From Negativicutes bacterium (GTDB taxonomy: Bacteria > Bacillota > JAAYKD01): a stretch of DNA of 64,000 nt. The notes under the pieces were generated by a model. The model was not told the DNA's origin. It did not search any database and saw nothing but the letters and a program-made list of their open reading frames with translations. Shown piece by piece: positions 1 through 64,000 of the stretch. The position numbers and the translations under genes are program-made. Every line of letters starts with the position of its first letter. Position 1 is the first letter of the stretch. The DNA lies in NCBI GenBank assembly GCA_021372785.1, contig JAJFTT010000036.1:28355-92354 (forward strand), written 5' to 3'.

Positions 1-101
1 GAAGATTTTTGGCCGACATCCGCGTATGCGATACCCGAGAGCAATACACTGCAAAAGAGCAGAATAAGCAGCAGCGCGCAGATTGGCAGACAGCGTTTTT
101 T
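1..101 (-). CDS. N-terminal fragment of a secreted or membrane protein with a signal-peptide-like start. The gene runs off the window start.
   Basis: Reverse complement of nt 1-105 reads TTG-KKRCLPICALLLILLFCSVLLSGIAYADVGQKS with a GGAGAGG ribosome-binding site upstream. Only about 33 codons are visible. Confidence 0.3.
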
Positions 102-307
102 CAATTCACCTCTCCCCTCTCTCCGTCGGAATTTTTTATCGTCTGCACTGAGATTATAACATAACCAGGGCCCGAAGGAAATTCAGCAGCCAAAAAAACA
201 GATCAAGTTTTCAAATTGATCGGCTCTTTGTGACAGAATCACAGAATGCTGATCTTTAAACTGCTATCATCAACAAAATAAACCAATCTGTGGAGGAATA
301 TGATAGG

Positions 308-724
308 ATGAAAAAAACTTTGACATTGCTCTTCCTGCTGCTTCTTGCTGTCTTGCTTGTCTCCTGCGGCGTCTCTGCAACCGGCTCCGGCGCAGGGTAT
401 CAGAAAATTAGCGCGCAAAGCGCTAAGGCACGCATCGACAGCCAGGATGAGCTGACGATTGTTGACGTTCGTACGGAAGAGGAGTTTCTGGTAAAACATA
501 TTGAAAACGCCATCCTGATTCCGAATGAAACGATTACGACCGAAAAGCCCGCTCTCTTACCGGATTTGGATGCGGAAATTCTCATCTATTGCCGGTCTGG
601 CAATCGCAGCGCACAGGCTGCGAAAAAGTTAGTAAAATTGGGATATCGCAAAATATACGATCTCGGCGGCATCAACGACTGGCCTTATGCTACAGTAAGT
701 GAGTTAAAAAGCAGCACACCTTAG
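308..724 (+). CDS. Rhodanese-domain sulfurtransferase, probably a lipoprotein
   Basis: GGAGG ribosome-binding site 11 nt upstream of ATG 308. The N-terminus MKKTLTLLFLLLLAVLLVSCG has the shape of a lipoprotein signal peptide. The rhodanese active-site loop reads CRSGNRS. Confidence 0.8.
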   Translation: MKKTLTLLFLLLLAVLLVSCGVSATGSGAGYQKISAQSAKARIDSQDELTIVDVRTEEEFLVKHIENAILIPNETITTEKPALLPDLDAEILIYCRSGNRSAQAAKKLVKLGYRKIYDLGGINDWPYATVSELKSSTP

Positions 725-737
725 TTAACAAAAAAAC

Positions 738-781
738 CACCTTCCGCCGGCAGTCGTTAACGGGAGGTGTTTTGCTGTTCC
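738..781. terminator. Bidirectional rho-independent terminator between convergent genes
   Basis: 9 bp stem CACCUUCCG / CGGGAGGUG (one G-U pair), flanked by an A-run on one side and a T-run on the other. Confidence 0.5.
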
Positions 782-892
782 GGTTATCAAATTAAACGCT
801 CGGACCCGACAGGCGGCATGAAGTTTCTTTTCACTGTAAACCAGGAGACAGGATTCATCGCGGTTTACGCCTTATCTTTGAATTTCCAATCT

Positions 893-2662
893 CTAAACGG
901 GATTCTGAATTTGATTCATTTTCCAGTAATAGCCGTGTTTGGCCAGCAGCTGCTCATGCGTACCGCTTTCCACAATGCCGCCCTCCTCGATGACAAGAAT
1001 GAGATTCGCATGCCGAATGGTAGACAAGCGATGTGCGACGGCAACAATGGTGCGTGATCCAGCCAACTGGTTGACCGCTTCTTGAATCTTCCGTTCGGTT
1101 TCCAAATCGACCGACGCAGTTGCTTCATCGAGAATAACAATCGGAGAATTGCGTAAAATGGCGCGCGCTATGGCAACGCGTTGCTTTTGGCCGACAGACA
1201 AGCGTATCCCTCGTTCGCCGACTTCGCTATCATACTGTGCCGGCATCGTCAGGATGTCTTCATGAATGTAAGCTGCTTTGGAGGCTGCGATAATCTCCTC
1301 CCGCGTCGCCTCGGGGCGGGCATAACGAATGTTTTCCAGGATCGTTCCGCTAAAGAGAAAAGTTTCCTGCAAAACCGGCGAGATATTGCTGCGTAAACTG
1401 GCTTTGGTCATTGTCCGGATGTCAATGCCGTCAATCCGAATAACACCGGAATCCGGCTCATAAAAGCGAGGAATGAGCTGCGTCAGGGTGGTTTTACCGA
1501 CTCCGGTTGGACCAACCAAAGCTACCATTTGTCCCGGTTCACAGTGAAAAGTTATATGGCGCAGGACCGGCAGATCCTGCTGATAACTAAAACTGACATC
1601 CTCAAAATCCAGCCTGCCTTTGAGGGCGCCAGCATCGATAGCACCTTCCTGTTCTTCGATTTTAACCGGTGTGTCCAGAATCAACATGACCCGTTCCGCA
1701 CCTGCCAAGGCTTGCTGTGCGTTTTCTAATAGCTGTGAGAGACCGCTGACCGGCGCATAGAATAAGGATAAATATAAGAGAAAGGCTACGATATCTGAAA
1801 CTGAGAGTTGTGCGCGAAAAGCCAATACCCCACCTGCTCCAACCACGATCACCATACCAACGGAAGAGAGGAATTCGACAAAAGGATGGAATACGGCGCC
1901 CGCTTTCAGCGCCAGCAGCATAGTATTCACTTGGGCAAATATTTTTTCCTGCATGCGGTTCGATTCATCATTTTCGCGGACAAAAGATTGAATTTCATGC
2001 ATACCGGCCAGGTTGTCCTGCAGTTTTGCATTCAGTTCTCCGACTGCTCTTTGAGAGTTCTGGAAATAGGGCCGCACTTTTTTGGCAAAAATGATCCCGG
2101 AAAAAACAATAAATGGAATAGGAATGCAAGTCAATGCAGCCAAGCGCCAGTTGATAGTCAGCAGAATGCTTAAAACACCGAAAAAAGTAACGAGATTGAT
2201 CAGCATTTCCGGAATGATATGAGCATACAGCAATTCAAATTCGCGGGTGTCGTTGACCACACGGCTCATTAAGTCACCGGTCTGTTGATCTGTAAAGAAG
2301 CCAAGATCCAGGCTTTGCAGTTTATTATAGATTTTTGTGCGCAGATCACCCACCAAAAGCCAGGCGGCTTTGTGTGCCTGATAGTTGCTTAAAAAGCGAA
2401 ACAAAATGCGTAACAGATAGAGCAGCAAGAGTTCCAAAGTAAGAATTTTGATTTGATTCAGGTCGGCTTGTGTCATACCGCTGCCGACGAATCCGGTCAT
2501 GCCGGACAACAGTCTCGGCGCGGTTAGGTTGATCAGGGTCAGGGACAATGCCGAGATAATTGCAGCCGCATAAAGCCGTTTGTAGCGAAAGGCATCACGG
2601 GAAAATTTAATAATCAGCTTCATGGACCCTGCGCCTCCTCTCTCAGAAAGATATTCGCCCAA
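893..2662 (-). CDS. ABC transporter with fused permease and ATPase, MsbA/multidrug-exporter type
   Basis: 589 aa with an N-terminal 6-TM domain, Walker A motif GPTGVGKTT, ABC signature LSVGQKQR, and Walker B motif ILDEATASVD. Confidence 0.85.
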   Translation of the reverse strand: MGEYLSERGGAGSMKLIIKFSRDAFRYKRLYAAAIISALSLTLINLTAPRLLSGMTGFVGSGMTQADLNQIKILTLELLLLYLLRILFRFLSNYQAHKAAWLLVGDLRTKIYNKLQSLDLGFFTDQQTGDLMSRVVNDTREFELLYAHIIPEMLINLVTFFGVLSILLTINWRLAALTCIPIPFIVFSGIIFAKKVRPYFQNSQRAVGELNAKLQDNLAGMHEIQSFVRENDESNRMQEKIFAQVNTMLLALKAGAVFHPFVEFLSSVGMVIVVGAGGVLAFRAQLSVSDIVAFLLYLSLFYAPVSGLSQLLENAQQALAGAERVMLILDTPVKIEEQEGAIDAGALKGRLDFEDVSFSYQQDLPVLRHITFHCEPGQMVALVGPTGVGKTTLTQLIPRFYEPDSGVIRIDGIDIRTMTKASLRSNISPVLQETFLFSGTILENIRYARPEATREEIIAASKAAYIHEDILTMPAQYDSEVGERGIRLSVGQKQRVAIARAILRNSPIVILDEATASVDLETERKIQEAVNQLAGSRTIVAVAHRLSTIRHANLILVIEEGGIVESGTHEQLLAKHGYYWKMNQIQNPV

Positions 2663-3189
2663 AGCTGAAGCCGGGTTATTCTTTCCTGTTCGCTCAGTGC
2701 TGTCATCGCTTTTGCTTCCGACCTGATTTCAGCGGGCCATTTTGTCTCCACGGGAGTTTTTCCCTACTCCGTCCGATAAAGCGCAGCAGCACGTCGTTCA
2801 TTTGACAATTTCTCCCGCAAGACCTGCTTCTTCCGGACCAGGGATAGGATCAATTTTTTTGAAAAAAGGCGGAGCTGCAGTGCAAAAGCAGCAGGAGCTG
2901 AAAGCTGACAAGTTGAGCCAGGCAATACCTTTCTTCGCCATCGGTCATTGAGCATGGGTATCTATTGAATAAGTATGACATACTATCTCACAATGTCAAG
3001 CTGCTTTCAAGCAAACTCGGTTCGCTTTCTGACAGACTATCTTTTGTTTCCAAGCATAAATATTTCTTTTGAAAAGACACACTTTTGCCACAATTCTTTG
3101 TTATGATAGGACTGCAGTGAATTCCGGTGTGCATGATAGCGCGCGGAAAATCCAGAAAATCTTCACTGCAAAAAAGGAGGTTTTACAAA

Positions 3190-3806
3190 TGAAAAAAACG
3201 ACCCGGATTTTGCTGGTCATAACGATGATCCTGGCTGTCAGCAGCGGAGCTTTCTTCGTTTTTGCAGCTTCCAGTTACTCCACACCGGCTGAAATCGTTG
3301 CAGGTTTGACCGGACGGAGTTTGGAGAGTGTGATCGCGGAGCATGAGGCAACCGGTGAGAATTACGGTCAGATTGCCGCAGCTGCCGGTCTGCGCGATGA
3401 ATTCATCAGTGAGATGGCTTTGCTTCGCCAAGATAAAATTGCCGCCAAAGTAGCTTCGGGAGAGATTACCCAGGCGCAAGCCGACGAAATCCTCAGCCTG
3501 CTTGCCGCTCGTCGAGTGCTGGGCAATGGTTTGGCTGCCAGAATCAGCCAAAAGTTAGGCTTGGGTCGCGGTATGATGAATGGCTTTGGTCAAAATATCG
3601 AAGTTCTCAAAGAGAAGATCGCTGCAAAAGTAGCCTCCGGCGATTTAACCCAAAACCAGGCTGATCAAATTCTTGCTTTGATTGCAGACCGCCAGGCGAA
3701 TTTCGCAGACGGCAATCCGGGAACAGCGAATCGCTGGCGAATGGGTATGCGAGCCGATTTACGTCAGAAGATCGCCAATTTCCAGAACAACAAAACCAAT
3801 CGTTAA
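3190..3806 (+). CDS. Membrane-anchored repeat protein of unknown function
   Basis: AAGGAGG ribosome-binding site before ATG 3190 and a signal-anchor sequence MKKTTRILLVITMILAVSSGAFFVFA. Two tandem copies of an approximately 33 aa unit (KIAAKVASG[ED][IL]TQ[AN]QAD[EQ]IL[SA]L[LI]A). The longer ORF beginning at 3069 has no ribosome-binding site. Confidence 0.55.
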
Positions 3807-3835
3807 GCTTCAATGGAAGCGCCTCTACCGGTAAG

Positions 3836-3886
3836 AACCCCTGTGCCTGAATTATCAGCAGGCATAGGGGTTTTTCATGGTCATCT
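3836..3886 (+). terminator. Rho-independent terminator
   Basis: 12 bp stem CCCCUGUGCCUG / CAGGCAUAGGGG followed by UUUUU. Confidence 0.6.
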
Positions 3887-4013
3887 GAACAACTTGGCTT
3901 TCACGTTTGATCATTTTTGCCGTATACAGTGACATAATCTTTTCGAAAAGATAAATAAACATAGTCATTGATCTTGCACTGGCTGGCAGTGGAATTGCCC
4001 AATGTAGGCACCA

Positions 4014-4295
4014 TCAGGTTTCCCCTGCCAACAAAACCAGATATCTGGAACGAAACCCCAAATATTCTTTTTGCAGGATCCTACCAGGTATCTCGTTTTC
4101 GGAAAAAACGAGATACCTGGGCGCAGCAGCAAAACTTCCTTGTCTTTGCCGGCGGATTCCTTGCCTAAAATTTGAGCGATTCTCTGCTGACCATAAAAAA
4201 TTCGCCCGGCCCACAAAGTCAGCCACAAATTCATTGATCGGCTGTTGGTAAACAGCAGCAGGAGCAGCCGTTTGCCAAATGCCTTCCCGAACCAT
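4014..4295 (-). pseudogene. Remnant of the C-terminal regulatory domain of a PotA/CysA-type ABC ATPase
   Basis: The translation contains QQPINEFVADFVGRANFL, which matches the P-x-N-x-FVA-x-F-[IV]-G motif found after the nucleotide-binding domain in PotA/CysA/ModC ATPases. There is no upstream Walker A, Walker B or signature motif, and the ORF is only 93 aa. Confidence 0.45.
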
Positions 4296-4360
4296 TACGC
4301 AGATACGAAATCCGCAATACTCATCGTTTCTTCAGCGGCAAATTATTGAGCTTTTTCTAT

Positions 4361-5809
4361 TTAAAGGCTGTCTGGGAAATCATTCCTGAACTGATGCACT
4401 AGATTTTCCTGCCAATCAGAGGTTGCTTGCAAACGGCCAAAGAAGAATCTGAGATTCTTGGGTTCTTCGACAAATTCCAGCCCTCCCACCAGGTGACGAT
4501 TCTGGTGCAGCCAGGCAATGCGATCGATCGCATATTTAATCTGCGATAAGGTAAATACCCGTCTGGGTACGGCTAATCTCAATAATTCCATGGTCGAAAG
4601 TGTTTCGTTCCCTGCCGGGTCACGCTGTTCAGACATCGTGCCGCGTTCCATACCGCGCACTCCGCCGGCCAGATAGAGAGCCGCCGCTAAAGCGCCCGCC
4701 GGATATTCCTGCTGCGGTATCTGATCGACAAAAGCCATGGCATCCAAATGACAGCCCAATCCGCCGGCCGGTGTCACTACCGGCACACCGCGTTTTACCA
4801 ATTCATCTGTCATAAAAGCGATAAATTGCGGACCCTGGCTGATCACGTCTTCTTCCATGGTTTCATCCAAACCCACGGTCAGTGCTTCCATTTCCCGCAC
4901 GGACATACCGCCGTAGGTCAGGAATCCTTCGTATAAAGTAATCAGCTCGCGCATTTTCAAATAGAGCTTTCGATCGTGCATGCAAATACCGCCGCCTTTG
5001 GCAAAACCTAATTTGCGCGCCGAGAAATAGGTAATATCACAAAGTGAAGAAATCGCCAATGTGATTTCCCGGATGCTCATCGATTTGCACTGCTCTTCCC
5101 TTTCTTTCATGAAATGCAGATTATCGGCAAGTAAGCTGGCATCGAGCACCAGGAGAATCTGATGTTTGGCGCAGACTTTATTAACCTCCTGCAGATTGGC
5201 CAGGGAAAACGGCTGACCGCCGATCAGGTTCGTCCCTGCTTCCATGCGGACAAATGCGATTTTCTCACTGCCATGCCGAGCAATGCAATTCTCCAGTTTT
5301 TCGATATCCATGTTGCCTTTGAATAATTCCTGGCTGGTCACCTTGGTACCGCGGTCAGAGAGCAGTTCTTCAACCGAGCCGCCATTCAGCGTAATATGAG
5401 CTTTGGTCGTCGTGAAATGATAGTTCATCGGTGTGATCATACCAGGTTTGACGAAGACTTGCGCCAGGATATTTTCACAGGCCCGGCCCTGATGCGCAGG
5501 CAAGAAAAACTCTGTCCCGAAAATCCGGCGGATTTTTTCTTCCAGGCGCACATATGTTTCACTGCCGGCATAACTGTCGTCAGCCACCATCATGGCGCCT
5601 AATTGACGATCACTCATGGCATTGACACCGCTGTCGGTCAGCATATCCAAGAAGACATCGCGGTTATTCAAAAGGAACGTATTGTTGCCGGCTTTTTTAA
5701 TGCAAAGCAGGCGCTCCTCAATCGGCAGCAACTGCAGTTTCTGTACGATGCGGACCTTATGCATCTCCAAGGGGATTTGTTCTCCACTGAAAAATTGAAT
5801 GTTTGACAT
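4361..5809 (-). CDS. tpl: Beta-eliminating lyase (tryptophanase / tyrosine phenol-lyase family), more Tpl-like
   Basis: 482 aa. NTFLLNNRDVFLDMLTDSGVNAMSDRQLGAMMVADDSYAGSE closely parallels Citrobacter Tpl. The FTTT block is Tpl-like (TnaA has FDTT). A PLP-lysine region is present. The upstream T-box specifier reads UAC (Tyr). Confidence 0.75.
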   Translation of the reverse strand: MSNIQFFSGEQIPLEMHKVRIVQKLQLLPIEERLLCIKKAGNNTFLLNNRDVFLDMLTDSGVNAMSDRQLGAMMVADDSYAGSETYVRLEEKIRRIFGTEFFLPAHQGRACENILAQVFVKPGMITPMNYHFTTTKAHITLNGGSVEELLSDRGTKVTSQELFKGNMDIEKLENCIARHGSEKIAFVRMEAGTNLIGGQPFSLANLQEVNKVCAKHQILLVLDASLLADNLHFMKEREEQCKSMSIREITLAISSLCDITYFSARKLGFAKGGGICMHDRKLYLKMRELITLYEGFLTYGGMSVREMEALTVGLDETMEEDVISQGPQFIAFMTDELVKRGVPVVTPAGGLGCHLDAMAFVDQIPQQEYPAGALAAALYLAGGVRGMERGTMSEQRDPAGNETLSTMELLRLAVPRRVFTLSQIKYAIDRIAWLHQNRHLVGGLEFVEEPKNLRFFFGRLQATSDWQENLVHQFRNDFPDSL

Positions 5810-5905
5810 GAAATTAGCCCTCCTTATTTTTTTGATTGATTCTTACACGGATGAACTTGCAATCATTGTAGCCGGGTTCCATTTCATCATCCCTCTCATC
5901 AGAAA

Positions 5906-6210
5906 TTAAAAAAAACCCGTCCTTTGTGTATCAAACAATACACAAAGGACGGAGAGTTTTCCGTGTTACCACCTTAATTTTTTTGACATTTCACAATGCC
6001 AATCTTATCAAGTATCAGCCGAAAGGCGAATACTCTAGCACGATAACGGATGCAGAGTTCCGGCTTAACCTACTAAGGGCAGCACCCCGTTCAGCAAGCA
6101 GCTCGGAAGATGTATTCGGAATACCATTCCTTGCCCCTCTCACCTGCCGGTAGCTCTCTGTAAGGAATTCTCGTATTCGTACTGGTTCTTCGTCAAAGCC
6201 ATTTACAATT
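5906..6210 (-). promoter_or_regulatory. T-box riboswitch leader, tyrosine (UAC) specifier
   Basis: Read on the minus strand. Stem I carries an AGUA / GAA S-turn with the specifier loop GAA-UAC-A (the codon maps to plus-strand 6112-6114), an AG box AGAGAG and a GNUGA box GGUGA. The T-box sequence AAUUAAGGUGGUAACACGG lies at 5961-5979. A terminator hairpin at 5916-5953 (15 bp stem) is followed by U8 (plus-strand A-run 5906-5915). Confidence 0.75.
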
Positions 6211-6216
6211 TTCATC

Positions 6217-6246
6217 ATAGTAACATTTCGTGAGAGCTTCTGTCAA
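6217..6246 (-). promoter_or_regulatory. Sigma-A type promoter driving the T-box leader and lyase gene
   Basis: On the minus strand: TTGACA, an 18 nt spacer, then TACTAT, placed just upstream of the T-box Stem I. Confidence 0.5.
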
Positions 6247-6428
6247 GCGTTATTTTCTTTCGAATCACTCTTTCGAATCGCTTTCTTGCGGTTTCATCAT
6301 ACCGGAGTATCCCGTCTACCTTAGCGCAGGGAAATGATACGCATTGACCGCAATCATGCTTCGCCCAGAAGCTGGAGGCGGTACTGCTTCATTAAATATC
6401 GGAGCAGACATCATCAGAATTACACGAA

Positions 6429-7079
6429 CTATTCGTTATTCCGATGATCTCCGGTGATCGCGAATTCTACCCATTCGGCAATATTAACCGAATGATCACC
6501 GATCCGTTCAAAATACTTGGCGATCATCAGCAAATCGAGGGCTTGCCCTCCCTTTTCGGGTGCAATTGTGATGATACCAATCAGCTCTCTCTTGATGGTA
6601 TCGAATAACTCGTCCACGATATCATCCATTTGCATGACTTCCAGTGCAAGCGCCAAATCTCTTTTGACAAACGCATCAATGCTTTTATTCACCATTTTTA
6701 TGGTTTCCGCAGCCATCATCGGTAAATGCTCGATTTTTTTGATATAGGGCTCATCCGCCAGGTAAACAATGATTTCGGAGATATCCCTGGCTTGGTCGCC
6801 GATTCGTTCCATGTCGGTTATCATTTTTAAGGCGGCTGAAATAAAGCGCAGATCTCTGGCTACCGGTTGTTGCTGTAATAAGAGTTTCAGACAAAGATTC
6901 TCAATATGGCGCTCCTTTTCATTGATTTCCACTTCGAAAGAAATTGCCTTGTTCGCTTCCTCAACATTCTTCTGCAGCAACGCGATCGATGTGGTTTGAA
7001 TTGCATTTTCAATCAGTAATCCCATTTCAATCAGCTCGGTATTCAATAGATCCAATTGTTCGTCAAATTTTGTTCGCAT
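6429..7079 (-). CDS. phoU: Phosphate signalling complex protein PhoU
   Basis: 216 aa, two PhoU repeats, MRTKFDEQLDLL start, and position at the end of the pst operon. Confidence 0.9.
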   Translation of the reverse strand: MRTKFDEQLDLLNTELIEMGLLIENAIQTTSIALLQKNVEEANKAISFEVEINEKERHIENLCLKLLLQQQPVARDLRFISAALKMITDMERIGDQARDISEIIVYLADEPYIKKIEHLPMMAAETIKMVNKSIDAFVKRDLALALEVMQMDDIVDELFDTIKRELIGIITIAPEKGGQALDLLMIAKYFERIGDHSVNIAEWVEFAITGDHRNNE

Positions 7080-7157
7080 TTGATAAGCCTCCTCTTTCGT
7101 TGATTTATTGATTCATCGTTCTCCGTGCGCAAACATCTTTTCATCACCACAGTGGGT

Positions 7158-7919
7158 TTAGCCAAATCTTCCGGTAATATAATCACTTGTGCGCTGATCT
7201 TTCGGATTGGCAAAAACTTCTTCGGTCTGGCCGTGTTCAATCAGGTTTCCCATCAGCATGAAGGCGACCCTGTCCGCAATGCGTGCTGCCTGCTGAACGG
7301 TATGAGGCGCAATGATAATGGTATAGTGCTCTTTCAGCTGTCTTAAAGAGTCCTCGATTTTTGAGGTTGAGACCGGATCCAGGGCAGAACAAGGTCTGTC
7401 CAGCAAGATGATCTCCGGTTCCAGCGCCAGGACACGAGCAATACAGAGACGCTGCTGTTGCCCGCCGGATAACCTGGTTGCCGGTGTATGCAGCCGATCC
7501 TTTACTTCATCCCAGAGCGCCGCCAGACGAAGCGACTTTTCCGCTTTCTCAGCCAAAATCGTGTTGCTCTTCAGTCCGAGCATCCGCGGACCCAGGACGA
7601 TATTGTCAAAGACGGACATCGGAAGCGGCGTAGGTACATCGAAGACCATGCCCACTTTACGCCGTAATTCGGTAACATTGATCTCGGGAGAGAAAATACT
7701 GTTGCCATCAATCAGAATTTCACCTGTCCTGTGCGCATTGAGGTTCAAATCGCTGAGCCGATTGAGTGTACGGAGCAGTGTCGTAATGCCGCTGTTTGCC
7801 GGCCCAAAAACTGCCAGAATTTCATTTGCCGGGATCTCCAAACTGAAATTGCGGATCGCCTGATTTGTCTGATAATAGAAATTTAAATCCTTAATTGCTA
7901 TTTTGGCCTGTTGACTCAT
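7158..7919 (-). CDS. pstB: Phosphate ABC transporter ATP-binding protein
   Basis: 253 aa with [33 protein letters not shown] and IILLDRPCSALD motifs, immediately downstream of pstA. Confidence 0.9.
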   Translation of the reverse strand: MSQQAKIAIKDLNFYYQTNQAIRNFSLEIPANEILAVFGPANSGITTLLRTLNRLSDLNLNAHRTGEILIDGNSIFSPEINVTELRRKVGMVFDVPTPLPMSVFDNIVLGPRMLGLKSNTILAEKAEKSLRLAALWDEVKDRLHTPATRLSGGQQQRLCIARVLALEPEIILLDRPCSALDPVSTSKIEDSLRQLKEHYTIIIAPHTVQQAARIADRVAFMLMGNLIEHGQTEEVFANPKDQRTSDYITGRFG

Positions 7920-7929
7920 TTTTCACCTC

Positions 7930-8766
7930 TTAACGGCCTTTCGATACGAAACGATCGACCAGCATGTTGAATACGACATTGATGAGAAAGATCAGAATGA
8001 TTAAGAGCGCTGCGGTAGCGTAGGCATTTTTCATGGATAAACCTTCTCGTGCCAGAATGTAAAAATGAACCGCCATCGTCCGGGTCGGTGAAAAGAGTGA
8101 AGTTGGCATGCGCAAGGCAGAGCCGGCCGTTAAACTGACAGCGGCGGTTTCAGACACACAGCGACCAATGCTCAAAATGATGCCATTGGCGATTCCCGGT
8201 AAAGCAGATGGAATGACCGTCTGGGTTATGGTTTGCCATTTGCTGGCTCCCAAAGAAAACCCAACTTCCCGATAAAGATTTGGCACTGTACGAATGGCTT
8301 CCTCCGAGGTTCGAATGATGGTCGGTAAAATCATGATTGCCATGGTCAGACCACCCGAGAGGATCGACCATCCCATATGAAGATAAGTTACAAAAAAGAT
8401 AAAACCAAAAAGTCCGAAAACAATCGAAGGAATTCCGGCCAGTGATTCCGCACTGAAACGAATCACCTGCGTCATTTTATTTTCACGCGTATACTCGGTC
8501 AGGTAAATTGCCGTGCCGATGCCGAAGGGGGTGGCGATCAGGACAGCGACGGCGGTTACCAATAACGTGCCGACAATGGGGGAGGAAATACCGCCGGAGC
8601 GTCCCATATTGCGGGGAATTTCCGTTAAAAACTGCCAGCTGAGGGCCGGTAAGCCCTTAAGAAGAATATCGCCGATGATCGCAAGAAGAACCACGATGAC
8701 GAGAAGGGCGGCTGACCAGATGACAAATTTGGCTATTTTTTGACTGGTTCGCGGATTAATCTTCAT
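7930..8766 (-). CDS. pstA: Phosphate ABC transporter permease PstA
   Basis: 278 aa, 6 TM, with an EAA-like loop typical of binding-protein-dependent transport permeases, located between pstC and pstB. Confidence 0.9.
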   Translation of the reverse strand: MKINPRTSQKIAKFVIWSAALLVIVVLLAIIGDILLKGLPALSWQFLTEIPRNMGRSGGISSPIVGTLLVTAVAVLIATPFGIGTAIYLTEYTRENKMTQVIRFSAESLAGIPSIVFGLFGFIFFVTYLHMGWSILSGGLTMAIMILPTIIRTSEEAIRTVPNLYREVGFSLGASKWQTITQTVIPSALPGIANGIILSIGRCVSETAAVSLTAGSALRMPTSLFSPTRTMAVHFYILAREGLSMKNAYATAALLIILIFLINVVFNMLVDRFVSKGR

Positions 8767-8772
8767 ACTGTC

Positions 8773-9618
8773 TCATTTCTTTCTTGTAATATATTGCGCG
8801 CTGGCATTCATAATCATGATGATGATAAAGAGCACAATACCGGTGGCGAAAAGGGCCTGTTGATGCTCGCCCGCCGCGTAACCCATCTCAATACCAATGT
8901 TGGTCGTCAAAGTTCGAGCCGGATCCAGAATCGATTGAGGAATGGCGACAGCATTTCCCAACACCATAATCACAGCCATCGTTTCACCAATGGCGCGGCC
9001 GAGCCCTAGAATCACAGCTGCGACCACCCCGGATTTGGCTGCCGGCAGTAATAGATAATAGATTGTTTGCCAATGCGTCAAACCCAAAGCAAATGCGCCT
9101 TCGCGATATTGCTGCGGTAAGGCAAGCAAAGAGACTTCCGAGATGCTGATGATTGTCGGCAGGATCATAATCGCCAGGATAATAGAACCAGCCAAAATAC
9201 TCAAACCCGGACCTCCTAAATAATTACGGATCAGTGGCACAATGAACAGGACACCCCAAAAGCCAAAGACGACCGAAGGAATCCCGGCCAGCAATTGAAT
9301 CGCCGGTCTGAACAGAGTTCTGACCACGGCAGGGGCAAATTCAGTTAAAAAAATACTACAGCAGATGGCAATCGGAACTCCCAAAACAGCGGCACCCAAA
9401 GTAACGGAAACGGAACCGACAATCATGGGAAAAATACCATAGGCTCCTTGACTGGGAGCCCATTTCATACCGAAAACGAAATTGATCACGCCGACCTTGG
9501 CGATGATTGGTAACCCATGCATCAAGATAAAAACAGTAATCAGTGCCAAAACAGAAAGAGCCGAAAGAGCAATCAACAGGAAGATGCGTTCCGATAGGTT
9601 TTCTTTAAATTTCTTCAT
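8773..9618 (-). CDS. pstC: Phosphate ABC transporter permease PstC
   Basis: 281 aa multi-TM permease whose start overlaps the pstS stop. Confidence 0.9.
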   Translation of the reverse strand: MKKFKENLSERIFLLIALSALSVLALITVFILMHGLPIIAKVGVINFVFGMKWAPSQGAYGIFPMIVGSVSVTLGAAVLGVPIAICCSIFLTEFAPAVVRTLFRPAIQLLAGIPSVVFGFWGVLFIVPLIRNYLGGPGLSILAGSIILAIMILPTIISISEVSLLALPQQYREGAFALGLTHWQTIYYLLLPAAKSGVVAAVILGLGRAIGETMAVIMVLGNAVAIPQSILDPARTLTTNIGIEMGYAAGEHQQALFATGIVLFIIIMIMNASAQYITRKK

Positions 9619-10463
9619 TTTGTTGTCCCTTCTGTTGGGGGAATGAGCCCTTCACTGTTCAGAATGGTCTGCCCTTGCGGCGAGAGCGTGAAATCGATGA
9701 ATTGTTTGGCAATTCCGCTTGGGCTTTTGCTGCAAATGAATAAAAATGGTCTGGTCAGGTTATAGCTGCCATTAAGAACGTTTTCTTTGGTGGCTGCGAT
9801 TCCTTCCAGCTGAAGAGCTTTGACTGCCTGATTGACCAACCCTAAGGAAATATAACCAATTGCATTGGGATCATCTTTCACCAGCTGCAGCACCGCTCCA
9901 TTGGAATCCTGCACGATTGCTCTGGGAGTGATTTCGGTTTTACCCATCACCAATTCTGTAAAGGCACTTCTTGTTCCGGACCCTTCCTCTCGTGTGATGA
10001 CATGAATCTTAGCGGCAGCACCGCCCAGCCGGCTCCAATCTTGACTGGCACCAGCATAAATATCACGCAGCTGATCCAACGTCAGATTCTCTACCGGATT
10101 AGCCGGGTTGACAATAACAGCCAAGCCATCGCGGGCTATTTCCACAAACCAGAGGCTTTTTTCCTCCGATTTTAAAGCCCGGGAAGACATACCGATGCCG
10201 GCGGTACCGGATTGCGCAGCGTTGATTCCGGCTGAGGAACCACCACCCTGAATATCAATTTCAGCCTCGGGATAGAGGATCATATATTCCTCGGCTAAAA
10301 TCTCCGCATACGGCTGTACGGAAGTGGAACCGGCTAAAATAATGCCACTTGCGGCAGTCTTGTTGCAGGCAGCCGTCAGACAAACGCTCAGCAGCAAGAG
10401 AAGGACAGCGAGCATGCTGCGTATTCTTTTCTTTGGTTTTAAATTAACTGTCGTCAATCTCAT
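9615..10463 (-). CDS. pstS: Phosphate-binding lipoprotein PstS
   Basis: 282 aa with a signal peptide and lipobox LTAAC. It has the PBP fold-like GSTSVQP, DIQGGGSSAG and SGTR motifs. Confidence 0.85.
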   Translation of the reverse strand: MRLTTVNLKPKKRIRSMLAVLLLLLSVCLTAACNKTAASGIILAGSTSVQPYAEILAEEYMILYPEAEIDIQGGGSSAGINAAQSGTAGIGMSSRALKSEEKSLWFVEIARDGLAVIVNPANPVENLTLDQLRDIYAGASQDWSRLGGAAAKIHVITREEGSGTRSAFTELVMGKTEITPRAIVQDSNGAVLQLVKDDPNAIGYISLGLVNQAVKALQLEGIAATKENVLNGSYNLTRPFLFICSKSPSGIAKQFIDFTLSPQGQTILNSEGLIPPTEGTTK

Positions 10464-10614
10464 AATTTACCTATGAAGATCAAACAGCAAGTCTTTTCTG
10501 TCAAGACTGTTCTTTGTTTGATTTACTCCTCTCCTTTAAAAATCAAAAAAGATATCCGCCAAAGCGGAGCAATTCAAAACCCAAATTCCTGAACACGGTG
10601 TGCTTGAATTTTCT

Positions 10615-11409
10615 TTAACCGAAACGACCTGTGATATAATCTTCGGTGCGTTTGTCTTTGGGAGCGGAAAACAGCTGGGCAGTTGCTGCATACTCAACCA
10701 GAATTCCCGCCTTATCCTGATCCATCAGCATAAAGGCAGACATATCAGAGACGCGGGCAGCTTGTTCCATATTATGAGTCACAATCACAATGGTATAATC
10801 GCGTGCCAATTCCTGCATGAGATCTTCAATCTTCATGGTGGACTCCGGATCCAGCGCACTGCAGGATTCATCCATCAGAATCACTTCGGGTTCCACAGCC
10901 AACGCCCGCGCGATACAGAGGCGCTGTTGCTGACCGGGAGCAAGCTCGAAGGCGGAGTGTTTTAAATTGTCTTTCACTTCCTGCCAAAGGGCTACTTGAC
11001 GCAAACTTCGTTCCACTATTTCAGCCAACTCAGCCGGACGATTGATGCCATGGTGTTTCGGACCAAAAGCAACGTTATCAAAAACGGACATGGGAAAAGG
11101 ATTTGGTTTTTGAAAAACCATACCTACTTTTTTCCTTAACGCTACCACATCCGTATTTTTTTCATAAATAGAAGTGCCATCCAGACGGACGATTCCTTCT
11201 ACCCGGACTCCCGGAATCAGGTCATTCATGCGATTGAAGAGACGCAGCAGTGAAGATTTGCCGCAGCCTGACGGACCAATGATCGCTGTGATGGAACAGC
11301 TTGCAATCGCTATCGTCACATCTTTTAAAGCATGAAAAGCGCCATAATAAAGATTAACCGCTTCGGTAGACAATTTAGTGGATTGTTTGTTTAAAATTAG
11401 ATCGTCCAT
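10615..11409 (-). CDS. Second PstB-family phosphate-import ATPase (paralog), encoded upstream of pstS
   Basis: 264 aa. Walker [10 protein letters not shown], signature [16 protein letters not shown], Walker [12 protein letters not shown]. It is about 60% similar to the pstB at 7158. Confidence 0.85.
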
Positions 11410-11752
11410 ATGTTACCCTCGCGTAAAACTGATTTAAGATAAACACATTATAGCAAAAAAAACTGATAAAGTCTAGAGAAACAAACGATTGCCTTTCTTC
11501 AGAACTTTCAAAAAAAACAAATGCGGGCGCTGATCCTCGCTTTGCTGTCTGCTTTTTTGTCTGATACTAAGCTTTGAACAAAGCACATACTTTTAAACGG
11601 TAAAGAACCGAAAGCAGGCTCCTTACCGTTTTTGATAATTGTTTGCCTGACACCCGTAAGCAGAAACTCCGGGATGGCAAACTTCGCGGGAATCTCAGTC
11701 TCCGGAAAGGGCAAGTGACATAAAACAGCATTCTGATGATACGATTCTATCA

Positions 11753-13108
11753 CTAATAAAGGTGAAGCAGCGTTAAAGTTACACCGCTAAAAAGCATCCA
11801 GGGCTTCACCGATTTTTTGCCGGTCCAAAGAGAATAAATTGCTGCAACACAACCGAGAAACAAAATACTGACCAGCCAACTGCTCTGCAGACGAAGCGGT
11901 GTAAATCCAAAATTGCTGATATAAAGCAGCAGTTTGGAAAGAGCGGTAATGGAAAAAAGAATGCTTTCGCACAGCAGCAATGTGGACATCAGGCGCAAAG
12001 CGCGATGTTGACGAATATCGCGGTCACTGCTCAGGGCAACAAGCAAGAGCAAAATAAAATTCAAAGCCAATATCCCGCAGAGTTCAAAAAACCCTTGCCG
12101 TGCATATTGAGCAACTGTAAAATCGGCCGGCAAGCGATGCAGAAAAGCGCCAAATAAATAGGAGCCCTGAATCAGAAAAAAAGAAAGATAGAGCAGTAAA
12201 AAAGCAGCTAAAATAAACATCCAGATTTTTGCCGGTATCTTACGGAACGATTCGATAGTCTTCAGGATGAATACTTTTTGTTCCTGCAAGTGTTCTGTTT
12301 CTTCTCGTTGCATGCCAATGACCAGGCTGTACAAATAGGCGCCGATTGGCAGACTGATCAGAAAACGCAGCAGAAGCTCACCGAAATGATTGATTTGAAA
12401 AAAGCGCAGAAAATTGCCGAATAAATGATCAAAAAAAGGATCCGCTGCCGAAAGCAGTGTAACAGCCAGATAGAAAAGCAAGAGCGATAATATGAAAACA
12501 ATCAATATTCCGCCTTTCAGTGCGGCCGACCCTCTGCTTTTTATTTTATCATTCACCACTGACCAGATAATGTGCCAACGCAGAAAAAACCGCCGAAACG
12601 GAAACAGAATGAGACCGTTGAACAGGTCGATCGCAGCAAAAATTCCCGTCTCCCCTTCCAACAGGCGGCCTGAACGCACAAGCAGCCAATAAACTGCCTC
12701 AAGATGGAGAATCCAGACGGCAGCGAAACCCCAAACCTGGTTTCTGCCGAACAAATAGCCAACAAGGCTGAGCCAAAGGCAACCCAGCCAAATAAAACTT
12801 TCCCAGGTTGCCTTGTGTTTATGAAAGACAAGCTCCGCAGCCAGCCAGAAACCAAAGACAAAAATCACTAAAAACAGTTTACGATCGCTTTCTTGGCTGC
12901 TGAAAATATAGGTATAGAGAAAAGCGAGCAGATAACTGATCGGCAGCGCAACTATATCGGACTGAGAAGCTGCAAGCACTGCCCTGGATTCACTTTGAGC
13001 CGGCAGCCGATTATGCTTGGCTGCTTCGTTGTTATTGCTGTTACGATCCATCTTTTTTCTCCGTTCTGTTTTTCTGATTCCAACCGAAGAGAAGCTATAA
13101 ACTGTCAT
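11753..13108 (-). CDS. Polytopic membrane protein (DUF4153-like), last gene of the DUF2975/XRE operon
   Basis: 451 aa with about 12 predicted TM helices. An alternative start at MDRNSNN (13051) would avoid the overlap with the XRE gene. Confidence 0.6.
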   Translation of the reverse strand: MTVYSFSSVGIRKTERRKKMDRNSNNNEAAKHNRLPAQSESRAVLAASQSDIVALPISYLLAFLYTYIFSSQESDRKLFLVIFVFGFWLAAELVFHKHKATWESFIWLGCLWLSLVGYLFGRNQVWGFAAVWILHLEAVYWLLVRSGRLLEGETGIFAAIDLFNGLILFPFRRFFLRWHIIWSVVNDKIKSRGSAALKGGILIVFILSLLLFYLAVTLLSAADPFFDHLFGNFLRFFQINHFGELLLRFLISLPIGAYLYSLVIGMQREETEHLQEQKVFILKTIESFRKIPAKIWMFILAAFLLLYLSFFLIQGSYLFGAFLHRLPADFTVAQYARQGFFELCGILALNFILLLLVALSSDRDIRQHRALRLMSTLLLCESILFSITALSKLLLYISNFGFTPLRLQSSWLVSILFLGCVAAIYSLWTGKKSVKPWMLFSGVTLTLLHLY

Positions 13109-13307
13109 CCCGAAATTCTAGAATATCACCCGGTTGGCATTGCAATTCGTGACAAAGCGCCATTAAAGTGGAAAAGCGAATCGCCTTCGCTTTGTTGTTT
13201 TTCAAAATGGAAAGATTCGCCGGGGAGATTCCTACGCGTTCGGCAAGCTCACCGGCAGAGATTTTCCGTTTGGCCATCATCACATCGAGATTGACAATAA
13301 TTTCCAT
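13095..13307 (-). CDS. Small XRE/Cro-family HTH transcriptional regulator (YozG-like)
   Basis: About 70 aa: MEIIVNLDVMMAKRKISAGELAERVGISPANLSILKNNKAKAIRFSTLMALCHELQCQPGDILEF. This is the typical partner of DUF2975 membrane proteins. Confidence 0.7.
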   Translation of the reverse strand: MEIIVNLDVMMAKRKISAGELAERVGISPANLSILKNNKAKAIRFSTLMALCHELQCQPGDILEFRDDSL

Positions 13308-13318
13308 ATCAAACCCTC

Positions 13319-13813
13319 TCAAACTGTAAAATCCAATTCTTCTTTCATGATACGGGCTTGTTCAAACACATTCTTCACAATGCGGACGATCAGTCCGACA
13401 AAACCAGCCGCAATTGCGATCAGAATGATCGGAAAGTAAAAAAAGGCACTGGCAAAACCAATGGCGCAGACAGCAAAGCAGCACCAACTTGTGATCCGCA
13501 GATAACGCACATTATCAATTTGGAAAACAATCCCCGCTTTCATATTCTGCAGCAGTTTCCAAAGTGAAAAAAGCAAGATCCATGCCATTATGCTGCAGGA
13601 ATAAATGACCGCAAAGAGGAAACCGCTGTTTTGCAGACTACCAAGAATGACAGAGAGACTGAGCAGCCGGGGAACCAACCAGCAGGCTCCAAAATCAATG
13701 GCAGCCAAAAGGACGGCGAATGCGATGATACAGAGGCGGGACAATAGAATGCTTTTGTTCTGGTTCCAATCCATCGTATCACCTCCCTTCCGGAATTGAA
13801 GCAAATATAGCAT
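13319..13813 (-). CDS. DUF2975-family membrane protein
   Basis: 164 aa with 4 TM, encoded immediately upstream of the small XRE regulator (4 nt overlap). Confidence 0.65.
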   Translation of the reverse strand: MLYLLQFRKGGDTMDWNQNKSILLSRLCIIAFAVLLAAIDFGACWLVPRLLSLSVILGSLQNSGFLFAVIYSCSIMAWILLFSLWKLLQNMKAGIVFQIDNVRYLRITSWCCFAVCAIGFASAFFYFPIILIAIAAGFVGLIVRIVKNVFEQARIMKEELDFTV

Positions 13814-13814
13814 G

Positions 13815-13852
13815 TTATTTCTTGTTTGTCAATATATATATATTGATAAACG
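13815..13852 (-). promoter_or_regulatory. Promoter with an embedded 18 bp perfect palindrome (candidate operator)
   Basis: On the minus strand: TTGACA, 17 nt, TATATT. The palindrome TCAATATATATATATTGA overlaps the -10 region. Confidence 0.4.
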
Positions 13853-13964
13853 ATAATTTACTTTGCGCTGGAAAAGATGAGGCGTATAAAAAAATCCCTT
13901 TGCAGCGATACCTGACAGTTGGCTGACAGGTATTGCTGTAAAGGGAGTATACTGTTGAATTATC

Positions 13965-15092
13965 CTAGCGTACGGTACTTTCCACTGATTGTTGCCCGCA
14001 GCTTTTTGCCGCAATCGCGTCGTTATATTCTTGCACCAAGGAATTGATTAATTCCCGCACCGATACAATTTTGTCTGAGCGGTAGGCATTGGCGCCCGCA
14101 AAAACGAAACCATGCTGCATTCTGCCTTTTTTTGCATTGATCAGTGCCAGCGAGATACAGTAGGGACTGGTTTGATAATTGCAGGTGCTGATACAATGGA
14201 ACGGGCAGACAAAGGGTATTTTGGCGCCGGCTTTTACCTCTTGCAGAAATTCATTGATAATCGCACGTCCCGGCATACCGACCGGGCTTTGGATAATGCC
14301 AATATCCTCTGCTTTGCAGCTAAGATAAGCATTTTTAAATTCCGGCGCAGCATCACATTCTTCTGTCGTAACAAAGCGGGTCGCCATTTGCACACCGGCA
14401 GCACCGAGCTGAAACATGCGGGCAATATCTTCACCGCTGTAAATGCCGCCTGCCGCGATGACCGGAATCGTTTTTCCGGTTTGAGCTGCAATTTTCTTCG
14501 TTTCGGCGATGACTTCAGGCAAGATTTTTTCCAGCTGGTAATTCGGATCCGTTAGCTGTTCGACCTTAAATCCCAGATGACCGCCTGCTTTCGGTCCTTC
14601 TACGACGACAGCGCTCGGCGAATAGTTGTATTTTTCCACCCAGAATTTTGCAATCAATTTAACCGCTCTCGCGGAGGATACAATGGGGGCCAGCTTTGTT
14701 TTACTGGATGGAGTCAGAAAGGAAGGCAGAGTCAGAGGGAGACCGGCTCCGGAAAAGATCAGATCAATACCTTCTTCAATTGCCGTTTTCACCATATCCG
14801 CAAAATTCGAAGAAGCCACCATGATATTTACACCAAGTACCCCTTTGCTCAATACACGGGCCAACTTGATTTCTTTTCTTAGTGCTCTGATATTCGCTTC
14901 CAAATAATTCGTGTTAAAATCAGGTTCCGACATGCCGATGCCGGCAGTGGAAATGACACCGATACCACCCTGATTGGCGACGGCTGAGGCTAATCCGCTT
15001 AACGAGATGCCAATTCCCATGCCGCCTTGAATGATCGGTAATTTTACAGTTAAGTCGCCGATGGTTAAGCTGGGACCGCTCCAAGAAATCAT
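13965..15092 (-). CDS. Nitronate monooxygenase (NMO/2-nitropropane dioxygenase; FabK-like FMN enzyme) with a Cys-rich C-terminal extension
   Basis: 375 aa. The N-terminus LPIIQGGMGIGIS and glycine-rich TIM-barrel motifs fit the NMO family. The C-terminal insert reads CPFHCISTCNYQTSPYC. Confidence 0.8.
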   Translation of the reverse strand: MISWSGPSLTIGDLTVKLPIIQGGMGIGISLSGLASAVANQGGIGVISTAGIGMSEPDFNTNYLEANIRALRKEIKLARVLSKGVLGVNIMVASSNFADMVKTAIEEGIDLIFSGAGLPLTLPSFLTPSSKTKLAPIVSSARAVKLIAKFWVEKYNYSPSAVVVEGPKAGGHLGFKVEQLTDPNYQLEKILPEVIAETKKIAAQTGKTIPVIAAGGIYSGEDIARMFQLGAAGVQMATRFVTTEECDAAPEFKNAYLSCKAEDIGIIQSPVGMPGRAIINEFLQEVKAGAKIPFVCPFHCISTCNYQTSPYCISLALINAKKGRMQHGFVFAGANAYRSDKIVSVRELINSLVQEYNDAIAAKSCGQQSVESTVR

Positions 15093-15217
15093 GCAAATTC
15101 TCCTTGTACTTTAAATTCATAAACCTATTATAGCACAAAAAGAACAGCCTGACCAGAAAAATCGATCCACACCCCCTGGCAGGCTGGCAAAGTAGGCAAA
15201 GCCTTCTTCTGCTTTCC

Positions 15218-15538
15218 CTATTGTCTTTTGCTGCCGACATACGAGCCTACGCCGCCGGCAACATTCGTCACATCATAGCCTGCCTTAGTCAATTGTCTGC
15301 AGGCACTCTGACTTCTCGCTCCGGACTGGCAAATCAGATAATACGGCTGATCCTTTTGTAAATAGCCCTCCGGCTGACGCAGCAGTGTCTGCATCGGGAT
15401 ATTCTTGGCGCTTCGGATGGATCCCGCACGAAATTCACTCGGTTCTCTGATATCAATCAGGTTGATTGTGCCGATCAGGCGATCGATGTCGTTGACGTGA
15501 ATCGATTTGATTGTTGGCTGATTAAAAAAATTAAACAT
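15218..15538 (-). CDS. Single-domain rhodanese sulfurtransferase
   Basis: 106 aa with the active-site loop CQSGARSQ. Confidence 0.8.
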   Translation of the reverse strand: MFNFFNQPTIKSIHVNDIDRLIGTINLIDIREPSEFRAGSIRSAKNIPMQTLLRQPEGYLQKDQPYYLICQSGARSQSACRQLTKAGYDVTNVAGGVGSYVGSKRQ

Positions 15539-15749
15539 TCTCTACCTCCACTAAAATCTGATTTTTACTCATGATAACCGTTCTCTTTGGCGAATTCAGT
15601 AACTAAATCACATACAAAAAAAACTGACCCTTTTGCCAACCACCGAAGCAATTTCGGAACTATGGTTTGCAATCGGGACAGTGTTTGATTTCAAAGCGAA
15701 ATTTGATGATCGCAGCGAAGAAGAAAAGAGGATAACTCCAATCGTAAGT

Positions 15750-16196
15750 TTATTCCGGTATGACTACAACAGCAACCTCGGAGTCGCGTACGATCTTGGA
15801 AGTGACCGAACCGATCAGCCTGGACAATCCCATTACGCTGGATTTTGTCATGACGATCAGATCAAATCCGCCTTCTTTGGCTGTATCGAGAATCACACTG
15901 CCACTCTGACCTTCCAGTGAGAGTTTCGTCACTCGATAGCCGTCCAGCATTTTTTCGCCTTCCTCTAAGGTTTCAGTGCTTCTCTTTTTGGAAATTTCAT
16001 ACATTTCGCTGAAATCATATAACGGGCTTTCCCCAAAAGACGACATCTGCGGGATATAAGCCGAGAGCTCAATCACGTTGAGCAAAGTGATTTCCGCTTC
16101 GTCCTTGGAAAAGAATTTTTTCAGCCAGAGCAAAGAGTGTGTACTTTTCTCGGAACCATCCAACGGGACTAATATTTTCAACTGCACAGATAACAC
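15750..16196 (-). CDS. Universal stress protein (UspA family)
   Basis: 148 aa with ILVPLDGSEKS near the N-terminus and the C-terminal ATP-binding motif G-x-2-G-x-9-G-S-V. Confidence 0.8.
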   Translation of the reverse strand: MLSVQLKILVPLDGSEKSTHSLLWLKKFFSKDEAEITLLNVIELSAYIPQMSSFGESPLYDFSEMYEISKKRSTETLEEGEKMLDGYRVTKLSLEGQSGSVILDTAKEGGFDLIVMTKSSVMGLSRLIGSVTSKIVRDSEVAVVVIPE

Positions 16197-16347
16197 ATCC
16201 TTTTCTTTCTAAGATAATGAAACCGTTCGACGTCAGCGTCCGATTTTCCTCCTGTTGTGATGAAACAGAAGAACGATCGCACTTTCTTTGCCGGTGGTCA
16301 TCCGCTATGGTAATCGAATTGAATTTTAAAAAAAACAGAGAGAGAAA

Positions 16348-18147
16348 CTAGAACGTCCGGAGCTTTAAATCTGGCAACACATCTTTCAGGAAAACGTCGA
16401 CAATTTTACTGTCAAAATCAAGATCAGCGCAACGTTTTAATTCTGCGACGGCTTCCTCCATGCTCAACCGTCTTCGATAACTTCTCTCATTGGTCATAAC
16501 ATCAAAGGCATCCGCAATGGAAAGAATTCTCGCTTGCAGCGGTATCTCTTCTCCCTTTAAACCATTCGGATAACCGCTGCCGTTCCATTTTTCATGATGC
16601 GCAATGATGGTATTGGCTACCTCGGAAAATTCGTTGACAGAACTCAGAATGCGCCAGCCAATTTCAGGATGCTTTCTGATTTGATTCATTTCATCCTGGG
16701 TGAGTCTGCCCGCTTTATTGAGAATCACTTCATCAATACCAATTTTACCAATATCATGAACCAGACCTGCGATTCGAATCTGACCGATTTCATCCGGTTT
16801 CAGGCCCATTTTGACTGCAAGCGCCTGGCTGATCGCGCTGACTCGTTGAGAATGATTGGATTCTCTGCTGCTTTTCGCAAATAGAGTATTCAGGATAATA
16901 TCGATGGTATGGCTCCTCAGGCTGGAACGCTCATAGAGTTTGTTGCGGAACAGATCATTCTCCGCGTTGATCAAAACCTCGGAAATGGCCTGCTCCACAG
17001 TCTCTTTTGTATCAGAACCCAAAGAAATAGAATATCCCGGTTTGCTGGTTTTGACCTCCAGAGCCAATTTTTTAATTGTATTGATCCTTTCCTGCGCGGC
17101 AGCGGAATTGGTATGCGGCAGGATGACAGCAAATTCATCTCCGCCAAGTCTGCAGCAGATCTCTCCGTCCCGGCAAGCTTTCTGCAAAATTTCAGCAGTA
17201 CTGCGCAGAAATTCATCACCGACAAGATGTCCAAAAGAATCATTGATCATTTTCAGACCATTGATGTCACACATTACGACCGAGAGCGGAAGTTTGGCTG
17301 CAATATCAAGCCGGTTCAATTCTTCTTCATAAAATCTACGGTTATACAGCCCGGTCAATAAATCGTGATAGCTCAGATAAATGAAGTTTTCTTCCGCTTC
17401 CTTTCTGGCTGAGATGTCTCTCACAATACAGAGCCGCACTAATTTATCTTCAAGCATCATGCGGCTTTCACTGACTTCTACTTGAATGGGAACCTGGCTT
17501 TTCGTGTAGTGGATCGTTTCATAAAAATCGCGGCTGTCATCTACTTTTTTGTTTTCTTGCAATGTCGATGTCCCTTGGTCAGGAGCGCTTAAGTCGTGAA
17601 ACCGCAAGCGTAAAAACTCCTCAAAAGAGTAGCCGTACATGGCGATCGCGGCCTGGTTGATCTCCAAAATATGACCTTCCAGATCAATAAAGAGCATGGC
17701 GTCACTCGCTTTATCAGCCAGCAAATGATAAAGGTTCATTCGCTTTTGCAATTTCAGATTTTCTTTCCTCAATTTTGCTTCTTGATACTCGCGAAGAACT
17801 ACGGATGGAATTCTACCCATGTTGTGCTTCATGATACAGTCGCGGCAACCGCTTCTCATTAATTCAACGGCTTGTTCTTCTCCGATCACCCCTGAGACAA
17901 TAATAATGGGTAGAAACGGATTGAATTTCTGGATACTCTTAATCGCCTCAACAGCATGAAACGACGGCATGGCATAATCGCAGAGGATAATATACCATTC
18001 CTGTTCCTTCAGCTGCGCTTCCATAGCCCGAACATTGTCTACCTGGCTATAGATAACCGGAATTTTCGCTTCATCAAATTTGTTCATGATCAGCTCGGCG
18101 TCAAGCTCGGAGTCATCAATTAAGAGGATTCTTAAAGTCTCATTCAT
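16348..18147 (-). CDS. Response regulator with REC, PAS, GGDEF and HD-GYP domains (c-di-GMP synthesis/hydrolysis composite)
   Basis: 599 aa. REC domain (LLIDDSELD ... phospho-acceptor D in ILCDYAMP), PAS, GGDEF (RLGGDEFAV), and HD-GYP (HDIGKIG ... HHEKWNGSGYP). Confidence 0.85.
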   Translation of the reverse strand: MNETLRILLIDDSELDAELIMNKFDEAKIPVIYSQVDNVRAMEAQLKEQEWYIILCDYAMPSFHAVEAIKSIQKFNPFLPIIIVSGVIGEEQAVELMRSGCRDCIMKHNMGRIPSVVLREYQEAKLRKENLKLQKRMNLYHLLADKASDAMLFIDLEGHILEINQAAIAMYGYSFEEFLRLRFHDLSAPDQGTSTLQENKKVDDSRDFYETIHYTKSQVPIQVEVSESRMMLEDKLVRLCIVRDISARKEAEENFIYLSYHDLLTGLYNRRFYEEELNRLDIAAKLPLSVVMCDINGLKMINDSFGHLVGDEFLRSTAEILQKACRDGEICCRLGGDEFAVILPHTNSAAAQERINTIKKLALEVKTSKPGYSISLGSDTKETVEQAISEVLINAENDLFRNKLYERSSLRSHTIDIILNTLFAKSSRESNHSQRVSAISQALAVKMGLKPDEIGQIRIAGLVHDIGKIGIDEVILNKAGRLTQDEMNQIRKHPEIGWRILSSVNEFSEVANTIIAHHEKWNGSGYPNGLKGEEIPLQARILSIADAFDVMTNERSYRRRLSMEEAVAELKRCADLDFDSKIVDVFLKDVLPDLKLRTF

Positions 18148-18192
18148 TTCTGTCCCTTCTTTGCTTTTAAAAATTTAAAGTGCAGCCAACCA

Positions 18193-19773
18193 CTAGGACT
18201 GTAAATCTCTCTCATACTTTGGTAACGTGAAATAAAACGTTGCCCCCGCGTCGGGCATACCTTCTGCCCAGACGCGTCCGCCATGTCTGCGGATAATTCT
18301 CTGCACATTCGCCAGGCCGACTCCTGTCCCTTCAAATTCCTCTGCACTGTGCAACCGCTGAAAAATCGTAAATAATTTATCTTTGAACTGCATATCAAAA
18401 CCCACACCGTTATCTTTGACATAAATAACCACATATCTGCTGTTCATTTCGTCTTGCGACCACCCAATTTCGATGCGGGCTTTCGTTTTGTAGCGGGTGA
18501 ATTTCAGCGCATTGGAAAGCAGATTTTGTAAAACCAGCTGAAGCATATTGCGATCTGCCATCACGACAGGCAGATCCGATAGAACCCAGTCAATTTCTCT
18601 GCCGGCCACCTCGGCATGAAAACTTTCGATGACCTTGGCAAGCAGTTCGTTTAAATTTACACGCCGATTATTTAAGTCCATTCTGCCCATATTGGAAAAA
18701 TCAAGCAGATTGTCAATCAATCCGCCCATATTGTTGCCGGCCTCCATAATCACTGTCAGATAGTGCTGACTTTTTTCATCAAGCTTGCCTTGCAAACGGG
18801 CAGCTAATAATTCGCTAAACCCGATGATATGCCTGAGCGGCGCCCGCAGATCATGAGAAACAGAATATGAAAAATTCTCCAGTTCCTTGTTGGCTGCTAA
18901 CAAGACATTTTGTTTGACTAATAACTCTTCCTGATAAATCAGCAACTCCTGCTGTTTGATACTCAGCAAAATAGATTTTTTATAATAATTCTGTGCCAAA
19001 TAGACAGCAACTAAAGTTGTCAAAGAAATGAGCAGACCAAAGTATAGTACCGTTTTGGTTTCTGCAATTTTGTTGCTCACCAATTCCGGTGTGGGAGCAA
19101 AGGATGCATTCCAGATCTCAGAATTCAGCAAGGCAATATCCTTATTCACCGTTAATTCGGACCGGCGCTGAGCCCAGCCGCCCGATTCGAAAACAGTATT
19201 CCCGCCGCTGGTAATCTTGAGCATGTATTCTGTGCCAATATCAACCAGAACAGGTGAAATCAGATAATTGCTGTTGACAATCCCTAAAACAAAACCTTTC
19301 AGTTCATTTGCTGCATAAAGCGGCTGCCATATCTTGATTGCGGAAGGGCTATCGTTGATTTCAGAGGCACTGGCGTTGAGCAGCTCTTCATTGCCCTCCC
19401 CGGGAACAATACGGATGATCTTCATGCTGTCATCTACTAAGAGTATTTTCTCAAGTTCACGATAAGTACTCATTAAGAAAACAATTTCATCATCCCAATT
19501 CTCGCTTTGCTTCAGATCAAGTCCCGGGTTTTGTCCGGCCAAATTTTTAATTTCCCAATAGATCTTGCTATATTTATACTCCACGTCGCTGGAATAGGAT
19601 CTGGATTTTGATAAAGTTTGCTCATATAATTCTGACAAGCCACGCGTTTCTTGCGTCTTCCAGCTGAAAACACACAGTAGAATCAGAATAACGGCCAACA
19701 GCAGCAAAAAAATTCTTGAGGTAAAGAAGTTTCTGCTTAATTTTATGAAATGATCTTCTCTGTCTTCGGGCAA
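18193..19773 (-). CDS. Sensor histidine kinase with an approximately 200 aa extracytoplasmic domain between two TM helices
   Basis: 526 aa. H-box SHDLRAPLRH, N/G boxes, and FEGTGVGLANVQRIIRRHGGRVWAEG. It lies directly upstream of the REC-GGDEF-HD-GYP regulator. Confidence 0.85.
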   Translation of the reverse strand: MPEDREDHFIKLSRNFFTSRIFLLLLAVILILLCVFSWKTQETRGLSELYEQTLSKSRSYSSDVEYKYSKIYWEIKNLAGQNPGLDLKQSENWDDEIVFLMSTYRELEKILLVDDSMKIIRIVPGEGNEELLNASASEINDSPSAIKIWQPLYAANELKGFVLGIVNSNYLISPVLVDIGTEYMLKITSGGNTVFESGGWAQRRSELTVNKDIALLNSEIWNASFAPTPELVSNKIAETKTVLYFGLLISLTTLVAVYLAQNYYKKSILLSIKQQELLIYQEELLVKQNVLLAANKELENFSYSVSHDLRAPLRHIIGFSELLAARLQGKLDEKSQHYLTVIMEAGNNMGGLIDNLLDFSNMGRMDLNNRRVNLNELLAKVIESFHAEVAGREIDWVLSDLPVVMADRNMLQLVLQNLLSNALKFTRYKTKARIEIGWSQDEMNSRYVVIYVKDNGVGFDMQFKDKLFTIFQRLHSAEEFEGTGVGLANVQRIIRRHGGRVWAEGMPDAGATFYFTLPKYERDLQS

Positions 19774-20176
19774 ATTCTCCCCCCCCTTTTTGCTTTGTAT
19801 TGAAATTGATCGCAGCTTTCATGCTATCTTTTGAACCGGACGACAGTTACGAAAAAGTAACCGGCATGGAATCTGTCAACTTCATGTTATTGCAGCCAAG
19901 CAACCGTGTTATGGCCAAAAAAAGAACAATTATCTTTAAATTATCATATCAAATTGCCGCTTTTTTAAAAAACACAGAACTGCGGAACCCGATCTTCCTG
20001 CCTCGTATTTTAGCACAGATTTCAATAATTTCCAATACGATTTATATCTTTTGGCAAAACCGACTGTTCAATTTATGGTTTAGTTGTTTTTTTAGCTTTC
20101 ATTCGATAAACAAATTCCGATGATTGAAAAAGCTCGCTGGAATGTTGGCTCCACAGGTATTACCATCCTCAATGTT

Positions 20177-20480
20177 TCAGTCTTCTTTTGAGAATGTCAG
20201 AATGATGACCGGAATAAATCTCAATAAGGGGTTCTCTTTCACCCGCTTTAGCACTTCAAAATCATTCGCTTTCGGAAGCTTGAGATCAGGCATGATGGCG
20301 GCTGGGTGACCAAAAGCCCTCTGCGCATTTTTCCCGCAGGAATTCAAATCATGCAAAGCCGTTCTCCGTCTCCGGCAATTTCTGCCTGATTGGCCAACTT
20401 GCACTCGGCTCCAGCCATGAGTGTCGGTTCCAAATCATTGCGGTTGGCTTCCGTCAATCATATTCGCTGGAACTCCGTCA
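20177..20480 (-). pseudogene. Decayed CheY-like receiver (response regulator) gene, partner of the second kinase
   Basis: An ATG overlaps the kinase stop (ATGA). Frame A reads MTEFQRI-stop-LTEANRNDLEPTLMAGAECKLANQAEIAGDGERL (REC beta1-alpha2-like). A different frame then reads AAIMPDLKLPKANDFEVLKRVKENPLLRFIPVIILTFSKED (the REC beta3-beta4 region). Stops interrupt both segments. Confidence 0.5.
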
Positions 20481-22073
20481 TAGCAGGTCCTCCTGATACT
20501 TTGGCAGTGAAAAATAAAAGGTTGCTCCTTCATCCGTTACTCCTTCTGCCCAGACCCTGCCGCCATGTCTTTGCACGATTCTCTGGACATTCGCCAAACC
20601 TACGCCTGTCCCTTCAAACTCTTCAACCGTATGCAAGCGCTGGAAAATACCAAACAGCTTGTCCTTGTATCGCATATCAAAACCCGCACCGTTGTCTTTG
20701 ACATAAATTACGATGTACTTTTCATTGACTTGATCAGGCAGCGCAGCTATTTCTATCTTTGTTGTCATTTTTAAGCGCGTAAATTTTAACGAATTGGAAA
20801 TAAGATTCTCCAAGACCAATCGAATCATATTTCTATCTGCTGTTACTTCGGGCAAAGGCATGATTTTCCATTCAATCTTTCTCCCGATGATATCAGGCTG
20901 CATACTTGCGATGACTTGCGATAAGAGCTCGTTGAGATTCACTTGTTGGTTCATGAGTTCCTGCCTGCTTATTTTGGAAAAAGCAAGCAGATCATCAATT
21001 AATCTTCCCATGGTTTGACTGGCTTCTAAAATGACCGCCAGGTAATGCTGGCTTTTTTCATCCAGCTGACCTTCTGAATTTTTATTCAGCATTTCCGCGA
21101 AACCAGACATATGCCTTAAGGGTGCCCGTAAATCATGAGATACGGAATAGGTGAAACTCTCCAGTTCTTTATTGACAGCGATCAATTGATTTTGATATTG
21201 GATTAATTCCTCCTGATGGATACTCAGCATCTTCGATTTTTTATAATAATTCTGCGCCAAACAGACGGAAATCAAACCAAAGGCAGAGATGAGGATACTA
21301 TATAAAAAAGTATTTCTGGCTGCGCCAATACTGTTCTGAATCTGTGCCGAAGTAGGTGCAAAGGAGATATTCCAGACCGCAGAATTGAGTAAAGTGACCG
21401 TCTTTGTCACAGTAAATTCTTCCTGATGCGATTCCCAGTCAGCAGAACGGAAAATGGTCTGATCCGGGCTGCTGATTTTCAACAAATAATCCGATTTGAG
21501 ATCGGGCAGGACCGGTAAAATCAGTTTATTGCTGTCCAGAATCCCTAAAACAAAACCTTGCAAGACTTGATTTTGATCAATAGCTTGCCGGATCCGAATC
21601 TCGGAGGAATCGCTGATTTCCTGCAGCGCACTGCTGTGAAGCAGCGATTCATTTCCCTGTGCCGGTATGACTTCGTCAATTTGCATATCCGGACTGACCA
21701 AAGCCAGCAAGCGCACTTCCGGAAAAGATTTCAAGAACTCTCCAGCCTCTGAAGACCAAACTTCGTTGTTGGCAAGATCGGCTTCGAGCGACATCGTATC
21801 GGCCAGCTGAGCGATTTCCCAACAAAGCTTATCATATTTTAATTCAATTTGAGCGGAACAGGCTTGCGCAATGGCATCAATATGCAAAGAAAGCTCGGAC
21901 AGACTGCGGTTTTCTTGAATTTTCCAGTTATAGAAAGAAACAGCAAAAAGGAAGACAGCCAAAAAGCCTAAGAAAATCCTCGATGTAAAAAATACAACAT
22001 ACTTTCTGGTTTCCTTGATTTTTTGATTTGCTTGCGTTTGCGCTTCCCCTCCCCTTTGCCGCTTTGCCGCCAA
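20478..22073 (-). CDS. Sensor histidine kinase, paralog of the 18193-19773 gene
   Basis: 531 aa with the same architecture. The catalytic half is near-identical (SHDLRAPLRH, FEGTGVGLANVQRIVQRHGGRVWAEG). The sensor domain is divergent. Confidence 0.85.
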   Translation of the reverse strand: MAAKRQRGGEAQTQANQKIKETRKYVVFFTSRIFLGFLAVFLFAVSFYNWKIQENRSLSELSLHIDAIAQACSAQIELKYDKLCWEIAQLADTMSLEADLANNEVWSSEAGEFLKSFPEVRLLALVSPDMQIDEVIPAQGNESLLHSSALQEISDSSEIRIRQAIDQNQVLQGFVLGILDSNKLILPVLPDLKSDYLLKISSPDQTIFRSADWESHQEEFTVTKTVTLLNSAVWNISFAPTSAQIQNSIGAARNTFLYSILISAFGLISVCLAQNYYKKSKMLSIHQEELIQYQNQLIAVNKELESFTYSVSHDLRAPLRHMSGFAEMLNKNSEGQLDEKSQHYLAVILEASQTMGRLIDDLLAFSKISRQELMNQQVNLNELLSQVIASMQPDIIGRKIEWKIMPLPEVTADRNMIRLVLENLISNSLKFTRLKMTTKIEIAALPDQVNEKYIVIYVKDNGAGFDMRYKDKLFGIFQRLHTVEEFEGTGVGLANVQRIVQRHGGRVWAEGVTDEGATFYFSLPKYQEDLL

Positions 22074-22842
22074 GATAATTTTACGGAGCCGAAGTCTCTG
22101 ATTTGATTGAATCGCTTTTTTCAGAAGAGAAACGATACTTGAGCCGACTTACCCGAAATTTCCGCTGTTTTTAAGCTGATTGTTCATATTATACATCCGA
22201 TTTGCCAAATAATAAAGTATTCTTATTTATTTTTTTCAGATTTGAATGGTGTAAAAATAGTCACGACAAGCCGGTCGGACCGGCGGTCCCTCGCAGCAGC
22301 GCATTCATCCCAATCCGATGCAAAGCAAAAGCTGTGGAGAAAACGACGTACGATTTACGTTCTGTCTATCGTATAAGCCGGGAAACTGTCTTTACTCATT
22401 GCAAAAAAAAGCCGGCTGTCATACCGGTGAGGATAATCTAAGTAGTTATCTTTCAGTTCATCCCTCCGCGTGAGGTAGCGCAGCGCTTCCAGAGGAATAG
22501 AACGCACCAAAGCAGCAGGTCCGGTCCGCTGTTTCCACTAATCCCGTTAGAAAAAAACCTGCGGCAAAGAACCTTTTGAAACGGTTCTCTCGCTTCTTGA
22601 TGCAATAAAGTATTGCCGGTTGGCTCAATCATATTCCGGCTCAGTAATTTTTCGAAGATTTTTTGATTAAATGAATATTTTGTGATATAATTATATTCAT
22701 AATTTGATGACACGCGACACTGAAAAAGCCAAAAAATCAAAACGATGCAGAACCACTTTCAGATGAGTTGGTTTTTTCATTTTGTCATGAAGAAGGTCGG
22801 GAAATTCTGTAACAGAAAAAATCACATAAGGAGAAAAGTTCA

Positions 22843-24387
22843 ATGCCGAAAGAAAGAGCTTTAGTCGCCAGTCCGGTCTATCAAAAACCGGCGATCCTCG
22901 CTTTGTTTTTAACTTCCCTGAAAAGTCTTAAAATGGACAGCTTCGTTTTGGATTATCTTTTCGTCGATGATAATGCCGATCAAAATTCCAGCGCTCTCTT
23001 AGCTGATTTTCAAAGAGAAGGGTCCGAAGTAATCATTCTGAACAGCAAGGAACAGGGAACCTATCTCTGCAACGATGAATCTCATCACTGGGATGATAAC
23101 TTAATGCTGAAAGTAGCCAATTATAAGAATTCCATGATCAATTATGCGATCGAAATGGATTACGATTATCTGTTTTTTGTTGATTCCGATTTAGTATTGT
23201 ACCCCGGACTGGTTGAACATCTCAAGACAAAAAAGAAAGATATCCTGTCAGAGATATTTTGGACGAAATGGCATCCCGATCAGCCGCCGGAGCCCAATGT
23301 CTGGTTGTTCGACGAATATGATCTGGTACCGAAAAATCCGGGAGAAACGCTGAACCAGAAAGAGATGGAGATTCGCCGGAATAGATTCTTACATCAACTG
23401 CGCATCCCTGGTCTGTATGAAGTGGGCGGCTTAGGTGCCTGTACCCTGATCAGCAGGAGTGCTTTGCTCAAAGGCGTCAGTTTTCAACCAATTCGCAACT
23501 TAACCATCCATGGCGAAGACAGATTTTTTTGCATTCGGGCGGTAGTTCTCGGTCTTGATCTATTTGTGGACACGTATTATCCGGCTTTCCATATTTACAG
23601 AGAACAGGATCTAGCCGCAGCAAAAACTTATCTGCAAAGTAATGCACAAAATCTAACTTTTGTCCGGCGATTCAAAACGCAGGGGAATAAAATTACCCTG
23701 TCCATGATTGTCAAAAACGAAGAGGGACGTTATCTTGAGCGAGTACTCCGCAGTCTGGTTGGTCACATTGATGCTGCAGTGATGATCGACGACGGCAGTA
23801 CGGATCATACAATCGCTATCTGCAGAGAAATCCTCAAAGGAATTCCTTTGCGTCTGATCGAGAATGACCATTCTTTATTTGCGCAGGAAGTATCTTTGCG
23901 TAAGCAGCAATGGGAGGAGACAATCAAAACAAATCCGGATTGGATATTGAACCTTGACGCGGATGAAATATTGGAGGAAAGTTTTTGGCTGCATGCACAG
24001 GAACTGATCAACAATCCGGATTGTGATTTATATTGCTTCCGATTATACGATATGTGGGATGAGAAGCATTATCGCGAGGATGCGTATTGGAATGCGCATC
24101 TTAGCTACAGACCGTTTTTATTGCGATATCAACCGGATTTTGCCTATCAATGGAATGAAACGCCGCAACACTGCGGCCGTTTCCCCGCCAACATTTTCTC
24201 CTTCCCCGCTCTTCATGCGGAAGCGCGCATACAGCATTTTGGTTGGGCTGTCGCCGCAGACAGAATCGAAAAAAAGAAACGCTACGAACTGCTTGACCCG
24301 GATGCCATCTACGGCATCAAAGAACAATATGATTCGATTCTGGATTCCTCTCCCAGACTGCTGCCATGGCAAGAAGAAGACAATTAG
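22843..24387 (+). CDS. Two-domain GT-A fold glycosyltransferase (family-2-like C-terminal domain)
   Basis: 514 aa with a ribosome-binding site AAGGAGAAAAG. The C-terminal half (ITLSMIVKNEEG ... IDDGSTDHT ... LDADE) resembles GT2. The N-terminal half has a DxD-like VDSDL motif and a nucleotide-sugar-binding-like fold. Confidence 0.7.
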   Translation: MPKERALVASPVYQKPAILALFLTSLKSLKMDSFVLDYLFVDDNADQNSSALLADFQREGSEVIILNSKEQGTYLCNDESHHWDDNLMLKVANYKNSMINYAIEMDYDYLFFVDSDLVLYPGLVEHLKTKKKDILSEIFWTKWHPDQPPEPNVWLFDEYDLVPKNPGETLNQKEMEIRRNRFLHQLRIPGLYEVGGLGACTLISRSALLKGVSFQPIRNLTIHGEDRFFCIRAVVLGLDLFVDTYYPAFHIYREQDLAAAKTYLQSNAQNLTFVRRFKTQGNKITLSMIVKNEEGRYLERVLRSLVGHIDAAVMIDDGSTDHTIAICREILKGIPLRLIENDHSLFAQEVSLRKQQWEETIKTNPDWILNLDADEILEESFWLHAQELINNPDCDLYCFRLYDMWDEKHYREDAYWNAHLSYRPFLLRYQPDFAYQWNETPQHCGRFPANIFSFPALHAEARIQHFGWAVAADRIEKKKRYELLDPDAIYGIKEQYDSILDSSPRLLPWQEEDN

Positions 24388-24482
24388 CCTGTGCAAAACC
24401 GGAGATTTCTTCTCTGAATCGATACGCTTATCTTTGCAGTAAGTATAGCGATAGAAGATATGTCTATAAGCTCAACAATTTC

Positions 24483-24512
24483 TTAACACCTGCGCTGCGG
24501 GTGTTTTTTATA
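24483..24512 (+). terminator. Rho-independent terminator of the glycosyltransferase gene
   Basis: ACACCUGCGCUGCGGGUGU hairpin followed by UUUUUU. Confidence 0.6.
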
Positions 24513-24926
24513 TTCTGTCAGTATACCTGAGCAAAAACACCAATGGCGCATCAGTGCAGTTTTACTTCTTCCGAATGATCCCAGAGATAACCATATGCCT
24601 GCAGCAGAGAGGGTAAAAAAAACGATCCTCTTACCGATTTGAAAATTGTCAGAGCAGCAGGATCGTTTTCTCTGTTGAAATTCGTGTGTGAATCGCAGAA
24701 ATCAGCGATTGCAGCGGCTGATCGACTTTGTCTGCCAGCTCATACCCGGAAGCGGTCAGACCGAGATAGGTGAGAAATAAGGATTCGTTTGCCTGGATTG
24801 TGATCGGTCTAAAATCAACTCGTTTTTGCGGCTCATCCCAGAATGACGGTCTGTATCGGTTTCTCAAGTAAAAAAGCAGCGGAAATGTTTGAAACCAGGT
24901 GTTTCAAATATTTCCGCTGCTTTGGT

Positions 24927-25002
24927 TGGTGGAGACGAAGAGGATCGAACTCTCGACCTTACGGATGCGAACCGTACGCTCTCCCAGCTGAGCTACGTCC
25001 CC
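24927..25002 (-). tRNA. tRNA-Ala (anticodon CGC)
   Basis: The reverse complement GGGGACGTAGCTCAGCTGGGAGAGCGTACGGTTCGCATCCGTAAGGTCGAGAGTTCGATCCTCTTCGTCTCCACCA folds as a cloverleaf. It has a G3:U70 pair, anticodon loop TTCGCAT, T-loop TTCGATC and an encoded CCA. Confidence 0.85.
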
Positions 25003-25044
25003 GTAAATCAACGTTCCTCATTATACATAAAAAGAGTCCTCCGG

Positions 25045-25971
25045 TCAAGAGGCAATCACCGTTTTTTTCTCAGTTTTCTTCGTTTCTTTCGTTTCTTCTT
25101 CCCTTTTATGAAACAGTGTCAGCAGCACAACGGAAGCTAAAATCATGATGGTGCCAAGCAGCGTACGAGTGGTAAATCTTTCATGGAAGGCCAGAACTCC
25201 CACAACAATGCTGGCCAATGGCTCGAAGGTACTTAAAATCGCCGTATGCTGCGCACCAACCAGATTGGTGCCGCTTTGAAACAGGACGACAGCGACCAAA
25301 GTCAGCAACATGGCGAAGACCACCATCCAAAGCCAAGCCAAGCTTGTCATCTGATAAACAAAGCTTTGTGTCAGCATGGAATAGAGAAAGATTAAAACGG
25401 AACAGATGGAAGCGATGTAGAAACTGTATTTAAAAGGATCAAGTTTTCCTATTCCACTCTTGGCCAGGTAGACGATATAGGCGGCATAACTGACTCCGGA
25501 AGCGCAGGCAAGAAAAATCCCTCTTAAATTTGCTTGCTGTCCCGGCGTATAGCAAAAAAAGACACCAAGCATACATAGAATAAGGCAGGCTCCGTGCAGC
25601 GGAGCGATTTTTTCCCGGAAAAATAACCAGCAAAAAAGAAAAACAAAGACCGGATAAATAAAGTGCAGCGTCGTTGCCATTCCGGAATTAATATAGTGAA
25701 AGGAAGAATAAAGTACGATTGGGGTCAGGACCGCACCAATTGCGCTGCAGAGAAAAAGCTTGCCGAATTCAGCACGGCTGAGTTTCAGATTGATTTTTTT
25801 CCGTTGCAAAATAAAATAAAGAAACGGCAGGGGTAAGAAATTGCGGTAAAAAACAATGCTGATGGCATTGCCGCCGCCAAGATATATGTTTTTTACAAAG
25901 AGCGAAGCGCAGCCGAATATGGTCGCGGAAAGAATGACAAAAAGGCATCCTTTCAAATAGCGATTCATCAA
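25045..25971 (-). CDS. EamA/DMT-superfamily transporter
   Basis: 308 aa with 10 TM in two EamA repeats and a Lys/Glu-rich C-terminal tail. Confidence 0.8.
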   Translation of the reverse strand: MMNRYLKGCLFVILSATIFGCASLFVKNIYLGGGNAISIVFYRNFLPLPFLYFILQRKKINLKLSRAEFGKLFLCSAIGAVLTPIVLYSSFHYINSGMATTLHFIYPVFVFLFCWLFFREKIAPLHGACLILCMLGVFFCYTPGQQANLRGIFLACASGVSYAAYIVYLAKSGIGKLDPFKYSFYIASICSVLIFLYSMLTQSFVYQMTSLAWLWMVVFAMLLTLVAVVLFQSGTNLVGAQHTAILSTFEPLASIVVGVLAFHERFTTRTLLGTIMILASVVLLTLFHKREEETKETKKTEKKTVIAS

Positions 25972-26066
25972 CGAAAACTCCCTTTAAGCCGATTTTCTTC
26001 TCCACAGGGAACTGGGATACAGCCGCCGCGGCAAAAAACCGTATCCCAGTTTGATATTTTCTTTAT

Positions 26067-27068
26067 CTAGACGCTGGGGAACTTTGTTTCCAATAAAGCG
26101 ACAATCAGTTTAATGCCGTTTTCCACATCGTTCATATCGACCATTTCGGAAGGGGTATGAATGTAGCGGGTCGCGATCGACATCACACCGCTGGGGACTC
26201 CGGCTTTGCTGGTATGGATCGCGCCGGAATCGGTGCCGCCGGATTCCAAAACTTCCAACTGATAGGGGATTTTATGTTTCGTGGCGACTTCTTTCATGAA
26301 GCGGATCATGGTCGGGTGACATAAGACGGAAGCGTCGCGCACCTTGACCGTCGGTCCTTTACCCAATGCGACATCCATCGTAATCGATTTGGGTGTGTCA
26401 CCGGTGCGGGTCACATCGATGGCAATCCCGAAATCGGGATCCACGGCAAACGCTGAGGTGCGGGCGCCGCGTAAACCTACTTCTTCCTGAACGGTAAAGA
26501 CAAAATTCATCTGAACTTTTGCCTGTTTGACCCGTTTGATGGCTTCAATTAGGATCACGCAGGCGATCCGGTCGTCCATGGCTTTGGATACCATGCGATT
26601 GCCCAGATCAATGCATTCGTAACAGCCGCCGGCGCAGTCACCGACCTGCACCTTCTGCTGCGCTTCCGCCTTGCTGTCGGCACCGATATCGATAAACATT
26701 TTGCTTAATTCCAATGTTTCGCCGGCATTGAGTTTTTCCGCGCCGAAAACGCCGACCGTACCGTTCGCAAAGACGCAGCGCGAAGCTAATAATATCTGCG
26801 GACTGAGACCGCCCAGGTTCGTGAAACGCAAAAATCCTTTATCATCGATATGCGTTACCATCACGCCGATTTCGTCCATGTGAGCAGCCAGCATCACTTT
26901 GGGACCGCTGCCGTTTTTCACTGCGATGACATTGCCCAAAGCGTCGATTTTCACACTGTCGACATAAGGCTTGATTTCCTCCACAATCAGATTGGCTACG
27001 TTGGTTTCATCACCGGTTGGTCCATACGCAGTGACAATTTTTTTAGTTAAAGCTTTCAGATCGTTCAT
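26067..27068 (-). CDS. M42 family aminopeptidase (paralog 3 of 3)
   Basis: 333 aa with HMDEIG, metal-binding D/E/H positions and M42 (YsdC/FrvX-like) length and motif layout. Confidence 0.85.
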   Translation of the reverse strand: MNDLKALTKKIVTAYGPTGDETNVANLIVEEIKPYVDSVKIDALGNVIAVKNGSGPKVMLAAHMDEIGVMVTHIDDKGFLRFTNLGGLSPQILLASRCVFANGTVGVFGAEKLNAGETLELSKMFIDIGADSKAEAQQKVQVGDCAGGCYECIDLGNRMVSKAMDDRIACVILIEAIKRVKQAKVQMNFVFTVQEEVGLRGARTSAFAVDPDFGIAIDVTRTGDTPKSITMDVALGKGPTVKVRDASVLCHPTMIRFMKEVATKHKIPYQLEVLESGGTDSGAIHTSKAGVPSGVMSIATRYIHTPSEMVDMNDVENGIKLIVALLETKFPSV

Positions 27069-28093
27069 TTTATTGCAAACCCTCCTCTTTCAATGGCGTG
27101 AATAAACGCTTTTACCAGCGCAATGGTTTGTTCGTAATCGCTTAATTGGATGATTGAGATAGGCGAATGGACATAACGGGTCGGTACTGCCAATTCAATG
27201 GCGGCCACGCCGCCGCGTGTCTGGTTGATTTTGCCGCCGTCGTTGCCGCCGGTGGCCGTGTTGCGGAATTGATAAGGAATTCCCAGTTCCTCCGCTGTCC
27301 TGGCCGCCAAAGCGATCAATTTTTTATCGCTGATCAGTGATTTATCCATCAACGTAATGGAAGGGCCGGCGCCAAGGTGCGTGGAAACCAAATGATCTGC
27401 CACATCGGTCACGTCATGAGCGGTGCAGCCTTCAATGGCGATGCCAACCTGCGGATCAATCGCGAAGGCGGCAGTGCCGGCGCCGCGCAGACCGATTTCT
27501 TCCGAAACGGAAAAAACGGCGTAAACCGGCAGATTGAATTTCTCTTTCAGGACTTCCACGATCACAGCGCAGCCGATACGATCGTCAAATGCTTTGGCTT
27601 TGGCTTTGCCGTCACCGAATTCTTCATAGTCCGTCGCAAAAACCGCAAAATCACCAACGGAAACAACCTTTTCCGCTTCTTCTTTATTCTTTGCACCGAT
27701 ATCAATATATAACGCCTCAATCGGCAGCGGCGACTGCCGCTCTTCCGGCTTTTGCAGATGAATGGCTTTGGCTCCGATCACACCGGGGATTTTCTTGGCG
27801 CCAATCCGGACTGTTTTCGCCACCAAAACGCGGACGTCAATGCCGCCTACCGGCTTAAAGCGCAGCAGACCGGTCGGCTCAATAAAAACGATCATCAGTC
27901 CGATTTCATCCATATGCGCATCCAACAAAATCCGGGGACCTTGGGCATCTTTGTTTTGTACGGCGATCAAATTGCCCAGCATATCGGTATGGATTTCCTC
28001 CACAACACCGTCCAGGGCTGCCCTGATCACAGCACGCACTTCAGATTCATCACCGGCCACGCCGGCCGCTTCCGTGATTTTTTTTAGTAACAT
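27065..28093 (-). CDS. M42 family aminopeptidase (paralog 2 of 3)
   Basis: 342 aa, HMDEIGLMI, sharing a stop/start overlap with its neighbours. Confidence 0.85.
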   Translation of the reverse strand: MLLKKITEAAGVAGDESEVRAVIRAALDGVVEEIHTDMLGNLIAVQNKDAQGPRILLDAHMDEIGLMIVFIEPTGLLRFKPVGGIDVRVLVAKTVRIGAKKIPGVIGAKAIHLQKPEERQSPLPIEALYIDIGAKNKEEAEKVVSVGDFAVFATDYEEFGDGKAKAKAFDDRIGCAVIVEVLKEKFNLPVYAVFSVSEEIGLRGAGTAAFAIDPQVGIAIEGCTAHDVTDVADHLVSTHLGAGPSITLMDKSLISDKKLIALAARTAEELGIPYQFRNTATGGNDGGKINQTRGGVAAIELAVPTRYVHSPISIIQLSDYEQTIALVKAFIHAIERGGFAIK

Positions 28094-29139
28094 GTCAAAC
28101 CCTCCACAAAAGCACTGTCGATGGCGGCAATGAAATAAGCCAACAGCTTGCCGGATTGACGCACATCGGAATAGGATAAGGTTTCCACTGCGGTATGCAT
28201 ATAGCGCAACGGAATCGATACCACACCGGTGGCAACTCCGGTCTGCGCAATTTGCATGGTCCAGGCATCCGTACCGGTAGCACCCGGCGCCGGCTCCGGC
28301 GAAATGGCAATCTGATGCTCCGCAGCCACTTTTTTCAGCAAAGCAAAAATTTTGGGATGAATATTGGGTCCCATCGCCACAGCCGGACCGCCGCCGATGG
28401 GTGAGGCATCATAATCGGCTACGCCGGGCATTCTGCCGTGGCAGACATCAATGGCGATCCCAATCTGAGGATGGATACCGTAAGCGGAAGTCAGGGCGCC
28501 GCGGCAGCCCACTTCTTCCTGGACTGTTGCCACCGCATACACATCCGCCGCGTGATGCAGTTTCTTGAGTTCCTGTAAGCATTCCAGCATGACCACGACA
28601 CCGGCCCGGTCATCCATCGCTTTGCCGGCCAACCAATCGCCCTGCAGTTCCTGCATGCTGCGCCGGATGGTAATCAAATCACCCACCGCTACGAGTTCTC
28701 TGGCTTGTTCGGCCGCATAACCGATATCGATCAATAAGTCGGACAGCGGCACCGTCTGCTTGCGTTCTTCGGCTGACAAAAGGTGCGGCGGCTTGGCGGC
28801 AACCACGCCCGGGTAATCTTTTTTGCCGTGCACGATCACTTCCTGCGCCGGCAAAGTGCGCTGATCAAAGCCGCCGATTTGCGTAACATGCAAAAAGCCG
28901 AGATCATCTACTTTGGTCACCATTAAGCCGATTTCATCCATATGTCCTGCCAGCATTACGGAAAGATTGTGCTCTTTTGCCTCTCCTTTTACTTTGGCAA
29001 TCACACTGCCCATCGGATCGCGGCGAATCTCTTTGGTAAACTCAAGAAAATTCTGGTAAATCGCGTTGGCTACCGGAGCTTCAGAACCGGATACGCCGCT
29101 ATTTTCGATTAAACTTTTGAGTATCGCTTTCCCATCCAA
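28084..29139 (-). CDS. M42 family aminopeptidase (paralog 1 of 3)
   Basis: 351 aa, HMDEIGLMV ... EEVGCRGA. Confidence 0.85.
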   Translation of the reverse strand: MDGKAILKSLIENSGVSGSEAPVANAIYQNFLEFTKEIRRDPMGSVIAKVKGEAKEHNLSVMLAGHMDEIGLMVTKVDDLGFLHVTQIGGFDQRTLPAQEVIVHGKKDYPGVVAAKPPHLLSAEERKQTVPLSDLLIDIGYAAEQARELVAVGDLITIRRSMQELQGDWLAGKAMDDRAGVVVMLECLQELKKLHHAADVYAVATVQEEVGCRGALTSAYGIHPQIGIAIDVCHGRMPGVADYDASPIGGGPAVAMGPNIHPKIFALLKKVAAEHQIAISPEPAPGATGTDAWTMQIAQTGVATGVVSIPLRYMHTAVETLSYSDVRQSGKLLAYFIAAIDSAFVEGLTCY

Positions 29140-29181
29140 ATCAAATACCTCCTCAACCTCATAATCTGACCAACCGAACCG

Positions 29182-30048
29182 TTAAAGATCCGTCCTGATC
29201 CCCAGGAACTTTGCAATATTGGCATGTGCGGATTTTACACCTTGGATTTTCCCGTTTTTGCTCGTAAAGAGGGTGGTTACGCCGGGGCCGTGCCCCATGA
29301 TCACGCAGTTGCTGTGCACCACAACGCCGACGGTCACCGCACCTTTGAGATAACCGCGTCCATAACTGGTATCGCAGTCACGCAGAAGCACCAAATCGCC
29401 GAAGCGCAGCTTCGCCAGACCGAATTGTTGGAATGATTCCGGATCGGCCGTCATAATGTCGTAATCACCCGTGTCTGCCGTAGAGGAACCGATGCCGGAA
29501 CCCATCAAATAGGCCGGAACTTCCGTCACTACCGGAATCTGCAGCACACCATCCACGAGCCGGAGATCCATTTTTTCCAAAAGATCCGGGTCGCAGTTTT
29601 TAACCATGACATCCGGCGCATCTTCGATTTTCAAGCCTAAGCCGATGCTTTTCACCATAATTTTGTCGCCGATCACCATTTTTTCCAGATCCTCCGGTTT
29701 AAACCAGACCAAGGTATGCTCAATGCCGCCATGGAAACCGGTGACATAACCAAGAGCACCCTTCGCGTCACCGGTCACTGCTTTGGCCGTATTGCCAACA
29801 CAGGAAAAAGCGTTGAGACCGCTGTTTTTGTCCGGATCGTCCAGCTTCATACTGACACCCGGCTCCACATGATCGGCGACCAGGTCCATGCAAGAGTCAC
29901 CGATCGCAAAATTATAGGTGATTCCGCCGGTTCCCGGCAGGGGAATCGCCTGTCCGGTGGTGGCGATGCGATAAACATTGGGTTTCTTTGGCTGAGAAAT
30001 TTCTCCAATCACACCAATCATAGGTAATTTTTCCCGATTTGTTTTCAT
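29182..30048 (-). CDS. Conserved hypothetical protein (DUF4438-like), co-oriented with the M42 peptidase triplet
   Basis: 288 aa soluble protein with no recognisable catalytic motif. It is separated from the first M42 gene by a 43 nt spacer. Confidence 0.45.
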   Translation of the reverse strand: MKTNREKLPMIGVIGEISQPKKPNVYRIATTGQAIPLPGTGGITYNFAIGDSCMDLVADHVEPGVSMKLDDPDKNSGLNAFSCVGNTAKAVTGDAKGALGYVTGFHGGIEHTLVWFKPEDLEKMVIGDKIMVKSIGLGLKIEDAPDVMVKNCDPDLLEKMDLRLVDGVLQIPVVTEVPAYLMGSGIGSSTADTGDYDIMTADPESFQQFGLAKLRFGDLVLLRDCDTSYGRGYLKGAVTVGVVVHSNCVIMGHGPGVTTLFTSKNGKIQGVKSAHANIAKFLGIRTDL

Positions 30049-30205
30049 TCTTTAACGCCTCCTCACATTGAATATAATTCAATTCTTGCATTGCAGACAG
30101 TACTCCTTCCCTTTCTGCAAGGAATCATCTATTTTCCTACATCAATCGAGGACATAAAAAAAAACCGGCCGCAGTATCTGCAGTCGGATTTGTTTTAGTA
30201 AGAAG

Positions 30206-30847
30206 TTAATCGGATACGGACGGTTTCATCTTTAAGCCGATTTTGCGTTTGATCCGGCAGAGCGCATTGTCTACCGCTTTGGTGGAGGTTTTGAGTTGAT
30301 GCGCAATTTCCTGATAGGAAGCCTTTTTTAAATAAAGCAAGAAAACATTGTATTCAAACTTACTGAGGGTATCCATCAGCTGGTTCTTGATGGAGGTCAA
30401 CTCTTCCCGATTCATCACAACTTCTTCCGGGTCGGTCATCCGCGTACTGGGAATCATATCGATCAACGTACGGTCGGTTCCGTCATCATAAACGGGTTTG
30501 TTCAAAGAAATATAGGAATTCAGGGGTGAGTGTTTTAAGCGGGTTGATGTTTTTACAGCCGTAATAATCTGACGTGAAACGCATAATTCGGCAAAATGCT
30601 TAAACGGAATCCCTTTTTCATATTGGAAATCGCGAATTGCCTTATGTAAACCAATCCAGCCTTCCTGCAAAATATCTTCTTGATCCGCTCCGGTGAGGAA
30701 ATAGGGTTTGGCTTTACTGCGAATGATATGCCTGTATTTATGCAGCAGATATTCGGAGGCATATTCCTGACCTTGTTGTGCCAATAGAACGACTTCTTCA
30801 TCCTTCATCGTTTTTAAAACCTGATTTTGAGAAAGGTGTGCAAACAT
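30206..30847 (-). CDS. sigH: RNA polymerase sigma-H (early sporulation sigma factor)
   Basis: 213 aa, near-colinear with B. subtilis SigH: YFLTGADQEDILQEGWIGLHKAIRDF, FAELCVSRQIITAVKTSTRLKHSPLNSYISLNKP, and region 4 KAVDNALCRIKRK. Confidence 0.8.
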   Translation of the reverse strand: MFAHLSQNQVLKTMKDEEVVLLAQQGQEYASEYLLHKYRHIIRSKAKPYFLTGADQEDILQEGWIGLHKAIRDFQYEKGIPFKHFAELCVSRQIITAVKTSTRLKHSPLNSYISLNKPVYDDGTDRTLIDMIPSTRMTDPEEVVMNREELTSIKNQLMDTLSKFEYNVFLLYLKKASYQEIAHQLKTSTKAVDNALCRIKRKIGLKMKPSVSD

Positions 30848-31221
30848 AGCGTATCCTCCATTCGTACCCTTTTGCTTATCATAAAGAGAAAGGCTTAAGA
30901 AGTCAAGTAAACGACACTATTTAACATAATGTTACATTTAAATAGAAAGGTATTCAGCAGAGGAATGTCGACTAAAAAGAAAAACCGCTGTCCCGGCGGT
31001 TCCAAAGCAACGATTTCAAGTTTTCCAAATCACTTCTATAATATACCCGATCTGCCCGTCAAAGTCAAGGAAGAAAGCAGCCAAAAACCAGAATTCACGG
31101 CTGATTTTTTCTGAATTTTCTGTTGCGGCCTGTCGGGGGAAAAGAGAAGTACAACTTGTCAGAACCTGCCGGTCAACAAAAAAGGAAGCGAAGTCTATCG
31201 ACTCTGCTTCCTCTTAACATC

Positions 31222-31298
31222 TGGTCGGGCTGCCGCGATTCGAACGCGGGGCCTCTTGAACCCCATTCAAGCGCGCTACCAAACTGCGCTACAGCCCG
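31222..31298 (-). tRNA. tRNA-Pro (anticodon GGG)
   Basis: The reverse complement CGGGCTGTAGCGCAGTTTGGTAGCGCGCTTGAATGGGGTTCAAGAGGCCCCGCGTTCGAATCGCGGCAGCCCGACCA folds as a cloverleaf. Anticodon loop ATGGGGT (G37), T-loop TTCGAAT. Confidence 0.85.
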
Positions 31299-31451
31299 TT
31301 GAAAAGAACAACGTTATTATACCGAACTGAAGCGAAAAAAGCAAGTGCAATTTGCAAAGAGTTTCGTAGGATTTCCCTGGAAAACGAGCGGGTCTGATCG
31401 TTTTATTGCCATAATTTAGAAAGACGACGTTTTTTTGCTTGGAATATTCCA

Positions 31452-33170
31452 TTATGTCAGGATGCGTTTCCAGTTTTTAGCTCGGTTGATCAAATCCTGC
31501 GCCAAGTTTTGCGCGGAAGCATTCTCCGGATCTCCTGCCATTAAGCGTGTCAGCTCCCGGAGAACTTCAGCATTGCTTAAGGTTTTCAAAATAGTATAGG
31601 TACGGTTATCAGCTTCTTCTTTCCGGATCAGGATGTGCTGATCCGCCATTGCGGCAACCACCGGCTGATGGGTCACTAAGAGCAGTTGATAATTTCGGGC
31701 CAAACGGGCGAGCTTCTCAGCTACTTTTTGCACCGTCTCACCGCTGATACCGGTATCGATCTCGTCAAAAATCACAAGGGGAATCTCCTCGTTCAGCATC
31801 ACACAGCGCAGTGCCAGCATAATACGGGACAGTTCACCCCCGGATGCGATTTTCAGCAAGGGTTTGAGCGGCTCGCCAAGGTTCGTGGAAATCATGAATT
31901 CGCAGCCTTCGCTGCCCTCCGCGCTAAAACGGACTTGATCATCGGCTTCCGTTTCGCGTATGAATTGAACAACAAAGCGGCACTTCGGCATGGAGAGATC
32001 AGCCAGTTGGACCATGACGGAACGGCTTAATTGATCGGCCAGACGCTGCCGGGAAAGATTCAGGTCTGCCGCCAGTTTTGTCAGCTGTCCGCGATTCGTT
32101 TCCAGTTCGGCACGATATTTTTCTATTTTCTCTGCGTTTTTGTCCGCTTCGCTTAAGCGTTGGCAGATCGTTTGCTCATACGTTAAAATATCGGCAATCG
32201 AGTTGCCATACTTGCGTTTCAGCTGAGCAATTTGGCTCAAGCGTCCTTCCGTTGCTTCCAAACGCTGAGGATCGTCTTCCAAAGCATCTTTATATTGCTC
32301 AATTTCCGCGGCAATTTCCTGCAGCAAATAAAAACAGGAGGCCAACTGTTCGCTGCTGCTTTGCAGCGTACGATCGGATTGTAAAATAGATTCCAATTCG
32401 CGCATGGCAATGCGCAGAGCGGAAATTGCAGCATAGCACCCGGGTTTATCTTCCTGCAACAGTCCGTAGATCTTTTCGAAACCCGCGCGATTGCGCTGAG
32501 CATGCTGCAGGCGTCTTCTTTCCTGAAAGAGGCTTTCTTCTTCCTCCGGCTGCAGCTTGGCTATCGCAATTTCATTTTGCTGATACAGCCAGAGCTCTTT
32601 CATCTGTAAACTCTCACGTTCCCCGTTTTGCAGTGTCTGCAGCTGATGCAGATTGTCCCGCCATTGACGGTACACCTGCCTGTATTGCTGCAGAAGCAGG
32701 CGGTGCTCATGATCACCGGTCTGGTCGAGAAAGATCAGGTGATTTTTTGGATTAAATAATTGCTGATAACCATGCTGACCGTTGATTTCAATCAGAAAAT
32801 CCGATAATTGGCGCAGAATATTCAGGCTGGCCGGCTTGCCATTGATGCGAATTTGACCTTTGCCTTTGTCATTCAGTTCACGCCAAATGCTGAGCAGATC
32901 ACCGTCGTCATCCTCCAGATCCTGCTCCCGCAAAATGACAGCCAGGCGGCTGCCTGCGCTGACCGTAAAATAACCGGTCACAGTCATTTTTGTCTTGCCG
33001 GTGCGGATGGCCCCGCTGTCGCCGCGGGAACCCAGCAGAAAGGCAATGGCATCAAATAGAATCGATTTGCCGGCTCCTGTCTCTCCGGTAAAAACGGTTA
33101 AACCTTCGGCAAGATCCAGCTCCAGCTCTTCGATCAGGGCAAAATTTTGTATGATCAATTTTTGCAGCAT
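31452..33170 (-). CDS. recN: DNA repair protein RecN
   Basis: 572 aa. N-terminal Walker A GETGAGKS, long coiled coil, C-terminal LLVFDEIDTGISG. Confidence 0.9.
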   Translation of the reverse strand: MLQKLIIQNFALIEELELDLAEGLTVFTGETGAGKSILFDAIAFLLGSRGDSGAIRTGKTKMTVTGYFTVSAGSRLAVILREQDLEDDDGDLLSIWRELNDKGKGQIRINGKPASLNILRQLSDFLIEINGQHGYQQLFNPKNHLIFLDQTGDHEHRLLLQQYRQVYRQWRDNLHQLQTLQNGERESLQMKELWLYQQNEIAIAKLQPEEEESLFQERRRLQHAQRNRAGFEKIYGLLQEDKPGCYAAISALRIAMRELESILQSDRTLQSSSEQLASCFYLLQEIAAEIEQYKDALEDDPQRLEATEGRLSQIAQLKRKYGNSIADILTYEQTICQRLSEADKNAEKIEKYRAELETNRGQLTKLAADLNLSRQRLADQLSRSVMVQLADLSMPKCRFVVQFIRETEADDQVRFSAEGSEGCEFMISTNLGEPLKPLLKIASGGELSRIMLALRCVMLNEEIPLVIFDEIDTGISGETVQKVAEKLARLARNYQLLLVTHQPVVAAMADQHILIRKEEADNRTYTILKTLSNAEVLRELTRLMAGDPENASAQNLAQDLINRAKNWKRILT

Positions 33171-33173
33171 TTT

Positions 33174-33632
33174 TTACTCCATGATTTCATAGATGCGCGC
33201 GATAAAAGGTTCAATCTGTTCCGGCAGGCGCATAATTACCAGAATGGTATCGTCGCCGGCCAAGGTTCCCACTACATTTTCCCAACCCATAGCGTCAAAA
33301 AGGGCGGCGATGCTATGGGCATTGCCCGGCATTGTTCTCAGAATGATCATATTGCCGGCGTAATCGATGGAAACCAGGTTATCCAGCAAGGCTCGTTTCA
33401 CCTTTTCCAGAGGGGGTGTAATTTGACCGGCAACACCCGGTAAGGCATAGCGGGAATGTCCGTTGTCCATTGTGACCTTCAGTAAACCAATTTCTTTGAT
33501 ATCACGGCTGATCGTCGCCTGTGTCACGACCATCCCATGCTTTTCACGCAGCAGATCAACCAGTTCCTCCTGAGTCTCAACAGAAATGGTTTTAACTATT
33601 TGTCTGATCAGTGTGAGTCGTTTTCCTTTCAT
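33174..33632 (-). CDS. argR: Arginine repressor ArgR/AhrC
   Basis: About 152 aa. N-terminal winged helix (KRLTLIRQIVKT ... TQATISRDIKE) and C-terminal oligomerisation domain GDDTILV. Confidence 0.85.
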   Translation of the reverse strand: MKGKRLTLIRQIVKTISVETQEELVDLLREKHGMVVTQATISRDIKEIGLLKVTMDNGHSRYALPGVAGQITPPLEKVKRALLDNLVSIDYAGNMIILRTMPGNAHSIAALFDAMGWENVVGTLAGDDTILVIMRLPEQIEPFIARIYEIME

Positions 33633-33647
33633 TGAAGCCACCTCCAT

Positions 33648-35537
33648 TTATTCCTGCTCTGTTTGAAAGAACACTTTGAAACACTGCGCTAAACTGTCTG
33701 CATCCAGTTGTAAGGATTGATAGAGCTGCTCGGTGCTTCCCTGTTGGATGAAACGATCCGGAATGCCAAAGAGCCTGCATTTTGGATAAATATGATTTGC
33801 CTGACAGAATTCCAGGATTGCCGAACCAAAACCGCCGCAGGTTGTGTTATCTTCCACGACGGCGATTTCTGTCGCTGCAAAGAGCAAGGTTAAGAGCGGC
33901 TCTGTCGGCAGTGGTTTGATCATACGCAGATTGATTAAACCGATCCGCTGACCATCCTCTTGTTTTAAGTTCCGTAAAGCGGCTTCGGCCGTGAAAGTGA
34001 TCGGTCCGCAGGCGATAACCAATTTCTTCTCTGCGGCGATGAATACCTGCGGCAGAGCGACTTCTGCCGGTAATAAAGGGTGCTCCGCTTCTGCTGCGGC
34101 TTCCTTGTCAAAAGCGCCCTTCGGGAACCGCAGGGCGACCGGTGCGTGCAGCTGTAAAGCGTAGCGCAGCATTGCCGTCAGATCCGATGGTTTGAGCGCA
34201 ACCAGCAGCGTCATGTTCGGGATCAGACGCAGATAGGATAAATCAAAGACACCATGATGAGTCTCGCCATCCTCCCCCACCAAACCGGCACGGTCCAGCA
34301 CCAAGACAACGGGCAGATTCTGCATGGCAACATCTTCAATGATTTGATCGAAGGCACGCTGCAAAAAGGTGGAATAAATAGCGACGATCGGCTTTAATCC
34401 CTGCACAGCCAGACCGGCGGCAAAAGTCACGGCATGCTGTTCCGCAATCGCAACATCAAAAAATCGAGTTGGATAGCGTTCGGCAAAGCTACTCAAACCG
34501 GTTCCATCCGGCATCGCTGCTGTGATTGCCACCACACTGGCATCTTCTTCCGCAACTTCCAGCAGACTCAGGGCAAAAGCATCGGTAAATCCCGGTTTGG
34601 CAGGCACAGTATTCCTGCCGCTGACCAGGTCGAAGGGTCCGGTGCCATGAAAACGCCGCGGTGATTTTTCCGCCGGCGGATAGCCTTTGCCTTTGGTTGT
34701 GATCACATGCAGCAAAACAGGCGACTCCGAGCGTTTGGCTAATTCCATGGCTTCCAGCAACTGACCGATGTGATGACCGTTGATTGGTCCCAGATAAGTA
34801 AAACCCATTTCTTCAAACAGCATACCGGGAACGAAAAATTGCTTGACCGATTCCTTGACACGGTCGATCAATTCAATTGCCGGCTGGCCGATTGCGGGAA
34901 TCCGTTCCAAAATTCGTTTGGCATCATCCTTCGTGCGGTAATAACGCGGCGCGGTGCGGATATTGTTCAGATATTCCGATAAAGCGCCTACATTCTGTGC
35001 AATTGACATTTCATTGTCGTTCAGAATCACAATCAGCTTCGTATGATTTCGGCCGGCGTGATTCATCGCCTCCCAGGCCATACCGCCGGTCATGGAACCG
35101 TCCCCGATCACAGCGACTACCTGAAAGTCCTTTTTTTGGACATCGCGGGCCAAAGCGATTCCCAGAGCGGCCGAAATTGAAGTGGAACTGTGACCGGCAT
35201 TGAAGATGTCATGGACGCTCTCCGAACGTTTGGGATATCCGCTGAGACCACCGAATTGCCGCAGAGTGGGAAAGTCAGCATAACGCCCGGTCAGCAGTTT
35301 ATGCACATAGCTTTGATGTCCGACATCCCAAATGATTTTGTCGGTTGGCGATTGGAATGCTTTATGCAGCGCAATCGTCAGTTCGACGACACCCAAATTG
35401 GAAGCCAGATGGCCGCCGGTTTTACTGACGGTTTCTAAAAGATAATTTCTGATTTCTTTTGCCAGCAGGTTCAGATCGCTCGTGCTGAGCATTTTCATTT
35501 TTCTGGGTGAGATTGTGGGCAGCAGTTTATATTTCAT
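33648..35537 (-). CDS. dxs: 1-deoxy-D-xylulose-5-phosphate synthase
   Basis: About 630 aa from MKYKLLPTISP. TPP-binding GDG-x-25-N motif (IGDGSMTGGMAWEAMNHAG), transketolase-like middle and C-terminal domains. Confidence 0.9.
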   Translation of the reverse strand: MKYKLLPTISPRKMKMLSTSDLNLLAKEIRNYLLETVSKTGGHLASNLGVVELTIALHKAFQSPTDKIIWDVGHQSYVHKLLTGRYADFPTLRQFGGLSGYPKRSESVHDIFNAGHSSTSISAALGIALARDVQKKDFQVVAVIGDGSMTGGMAWEAMNHAGRNHTKLIVILNDNEMSIAQNVGALSEYLNNIRTAPRYYRTKDDAKRILERIPAIGQPAIELIDRVKESVKQFFVPGMLFEEMGFTYLGPINGHHIGQLLEAMELAKRSESPVLLHVITTKGKGYPPAEKSPRRFHGTGPFDLVSGRNTVPAKPGFTDAFALSLLEVAEEDASVVAITAAMPDGTGLSSFAERYPTRFFDVAIAEQHAVTFAAGLAVQGLKPIVAIYSTFLQRAFDQIIEDVAMQNLPVVLVLDRAGLVGEDGETHHGVFDLSYLRLIPNMTLLVALKPSDLTAMLRYALQLHAPVALRFPKGAFDKEAAAEAEHPLLPAEVALPQVFIAAEKKLVIACGPITFTAEAALRNLKQEDGQRIGLINLRMIKPLPTEPLLTLLFAATEIAVVEDNTTCGGFGSAILEFCQANHIYPKCRLFGIPDRFIQQGSTEQLYQSLQLDADSLAQCFKVFFQTEQE

Positions 35538-35547
35538 AGTTGTGACC

Positions 35548-36000
35548 TCATACCAAAAATCCAATGATGATTCCCAAAATACCGCCTGCAAGAACTTCAA
35601 TTGGCGTGTGACCAAGAATTTCTTTCAATTGCTTGATCTGCAGATCCTGCAGATCCGGGATTGTATAGATAATGGAATTAAGCAGTTTCGCCTGATCTCC
35701 GGCGGCGCGCCGCACACCGGAGGCATCATACATCACAACAATCGAGAACACGGTGGAGACAGCAAACAGAACGCTGTCAACCCCTTGATATCGTCCGATC
35801 GTGGTCGTTAAAGCAACTACCGCTGCCGTGTGAGAACTTGGCATACCACCGGACTTGGAAGCTAACCGCCAATTCCAACGGTGATCCAATAAAAAGTAAA
35901 CAAAAACTTTCAAAACTTGAGCCAGGATACTCCCGATGAAAGCAGCGACGATATAACGATTTGTTAACAGCTGATGCCAAACGTTCATTTCATTCACCAC
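35548..36000 (-). CDS. Divergent PAP2-family small membrane protein (YuiD/DUF212-like)
   Basis: 150 aa, 4-5 TM, with KSGGMPSSHTA and VVMYDASGVRR motifs. Confidence 0.7.
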   Translation of the reverse strand: MVNEMNVWHQLLTNRYIVAAFIGSILAQVLKVFVYFLLDHRWNWRLASKSGGMPSSHTAAVVALTTTIGRYQGVDSVLFAVSTVFSIVVMYDASGVRRAAGDQAKLLNSIIYTIPDLQDLQIKQLKEILGHTPIEVLAGGILGIIIGFLV

Positions 36001-36014
36001 ATATTTTCATAAAA

Positions 36015-36908
36015 TTAGGTCTGCCTCCGGTGCAGCCATTCAAATAACAGCAAAAGCGGCTGCTGCCTGACAGGCAGCGCCTGCAACAGCAGCAGCAGCT
36101 TCTCATATTCTTTTTCACACAGGCTTTGCGCCTGAATCAGCCCAAAGCAGCTGACATAAGTAAATTTATCGTTTTTCAAATCGCTGCCAATCGGCTTACC
36201 CAGGAGAGCTTCCTCACCGGTCATATCTAAAATATCATCCTGGATTTGAAAAAATAAGCCAAAATGATTGCCTAACTCCTGCCATAGTTTTTCCTCGGCC
36301 GCATCGGCTTGCGCCAGGATGGCGCCGGTCAGGAACGCTGTCTTTAGGAGTGCACCGGTCTTCAATTCATGCATCCGGCGCAGATCTGCCGCTTGCCGGA
36401 GCTTGGAAGACTGCATATCCAAAACTTGACCGCCGATCATGCCATACCGCCCGGCCGAACAGGCAAAAAGCCGCACCAGACGTAAGGCGGTCGCAGCATC
36501 GTAAGCGCTTTGCTGTGCCCCAAACGCCAAAATCTGAAATGCCTCGGTCAAAAGTCCGTCTCCGGCCAGCAACGCCAGCGCATCCCCGAAAACTTTGTGA
36601 TTGGTCGGCTTGCCCCGACGCAGATCGTCGTTGTCCATACAGGGCAAGTCATCGTGAACCAAAGAATAAGTATGTATACATTCCAAAGCGCAGGCTGGAT
36701 AAATCGCCCGATGCCAATCATAACCATAGGTATCAAGCACCAAAAGAGGAATCAGCGCCCGCAAGCGTTTGCCGCCCGAGAGCAGACTATAGGACATTGC
36801 CGCATCAATCGGCTGCAGATCAGCCGGCGTGTTCTGAAAAGCCCGCTGCAAGGTAAGCTCAATCTCCGCCAGCATTGTTTCAAACGATTTGGGGATCATG
36901 ATTCTCAC
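36015..36908 (-). CDS. ispA: Farnesyl/geranyl diphosphate synthase (polyprenyl synthetase)
   Basis: 297 aa. The first Asp-rich motif [17 protein letters not shown] and the second IQDDILD are present. Confidence 0.85.
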
Positions 36909-37143
36909 CTGTTAAGGCAAAAGGCTGCAGCACCACTTCACCCTGTTCATTCACTGTAATTTTTTCGATTTTTTGCTGGGCTGAATTCAGATCATTCTGA
37001 CAAAAACGAGACAATTTCACCCCTTCTTCAAAGCATTTCATTGCTTCCTCCAGTGAGAGGTTACCGGTTTCCAATTGGCGGACTATGTTTTCCAATTGCT
37101 GCAATGCCTCCTCAAAAGTCAGCTGTTCCTTTTTCTTTGTCAT
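36880..37143 (-). CDS. xseB: Exodeoxyribonuclease VII small subunit
   Basis: 87 aa, [35 protein letters not shown], with a 4 nt start/stop overlap with xseA. Confidence 0.85.
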
Positions 37144-38371
37144 GTTTGCTACCTCCCGTCAATGGTTCATCCATTTCCAAAATCCGTGCGACAGCGCTGC
37201 CGTCGGAAAAATGAATCCGAATCTCATCACCCAACACAATTTGCGTCAGAGAAGAAATCACCGTCCGGCTGCCTTCATGCTGACACATGGTGTAGCCGCG
37301 TGAAAGAATGCGTAAAGGGCTCAAGGCATCCAGTTTCCCATTCAGCAGGGCAAAGCGAGAATTTTTCTGAGCCAGAAAAACCAGCATGGCGTGCTGTAAA
37401 CGTTGGCTGGGGCCACGCAGGGCATCTTGTTTTCTGCGCAGCCAGCCGAGAAAGAGTTCCGGTTCCAGTTTATTTTGATAAAACAGCAGTTTTTCCTGCT
37501 TTTGCCGGAAGATGCTGTTGACGGCGGACTGCAAACGCCGGTTGAAGTCCGCTACTTCGTCTCTTAAACCGGCCAACTCCGGCACGACCAATTCCGCCGC
37601 TGCCGAAGGAGTAGGGGCGCGCAAGTCAGCGGCAAAATCGGCTAGGGTAAAATCCGTTTCGTGTCCGACTGCGGAAACGATGGGAATTTGCGATGCCGCG
37701 ATGGCGCGTGCCACCACTTCCTCATTGAAAGCCCATAATTCTTCCAGAGAACCGCCACCGCGTCCGACAATCAAAACATCGGCTAATTGCCGGTGATTAA
37801 AAAGCTGAATCGCTGCCGCGATTTGCTCCGCGGCACCGGGTCCTTGCACTAAAACCGGTGCCAATAAAATATTGACTCCGGGGCAGCGCCGCGTGATCAC
37901 GTTGACAACATCGCGAAAAGCGGCGCCGGTAGGGGATGTGACAACGCCGACCCGTTTGGGCAAGAAGGGCAAAGGTTTTTTTCGATTTGCGTCAAATAAA
38001 CCCTCCGCAGTCAACCGCTGCTTCCTTTGTTCCAAAGCCAGTGCCAGAGAACCCATGCACAACGGTTCCATCTGGGTGGCGTAGAGCTGATATTGACCGT
38101 CTCTTTCATACAATGAAACAGATCCGCGCAGAAGGACTTTCATGGCGTTATCCGGTCGGAAGCGCAGCAAGCGTGCTCTGCTACTGAACATCACGCAGCG
38201 GATGCTGGACTGAGCGTCTTTTAACGAAAAATACAGATGACCGGAATTCTGCAATTTAAAATTGGAAATTTCACCTTCCACCCAAATATCTTGCAGAATC
38301 GGAACCTCATCGAGCAGAGACTTCACAAATTGATTCAGCTGTGAAACAGTGAGGTGTTCTCTTGCTTCCAT
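37112..38371 (-). CDS. xseA: Exodeoxyribonuclease VII large subunit
   Basis: 419 aa with an N-terminal OB-fold ([14 protein letters not shown]) and the catalytic core [14 protein letters not shown]. Confidence 0.9.
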
Positions 38372-38385
38372 GCCATTCTCCTTCC

Positions 38386-39351
38386 TTATTCCCGTAAGCC
38401 GCCGGTCGAAAACGCCTCTGCCGCCAAAAAAGCGATGCCAACGGCATTATCGCTGCTCAATTCCGGTGATGCAAAATAAAGATGCGCACTGACAGCAGGA
38501 TGTTCCAGTTTATGACGCAGCCGATCCCGCAGATAACGATTCGCCGTGACGCCGCCCACCAGCAGGACATCTTTGATTTTTGTTGTTTCGATCGCGCTGC
38601 GGATCATTTTCTCCAGAGATTTCACCACGCAGTTTTCAACGGCGCGGGCGATTTCGGCAGGTTCTGCCGCAGACTGCAGCAGGCGCATCGCCTGGCTTTC
38701 CGCACCGGAAAAGCTGAGTTTGCCCTGATGATAAGCGGCCGGAATAACGCTCAGGTTTTCATGGGAGGTTTGCGCCAGTTTCTCCAGGGCAGGTCCGGCC
38801 GGAAACGGAAGCCCCATGGCGACTCCAATCCGATCGATCAGCTGTCCGGCGCTGATATCGTCAGTCGCGGCAAGAATTGTTTCCCTGAAGTGATGCTCCT
38901 CTTGCTTTACCAGCAGAAGTTCGGTCGTTCCGCCGGAAAGATGCACCGACAGAAATTGCGGCAGGTCAGGTTCACCGGCACTGAATAAACCGGCTTTGAT
39001 GTGTCCTTCCTGATGACTGTAGGTGTAGAGCGGAATCTTCAGCATCTGACTCAAGACAGCGGCGAATTGATTACCCACCAAAAAGACAGGCATATAGGAA
39101 CCGGGCAGTGAGCGCGGCTGATTGCTGACACCAATGGCAACCGGCGGATAATCCGGCCTTTCCAACTGCAAAAACTGCTGGCTGATACTGCGCAAATGAG
39201 CAAAGACCGCTTCCGATTGCCGCAATCCACGTTCACCCATGGCCACGGAAAGTAATTGTCTTTGCTGATGCAGCAACTGATGATCCAAAGTAACAGCAGC
39301 CAAAGAAGTTGTATAGTTGCTGGTATCAATCCCCAAAACCCATTCATTCAT
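38386..39351 (-). CDS. Gcp/TsaD-family (peptidase M22 / Kae1-like) paralog of uncertain activity
   Basis: 321 aa. N-terminal GIDTSNYTTSLA (ASKHA fold) and SHQEGH in place of the canonical metal-binding H-x-E-G-H. It sits between nusB and xseA. Confidence 0.55.
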   Translation of the reverse strand: MNEWVLGIDTSNYTTSLAAVTLDHQLLHQQRQLLSVAMGERGLRQSEAVFAHLRSISQQFLQLERPDYPPVAIGVSNQPRSLPGSYMPVFLVGNQFAAVLSQMLKIPLYTYSHQEGHIKAGLFSAGEPDLPQFLSVHLSGGTTELLLVKQEEHHFRETILAATDDISAGQLIDRIGVAMGLPFPAGPALEKLAQTSHENLSVIPAAYHQGKLSFSGAESQAMRLLQSAAEPAEIARAVENCVVKSLEKMIRSAIETTKIKDVLLVGGVTANRYLRDRLRHKLEHPAVSAHLYFASPELSSDNAVGIAFLAAEAFSTGGLRE

Positions 39352-39802
39352 TTTCTGCTCCGTCAGGTTTTGTTTCTTCCCCGGGCTTGTTCTGCAATAC
39401 TTGCATATGCTGAATCACATTGCCCAGAATACCGTTAATGAAACGGGAAGCCTCCTGCGTACTATAAATTTTAGTAATTTCAATTGCCTCATTCACCGTC
39501 ACACCGACCGGTACATCATCCATAAACATCAGCTCAAACAAAGCAAAGCGCAGAATAGAACGTTCCAGTTTTGCGATACGGTCCATTTTCCAATCTACCG
39601 CAAATTCATTCAAGGTATCATCCAGCTGAGACTGATGCGCAATGACACCGTCGATCAGTTGATGAGCGAAAATCAGATCGTTCTCGGTCAGTTCAGCCGC
39701 ATCTTCTAAGGCTAATGGTAAAGCTTCTTCCGGCGAAATATCATGAAATTCTCTTTGGAACAAGGTCTTCACCGCTGTTTCACGGGCAACACGTCTGGAC
39801 AT
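39344..39802 (-). CDS. nusB: Transcription antitermination factor NusB
   Basis: 152 aa, MSRRVARETAVKTLFQ ... all-helical NusB fold motifs. Confidence 0.85.
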   Translation of the reverse strand: MSRRVARETAVKTLFQREFHDISPEEALPLALEDAAELTENDLIFAHQLIDGVIAHQSQLDDTLNEFAVDWKMDRIAKLERSILRFALFELMFMDDVPVGVTVNEAIEITKIYSTQEASRFINGILGNVIQHMQVLQNKPGEETKPDGAENE

Positions 39803-40057
39803 AAAACACTCTCCTTAAACGCCGCCATAGCAGAATTTTGTGGCTGCGGCGGTCATTAATAATTTATTATAGCAAATTCCATTTTGGAAAGCAACTGAAT
39901 CCAACTCGATTTTTCAAATATCTTCTGAATATGCATAAAGATACAGATTTTTTAAGCCAGGGAAAACAGGAAGCTGCGGCGCCTGTCGGATTGATTTCGA
40001 CAGAAAAACGGTCACCGTTGCAAACGATGACCGTCAGTTTCAGGAAAACAGCAGCTG

Positions 40058-40615
40058 TTATACTCTGGAAAGATACTCGCCGGTACGAGTATCTATGCGA
40101 ATTTTATCCCCCTCGTTGATAAAGAAGGGAACCCGCACCGCAGCACCGGTTTCCAATTTAGCCGGTTTGCTGCCGCCGGTAGCGGTATCGCCTTTGACAC
40201 CGGGTTCACACTCTGCAATCTTCAGCTCGACAATATTCGGCATTTCCACACCAATAACCGTCCCGTCATAAATTTGAACCATCAAATTCATATTTTCGAT
40301 TAAATACTTGATGCCATCGCCAATTTGCTCGGCTGTCAGTTCCATCTGTTCGTAAGTGGTGGTATCCATAAAGGTATAAAAATCACCGGAGGCATAGAGA
40401 TATTGCATTTCATGCGTATCGATTCTGGCTTTGTTCAATTTTTCCCCGGCATTAAACGTTTTCTCCTGTACGGCGCCTGTTTTGACGTTTTTCATTTTTG
40501 TCCGTACAAAGGCAGCGCCTTTTCCCGGCTTCACGTGCTGAAACTCCACAACAGACCATACACTGCCATCAATTTCTACGGTTACACCATTTCTTAAATC
40601 GTTTGTACTGATCAT
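40058..40615 (-). CDS. efp: Elongation factor P
   Basis: 185 aa with [17 protein letters not shown] and the KPGKGAAF loop that carries the modified Lys. Confidence 0.9.
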
Positions 40616-40648
40616 TGGCTTCTCCTCCGCTTCCTAATTGGTTTATTA

Positions 40649-41728
40649 TCAGTCTGTTGAATCCGAAAGACAAATCAAGGCCTTGCTGGTGTGGTTGAAA
40701 TTCCGGTATCCTGTATTGGTCACCATTACCATGTCTTCAATACGAACCCCACCCCATTGAGGAATATAAATCCCCGGTTCAATCGTAATCACATGTCCCG
40801 CCTGTAAAACAACATTGCCTGTTTTGCCGCAGCTGGGTGCTTCATGCACATTTCTGCCAACGCCATGACCCAAACCGTGACCGAAATAATCTCCATAGCC
40901 TGCTTTTGTAATCACAGAACGGGCAATCTGATCGAGCTCTTTGCCCATCAGACCGGGTTGTACGGCAGCCAATGTCTGCATGTGGGCATCCAGAACGATC
41001 TGATAGATTTTTTCCTGCTCCCGGCTGGCGGTTCCGATTAGCACGGTGCGCGTCATATCGGAACAATAACCTTGATATTTGGCGCCAAAATCCAATGTCA
41101 GGAAATCGCCGTTTTGCAAGATCCGATCGGTCGGCTGACCATGCGGCAAGGAAGACCGCGGGCCGGAAGCAGCTATGATCTCAAAAGCTAAACCATCGGC
41201 TCCCTGCTCCCGCATAAAGCGTTCCATTTCCAAAGCAACTTCGCGTTCTGAGAGTCCGGCATGCAGGTAAGCAAGCAGGTGCAAAAAGGTTTGTTCACTG
41301 ATATCAGTGGCAGTCTGCATTTTAGCCAACTCATCTGCCGTTTTCACCATACGAAGATTTTCGATATAACCGGTGAGTGGAATAAAAACAGACTGCGGGT
41401 TTTGTTTGATCATAGAGGTTGCCTGTGCATAGGTTAGGTTTTCTTGTTCAAAACCAACCTGAGCGATCTTTTCCTGCAGCAATAATTCTTTTACAGTGTT
41501 TTCCAGTGATTCATTTTGACGAATCAACTCAAAATCCGGCGCCTGCAGCGCTGCTTGCTCATAATACCGAAAGTCCGTGATCAGAAAGCTGTGTTCCGCC
41601 GTGATCAGCAGCCAGCCGGATGTACCGTTAAAGTTGCTCAGGTATGCGCGGTTTTCCGGGTGAGTAACGAGAACCGCTTCATAACCATCCCGCTGCATCG
41701 CTTGCCGCAGCTGCGATAAAAAGCTCAT
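40649..41728 (-). CDS. M24B Xaa-Pro aminopeptidase/dipeptidase (YqhT-like)
   Basis: 359 aa. Pita-bread metal ligands D...D...H...E...E (HGLGHGVG, VITIEPG). It sits upstream of efp, as yqhT does in Bacillus. Confidence 0.85.
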   Translation of the reverse strand: MSFLSQLRQAMQRDGYEAVLVTHPENRAYLSNFNGTSGWLLITAEHSFLITDFRYYEQAALQAPDFELIRQNESLENTVKELLLQEKIAQVGFEQENLTYAQATSMIKQNPQSVFIPLTGYIENLRMVKTADELAKMQTATDISEQTFLHLLAYLHAGLSEREVALEMERFMREQGADGLAFEIIAASGPRSSLPHGQPTDRILQNGDFLTLDFGAKYQGYCSDMTRTVLIGTASREQEKIYQIVLDAHMQTLAAVQPGLMGKELDQIARSVITKAGYGDYFGHGLGHGVGRNVHEAPSCGKTGNVVLQAGHVITIEPGIYIPQWGGVRIEDMVMVTNTGYRNFNHTSKALICLSDSTD

Positions 41729-41845
41729 AATGATCCTCCTTCTCTGCAGTTTTCAAATCAAAGCTAATTTTACCATATTCTTGCTTGGGCTTCAACCGGA
41801 AAATTAAGATAGTAAAGCAGGAAGATTGTCAGATTATGTGGAGAA

Positions 41846-42331
41846 TCAACTTTCTCTGATCACAACCCGTCCGGTCACCGGCTGAATGACAATTTGCAGC
41901 GTCTCACCCAGGCGGTTGCGCAGCGTGATACTGCCACCCATATTGATATTGCCATTGGCAAGAAAAGTAAAATCAAGCTTGCTGACCGTCACATCGCTGC
42001 GTATTGGGTAAGCAGGCTTGAGCACAAAAACTCCCCGATATCTGGCAAGCCGCTGCCGTCCATCGCTGCCTGTTGAACAGAGGATGCGGATACTGCTATT
42101 TTCTTTGAGAGCGATCAGCCTGGTCTGACGGATTTGCGCTGCGATTTCATTTGCCGTGCTTTGCAGATGCAGGGTCGCCGTCAGCCGTTGATAATTTGGC
42201 ATGGCCAAACCCAGCAGCATGGCGAGCAGCGCCAGGACGAGCATCAATTCAATCAGCGTATAACCTTTTTTAGCGCTGCGCAAAGGGATTCGGTTTGGAT
42301 AATTCCGAGAAAAAAGCTTCTGTATCCGCAT
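41846..42331 (-). CDS. Type IV pilus minor pilin / pseudopilin
   Basis: 161 aa. Class III signal peptide KKGYTLIELMLVLALLAMLLGLA (G/F-T-L-x-E). Confidence 0.6.
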   Translation of the reverse strand: MRIQKLFSRNYPNRIPLRSAKKGYTLIELMLVLALLAMLLGLAMPNYQRLTATLHLQSTANEIAAQIRQTRLIALKENSSIRILCSTGSDGRQRLARYRGVFVLKPAYPIRSDVTVSKLDFTFLANGNINMGGSITLRNRLGETLQIVIQPVTGRVVIRES

Positions 42332-42914
42332 CGGCTAAGCCTCCCTGATCCAGCAGAATTTTACCTTCCGATTCAAACTGAAGCAGCGGCTCCTTTTCTG
42401 CCCCAGTCTCTGATTGGGAGATGCTCCAGCTGTCCGAAATAATTAAACGGTCATAAGCGTACCAGCGCCGCAGAAACCGCATTGTCTGCCCATAGCTGCC
42501 GACGATTTCCAAATGAAAAGCAATTTCAGGTTTGGCCTGACCAGAATCCGAAGCAGCGGGATCGCTTAATTCAATCAGCCGGATCACCACGCCGCTTTCT
42601 TCCGCCTGATCCGAGAAAAATTGCAGGAATGCCGCGCCGGAAAAAGCTGTGTCTGTCCAGAGCTCCGATCTTGACAAAGCTTCCCGCAGCTGCTTAATTT
42701 CCGAATTCAATGGTTCCGCTGCTTGCTCTTGATCGAGTCCTGATTCTGCGGCGGTCAGCGCCTTTTGGTATAAGTCCCTGCAGACACGATATTCATCCAG
42801 GATCGGCAGATAGAAATGCTCCAGCAGAATCAAACAGAGCAGAAGGAAAAACAATCCGAGCAAAGAACGTTCGCGCCTGGATAAAAGAAGCGGCTTAAGC
42901 GGATTCGTGCTCAT
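42270..42914 (-). CDS. pilO: Type IV pilus assembly protein PilO-like
   Basis: About 215 aa from MSTNPLK. Single TM followed by a coiled coil, encoded after pilN. Confidence 0.55.
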   Translation of the reverse strand: MSTNPLKPLLLSRRERSLLGLFFLLLCLILLEHFYLPILDEYRVCRDLYQKALTAAESGLDQEQAAEPLNSEIKQLREALSRSELWTDTAFSGAAFLQFFSDQAEESGVVIRLIELSDPAASDSGQAKPEIAFHLEIVGSYGQTMRFLRRWYAYDRLIISDSWSISQSETGAEKEPLLQFESEGKILLDQGGLADADTEAFFSELSKPNPFAQR

Positions 42915-43459
42915 GACGCGTCCCTGTTTTTCGCCAAACCCAGACGCAATGTAAATTCCCAAATTTGGCTGGCCGGACTGAAATCGTCACTGTTTCTCTG
43001 CAGTTTTGTGAAGTTGCAGACAGCGTAAAACGACTGTCGTTCCATGTTTTGCAGCAAGAGCGTAATCTCCTGCAACTGTCTGCTGCTGCCGGACAGTTCA
43101 ATTTCATTCTCGAAATAATCAACCCGCTGCAAGATCACTGCCGATGGCAGCAATTGCATAATCTGCGCAAGCAGCGGCAACGCATGCCGGTCTGCAGAAA
43201 CGTCTGCCTGCGCCGCATGAACTGCAAACTCTTGCTGCAGCCGGTCGCGTTCTGCGATCAAAACGCTGAGTTCCTGGCGCGGGGTGCTCTGCAGCAGCAG
43301 TTCTGTTTGTTGCTGCAGCTTTTTGCTTTCTTGTCGCAGCAGAAGGCCGCTGCCCAAGAGAAAACAAAGCGCAGCGGCGATCAAACAAATCAACAAGCAA
43401 ACCCGCCGGGAGTGTTCCGGCTGACGGCGCAAAGACTGCGGCAGAAAATTGATTCTCAT
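42911..43459 (-). CDS. pilN: Type IV pilus assembly protein PilN
   Basis: Start MRINFLPQSLRR, which is the conserved PilN N-terminus, followed by a single TM and a coiled coil. Confidence 0.7.
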   Translation of the reverse strand: MRINFLPQSLRRQPEHSRRVCLLICLIAAALCFLLGSGLLLRQESKKLQQQTELLLQSTPRQELSVLIAERDRLQQEFAVHAAQADVSADRHALPLLAQIMQLLPSAVILQRVDYFENEIELSGSSRQLQEITLLLQNMERQSFYAVCNFTKLQRNSDDFSPASQIWEFTLRLGLAKNRDAS

Positions 43460-44433
43460 CGCACTTCCCCCCGTTCCGAAGATTTCAGCAGTAAGCCATA
43501 GGCTGCAATCGCAGCGGAGTTCCATTCGGGGCAGAGCAAACCTTTCGTTTGAGCAAAACGTTCCCGAAAAAGCGCCGCCAGTGATATCACGCGCACAGCA
43601 TTGCCGTCGGGCAGCAATTGGCGTAATTCTGTCGTTATCGCTGCAAATTGATCTTCCCAGTCCTGCGGCAGCAGCAGATAGAGTTCACTCAGCAGGATAT
43701 TCTTCGTTTCGCTTCGATAAAAGTTTAAAAAGGCTGCCGCATCCTGCAGGAGCTGCGAAAAAACAACCGGCTGCGGATCGGTCCGGTTGACAGCAGCGGT
43801 CAGATTATGCTGTCTGCGCAGAATACCGTCACGAAAAATACTCCATTCGATCGCAGCACAGGAAAAATCCAAAATCGCCTGATAAACAGTCGCCTTTGCA
43901 GGTATTACCAAACAGCCATAGAGGGTGTTTGCACGTAGATCCAGCGTTTGCAGCTGCCTGCCGGAGGCATGCAGGCGCAGCAACAAAGCGGAAATCGGCT
44001 CTTTGGGCAGCGCATAAACGACCAGTTGAATTTGCTTGTCTGCTTTCCTTTGCTTTTCTTTGGTCGGATAAACCGCAAAATCGCAAAGACATTCTTCTGC
44101 AGTCCAACCGAAATATTGTTCGACTTCGTTGGCTGCGACTCTTTTCAGATCGCTGTTTTTCATATAAGGCATCGGCGGCAATTCTTTCAGCCTGATCGGA
44201 TAACCCGTGCAGCAAAGAGAAATCGTTGCCTGTCTGCCCGGATCAAGCTGATCAAGCTGCCGGCAAAGAGCGGGCAGGCAATCGCTGTCTTCCCATAGAT
44301 TGAAGGCAGTAGAAAAGGAACGAAGGCAGGCACCCTGTTTTCGCCTTATCTCCCGCAAAACGCCATATTGCTTGGTCCCTCCCAAATCGAGACCAAACTG
44401 CAGTAGATTACGCGAAAAATCTAGATTTTTCAT
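43456..44433 (-). CDS. pilM: Type IV pilus assembly protein PilM (actin-like ATPase fold)
   Basis: About 325 aa from MKNLDFS. GLDLGGTK phosphate-1-like motif. 4 nt overlaps with the flanking genes. Confidence 0.7.
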   Translation of the reverse strand: MKNLDFSRNLLQFGLDLGGTKQYGVLREIRRKQGACLRSFSTAFNLWEDSDCLPALCRQLDQLDPGRQATISLCCTGYPIRLKELPPMPYMKNSDLKRVAANEVEQYFGWTAEECLCDFAVYPTKEKQRKADKQIQLVVYALPKEPISALLLRLHASGRQLQTLDLRANTLYGCLVIPAKATVYQAILDFSCAAIEWSIFRDGILRRQHNLTAAVNRTDPQPVVFSQLLQDAAAFLNFYRSETKNILLSELYLLLPQDWEDQFAAITTELRQLLPDGNAVRVISLAALFRERFAQTKGLLCPEWNSAAIAAYGLLLKSSERGEVR

Positions 44434-44437
44434 GGTT

Positions 44438-45004
44438 TCACCTCGTTCTTTTAAGACAATTCCGCAGGTAGAAGGATTGCTCTGCCCGGAAGGGACGTTC
44501 CGTTGCGGCAGTAAAAACCACCCGCAATAATTGCCTGCCATGACGGCTTACCAGATACGCGCTGAACTCTTCCAAATAAAGCGCAGCCTGGATTTTTCCG
44601 GATGTGGAAGCGGTACGAATTTCTTCATAGAAAATCTGCGCAGTCTGGTTCAGATAAAAATCAACCGCTTTGTTCTGCTGATCCGTGCTGTCCCAATAGG
44701 ACATGCGCAAGATTGGGCTCGACTGCCCGGTTGGCGGCAGAATTTCCGCGCTTTGCGCAAAGGAAGCATAATGGGCAACACGTTTCAGCGCGGCATCGGC
44801 TTGTTGCTCCGCCTCGTTGCTCAGGCTCTCCTGCCGCCAGAGCCGCAGGCTGCTGTTTTCCGCATCTGCCAACGTGATGAAGAGCATCGCCGCGATTGCC
44901 AAAGCCAAAAGTAGTTCCACCAGTGTAAAACCGTGTTTAGGGCGAGTAGAAAAAATCGAGCGAGGTTTCCGCATCTTCTTGAACGCCTCCGATCTGAGCC
45001 ACAC
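44438..45004 (-). CDS. Pseudopilin / minor pilin
   Basis: 188 aa with the prepilin N-terminus RPKHGFTLVELLLALAIAAMLF. Confidence 0.6.
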   Translation of the reverse strand: MWLRSEAFKKMRKPRSIFSTRPKHGFTLVELLLALAIAAMLFITLADAENSSLRLWRQESLSNEAEQQADAALKRVAHYASFAQSAEILPPTGQSSPILRMSYWDSTDQQNKAVDFYLNQTAQIFYEEIRTASTSGKIQAALYLEEFSAYLVSRHGRQLLRVVFTAATERPFRAEQSFYLRNCLKRTR

Positions 45005-45338
45005 GCAGCCGCAGGGTTACTAAATTTCCGTCCGCCTCAACCTCCAGGATTTGCCAAATTTTGCGGTATGCTGCCGTAGCGGTAATTTCTGTTTCAATCA
45101 GTTGATGTTGCGGGGAAGCATCGATTTGCTGCAAGACGGATGCAGCGGAAAAAGCGTAGAATTCTTCCAAAGCAGACCGTAGGATCCTGTCTGTCTGCTC
45201 CGTGCTGAAAGCGGTTCTCAAATCCTGATTGCTCTGATTGTTCAAAAGGAAGATCGGTATCAGCAAGAAACCAACCAGCGCCAGTGACAGGATTGCCTCC
45301 AAGAGGGCGATCCCTTTTTTATGCTTTTTCTGTTTCAT
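44937..45338 (-). CDS. Pseudopilin / minor pilin
   Basis: 133 aa with KKGIALLEAILSLALVGFLLIPI. Confidence 0.5.
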   Translation of the reverse strand: MKQKKHKKGIALLEAILSLALVGFLLIPIFLLNNQSNQDLRTAFSTEQTDRILRSALEEFYAFSAASVLQQIDASPQHQLIETEITATAAYRKIWQILEVEADGNLVTLRLRVAQIGGVQEDAETSLDFFYSP

Positions 45339-46417
45339 CTTGATTCAGCTGCCAGCGCGGAAAAAATATGCCGATATTCCGTGCAATAAACAATATTTTG
45401 CCAAAACAAGACTTGATCGGTTTTTATTCCGCTTAAATTGAACCAATAAAGCAATTCCGCCAGGACATTCGCATCGGGTGCTGCGCTGAGATTCGCCTGC
45501 TGCAGAATCAGCTGGTCGGCATAGAGAAAACCGGTGCAGTGAATGATCTGTTCCGGGCGCGCCAATATGGTCAGCGAGCGCAGGCAATACAGAGAAGGCA
45601 GATTAATCTCTGCGCCTGCCGCAGTCAGATCAAGCAGCAGGTTATCTGCAGCCAGCAGGGTGTCCGACGGCTGCTCTAAGTGAAATTCCTGCTCGTTTGC
45701 GATATAGAGTAATTGCTTGGCTTGCAGGCCATTCTGCGTTGGAACAAAATAGGTCAGCAGCTGATTTTCTTCCGCTAACGCCTCTGCCATGCCGGAGATG
45801 CCCGCCGCCGCTAAAATCGGCTGAAACAAAACTTCTGACGGTTCGATTTCTGTTTTCCGCTGCACGCGGTGGAACAGGGGCGGATAAGCTGCCGCCAGGT
45901 TAACTTCGATTGTCGCTGTGTCGGTTGTCAGAATCACACCTTCCTGCAGTGCCGTGTCGGAAGCAAAAAAAGAACCGCTGCCTGTGACAGGATCTGTCAC
46001 CCAGGCAACCGGCCGCTTAACCTCGGTGGCAGCAAGCAATAAAACACCGTGCAATCGGTAGTAAGTTTGCCGATACTGCCCGATGGTATCAATAACCAAT
46101 TCTCGGCTGCCCGGATTATAATTTAATTCCGCCTGACAGCTGCCCTCGTTCAGACTGAATTCTGTCACGATGCTTGCCGCACCGCTCCAGCCTTTGGCTT
46201 GACAGTTTTGCCTGACGGTCATCATCGCCCACTCCCAGGCACTTTGGGCATTGTAAAGAGCAAAAGTTTCGTCGTGTTGGTTGCGGGCTAGCCAGATTTG
46301 CATGCGGTCGTAACCGAAAACTGTGACGGCAAGAAAAATCAGCAAACTGCAAGAAAGCAAAGTCAGAGTAAGAATGCCGCCGCGTTTTTGCTTAGACGGC
46401 GCAATGAATCTGCTCAT
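45335..46417 (-). CDS. Pilus-associated protein (PilX/large minor-pilin-like) with an N-terminal TM anchor
   Basis: About 360 aa from MSRFIAPSKQKRGGILTLTLLSCSLLIFLAV. Its ATG overlaps the stop of the truncated pilD. The upstream extension of the ORF to 46588 is alternate-frame read-through. Confidence 0.4.
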   Translation of the reverse strand: MSRFIAPSKQKRGGILTLTLLSCSLLIFLAVTVFGYDRMQIWLARNQHDETFALYNAQSAWEWAMMTVRQNCQAKGWSGAASIVTEFSLNEGSCQAELNYNPGSRELVIDTIGQYRQTYYRLHGVLLLAATEVKRPVAWVTDPVTGSGSFFASDTALQEGVILTTDTATIEVNLAAAYPPLFHRVQRKTEIEPSEVLFQPILAAAGISGMAEALAEENQLLTYFVPTQNGLQAKQLLYIANEQEFHLEQPSDTLLAADNLLLDLTAAGAEINLPSLYCLRSLTILARPEQIIHCTGFLYADQLILQQANLSAAPDANVLAELLYWFNLSGIKTDQVLFWQNIVYCTEYRHIFSALAAESR

Positions 46418-46794
46418 CGCAGCCTCTTTTGTTCCAAAAATAGAACCGCAAAAAACAAAGCCAACGTGATCAGACAAGTTGAGATCAGCAAAGCCAAAGG
46501 GGTTGCTGATAAAAACCAGCAGAACGTCCACGCCGCAATGCAACAGACCTCCAGCCAGAAATAGCGCGCTGCGATCGGCTGCCGGCAATAACGACAGCGC
46601 CCCTTGAGAAACAACCAGCTAAACACCGGAATCAAATCCAGCGGTGCCAGGAGATGACCGCAGTCGCAGCAATGCGACCGACCCATCAACGATTCGTGAC
46701 GCGGCAAACGCCAGACCAGCATGTTGAGAAAAGAACCGATACAGGCAGCCAATACGATATAGAAAGGTAAAAAAGGAAAGTAGACGGTATTCAT
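46414..46794 (-). CDS. pilD: Truncated prepilin peptidase, containing only the N-terminal zinc-binding DiS-P-DiS domain
   Basis: 126 aa. FLNMLVWRLP ... CCDCGH ... CRYCRQPI tetracysteine motif. The A24 peptidase domain and both catalytic Asp boxes are absent. Confidence 0.6.
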   Translation of the reverse strand: MNTVYFPFLPFYIVLAACIGSFLNMLVWRLPRHESLMGRSHCCDCGHLLAPLDLIPVFSWLFLKGRCRYCRQPIAARYFWLEVCCIAAWTFCWFLSATPLALLISTCLITLALFFAVLFLEQKRLR

Positions 46795-47216
46795 TCTGTA
46801 AAATTCACCCTGCTTATTTCAGTTTCTCCATCTTTGATGATGATTTGTTTGGGTTTCGAACTTTTGTCAAGGATATAAGTCAGGCTCAGGTCTTTCACCT
46901 CCACCTGGTAGGCGGCAAAGTCAGCCTGATCAAGAGGCCCATTTTCCGGCAGCACATGGCTGATCCCTTTCAATTCATCGATGAGCATAGCCCGTTCCAT
47001 CGCGGCGATAACCTGATACGCATCCAATTCTGCTTTCGTGATGCGCGCCTCCTGATAAGTAGCAAGCACTCTTGGCACAGCCAAAGTGCAGAGCAGCGCT
47101 AGAATTCCTAAAACAACGAGAATCTCAACCAAGGTAAATCCGGACTTTCGTCCTCGCTTTTCTTTCATAACCACCCTTCTTTCTTTCTTTATCCAATCAG
47201 ACCGATTCCTTGCCAC
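46791..47216 (-). CDS. pilA: Type IV pilin (candidate major pilin)
   Basis: 141 aa with KSGFTLVEILVVLGILALLCTLAVP, a class III signal with Glu5. Confidence 0.65.
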   Translation of the reverse strand: MARNRSDWIKKERRVVMKEKRGRKSGFTLVEILVVLGILALLCTLAVPRVLATYQEARITKAELDAYQVIAAMERAMLIDELKGISHVLPENGPLDQADFAAYQVEVKDLSLTYILDKSSKPKQIIIKDGETEISRVNFTE

Positions 47217-48286
47217 TGATTCAGCATCGGCAGTAAAATCGAGACGGCAATCCAGCCCACAAAAAGAGAAATGATCAGAATCAAAATTGGTTCGATCAGG
47301 CGGCTGATCTTTTCAGAGGTCATCCGGATTTCCAAATCGTAATAAGCAGCCGCTTCCTGCAGCAATGGCGCTAAACCGCCGCCGTTCTCTCCTACACGCA
47401 GCAGTGAGATGAAACCTGGCGGGAGATAAGGAAACGATGCCAAACCGGCGCTGAGAGATTGACCCAAGCGCACCTGCTGACTCGCAGCGGCAATTCCTTG
47501 CCGCAGCAGCAGCGATCCCATTACTGCCGCAGCCAATTCCAATGAAGAAAGCATTTCGTTGCCGCTGTCCAATAACAGAGCCAGCGTGCGCGAAAAATGA
47601 CTCCACTCCTGTTTACAGACAAGAGCTCCCAAGAGAGGCAAATGATAGAGCATTGCTTCCGTTCTGCAGCGAAAGCTCGCCCGACCCCAGAAGTAACGAA
47701 GGGTTAAAGCAAAAAGCAGAAGCAGCAGTAAAAGCAAAGGCCAAAAGGTTTGCAAAAAACCAGAGGTCCGCAACAGCAGCCGTGTGGCCAAAGGCAATGT
47801 TTCCGGTGTCGCTGACGAGAAGGCAAGTAAGCTTGGGATTACGAAGGAGATGAGAAAAATACAGACTGCAATTGCTACTGTCAGTAAAACAACCGGATAA
47901 AGCAAAGCGTTTTCTACTTTGCGTCTCATTTCGTCTTCCAGTAAATAATAAGCCGCCAGTTGTCGAAAAACACTCTCCCACTGACCGCTTCGCTCTCCCG
48001 CTTTCAGCGAACTGACGAAGAATTGCGGTACGCCGGGAACCCAATGCTGCAAGGCTTGCGATAAGCTGTTGCCTCTGTCCAAAGCTGCGATCAGACTGGT
48101 ATAAAAAGAACGCTGATCCTGCCGCCTGGCTTCCTCATTGAAAATGATCAGAGCATCCCGCAAAGTCACACCCGCCGACAACAAATGAGCCAACTGATTG
48201 GCGAATACATGCAGCTCATAAAGCGTGAAAGAATGGCTTCGCTGCCAATGAGCAAGCCATTTCCGCCAGGTCTTGGCCGGATTCAC
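47189..48286 (-). CDS. pilC: Type IV pilus / T2SS platform protein (GspF/PilC family)
   Basis: 365 aa with two GspF repeats and 3 TM each. Confidence 0.8.
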   Translation of the reverse strand: MNPAKTWRKWLAHWQRSHSFTLYELHVFANQLAHLLSAGVTLRDALIIFNEEARRQDQRSFYTSLIAALDRGNSLSQALQHWVPGVPQFFVSSLKAGERSGQWESVFRQLAAYYLLEDEMRRKVENALLYPVVLLTVAIAVCIFLISFVIPSLLAFSSATPETLPLATRLLLRTSGFLQTFWPLLLLLLLLFALTLRYFWGRASFRCRTEAMLYHLPLLGALVCKQEWSHFSRTLALLLDSGNEMLSSLELAAAVMGSLLLRQGIAAASQQVRLGQSLSAGLASFPYLPPGFISLLRVGENGGGLAPLLQEAAAYYDLEIRMTSEKISRLIEPILILIISLFVGWIAVSILLPMLNQWQGIGLIG

Positions 48287-48426
48287 CCGGACGAGATAAT
48301 TTCGTTCCTGCCGCAGCTGCCCGGCAGCGGTCTTTTGCGAATCGGCCCACAGTGTCCCTTCCTGTGCTGTTCCATCCGGAAGGATAATACGATAACAGAA
48401 TAATTCCAGCGTCTCCTCACCTTCTC

Positions 48427-50100
48427 TTACTTTGATTTACTTTGATTCGTCTGCGGCAGCAGCTTGTATACTTCCGTCAGTGTTGTCTCACCATGAAAAC
48501 ACTTTTCCAAAGCATCCAGATAAATCGGCAACATGCCGGCTCGGCGGGAAGCTGCTCTCAAGGTTGTGATATCCGCTTTCCTCAGCGTCAATGCCCGTAA
48601 TTCATCCGTATAAGCCAGCAATTCAAATACACCGGTCCGGCCGATATAACCTGTGCCGCTACACTTGCTGCAGCCGGTCGCTTCCTGAATCAATCTCGGG
48701 GGCAGTTCCCTGCCCGCTGGCAGCAGATGGGCATAGGCACTGCTTTCAGCAGCTGTAAAGACAGAACAATATGGACATGCCAAACGAACCAAGCGCTGCG
48801 ATAAGATGCCGATCACTGTGGAAGCGATCAGATATGGCTCCAATCCCATTTCCAACAGCCGGGTAATGGCTCCCGGCGCATCGTTGGTGTGCAGGGTGCT
48901 GAAGACCAAATGACCGGTTAAAGCAGCTTGCAGGGCAGCCTCCGCCGTCTCTGTGTCTCTGATTTCTCCGACCAAGATAATATTGGGATCTTGACGCAAG
49001 ACAGACCGCAGACCGCGGGCGAACCCAAATTCAATTTTCGGATTGACTTGTACCTGATTGATGCCGGCCAGGCGATATTCTACCGGATCCTCAATGCTGA
49101 CAATGTTGTTTTTTTCACGATCCAGCTGCTGCAGGGTAGTGTAAAGAGTTGTTGTCTTCCCACAAGCAGTGGGCCCGCAAACCAGAATGATGCCGTGAGC
49201 GGCCCGGATTAATTTCTGAAAGGTGACTGTCACCTGAGCCGACATGCCGAGCTGCTGAAAATTACTGGAGAGGAACTCTCGCCGCAGGAGCCGCACAACT
49301 GCCTTTTCACCATGAATTAAAGGTAAAGTGGAAAGGCGCATATCAATTTCTTCCATATGAATGAATCGGCTAAACTGCCCATCCTGCGGCAGCCTGCGTT
49401 CTGCAATATTCAACCCGGCCCATAATTTTAACCTGGAAAGAAAAATATATTTATATTGCTCGGCATAGAGACGATGGATATGCAGTTCCCCGTCAACCCG
49501 AAAACGAATGCGCAGTCCCTTTTCCAATGGTTCAAAATGAATATCGGTTGCCCGTTCGTTGACGGCAGCCAAAAAAATAGCTGTCAATTCATCCTGTTCT
49601 GAATCGGCTGTTGAAAAAGCGGCAGTCGATGCTTGACTTTCAGCGTTTCGCTCAAAAAGCAACGCCGGTGCAGCCTGCTGATATAACTGCTGATAGATTC
49701 GCTGCCAATCCTGGCGGGCAATTAAAATCGCCGATACCTGCAGATTGTAACTAAATTGGATCGTCTGAAAAATCTGTAAATTGAATGGATCATCAACCGC
49801 GATTTTCAGAACATTACCTTGCAAAGCAAGCGGCAAACAAATCCATTTTGCCGCCATATCCGCATCAATCCAGCGTGCCAGTTTCTCATCGGCAAGAAAA
49901 TCGCGAAAATAAAACATTTCCAGATGCAGACTCTGGCTGTAGAGTTGTTTGAGGTCTTCTTCTTTCAGTTTCAGCGCCTGCAGCAGATACTGCGTAACGG
50001 AACGGCCCTGCTTCTGCGTATCGATTAAATCCTGATGAAACTGTTCGGTCAGCGGGTAGCGGGTCAATAAAAAAGAGAAAAGAGTATCGATTGAAAACAT
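48427..50100 (-). CDS. pilB: Type IV pilus assembly ATPase (GspE/PilB family)
   Basis: Ribosome-binding site AGGAGGG before MFSIDT. Walker A GPTACGKTT, Asp box, His box and the tetracysteine CPYC...CSKC. Confidence 0.85.
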   Translation of the reverse strand: MFSIDTLFSFLLTRYPLTEQFHQDLIDTQKQGRSVTQYLLQALKLKEEDLKQLYSQSLHLEMFYFRDFLADEKLARWIDADMAAKWICLPLALQGNVLKIAVDDPFNLQIFQTIQFSYNLQVSAILIARQDWQRIYQQLYQQAAPALLFERNAESQASTAAFSTADSEQDELTAIFLAAVNERATDIHFEPLEKGLRIRFRVDGELHIHRLYAEQYKYIFLSRLKLWAGLNIAERRLPQDGQFSRFIHMEEIDMRLSTLPLIHGEKAVVRLLRREFLSSNFQQLGMSAQVTVTFQKLIRAAHGIILVCGPTACGKTTTLYTTLQQLDREKNNIVSIEDPVEYRLAGINQVQVNPKIEFGFARGLRSVLRQDPNIILVGEIRDTETAEAALQAALTGHLVFSTLHTNDAPGAITRLLEMGLEPYLIASTVIGILSQRLVRLACPYCSVFTAAESSAYAHLLPAGRELPPRLIQEATGCSKCSGTGYIGRTGVFELLAYTDELRALTLRKADITTLRAASRRAGMLPIYLDALEKCFHGETTLTEVYKLLPQTNQSKSK

Positions 50101-50122
50101 ACTCTTCCCTCCTGTCGGCAAT

Positions 50123-50500
50123 TTAGATTTTTGGCTTTTTTACTTTTTTCAGAGGTAGGTCGCTGCTTTTCCCCTCGGTTTTCTGATTCACTTTCGGCTT
50201 TTTATCTTCTTTTTTATCTGCCTGCCGATCGCCGATCCGGCTGAATTTACCGGGTTCCCTGGGCATGAACAACAGCATGACGCCAATGGCCAGTGTTTGA
50301 ACCGCCACCGGCCCCCAGGCGGCATTGATCCAGGCTTTCTCAACCAGATAGGTGCTGACAATATTCACCAGCAAGGTGGAAAGGAACATGCCGCCAAACC
50401 AATAAATCCAAGAAGTCATTGGCTTAACGTATTTCCGAAACAAAAGGTTAATGCCGATAGAACCTACCAGCATAATAGAAATTTGTGTGATTGCGTCCAT
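50123..50500 (-). CDS. Small membrane protein with a Lys-rich C-terminal tail (hypothetical)
   Basis: About 125 aa from MDAITQISIMLVG, with 3 TM. The start could be as early as 50626. Confidence 0.4.
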   Translation of the reverse strand: MDAITQISIMLVGSIGINLLFRKYVKPMTSWIYWFGGMFLSTLLVNIVSTYLVEKAWINAAWGPVAVQTLAIGVMLLFMPREPGKFSRIGDRQADKKEDKKPKVNQKTEGKSSDLPLKKVKKPKI

Positions 50501-50639
50501 GCGATTCCATCCTTTCAATTGATGCTTCACTCTATACGAAGCAGACTCTTGGCACGTGCTGCAAATTTGTGGAATTACATTCGGAATAATTTCTATTTCG
50601 GCATTCCCCCCTCCTCTTCCTTCCATCTTTGGGATTAAA

Positions 50640-51540
50640 TTGTTATATATTTTTATTTATTTTTTTTGCAAGTAAGGGAACGCAGGTTACTGAACTCCGG
50701 TCTTTCCAGGCGTTCCGCTCAACCGGCATTACCCTAGATACGTAAGTAAACCATTGTTCAGAAGATTCGACGGCTTCCACAAACGCCGCTGAGTTGAGAA
50801 CCTTGCAGCGGACTGTCTTTGGCCGGGCACTGTCTGCGGTAGTGCAGGCCAAAGCAAGTTTTGAATCGCCCCTTGCTGCGAACGATACAACAAAGTCCAT
50901 TATACAGAATCTCCGCGAAAAAGCAATCTGCCCTGCAAGATTTCTCGTTCCACTCTCTTCCGCGCGCAAAACGGCCTCCTGGCGGACTCAGCCTGCATTT
51001 GGCTGCTGTTGGTGCGGTAACCTTGCTTCCTTACCGTTGGAAAAGCCTTTTCACCCAGAGAGTACCCGCCCTGCAATCTGCCAGACGACGAAAAGCAAGC
51101 GATGATTACCGCCTCAAAACAACTCTGAGCGCTTGCAGCATTTCTGTCCCGCATATTGATTGCTTTGATTAAAACAGAGAACACTACTCTTTCCTGACGG
51201 CAGAGCGGGAGGGGCGGTTGCCGCGGACAGTCCGGTCCAAATCTGCAATGGCAGACAGCCGGCAGCACATATACCGTGAAAAAATGGTTTTTCAGGCGGC
51301 TTCAGCATGCTGCCGCCGCTGATACCGGTTGTTGCAGCGGCAAAGGCTTGCTTGCGACGGATAGCGCAACCGAATCAAGCCGAATTGATTGAGCATGTAA
51401 AAAAGTCTTCTCTTTGTCGGCACAAACTTCTTTCCCGAAAGGGTTTTGTGCTGCTAAAGTGAAATAGAAAGCAATGCAGTGTAATCCGGCTGACATTTTT
51501 TTCTGCTGCTGCGGCAAAAAAAAAAAAAAACAAAGGAGTG
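50640..51540. other. Roughly 900 nt ORF-free, hairpin-rich region: candidate large structured RNA or long leader. Strand undetermined.
   Basis: No ORF with a protein-like composition in any frame. Nested and long-range helices (for example CTTTGGCC...GGCCAAAG, GGCGGC...GCCGCC, CCC-GAAA-GGG). It ends in an A15 tract 10 nt before the ABC transporter ribosome-binding site. Confidence 0.4.
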
Positions 51541-51546
51541 AACTCA

Positions 51547-52260
51547 GTGCTGCGCATTGAACAATTGACTAAAATATACAAAGGCGGCAAAAAAGCAGTG
51601 GACAATCTCAGCTTACACGTGGAAGCGGGTGATATCTATGGTTTTATCGGTCATAACGGCGCCGGCAAGACCACGACATTGCGGGCCTGTGCCGGAATTA
51701 TTGAATTTGATCTGGGCAGGATCATGATCAACGGTCATTCCATTGTGGATGAGCCGGTGCTCTGTAAACAGCAAATGGCTTTTATTCCGGACAATCCGGA
51801 TCTTTATCAATACCTGACCGGCATCCAATACCTAAATTTTATCAGTGATATCTATGCTGTCAGCCAGGAAGAGCGGGAACTGCGCATCAACAATTACAGC
51901 CGGCGTCTGGAGCTATATTCTAACTTAGGTGATTTGATCTCTTCTTACTCCCATGGTATGAAACAAAAATTAGCTGTGATTGCGGCTTTGTCGCACAAAC
52001 CAAAGCTCTTGCTCCTGGACGAGCCTTTTGTTGGTCTCGATCCCAGCGCTTCCTTTATGCTGAAAACAATCATGCAGGAAATCTGTGCCGAAGGCAGCGC
52101 CATTTTTTTCTCCACTCATGTTCTGGAAGTGGCTGAAAAACTCTGTAATAAAATAGCCATCATTAAAGACGGCAAACTGATTCGCTCCGGAACGATTGCA
52201 GAAGTGCGCGGCGATGAAAGTCTGGAAACCGTTTTCCTGGAGTTGATTGAACATGAATAA
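51547..52260 (+). CDS. ABC transporter ATP-binding protein (ABC-2 subfamily)
   Basis: GTG start with an AAGGAG ribosome-binding site 8 nt upstream. Walker A GHNGAGKTT, signature YSHGMKQKL, Walker B LLLLDEPFVGLD. Confidence 0.85.
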   Translation: MLRIEQLTKIYKGGKKAVDNLSLHVEAGDIYGFIGHNGAGKTTTLRACAGIIEFDLGRIMINGHSIVDEPVLCKQQMAFIPDNPDLYQYLTGIQYLNFISDIYAVSQEERELRINNYSRRLELYSNLGDLISSYSHGMKQKLAVIAALSHKPKLLLLDEPFVGLDPSASFMLKTIMQEICAEGSAIFFSTHVLEVAEKLCNKIAIIKDGKLIRSGTIAEVRGDESLETVFLELIEHE

Positions 52261-53857
52261 CATCCTGTCCCTGGTAAAACTTTATTATACCGGTGTCTTC
52301 GGCATTAATAAAGTGCTTCACAGCAAAGACAAAAAAGAAAAACGCAATGCCCTCGCTAAGTCGGGTATGATTCTATTCACTATGGTAATCATGATCGTCT
52401 ATGTGTTTACCTATTGCTTCGGCATCGCGGACAGTTACGGTGTGATCGCCGGTTATCAGGTCATCCTTGCCATGATGATGGCAATGACCAGCGTAATGTG
52501 TTTCATCAATACCGCGCTGAAAGGCAGCGGAATGCTGTTTCGTTCTCAGGATGACGATCTTTTGACCTCTCTGCCGATTCCCTTCAGCCAATTGATCGCA
52601 GCCAAACTGATTAACCTTTATTTGTACAATCTGTTTTTTTCCGCCTTCCTCATGATTCCGGCTGTGATTGTCTACAGCCTGCGGGTTGCCGTCGGCTTGC
52701 CGTTCCTGCTTTTTTCAAGCGTTGGTATTCTTTGCATACCAGTCCTGCCGATGATAACCGCCAGCGGCGCCAGTATTTTAATCGAGCTCTTTTCCAGCCG
52801 ATTTCGTTATAAAAATCTGCTCAATCTGGTTCTGACCTTTGCTTTTGTCAGCCTGATCATGCTGGGCTCTTTCTCGCTGGAATCAATGAGCATGGAGAAA
52901 ATCATCACTTTGGCTGATTTTATCATGCAGAAAATCTATGCGCTTTATCCCCTGACCAAACTATTTACCTTGGCTGTCATCCATGGCAATACGCTGTATC
53001 TGCTGGCCTTTCTGCTCTCCGCCCTGCTGCCGTTTGCTGCCTTCTCTTGGCTGACGGCCCGCTATCACAACAAGATCAAGGAATTCCTGACACCAATCAG
53101 CCGCCATACCGAATACCGTGATCAAACGCTGCAATCCTCTTCTGTGCTGAAGGCGCTTTATCGCAAGGATTTGAAATACTACTTTTCCTGTAATATCTAT
53201 GTGTTCAATACAATTTTTGCTTCAATTATGATGGTTGGTGCGGCGGTTTATCTCTATCTGCAGCGGACGCAAATTCTCTTAAGCTTAGCTCTTACCCCGC
53301 AGCTGATCGACGGTCTCTACGCCTTCGTTCCCATCGCAATCTGTGCCTTCATCGCGATGGCCTGCACGACCTCGGTAGCGCTTTCCTTAGAAGGACCGAT
53401 GTATCCTTTATTAAAAAGCTTACCGCTGCAGCCAATTCGGGTCTATCTCAGTAAAATTTTGGTTAATTTAACGATCACGCTTCCGGCTGTGCTGATCGCT
53501 GTGCCCCTGGTGGCCCTGGCAGTCAGACTATCCCTCTTTCACATCGTGATGAGTTTGCTCATCCCCTGTCTGTTTGCCTTTTTCATGGCGCAGCTGGGTA
53601 TCCTCGTCAATTTGTCTTTCCCGAAATTCGATTGGACCAGCGAAGTCGTCATGGTCAAGCAAAGTTTGAATGTGATCGTGGCGATGCTGCTGAACTTCCT
53701 GACGCTGGCGGCCATGGCGGTCCCTTTGCTGAAAACAGCTTCTAACCTGCATCCAACCTTGCTGCTCGTTGATGCCGGTCTGCTTGTTTTACTCAACGGC
53801 GTCCTCTTTCGCGTTCTGCAGGGCTGGGGCAGCAAGCTGTTTTACCAAATCGGCTAA
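52247..53857 (+). CDS. Large polytopic ABC-2-type permease (putative exporter)
   Basis: 536 aa with at least 12 TM. Its start overlaps the ATPase stop. No cleavable signal peptide. Confidence 0.7.
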   Translation: MNMNNILSLVKLYYTGVFGINKVLHSKDKKEKRNALAKSGMILFTMVIMIVYVFTYCFGIADSYGVIAGYQVILAMMMAMTSVMCFINTALKGSGMLFRSQDDDLLTSLPIPFSQLIAAKLINLYLYNLFFSAFLMIPAVIVYSLRVAVGLPFLLFSSVGILCIPVLPMITASGASILIELFSSRFRYKNLLNLVLTFAFVSLIMLGSFSLESMSMEKIITLADFIMQKIYALYPLTKLFTLAVIHGNTLYLLAFLLSALLPFAAFSWLTARYHNKIKEFLTPISRHTEYRDQTLQSSSVLKALYRKDLKYYFSCNIYVFNTIFASIMMVGAAVYLYLQRTQILLSLALTPQLIDGLYAFVPIAICAFIAMACTTSVALSLEGPMYPLLKSLPLQPIRVYLSKILVNLTITLPAVLIAVPLVALAVRLSLFHIVMSLLIPCLFAFFMAQLGILVNLSFPKFDWTSEVVMVKQSLNVIVAMLLNFLTLAAMAVPLLKTASNLHPTLLLVDAGLLVLLNGVLFRVLQGWGSKLFYQIG

Positions 53858-53964
53858 GCCCAAAAAGGGATACAGAGCCGGCTTCCTCGAAAACAAGTGA
53901 GTGTGTGAGATGGAAACACTTGCTTCAGCCTGACGAAGCGAATCAGTTGATTCTCCGCCAAAAG

Positions 53965-54048
53965 CAGAAAACCCGGGGTATGCTGCCGGCGCGTCTGCCG
54001 CCCTACAGGCAGCAGGCAGACAGAAGCTTGTCCCGGGTTTCTTTCGTT
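53965..54048. terminator. Bidirectional terminator between the ABC permease gene and the U32 peptidase gene
   Basis: Long hairpin AAAACCCGGG...CCCGGGUUUCUUUCG with a G/C-rich stem. T-tracts are appropriate on both strands. Confidence 0.55.
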
Positions 54049-54060
54049 TGAACATGGATT

Positions 54061-55275
54061 TTACGATTTCAGCAAACGGAGGAGGCTATTGACCGGAACC
54101 GGCTGCACCATCGGTAAGAACACCATCATCTGAGCGTGCGGCGCCGTCGTGATCGGCTGACCTTGCTGATTCAGCAAATCTTTGGCGATGATTTCCAGCC
54201 GCTGCATGTCCGGCAGCAAAATTTCCAGTCTGTCCCCTGCTGAAAAATGGTTTCTTTGCTCCAGCCAGACGCCCTGTTCCGTTCTTTTGCGCACGATACC
54301 AACGAAGTCGATCGCGCGCTGCAGCGGTTCCCCCGTATAACTTTGCGCTTCGGCGCCCGGTTTGCCAAAATAGAAACCGGTCGTGAAGGCTCTCGTGCCG
54401 GTTTTTTCAATTTCCTGCAGCCATTGCGGATCGTATCGATAATGCTCCGGATCGGCGCAATAAAGATCGATGGCGCGGCGATAAACACCTGTTACAGTCG
54501 CCACATAGTGCAAACTCTTCATTCTGCCTTCGATTTTCAGGCCATGCACACCGCTGTGGATTAATTCCGGCAGATGTTCAATCATGCAAAGGTCACGGGA
54601 ATAAAAAATTGTTGTACCGTTCTCATCCTGATTGACCGGAAAGTATTCCCCGGGACGCTTTGCTTCCAGCAGATGATAACGCCAGCGGCAAGGTTGTGTA
54701 CAGTCACCGGTATTGGCGTTACGGCCGGTCAGAAAATTGGAAATCAGACAACGTCCGGAATAAGACATACACATGGCGCCATGCACAAAACACTCTATCT
54801 CGGCACTGCAGTTTTGCCGAATGACAGCGATTTCCTGCAACGAGAGCTCCCGTGCTAAAATCAAGCGGGAAAAGCCCTGCTGCTGCCAGAACTGCGCGCT
54901 GCGATAATTGACGGTATTGGCTTGCGTACTGAGATGATAAGCGGTATGGGGAGCGAATTGTTTGGCGATTTGCAGCACACCGGGATCGGAAATGATCAGA
55001 GCATCCACTCCAAGACTCTCGAGCTGCTGCAGATAGGCCGGTAAATCGTCAAGCGCTTCGTTGTGCGGCATGCTGTTGACCGTGATATAAATACGCTTGT
55101 TTAAGCGATGTGCCAGGCGGACGGCTTCCGTCAGCTCTTCCGCACTGAAATTGCCGGAGCGTTCCCGCAGACCGTAACGCATTCCGCCGCAATAACAGGC
55201 ATCCGCGCCAAAAGCAAAGGCGATTTTCATTTTCTCCAGATCGCCGGCCGGAGCCAGCAATTCGGGTTTCTGCAT
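54061..55275 (-). CDS. Peptidase U32 family protein (collagenase-like, YrrN/YrrO type)
   Basis: About 405 aa from MQKPELLAPAGDLEKMK. The U32 signature E-x-F-x-2-G-[SA]-[LIVM]-C-x-4-G-x-C is present as ECFVHGAMCMSYSGRC. Confidence 0.85.
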   Translation of the reverse strand: MQKPELLAPAGDLEKMKIAFAFGADACYCGGMRYGLRERSGNFSAEELTEAVRLAHRLNKRIYITVNSMPHNEALDDLPAYLQQLESLGVDALIISDPGVLQIAKQFAPHTAYHLSTQANTVNYRSAQFWQQQGFSRLILARELSLQEIAVIRQNCSAEIECFVHGAMCMSYSGRCLISNFLTGRNANTGDCTQPCRWRYHLLEAKRPGEYFPVNQDENGTTIFYSRDLCMIEHLPELIHSGVHGLKIEGRMKSLHYVATVTGVYRRAIDLYCADPEHYRYDPQWLQEIEKTGTRAFTTGFYFGKPGAEAQSYTGEPLQRAIDFVGIVRKRTEQGVWLEQRNHFSAGDRLEILLPDMQRLEIIAKDLLNQQGQPITTAPHAQMMVFLPMVQPVPVNSLLRLLKS

Positions 55276-55282
55276 GGAATGA

Positions 55283-56281
55283 TCACTCCCCGTAGATTTT
55301 ATTCGTCCAGTATTGGTGTTCTTCGTAGGTTTTGCTGAAATGATGTTTACCGTCGGTATCCGCGACAAAATAATAATAATCACTGACTGCCGGATGCAAC
55401 ACCGCTTCAATGGCAGCGAGACCCGGATTCGCCACCGGCCCCGGCGGTAAACCGCTATACAGGTAGGTATTATAAGGCGAATCGATTTCAGTATCGGCGA
55501 TACTGAGAACATCCTTATGCTCTTTCAGGATATACTGCACCGTAGCGCAGGATTGCAAAGGCATATCGATGGCCAGACGATTGAAAAAGACGCTGGCAAC
55601 CAACGCGCGCTCTTCTGCATCTTGCGATTCTTTTTCAATGATGGAAGCCAGGGTAATAATCTCATCGCGGTTGAGCGGGCAGTCCGCTGGAATCACGACT
55701 TCCTGCATGACTTTATCGAATTGCGCCCGCAATAAATCGATGATGTCTGCCGCAGTCATATATTTCGCCAAATAATAAGTTTCCGGATAAAGATAACCTT
55801 CCAATTCATAGATGACCTCCGGCGAGGCATCCGTCCGATGATAGGTCGGGATGGCATCCAGAAACTGAGTCTTTGTCACCACACCGGTCTTCTCTACCAG
55901 GACAGCCACTTCATCGATGGTGGTTCCCTCGGGAATCGTCAGAGCGTAGGCATTCAAGATCATATCTCCCGTCACTATTTTATTGAGGATGGTATTGGCC
56001 GACATGTCAGCCCTGATTTCATAACTCCCTGCTCTGATACGGCTGCTTTTTCCGCTCAAATGGGCATGGATGGTAAAAGCAGTGCTGCTGCGAATCAAAT
56101 CAGCATTTTTCAAAGCCGCCGCGATCTCACGGACGGTATCCTGCGGCTTTACTTCAAAGACCTCTTCTGTCGCATTGTTGCTGGGTGAAAGCAAAAATCC
56201 AAAGATTCCAAATAACAAGAGCAAGAAAATCAAGAGCGAAAAAATCGCCCTGTTTCTTTTTCGATCGGCAGCAAATTTCAT
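55283..56281 (-). CDS. mltG: Endolytic murein transglycosylase MltG (YceG family)
   Basis: 332 aa. N-terminal TM followed by a YceG-like domain (DTDGKHHFSKTYEEH). Confidence 0.85.
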   Translation of the reverse strand: MKFAADRKRNRAIFSLLIFLLLLFGIFGFLLSPSNNATEEVFEVKPQDTVREIAAALKNADLIRSSTAFTIHAHLSGKSSRIRAGSYEIRADMSANTILNKIVTGDMILNAYALTIPEGTTIDEVAVLVEKTGVVTKTQFLDAIPTYHRTDASPEVIYELEGYLYPETYYLAKYMTAADIIDLLRAQFDKVMQEVVIPADCPLNRDEIITLASIIEKESQDAEERALVASVFFNRLAIDMPLQSCATVQYILKEHKDVLSIADTEIDSPYNTYLYSGLPPGPVANPGLAAIEAVLHPAVSDYYYFVADTDGKHHFSKTYEEHQYWTNKIYGE

Positions 56282-56436
56282 TTTTCCACGTTCCTTATCC
56301 TTGCAGTATCGGTAACAGTTTTTAATTGCACAGTGAGCGTCCGGAATCCTCTATTCTTTGTAAAATCATACGAAGAAAAACCCGATTTGCATGATAATTC
56401 ATACAAACCGGGTTCCCGCCAGCCATTGACCGAAGA

Positions 56437-56856
56437 TTATTTCTTCTCTTCTTCTTCGTCTTCTTCTTCTTCGTCTTCTTCTTCGTCTTCTTCTTCGTCT
56501 TCTTCTTCGTCTTCTTCTTCTTCGTCTTCTTCGGCAACTAATTCTTCCCAGGCAGCGACCACTTTGTTCCATTCGTCTTCATCGGTAATATCAACCAGGA
56601 CGTCTTCGTCGTTTTCGTCGGTTTCAATACGAAGGATCACTGCTTCATCATCATCGTCACTTTCCAACGGGAAAAGAACAGCATATTCCTGTTCTTCGAT
56701 TTCAATGATTTCCACCAATTCAAATTCGTGTTCTTCGCCGTCATCGTCGACTAACGTAACAACTTCCATATCTTCGTCTTCGTGTTCGCAATTGCATCCA
56801 GCTTCTTCACAGCCGCAGGAGCAAGCAGGTTTTTTCTCATCGGGCATTTTGTGCAC
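56437..56856 (-). CDS. DUF1292-family acidic protein (YrzB-like) with a Cys-rich N-terminus and a poly-acidic tail
   Basis: 139 aa. CSCGCEEAGCNCEHEDED, then a DUF1292 core (VTLVDDDGEEHEFELVEIIE), then an (EEEDE)n tail. It sits downstream of ruvX. Confidence 0.7.
   Translation of the reverse strand: MHKMPDEKKPACSCGCEEAGCNCEHEDEDMEVVTLVDDDGEEHEFELVEIIEIEEQEYAVLFPLESDDDDEAVILRIETDENDEDVLVDITDEDEWNKVVAAWEELVAEEDEEEEDEEEDEEEDEEEDEEEEDEEEEKK
56444..56533. repeat. 9 bp microsatellite (TCTTCTTCG) of about 9 units, encoding the acidic tail of the DUF1292 protein
   Basis: A directly visible tandem array. The plus-strand poly-Ser ORF is its mirror artefact. Confidence 0.8.
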
Positions 56857-56999
56857 CTTCCATTTCTGAATTTTTTTGTAAATTTCAACTTCACTTTAAT
56901 CGGCAAAGTAAAACAGTAGATTTCTATTTTGAGCTTTACTGACTGCATCATTTTACCATAGTAAATTCAGGTTGTCAATGCAAAAAAACCGCTGATCGA

Positions 57000-57419
57000 C
57001 TAAAGTGAGTCCATATAGGACTGCAAGATCAGCGCGGCAGCCAGCTTATCAATTACCTGCTTGCGTTTTTTGCGGGAGACATCGGCGGAAATCAAAAATT
57101 GCCGGGCGCTCTTGGTGGTCAATCGTTCGTCCCAAAAAAGCACGGGCAGAGCAAACCTTTCCGCCAGCTGCGCAGCAAATTCCTGGGTGAACACGCCTTG
57201 CGGTCCGATGCTGTTATCCATATTTTTGGGCAGACCTACCACAAACGCCGTGACGGCAAACTGCTCAACCAGTTCCTGCAGACGCTTAAAATCCTGTTCC
57301 GGGTCGCTGCGGCGGATGACTTCCACCCCTTGCGCCGTAATCCCCAGTAAGTCGGATACTGCCACGCCAATCGTGTGGCTGCCAACGTCAAGACCCATCA
57401 AACGATTTGCAAAGGTCAT
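57000..57419 (-). CDS. ruvX: Putative pre-16S rRNA nuclease / Holliday-junction-resolvase-like RuvX (YqgF)
   Basis: 139 aa. [17 protein letters not shown] ... [14 protein letters not shown] ... DERLTT. Confidence 0.85.
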
Positions 57420-57709
57420 ACTTTCTCATTGTCCTCCGGTGAGTCCAATGGTTTTTGTTTTAAATAGAAGCGTACCAATTCCTCCAAAACCTCATCCCGG
57501 TTGACGGTTCGGATTAAATTTCTGGCGCCTTTATGGCTCGTGATATAGGCCGGATCACCGGAAAGAATATAACCAACAATTTGATCAATTGGATTATAAT
57601 TTTTTTCCTTTAAAGCCTGATTTACCTCGGCTAAAATAGTGTGAATGCTTTTTTCTTCATTCTCCATTCCTTTGAAGCGCATGGTTTGATTATGAATGTC
57701 ACTCATTGT
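57416..57709 (-). CDS. ireB: UPF0297 protein IreB/YrzL
   Basis: About 97 aa from [46 protein letters not shown] is conserved across Firmicutes. Confidence 0.75.
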
Positions 57710-57796
57710 ATCAACCTCCCCTTCTTTCGTTTCGCTTTTGCAAGGCGCGATTCCTCTTGAATCCAATTGAGCTAGAAATGAAATTTCAGCCTAGCC

Positions 57797-59041
57797 TTAT
57801 CTCTCGCTCTGTAAATGCAGCGCGATTTCCAAAATGGCCAGTTTGATATGTTCGTAGGTTAAGCCGCCCTGAACATAGGCCGTATACGGCGCCCGCAGCG
57901 GTGCATCCGCGCTGAGTTCAATGGAAGCCCCCTGCACAAAGGTGCCGGCTGCCATAATTACCGGATGGCTGTAGCCTGGCATATCCCAAGGTTCCGGCAG
58001 CACATGCGCGTCGACCGGAGAAGCCCGCTGCACCGCCCGACAGAATTCAATCAGCGGTTTGCTGTCGGAAAAACGAATCGCCTGAATGATATCATTGCGG
58101 CTCGCTTGCCAGGCCGGCGATACGTCATAACCGAGCTCCTGCATGACAAATCCCAGCAGGTGCATCCCTTTTACAGCCTGCGCGACTGTATGCGGGGCCA
58201 AAAATAAACCCTGAAACATCAGACGCTGGCTGTCACCAAAGCTGGAGCCCATCTCCAAACCCAAGCCGGGCATGCTGTAACGGGCAGCGGCCGCTGCAAT
58301 CAATTCCTGGCTGCCGGCCAGATAACCGCCGCCGGGTGCCAAACCGCCGCCTGGATTCTTGATCAGCGATCCCGCAATCAGATCCGCACCGACATCCGTT
58401 GGCTCCAGAAAATCGGTAAATTCACCGTAACAGTTGTCTATAATCACTCGGGCGCTCGGCTGCAGTGCTTTGACCGTCTGGATCGCACGCTTGATCTCGG
58501 CAATGCTGAAGGCATTGCGCCATTCATAGCCGCGGGAACGCTGAATCAAAACCGCTTTGACATCCGGCGTCAGGACGGCGGCGATGCCAGCAAGATCGAT
58601 CTGTTGCTGCGCATCCAGGTCCAGCTGCTTGTAACCGATGCCGTACATTTTAAGATTCCCCGCAGCAGAACCCTCCAGACCGATAACCTGCCGCATGGTG
58701 TCATAAGGCAGCCCGGTCAGCGAAAGCAAACTGTCTCCCGGACGCAACGCCGCAAAAAGCGCCGTGCCAACCGCGTGCGTACCGGAAACAAATTGCCCCC
58801 GCACCAAAGCGGCTTCGGTATGAAAAACCTTGGCATAGACCTGATCCAATACTTCTCTGCCAGGATTACCGTAACCATAACCGGTAGCCGGCTGCAGATG
58901 TAAATCGGAAACCCGGCACATCCGCATCGCCTGCAGGACCTTGCTTTGATTCTGCAAAGCAATCCGCTCCATCCGCAGAAACTGAGGTTTTAAACACTCT
59001 TCGCCTTGTTCTATGATTGCCTCTATGCTTTTCTCAGTCAT
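57797..59041 (-). CDS. PLP-dependent protein of the YnbB/aluminium-resistance family (Cys/Met-metabolism PLP fold)
   Basis: About 415 aa from MTEKSIEAI. It has an HflX-YnbB arrangement like that of B. subtilis ynbA-ynbB. Confidence 0.7.
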   Translation of the reverse strand: MTEKSIEAIIEQGEECLKPQFLRMERIALQNQSKVLQAMRMCRVSDLHLQPATGYGYGNPGREVLDQVYAKVFHTEAALVRGQFVSGTHAVGTALFAALRPGDSLLSLTGLPYDTMRQVIGLEGSAAGNLKMYGIGYKQLDLDAQQQIDLAGIAAVLTPDVKAVLIQRSRGYEWRNAFSIAEIKRAIQTVKALQPSARVIIDNCYGEFTDFLEPTDVGADLIAGSLIKNPGGGLAPGGGYLAGSQELIAAAAARYSMPGLGLEMGSSFGDSQRLMFQGLFLAPHTVAQAVKGMHLLGFVMQELGYDVSPAWQASRNDIIQAIRFSDSKPLIEFCRAVQRASPVDAHVLPEPWDMPGYSHPVIMAAGTFVQGASIELSADAPLRAPYTAYVQGGLTYEHIKLAILEIALHLQSER

Positions 59042-60326
59042 GCTCTGTTTCCTTGCTCTGCTGTAAACGGCTGAGAAGCCGTTCCTGAAACGCTTCGCTG
59101 CTCTCCAGCAAAAGATGCATGCCGTCTTCTTCGGCCGTGCGCTGCAAAATTGTTGCATTTTCATGGATTAAATTCAGCAGTTCTCCCTCCTGATAGGAGA
59201 TGATCACCGCATAAACCGGCCGCTGACTGGCGAAATAATCCTGAATTGCCTGCAGCAGCTGCTCTTTCCCCCGATTCTCCCGCACCGATACGGCTACCGC
59301 GTTGGGATACTCTGCCATGACTTTTTCTAAGACCGAAGGCGTGGTCAGCGCATCAATTTTATTGAAGACAGGGATGACGGTCTGCGTTACTTTCAGCTCT
59401 TTCAGAAGATCGAGGCAGGTCTGCATTTGTTCTTCGTAATTATTGTCGCTGATATCGATCACATGCAGCAACAGATCGGCATACTGCAGTTCATCCAACG
59501 TAGAGCGGAAAGCCGCAATTAATTGATGCGGCAGATCATGAATGAAACCGACGGTATCGGAAAGCAGAATTTCCCGCTTGTTGTTCAGACTGAACGTCCG
59601 TGTGACGGAATCCAGGGTAGCGAACAATTTATTTTCCGCTAAGACATTACTGTCACAAAGCCAATTTAAAATGCTGCTCTTGCCGGCGTTGGTATAACCA
59701 ACCAAAGCGACAACCGACATGCCGCTGCGTTGACGCGCCCCCTTTGAGACCTGCCGGCGCTTGCCGACTTCGTCGATCTCCTTCTGCAGAAAATTGATGC
59801 GGTCGCGGATGATCCGTCTGTCCTGTTCCAGCTTGCTTTCACCGGGACCGCGGGTGCCGATACCGCCGCCCAAGCGTGATAAGGAGCTGCCCAGACCGGC
59901 CAAACGGGGTAAGCTGTAATTCAGCTGTGCCAATTCCACCTGCAGTTTCCCTTCGCTGCTTTGCGCACGCTGGGCGAAGATATCCAGAATCAGCTGGTTG
60001 CGGTCGATTACACGGCAGTTTATTACCCCGCTGATGTTTCTTAATTGAGAAGGGCTCAGTTCATCGTTAAAAATCACCAGATCTGCCTGCATTTCCTCCG
60101 CATAGAGACCGATTTCTTCGGCTTTGCCTTTGCCGATGTAAAAAGCACTGTCCGGGTGCGGCAGCCTTTGAATAAATGTCTGCAATACTTCGGCACCGGC
60201 CGTATCCGCCAGCGCAGCCAATTCCTTGATGCTTTCGCTGATATCCCAATTTTGCTTCGGCAGCTGCAAAGCAACTAAAATGGCCAGTTCTTTTTTATTT
60301 TCTGCTGTGTCTTGCGTTGTTTTCAT
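59034..60326 (-). CDS. hflX: GTPase HflX
   Basis: 430 aa. N-terminal HflX domain, then G1 GYTNAGKSS, G3 DTVGF and G4 NKID. Confidence 0.9.
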   Translation of the reverse strand: MKTTQDTAENKKELAILVALQLPKQNWDISESIKELAALADTAGAEVLQTFIQRLPHPDSAFYIGKGKAEEIGLYAEEMQADLVIFNDELSPSQLRNISGVINCRVIDRNQLILDIFAQRAQSSEGKLQVELAQLNYSLPRLAGLGSSLSRLGGGIGTRGPGESKLEQDRRIIRDRINFLQKEIDEVGKRRQVSKGARQRSGMSVVALVGYTNAGKSSILNWLCDSNVLAENKLFATLDSVTRTFSLNNKREILLSDTVGFIHDLPHQLIAAFRSTLDELQYADLLLHVIDISDNNYEEQMQTCLDLLKELKVTQTVIPVFNKIDALTTPSVLEKVMAEYPNAVAVSVRENRGKEQLLQAIQDYFASQRPVYAVIISYQEGELLNLIHENATILQRTAEEDGMHLLLESSEAFQERLLSRLQQSKETEHD

Positions 60327-60768
60327 AAATTCCTTTCCTGCGGTCGGGGTCTCTTCCCGTCCTGAAAAATTTTGCCGACAAACACCCTGATCCTACGATT
60401 CTATTATTCGACTCCTTGAGCTCAAATTCCTTTTCGAACGGATCAGGCAGATTATCGAGTAAAGCCGTAAAACCCCTTGTTTTAGCTATGGGGAGTGTCA
60501 AGACTTGAGATCTTTACCTTTACTGAATTCCGCTCTGAACCCTCTGGGATTCCTCTGAAGACTTGCGCTGTGATCACGTTAAAACAAGATTACCTTAAGC
60601 ATTTCAGAGAAGTGCAGTCAAAAAAAACCGCGGGCATCCTGCAGCGAAGCTTCACCCTTTCAGGTGGAGCCGGCATCAGGATGCCCGGCGGTTTTATCAA
60701 GGCTGCTTCAGCCGAAAAGAGCGACAACTCCGGGGATGCGGCAGAATCAGGATGCATCCCGGTAGTTT

Positions 60769-62196
60769 CTAGACACGAACGTGCTTCCATTTGTTCGATC
60801 TGAAACGGTATTGAATGACCAAAGAGCGTACTGCCTGATCGACCGCCATGGCGATCCAGGCGCCGATTAAGCCCATATGCAAATATTGCACCAAAACAAG
60901 CGCCAATCCAAGACGGAAGAACCAAACACCAATGATGGTGGAATACAGCGGCCACTTGGTGTCGCCCGCTCCGCGCAGAGCACCGGCCAAAACAAATTGG
61001 ATCGACTGCAGCGGCTGCACCAAAGCGATGATCTTCAAAGCAATCGCCGAGCTGGCAATCACGGAAGCATCATCGGTATAGAGCAAAGCAACTTTATCCC
61101 CTGCAAAGAAAAGCAGCGCAGCGACGCCGAGAGAAACAAACATTGACATATTGGAAGTTGCCTTGGCAAATTTCTCCGCCATATCCGGCTTTTTCGCTCC
61201 CAAACAGCGGCCGACCAAGGAAGTGGCAGACATACCGAAACCCTGTCCGGTTGTAAACGACAAACTGTTGATATTGATCGCAACCTGATGCGCAGCATAG
61301 ACGACGGTACCCAAACCGGAAACCGTACGGGTAAAAAGAATCATTCCGATCCGCATGACAAATTGCTCGGCGGCAGCGGGCATACCAACTTTGGCCACAC
61401 GCTTGATCAAATCCCAGTTAAAATGATAGCCGCCTTTAAAAGAAACGGTAATCCGCTTCCCCGGTAGCAAGACGAGCGAAAGAGCCATGATACAGCCAAC
61501 CAAGCGGGAAAAAGCGGTTGCTACTGCCGCACCGGTAACACCCATCCTGGGGAAAAACCAGATGCCGTTGATCAGGAGAAAATTAAAAACAACGTTGATC
61601 AGGTTGACAGCCGTATTATTGATCATCGGCGCTTTGGTATCACCGGCGCCGCGGACCATGGAATTGACGCACATCTGAATCGTGTTAAAAACCATGCTGA
61701 CGGAAACAATTTGGAAATATTTCACGCCATAAAACATAGCGTCTGCTTCCGCACCCATAAACAACAGCACCGGTTTGGCGATTAAAAACATCACGGCGCC
61801 AACAAGGAGACCCAACAGGGTGACAATAATCAGAGACTGACGGGCGGTTTCATTGGCACTTTTGATATCGTGAGCGCCGATAAAACGAGCAACCACAGCC
61901 GTCGTGCCGACGTTGATCGCCATAAAAATTGCCATCGCGAACATCATCGGCTGGTTGGTTAAACCAACCGCGGTAATTGCGGCAGGTCCGATCCGGCTGA
62001 CCTGAATCATATCGATCATACCAACCAAAGCCATCAAGAGCTGCTCCGCCACAGCCGGTCCGGCCAGCTTAAGGACAACCTTATTCGCTTCCGCGGCAGT
62101 AAGTTCATCCTTAAGCAAGAAGCTCTGATCATACTTTTCATGCTCTGCGGGGGAATCCGCCGAAACCGCTTCCTTTTTCCCTATTTCCTCGCTCAT
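60769..62196 (-). CDS. MATE-family multidrug efflux transporter
   Basis: 475 aa, 12 TM in two MatE repeats. Confidence 0.85.
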   Translation of the reverse strand: MSEEIGKKEAVSADSPAEHEKYDQSFLLKDELTAAEANKVVLKLAGPAVAEQLLMALVGMIDMIQVSRIGPAAITAVGLTNQPMMFAMAIFMAINVGTTAVVARFIGAHDIKSANETARQSLIIVTLLGLLVGAVMFLIAKPVLLFMGAEADAMFYGVKYFQIVSVSMVFNTIQMCVNSMVRGAGDTKAPMINNTAVNLINVVFNFLLINGIWFFPRMGVTGAAVATAFSRLVGCIMALSLVLLPGKRITVSFKGGYHFNWDLIKRVAKVGMPAAAEQFVMRIGMILFTRTVSGLGTVVYAAHQVAININSLSFTTGQGFGMSATSLVGRCLGAKKPDMAEKFAKATSNMSMFVSLGVAALLFFAGDKVALLYTDDASVIASSAIALKIIALVQPLQSIQFVLAGALRGAGDTKWPLYSTIIGVWFFRLGLALVLVQYLHMGLIGAWIAMAVDQAVRSLVIQYRFRSNKWKHVRV

Positions 62197-62382
62197 ACAA
62201 AAACTCCCATTCTATAAGAAATATTATAAGCTAACATTTCTATACCCGTAACAATTTTCCTGCTTGAAAAGTCTGAAACTTTTCCTGCTTTTCTGTTCCA
62301 TCATAAAGATTAGTGAGAAACTCTGTTGGATAGAAAAGGCCGCCTGAACTCTTTTGGTTCAGGCGGCTATTTCCCAGCTGAG

Positions 62383-63411
62383 TTATTTGCGGAGTGGGTT
62401 GATAGCCCGCAAATGCGACATCGAACCATAACCGCTGAGCAGGGCAGCATATTCCGTCTGATTATAGAAGGAACATTGATTTTCACCGTAGTATTTGGCC
62501 ACCTCGATGCAGAAACGTGCGGTTTCTTCGATATCAATTTCATGAGAAGCTCCCGTTGCACAGCCAGGTACGGCTGTTTCTGTCGTGATGGCTACCCCCA
62601 CCAGAGCGGCATCGGTCACGACGGAGGGCTGCAGGATGCTGTTGAGATGATAAAGATCATTACCATACGGTGTGATATCCTGCATGGTAACCGGCAGCAC
62701 CCTGGCTGGTTGGCCGGTAGTCCATTCCATAATCGAAAGCAGGTCTTCACTGATGCGCAGAATCCAGCCATCCTTGATCGTTGGCGTAATGGCAAAGCCA
62801 CGCGCATTGAAAATCCGATTGCCCTTGGTGGTATCAACCGATAAAATAGCATCAGCGGAAGCATCTACTTCATACTGATTCATGACTGCGATATCCACCG
62901 GAGAACCCATAAAAGGTACCGGCTCGTGCGGCGAGGTCGGCGAAAAAGGAGCAATATGCGTTGAGACAATCACATCGCCGGCTAAAGTATCGCCATTTTT
63001 CTGCATATCAACCAGTTTCAAGGCGACGGCCATGGCTGTGATCGCGCCGTCTCCATCAGAAACCAAACCAATACGTTCCGGTCTGGCTCCAACCCCTCCC
63101 AGACGTCCGATAATACCTAAAGTTGGGGCGCTGCCTCCGCATAATTTACCATGCTTCCCTTTGAGCAAAACATGGATGAAGTCTGTGCTGCCCTGCTCGC
63201 CCATCACGGTCAGCCAATGACACTGTTCCGCCGGCAGCCCTCTGGCAATCAATAATTCTTTTATTTTTGCGCCGCTGGCAAACGAACTATCCAGCAGCTC
63301 ATGGATTTCCATTACTTGTTTGAGCATGTCGCCGTTCTCCTTTTTGTATGAATCATGCAATGATTTCTCCGGGCTGAGGGCAATATCCTGCTGCTCAGCA
63401 AGCAATTTCAC
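62383..63411 (-). CDS. DUF1177-like conserved hypothetical protein
   Basis: 342 aa soluble protein with no catalytic motif recognised. Its start overlaps the rnhB stop. Confidence 0.45.
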   Translation of the reverse strand: MKLLAEQQDIALSPEKSLHDSYKKENGDMLKQVMEIHELLDSSFASGAKIKELLIARGLPAEQCHWLTVMGEQGSTDFIHVLLKGKHGKLCGGSAPTLGIIGRLGGVGARPERIGLVSDGDGAITAMAVALKLVDMQKNGDTLAGDVIVSTHIAPFSPTSPHEPVPFMGSPVDIAVMNQYEVDASADAILSVDTTKGNRIFNARGFAITPTIKDGWILRISEDLLSIMEWTTGQPARVLPVTMQDITPYGNDLYHLNSILQPSVVTDAALVGVAITTETAVPGCATGASHEIDIEETARFCIEVAKYYGENQCSFYNQTEYAALLSGYGSMSHLRAINPLRK

Positions 63412-64000
63412 TCCGCCGCAGCCGGGGGAATGTGTCTCTTTTTTAAAAAAGACAGCCGATGCACAGGGCTATAGCCAAACCGCTCCAAAGCAGCATAATG
63501 TGCTGCGGTCGGATAACCTTTATGCTGTGCAAAACCATACTGCGGATAATTACGGTCCAATTCCAGCATAATATGGTCGCGCGTGACTTTGGCAATTATA
63601 GAAGCGGCGGCAATGGAACGTACAAAAGCATCGCCTGCAATAATACCCATTTGGTTCTCATTCCAGAAGGCAAGAACCCAGGCGTCAATCAAAAGAAAAT
63701 CCGGTTTGGGCTGCAGGGTTTCCAGCGCTCGCTGCATAGCCAAAAAATCCGCCTGACGAATATTCAGCCGGTCAATTTCCGCTGCCGTTGCCTGACCGAC
63801 ACTATAACAGACTTCCGCAGTCAATTGAGCGAACAAAGCTTCCCGTTTTGCTGCAGTCAGCTTTTTGGAGTCGTCCAGGCCGGCCAATTGATAAAAAGGC
63901 GGCAGGATGACGGCGGCCGCTACGACCGGACCCGCCAGGGGACCGCAGCCTGCCTCATCAATCCCGGCAATGGCTGAAAATCCTTTTTGTGCGAGGTTTT
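63408..64000 (-). CDS. rnhB: Ribonuclease HII (5' end lies beyond the window)
   Basis: GIDEAGCGPLAGPVV (catalytic DEA) at the window edge, then GLDDSKKLTAAKREAL and the C-terminal HKGY...AALERFG. Confidence 0.8.
   Translation of the reverse strand, partial: NLAQKGFSAIAGIDEAGCGPLAGPVVAAAVILPPFYQLAGLDDSKKLTAAKREALFAQLTAEVCYSVGQATAAEIDRLNIRQADFLAMQRALETLQPKPDFLLIDAWVLAFWNENQMGIIAGDAFVRSIAAASIIAKVTRDHIMLELDRNYPQYGFAQHKGYPTAAHYAALERFGYSPVHRLSFLKKRHIPPAAAE

Follow-up and report, generated by a model that had tools for sequence, protein, structure and literature searches.

Why should a PLP-dependent beta-eliminating lyase, of a nominally degradative family, be transcribed under the control of a tyrosine riboswitch? 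The question is raised by a locus on the minus strand of the 64-kb stretch of DNA analysed here (the window). A T-box reports the charging of a tRNA, not tyrosine itself. T-boxes reveal a response to the shortage of one amino acid, and a tyrosine T-box on a degradative-type lyase therefore points to tyrosine supply.

The leader is a tyrosine T-box riboswitch

The first-pass annotation had read a complete set of T-box elements upstream of the lyase and had proposed a covariance-model scan as the check. When run, the scan bore out this reading: the Rfam model RF00230 matches window positions 5942–6205 (−) at 99.8 bits (E 8.6e-21; gathering score 93 bits), untruncated and over model positions 1–219 of 219. 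All of the elements listed in that annotation, including the Stem I motifs AGUA/GAA, AGAGAG and GGUGA, were located in the sequence:

6217–6246 (−): promoter of sigma-70 type, TTGACA-18-TACTAT, its −10 extended by TG (10/12 consensus matches)
5942–6205 (−): T-box leader comprising Stem I, Stem II (with IIA/B and F-box), Stem III and antiterminator (RF00230)
6101–6199 (−): Stem I, with GA/K-turn base and specifier loop (sequence reading and RF00230)
6183–6180 (−): specifier-loop AGUA (read in sequence)
6159–6154 (−): AG bulge, AGAGAG (read in sequence)
6144–6140 (−): distal-loop GGUGA (read in sequence)
6117–6115 (−): specifier-loop GAA (read in sequence)
6112–6114 (−): specifier codon UAC (Tyr), in the codon columns of the RF00230 alignment
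6111 (−): conserved purine A after the specifier (sequence)
6049–6044 (−): F-box CCGUUA (sequence)
5961–5979 (−): T-box sequence AAUUAAGGUGGUAACACGG (sequence and RF00230)
5971–5968 (−): UGGU bulge within the T-box sequence, predicted to pair with the ACCA-3' end of uncharged tRNA
5908–5953 (−): intrinsic terminator with 17-bp stem, 4-nt loop and U8 (terminator and fold prediction); hairpin at 5953–5916, then T8 at 5915–5908
5818–5825 (−): ribosome-binding site AAGGAGGG, 8 nt 5' of the ATG at 5809 (sequence)
4361–5809 (−): PLP-dependent beta-eliminating lyase of 482 aa, third subfamily (PF01212, residue alignment)

The score above gathering, the Stem I motifs, the UGGN bulge and an antiterminator and terminator that exclude each other place this leader in the T-box family. 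By architecture it is a T-box riboswitch of the canonical kind that attenuates transcription; its specifier is UAC (Tyr), and it lies between its own promoter and the lyase gene. The promoter sequence proposed earlier was recovered at 6246–6217 (−). It is a consensus match only, since promoter-like sites in the leader region are not enriched over shuffles; the call is backed by its position just 5' of the T-box start. The U of the UGGU bulge fits an A73 discriminator, and no tRNA-Tyr gene lies within the window.

The element UCCGUCCUU is both the 5' arm of the terminator and the 3' strand of the antiterminator, making the two structures mutually exclusive. For the 3' domain the predicted folding energy is −31.2 kcal/mol, which corresponds to z = −6.25 relative to shuffled sequences, and by default the predicted fold of the leader strongly favours the terminator. 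The U8 tract of the earlier description is present; its 15-bp stem is replaced by one of 17 base pairs in terminator and fold prediction.

The T-box–lyase pairing is conserved

A full-length RF00230 T-box lies directly 5' of the lyase in 17 of 40 Firmicute-type orthologue loci (94–154 bits) and in three cultured isolates, Sporanaerobacter acetigenes, Tissierella carlieri and T. creatinini (106–127 bits). The isolate genomes are S. acetigenes GCA_004349435.1, T. carlieri GCA_024461695.1 and T. creatinini GCA_005046945.1, and the Sporanaerobacter genome NZ_CP181252.1 likewise carries the pair. With the window locus, the pairing is found at 21 Firmicute loci, all of them carrying UAC. The window leader and the 17 orthologue leaders were aligned, and the three isolates were scored separately. 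These leaders are only ~64% identical to one another, yet AA-UAC-A is unchanged in 18/18 aligned leaders and in 3/3 isolate leaders. The covariance-model alignment places U-A-C, and no other codon, in the three codon columns, upholding the tyrosine specifier of the first-pass annotation. The UGGU bulge is likewise present in 18/18 leaders and the terminator in 17/18 (L005 checked in part). RNAalifold, applied to a MAFFT alignment of Stem I from the 18 leaders, recovered the distal helix alone, with compensatory changes in 3/4 of its predicted pairs; as this alignment is not structure-aware, the structure was taken from the Rfam covariance model.

T-box-bearing members fall on at least 4–5 branches of the enzyme tree. 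All Proteobacterial loci and the majority of the Firmicute loci lack the T-box. In these, neither an nhmmer profile built from the 18 leaders nor a core-motif regular expression revealed a hidden T-box or one below threshold, and a search of eight T-box-less loci against Rfam at E ≤ 1 returned nothing relevant. In a T-box-less subclade the lyase lies behind a second leader with a terminator, a putative and as yet unclassified UGGUAG-repeat attenuator, and leaders of the same kind also lie 5' of TrpX-like importer and hisZ genes, which serve amino-acid supply. A metagenome scan with GCATGGTANTANGGTAG for the regulon of this second leader yielded mostly chance matches and satellites, with the extended context in only ~7 distinct loci. 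A Tyr-rich leader peptide, MQYYLQYYLQYKISI (L023), was also considered and rejected as a lineage-specific tandem insertion absent from relatives.

The lyase gene appears to be monocistronic. No conserved gene neighbour emerged when the ORFs of 81 loci were clustered all against all and 132 immediate neighbours were searched with Pfam; apparent conserved clusters proved to be shadow ORFs inside the lyase gene. As the genomic contexts are unrelated between loci, with no conserved neighbour in phenol, serine or tyrosine metabolism, they lend no guilt-by-association support.

A third subfamily beside Tpl and TnaA

The open reading frame at 5809–4361 (−) encodes the beta-eliminating lyase of 482 aa described earlier, with its HFTTT and NAMSDRQ blocks. 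It scores 168.9 bits against PF01212 (Beta_elim_lyase; cutoff 27) and 588 bits against the PRK13238 subfamily model NF009709 (cutoff 285). With E 1e-110 to a solved tyrosine phenol-lyase (Tpl), the fold is not in doubt. The lyase falls below the cutoffs of all three equivalog models, at 431.6 bits for Tpl (TIGR02618; cutoff 720.7), 340.8 bits for TnaA (TIGR02617; cutoff 825.8) and 370.7 bits for tryptophanase (NF053783; cutoff 750). The earlier view of the enzyme as more Tpl-like than TnaA-like agrees with the first two of these scores and with the PDB matches (372–384 bits for Tpl against 312 bits or lower for TnaA); it does not extend to strict Tpl orthology. Identity is 39% to Citrobacter freundii Tpl, 36% to Escherichia coli TnaA and at least 63.5% inside the clade, for which clustering at 50% gives one full-length representative, the next relatives being at ≤ 47%.

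The first-pass annotation had also suggested comparing the specificity residues of the two enzymes, and these are of the Tpl type, not the TnaA type, in 81/81 clade members. Tpl Thr124, Arg381 and Phe448 correspond to Thr133, Arg389 and Phe455 of the lyase, replacing the Asp137, Ile396 and His463 found there in E. coli TnaA; by these residues and by its equivalog scores the enzyme does not qualify as a tryptophanase. Thr124, Met379, Arg381, Phe448 and Phe449 (Tpl numbering) are all kept in 81/81 members, and the catalytic Tyr71, Lys257 and Arg404 (Tyr80, the PLP lysine Lys266 and Arg411 of the lyase) are equally invariant. The catalytic residues and those by which Tpl binds the ring and hydroxyl of phenol thus match Tpl, while the equivalog score, Arg217 and Lys256 do not: Arg217Leu and Lys256Arg (Leu226 and Arg265 of the lyase) occur in 81/81 members. 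Arg217 and Lys256, which presumably contact PLP, are otherwise near-universal in Tpl-type and TnaA-type enzymes, and among family representatives the pair of Leu/Met217 with Arg256 is seen in this lineage only. Met288Phe is invariant in the clade, and a C-terminal extension of ~22 aa is conserved.

By these sequence comparisons the lyase is neither a Tpl nor a TnaA but a member of a third subfamily of their family, one that is discrete and highly conserved. Among the NCBI annotations examined, the clade is mostly named "tryptophanase", probably a misnomer. The Tpl-type representatives identified were actinobacterial, CPR or Vibrio. The clade also occurs in Proteobacteria, including the aromatic degraders Thauera and Rhodopseudomonas, where the enzyme could be catabolic in aromatic-degrading or phototrophic species; the "tnaA" entries of R. 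capsulatus and R. palustris give the phenotype as n/a (PMC8537960).

Two known enzymes thus frame the subfamily. It shares with Tpl (EC 4.1.99.2; C. freundii, E. herbicola; TIGR02618), its best PDB match, the fold, the PLP lysine and the phenol-pocket residues Phe36, Tyr71, Phe123, Thr124, Met379, Arg381, Arg404, Phe448 and Phe449, and differs in the three substitutions, the extension and the identity given above. With TnaA (EC 4.1.99.1; TIGR02617) it shares family membership and the Phe at Tpl position 288 (TnaA Phe304), and differs in its specificity residues and in having neither a tnaC leader nor a tnaB partner.

Function of the T-box-controlled lyase

A supply role would operate as follows. 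By the established mechanism of T-boxes, uncharged tRNA-Tyr would bind the leader twice, through its anticodon at UAC and through its free ACCA end at the UGGU bulge; this would stabilize the antiterminator, so that the lyase would be transcribed only when tyrosyl-tRNA charging falls. The enzyme would then join phenol from the environment to pyruvate and ammonia, forming tyrosine in the reverse reaction, or, alternatively, make tyrosine from phenol and serine by beta-replacement. Either would constitute a phenol-salvage route analogous to the salvage of indole by TrpB. On balance we favour this reading of the sequence evidence, namely that the lyase is a tyrosine-supplying phenol-salvage enzyme switched on by tyrosine shortage through the T-box; a gene turned on by that shortage most likely serves supply.

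The chemistry permits this direction. Tpl is reversible, with a kcat for synthesis 1.5 times that for elimination, and its reactions include the formation of tyrosine from serine and phenol. The synthetic direction would nevertheless be demanding in vivo, since the Km values of canonical Tpl for synthesis are high (pyruvate 12 mM, NH3 20 mM, phenol 1.1 mM).

The suggestion of the first-pass annotation that the enzyme runs in reverse or scavenges is strengthened by four observations: the conservation of the T-box link, the depletion of tyrosine in T-box-linked enzymes, the sharing of the second leader with genes that serve amino-acid supply, and the regulation of canonical tpl in the opposite sense, with induction by L-tyrosine through TyrR and with catabolite repression (PMC10170061). 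Among low-GC loci, tyrosine content is 2.55% in T-box-linked enzymes versus 3.18% (one-sided MWU p = 1.6e-4), a statistic inflated by shared ancestry, as 12 T-box members form one subclade. The GC-adjusted effect of T-box linkage is −0.64 ± 0.13 percentage points, and five recurrent Tyr-to-Phe sites are seen in the T-box-linked enzymes. More tentatively, the whole Leu217/Arg256 clade may be a dedicated tyrosine synthase, induced by starvation for amino acids through at least two unrelated leaders, the tyrosine T-box and the UGGUAG-repeat attenuator.

It is rather unlikely that the lyase is instead an ordinary catabolic tyrosine phenol-lyase whose T-box link carries no supply logic. This explanation draws on the degradative reputation of the family, on the intact elimination residues Tyr71, Lys257 and Arg404, and on the many Firmicutes and Proteobacteria (Thauera, Rhodopseudomonas) in which the clade lacks a T-box. 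In its variants, starvation could signal the scavenging of nitrogen or carbon, or phenol could itself act as a signal, by analogy with the starvation-linked indole of TnaA. However, breaking down tyrosine at a time of uncharged tRNA-Tyr would deepen the shortage and depend on a scarce substrate. Selection has also kept the link at 21 loci across several branches, the specifier being tyrosine in each. The T-box-linked copies are depleted in tyrosine, and known catabolic tpl is induced by tyrosine and not by its shortage.

Since the T-box senses charging, any TyrRS inhibitor would induce the gene, and the enzyme might therefore clear tyrosine analogues by cleaving them, whether ring-substituted or aberrant in another way; m-tyrosine, DOPA and tyrosines that are halogenated or nitrated are examples. 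Such analogues would act as TyrRS inhibitors or become mischarged, and one that lowered charging would switch on the gene for its own removal. The substrate range of Tpl includes many ring-substituted phenols and tyrosines (PMC10170061), and the pocket changes at 288 (Met to Phe), 217 and 256 could shift preference. We consider this quite improbable: Thr124, Arg381 and Phe448, invariant in 81/81 members, suit an unsubstituted 4-hydroxyphenyl group, a T-box-controlled detoxification enzyme is without precedent in the searchable T-box literature, and the tyrosine depletion of the protein better matches real tyrosine shortage.

It is very unlikely that the switch is not tyrosine-specific, with the specifier in another frame (AUA = Ile, ACA = Thr) or several tRNAs sensed: the invariant block AAUACA does leave the −1 (AUA) and +1 (ACA) frames equally invariant, and for some T-boxes TBDB allows for a reading in other frames (PMC7778990), but UAC fills the codon columns, the canonical order is codon, last loop purine and then stem, L038, L040 and L041 read UAC-A-CCC with CCC pairing to a 5' GGG, UAC is the classic tyrS specifier, and the controlled enzyme has a tyrosine-type pocket.

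Relation to known systems and significance

To our knowledge, no physiological phenol-salvage enzyme for tyrosine has been described. The nearest parallel in logic is stand-alone TrpB, which salvages indole under Trp-starvation control; the proposed route would resemble it in joining an aromatic ring to a three-carbon amino-acid skeleton, and differs from it in fold type and chemistry. Among RNA switches, the leader shares its architecture, UAC plus purine and UGGU bulge with the class I tyrosine T-boxes of Bacillus subtilis tyrS and of Firmicute tyrS, NhaC-type transporter and phenylalanine-4-hydroxylase genes (PMC2494555), as well as their exclusive antiterminator and terminator and their logic of being ON when tRNA-Tyr is uncharged. 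It differs in its target, a beta-eliminating lyase of the Tpl/TnaA family. In the B. cereus group a T-box controls phenylalanine-4-hydroxylase (pah), which converts Phe to Tyr (PMC2494555); this sets a precedent for drawing a nominally catabolic enzyme into tyrosine supply. In contrast to canonical tpl, which tyrosine induces via TyrR and CRP, the clade gene is predicted to be induced by tyrosine shortage.

We found no prior description of the tyrosine T-box/lyase arrangement. The T-box surveys Wels 2008 and TBDB do not mention a lyase or tryptophanase as a T-box target, and the searchable literature held no paper on a T-box or riboswitch with Tpl or tryptophanase; Vitreschak et al. 2008, or the tables of RegPrecise or TBDB, may mention one.

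Because three cultured strains carry the T-box and lyase pair, the supply reading is open to experiment. If it is true, phenol salvage would be a new route of tyrosine acquisition, widespread in anaerobic Firmicutes, and would explain how some amino-acid-fermenting anaerobes cope in phenol- and ammonia-rich digesters and guts. It would also call for correcting the annotation of thousands of "tryptophanase" proteins and for rereading the counts of Tpl/TnaA-family genes in microbiome work on how phenol and indole (uraemic toxins) are produced, and biocatalysis would gain a naturally synthesis-oriented Tpl scaffold with an Arg217Leu/Lys256Arg active site.

The T-box leader of the lyase gene

Rfam, run over the whole window with its gathering thresholds, returned a single T-box: RF00230 matches the minus strand at 5942-6205, untruncated and across model positions 1-219 of 219 (99.8 bits, gathering score 93; E 8.6e-21). 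The first-pass annotation had proposed a tyrosine-specific T-box upstream of the lyase; this full-length match, together with the location of all of its listed elements in the sequence, bears out the presence of a T-box. The promoter was read from the sequence by consensus, and the elements from the S-turn to the terminator were placed by comparison of the sequence with the Rfam alignment:

6246-6217, minus strand: promoter TTGACA-18-TACTAT with a TG extended -10
6183-6180, minus strand: S-turn AGUA
6159-6154, minus strand: AG bulge AGAGAG
6144-6140, minus strand: distal loop GGUGA
6117-6111, minus strand: specifier region GAA-UAC-A
6049-6044, minus strand: F-box CCGUUA
5979-5961, minus strand: T-box sequence, with the UGGU bulge at 5971-5968
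5953-5916, minus strand: terminator, followed by eight U at 5915-5908
5825-5818, minus strand: Shine-Dalgarno sequence AAGGAGGG, upstream of the lyase ATG at 5809

The tyrosine specifier was confirmed by the covariance-model alignment, where U-A-C occupies the three codon columns and a conserved purine comes next. The proposed terminator and its eight U were recovered, but its stem comprises 17 pairs by the tools used, not 15. The default fold of the 3' domain is the terminator (-31.2 kcal/mol, z = -6.25, 200 shuffles), and since the terminator 5' arm doubles as the antiterminator 3' strand, only one of the two structures can form at a time. The Shine-Dalgarno sequence and ATG lie about 100 nt past the terminator. 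As a member of the T-box family, the leader would bind uncharged tRNA-Tyr through the specifier and the UGGU bulge, stabilizing the antiterminator, while charged tRNA would be unable to do so and the terminator would form. The element is almost certainly a functional T-box and very probably specific for tyrosine. It is an ordinary member of a known RNA family; its unusual feature is its target.

The genes flanking the leader and the lyase are as follows:

7158-7919, minus strand: pstB (NCBIfam), upstream of the lyase
6429-7079, minus strand: phoU (NCBIfam), upstream of the lyase
4014-4295, minus strand: 93-aa ORF resembling an ABC ATPase fragment, downstream of the lyase stop at 4361
3069-3806, plus strand: convergent ORF with no assigned function, beyond the 93-aa ORF
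893-2662: MsbA-like ABC exporter, beyond the convergent ORF

By position, phoU and pstB look like the end of a pst operon. The stretch from phoU to the T-box promoter showed no terminator, and any read-through from phoU would still run into the T-box terminator. The match of the 93-aa ORF is limited to about 40 internal residues of PotA/PhnT-type ABC ATPases (E 3e-8), and it is probably a pseudogene remnant; since only this fragment, the convergent ORF and the exporter follow, the lyase is likely monocistronic. The window carries tRNA-Ala(CGC) (24927-25002) and tRNA-Pro(GGG) (31222-31298), both on the minus strand, and no tRNA-Tyr gene.

A third subfamily of beta-eliminating lyases

The 482-aa product belongs to Pfam family PF01212 (beta-eliminating lyase) and clears the threshold of PRK13238, a broad NCBIfam subfamily model ("tryptophanase"), with 588 bits, yet it falls far below the equivalog cutoffs of both Tpl (TIGR02618, 431.6 against 720.7) and TnaA (TIGR02617, 340.8 against 825.8). 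Among solved structures, Tpl scores highest (372-384 bits, compared with 312 bits or lower for TnaA). Its identity is 39% with Tpl and 36% with TnaA, lower than the 43% that Tpl and TnaA share. When the 81 clade proteins were aligned with Tpl of C. freundii and TnaA of E. coli, the Tpl residues Tyr71, Phe123, Thr124, Met379, Arg381, Arg404, Phe448 and Phe449 were present in all 81, and Phe36 in all but one, which has Tyr; the positions that discriminate the two enzymes read Asp137, Val394, Ile396 and His463 in TnaA. All members also have Leu at Tpl Arg217/TnaA Arg230, Arg at Tpl Lys256/TnaA Lys269 and Phe at Tpl Met288, an active-site signature that sets the lyase apart from Tpl and TnaA, and a conserved C-terminal extension of about 22 aa (W466, Q467 ... 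D477, F478, x, D480, S481, L482).

A single full-length representative (61% identity) stands for the whole clade in a library clustered at 50% identity, and the next full-length relatives are at most 47% identical, most of them at most 42%. Arg217 and Lys256 are near-universal among its TnaA-type and Tpl-type representatives, and Leu/Met217 with Arg256 is found only in the clade lineage and its nearest relatives. The nearest outgroup, the crenarchaeal cluster P0128 (Desulfurococcales, Acidilobaceae; 45% identity), has Met217, Arg256 and a Tpl-type pocket and is likewise annotated as tryptophanase. Several library proteins of about 850-930 aa (P0122, P0124-P0127, P0130, P0133, P0134 and others) carry the Beta_elim_lyase domain twice in tandem, and each copy matches the full query. 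Thus, the earlier description of the enzyme as more Tpl-like than TnaA-like stands on scores, structures and pocket residues, and it probably works in a Tpl-like manner; orthology to Tpl does not stand, as the protein belongs to a third subfamily. NCBI names the clade tryptophanase and its canonical relatives tyrosine phenol-lyase; for its members in R. capsulatus and R. palustris, named "tnaA", the indole phenotype is listed as n/a (PMC8537960).

Conservation of the T-box-lyase pairing

Eighty genomic loci encoding clade members were fetched. Their sources are Firmicutes (Tissierella, Sporanaerobacter, Bacillus, Lysinibacillus, many Clostridia and others) as well as Proteobacteria of the purple and aromatic-degrading kinds, Fusobacteria, Fibrobacter, Chitinispirillales and Verrucomicrobia; examples are Rhodobacter capsulatus (L066), Rhodopseudomonas palustris BisB18 (L070), Thauera (L020), Fusobacteria (L053) and Fibrobacter (L072). 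The proteins are always about 482 aa and lie in unrelated genomic contexts, with Alpha-, Beta- and Gammaproteobacteria among the hosts. Their identity of at least 63.5%, even across phyla, points to exceptionally strong constraint, to frequent horizontal transfer, or to the two together. Immediate neighbors are unrelated, with no Pfam family in more than 4 of 132, and ORF clustering yielded no conserved neighbor gene, only shadow frames within the lyase gene, leaving the T-box as the main contextual clue. A NiCo riboswitch just downstream of one lyase (L003:4634-4740, plus strand) and a cobalamin riboswitch upstream of another on the opposite strand (L053:2274-2439, minus strand) have, as far as can be seen, no connection to the enzyme.

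Full-length T-boxes lie directly upstream of the lyase in 17 of 40 Firmicute-type loci (Rfam, 94-154 bits). A T-box is also present in each of three cultured isolates examined apart from these loci, Sporanaerobacter acetigenes, Tissierella carlieri and T. creatinini (123, 105.6 and 127.2 bits). A motif regex and an nhmmer profile of the 18 leaders, that of the window included, found no additional T-box in any locus. AA-UAC-A does not vary among the 18 Stem I regions, whose overall column identity is 64%, the distal helix shows compensatory changes, and the isolates share the full GAA-UAC-A. Each of the 18 leaders carries the UGGU bulge, which would fit an A73 discriminator, and 17 have an overlapping terminator (-11 to -44 kcal/mol), the other (L005) being incompletely checked. 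A neighbor-joining tree groups 12 of the T-box-bearing proteins together and places the rest on at least three other branches. The pairing is a selected, recurrent arrangement and not a single-genome accident.

A second leader type

Another conserved leader was found in eight T-box-less Firmicute loci (L015, L017, L018, L022, L023, L027, L046 and L063) whose lyases form one subclade. It occupies a long gap about 60-370 nt upstream of the lyase start (for example L046:2737-2753 and L017 at about 2718-2766) and consists, in order, of a promoter, 8-nt periodic units, a weaker UGG-periodic run, an intrinsic terminator and an RBS. The unit, (C/U)AUGG-UAK, occurs in 3-6 copies directly after the promoter, as in UAG-CAUGG-UAG-UAUGG-UAG, with six in L017. 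In several loci the repeat box is complementary to the terminator 5' arm (GGUAUU/AAUACC in L046 and L015, UAGAAU/AUUCUA in L017), and it is also complementary to a 3' segment beside the RBS. No Rfam family matched at E <= 1. The leader resembles TRAP/HutP triplet-repeat RNA sites or, alternatively, 8-bp-periodic TrpR-family repressor operators, making it a candidate protein-mediated attenuator site (TRAP/HutP-like) or TrpR-type tandem operator.

A metagenome pattern scan, which returned mostly noise, recovered this architecture upstream of TrpX-family substrate-binding proteins on five contigs (L135, L186, L154, L119 and L109; PF04392 6e-94, NF041285 304 bits, below the cutoff of 390) and, in front of hisZ, a box of four units (L147, identical to L094). 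Whichever of the two resemblances applies, the lyase and amino-acid uptake and biosynthesis genes have a leader type in common. The scan also picked up metagenome contigs L172, L158 and L138, in which the 8-bp unit GCATGGTA forms long tandem arrays; these are probably unrelated satellites. A Tyr-rich mini-ORF MQYYLQYYLQYKISI at about 2810-2860 of L023, created by a lineage-specific tandem repeat (TTTGCAATAyTA) inside the leader, is absent from close relatives and probably fortuitous.

Proposed role in tyrosine supply

An enzyme induced by low tRNA-Tyr charging should increase the supply of tyrosine. We give about an even chance to the lyase being a tyrosine-supplying phenol salvage enzyme, a proposal that draws on several lines of evidence. 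Canonical tpl of Erwinia and Citrobacter is induced by L-Tyr via TyrR and catabolite-repressed (PMC10170061), whereas the T-box-controlled lyase, with the opposite sign, is expected to be on at low tRNA-Tyr charging. Tpl chemistry is reversible in the literature, synthesis from phenol, pyruvate and ammonia running at 1.5 times the kcat of elimination, and Tpl also converts Ser and phenol to Tyr by beta-replacement; against this, the Km values of the reverse reaction in canonical Tpl are millimolar. A precedent is the nominally catabolic phenylalanine-4-hydroxylase of the B. cereus group, which is T-box-controlled to supply Tyr (PMC2494555). Mean Tyr content is 2.5% in T-box-linked lyases, 3.1% in other clade members, 4.9% in Tpl and 5.3% in TnaA, with recurrent Tyr-to-Phe replacement at five sites in the T-box-linked proteins. 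The depletion among low-GC loci (one-sided Mann-Whitney p 1.6e-4) and the GC-adjusted effect of T-box linkage (-0.64 +/- 0.13 percentage points) are both inflated by shared ancestry; such depletion is the pattern expected for proteins produced during tyrosine starvation. The second leader points the same way as the T-box, to tyrosine supply. A catabolic role is plausible for clade members that lack the T-box, above all for those of aromatic-degrading Proteobacteria.

The literature searched, which did not extend to the tables of Vitreschak 2008, contained no T-box or riboswitch link to Tpl or tryptophanase, and lyases are unmentioned in the T-box papers Wels 2008 and TBDB. Both the switch and the enzyme superfamily are known; what is new is their conserved pairing, previously undescribed as far as found. 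The regulation of this uncharacterized subfamily implies a reversed physiological role.
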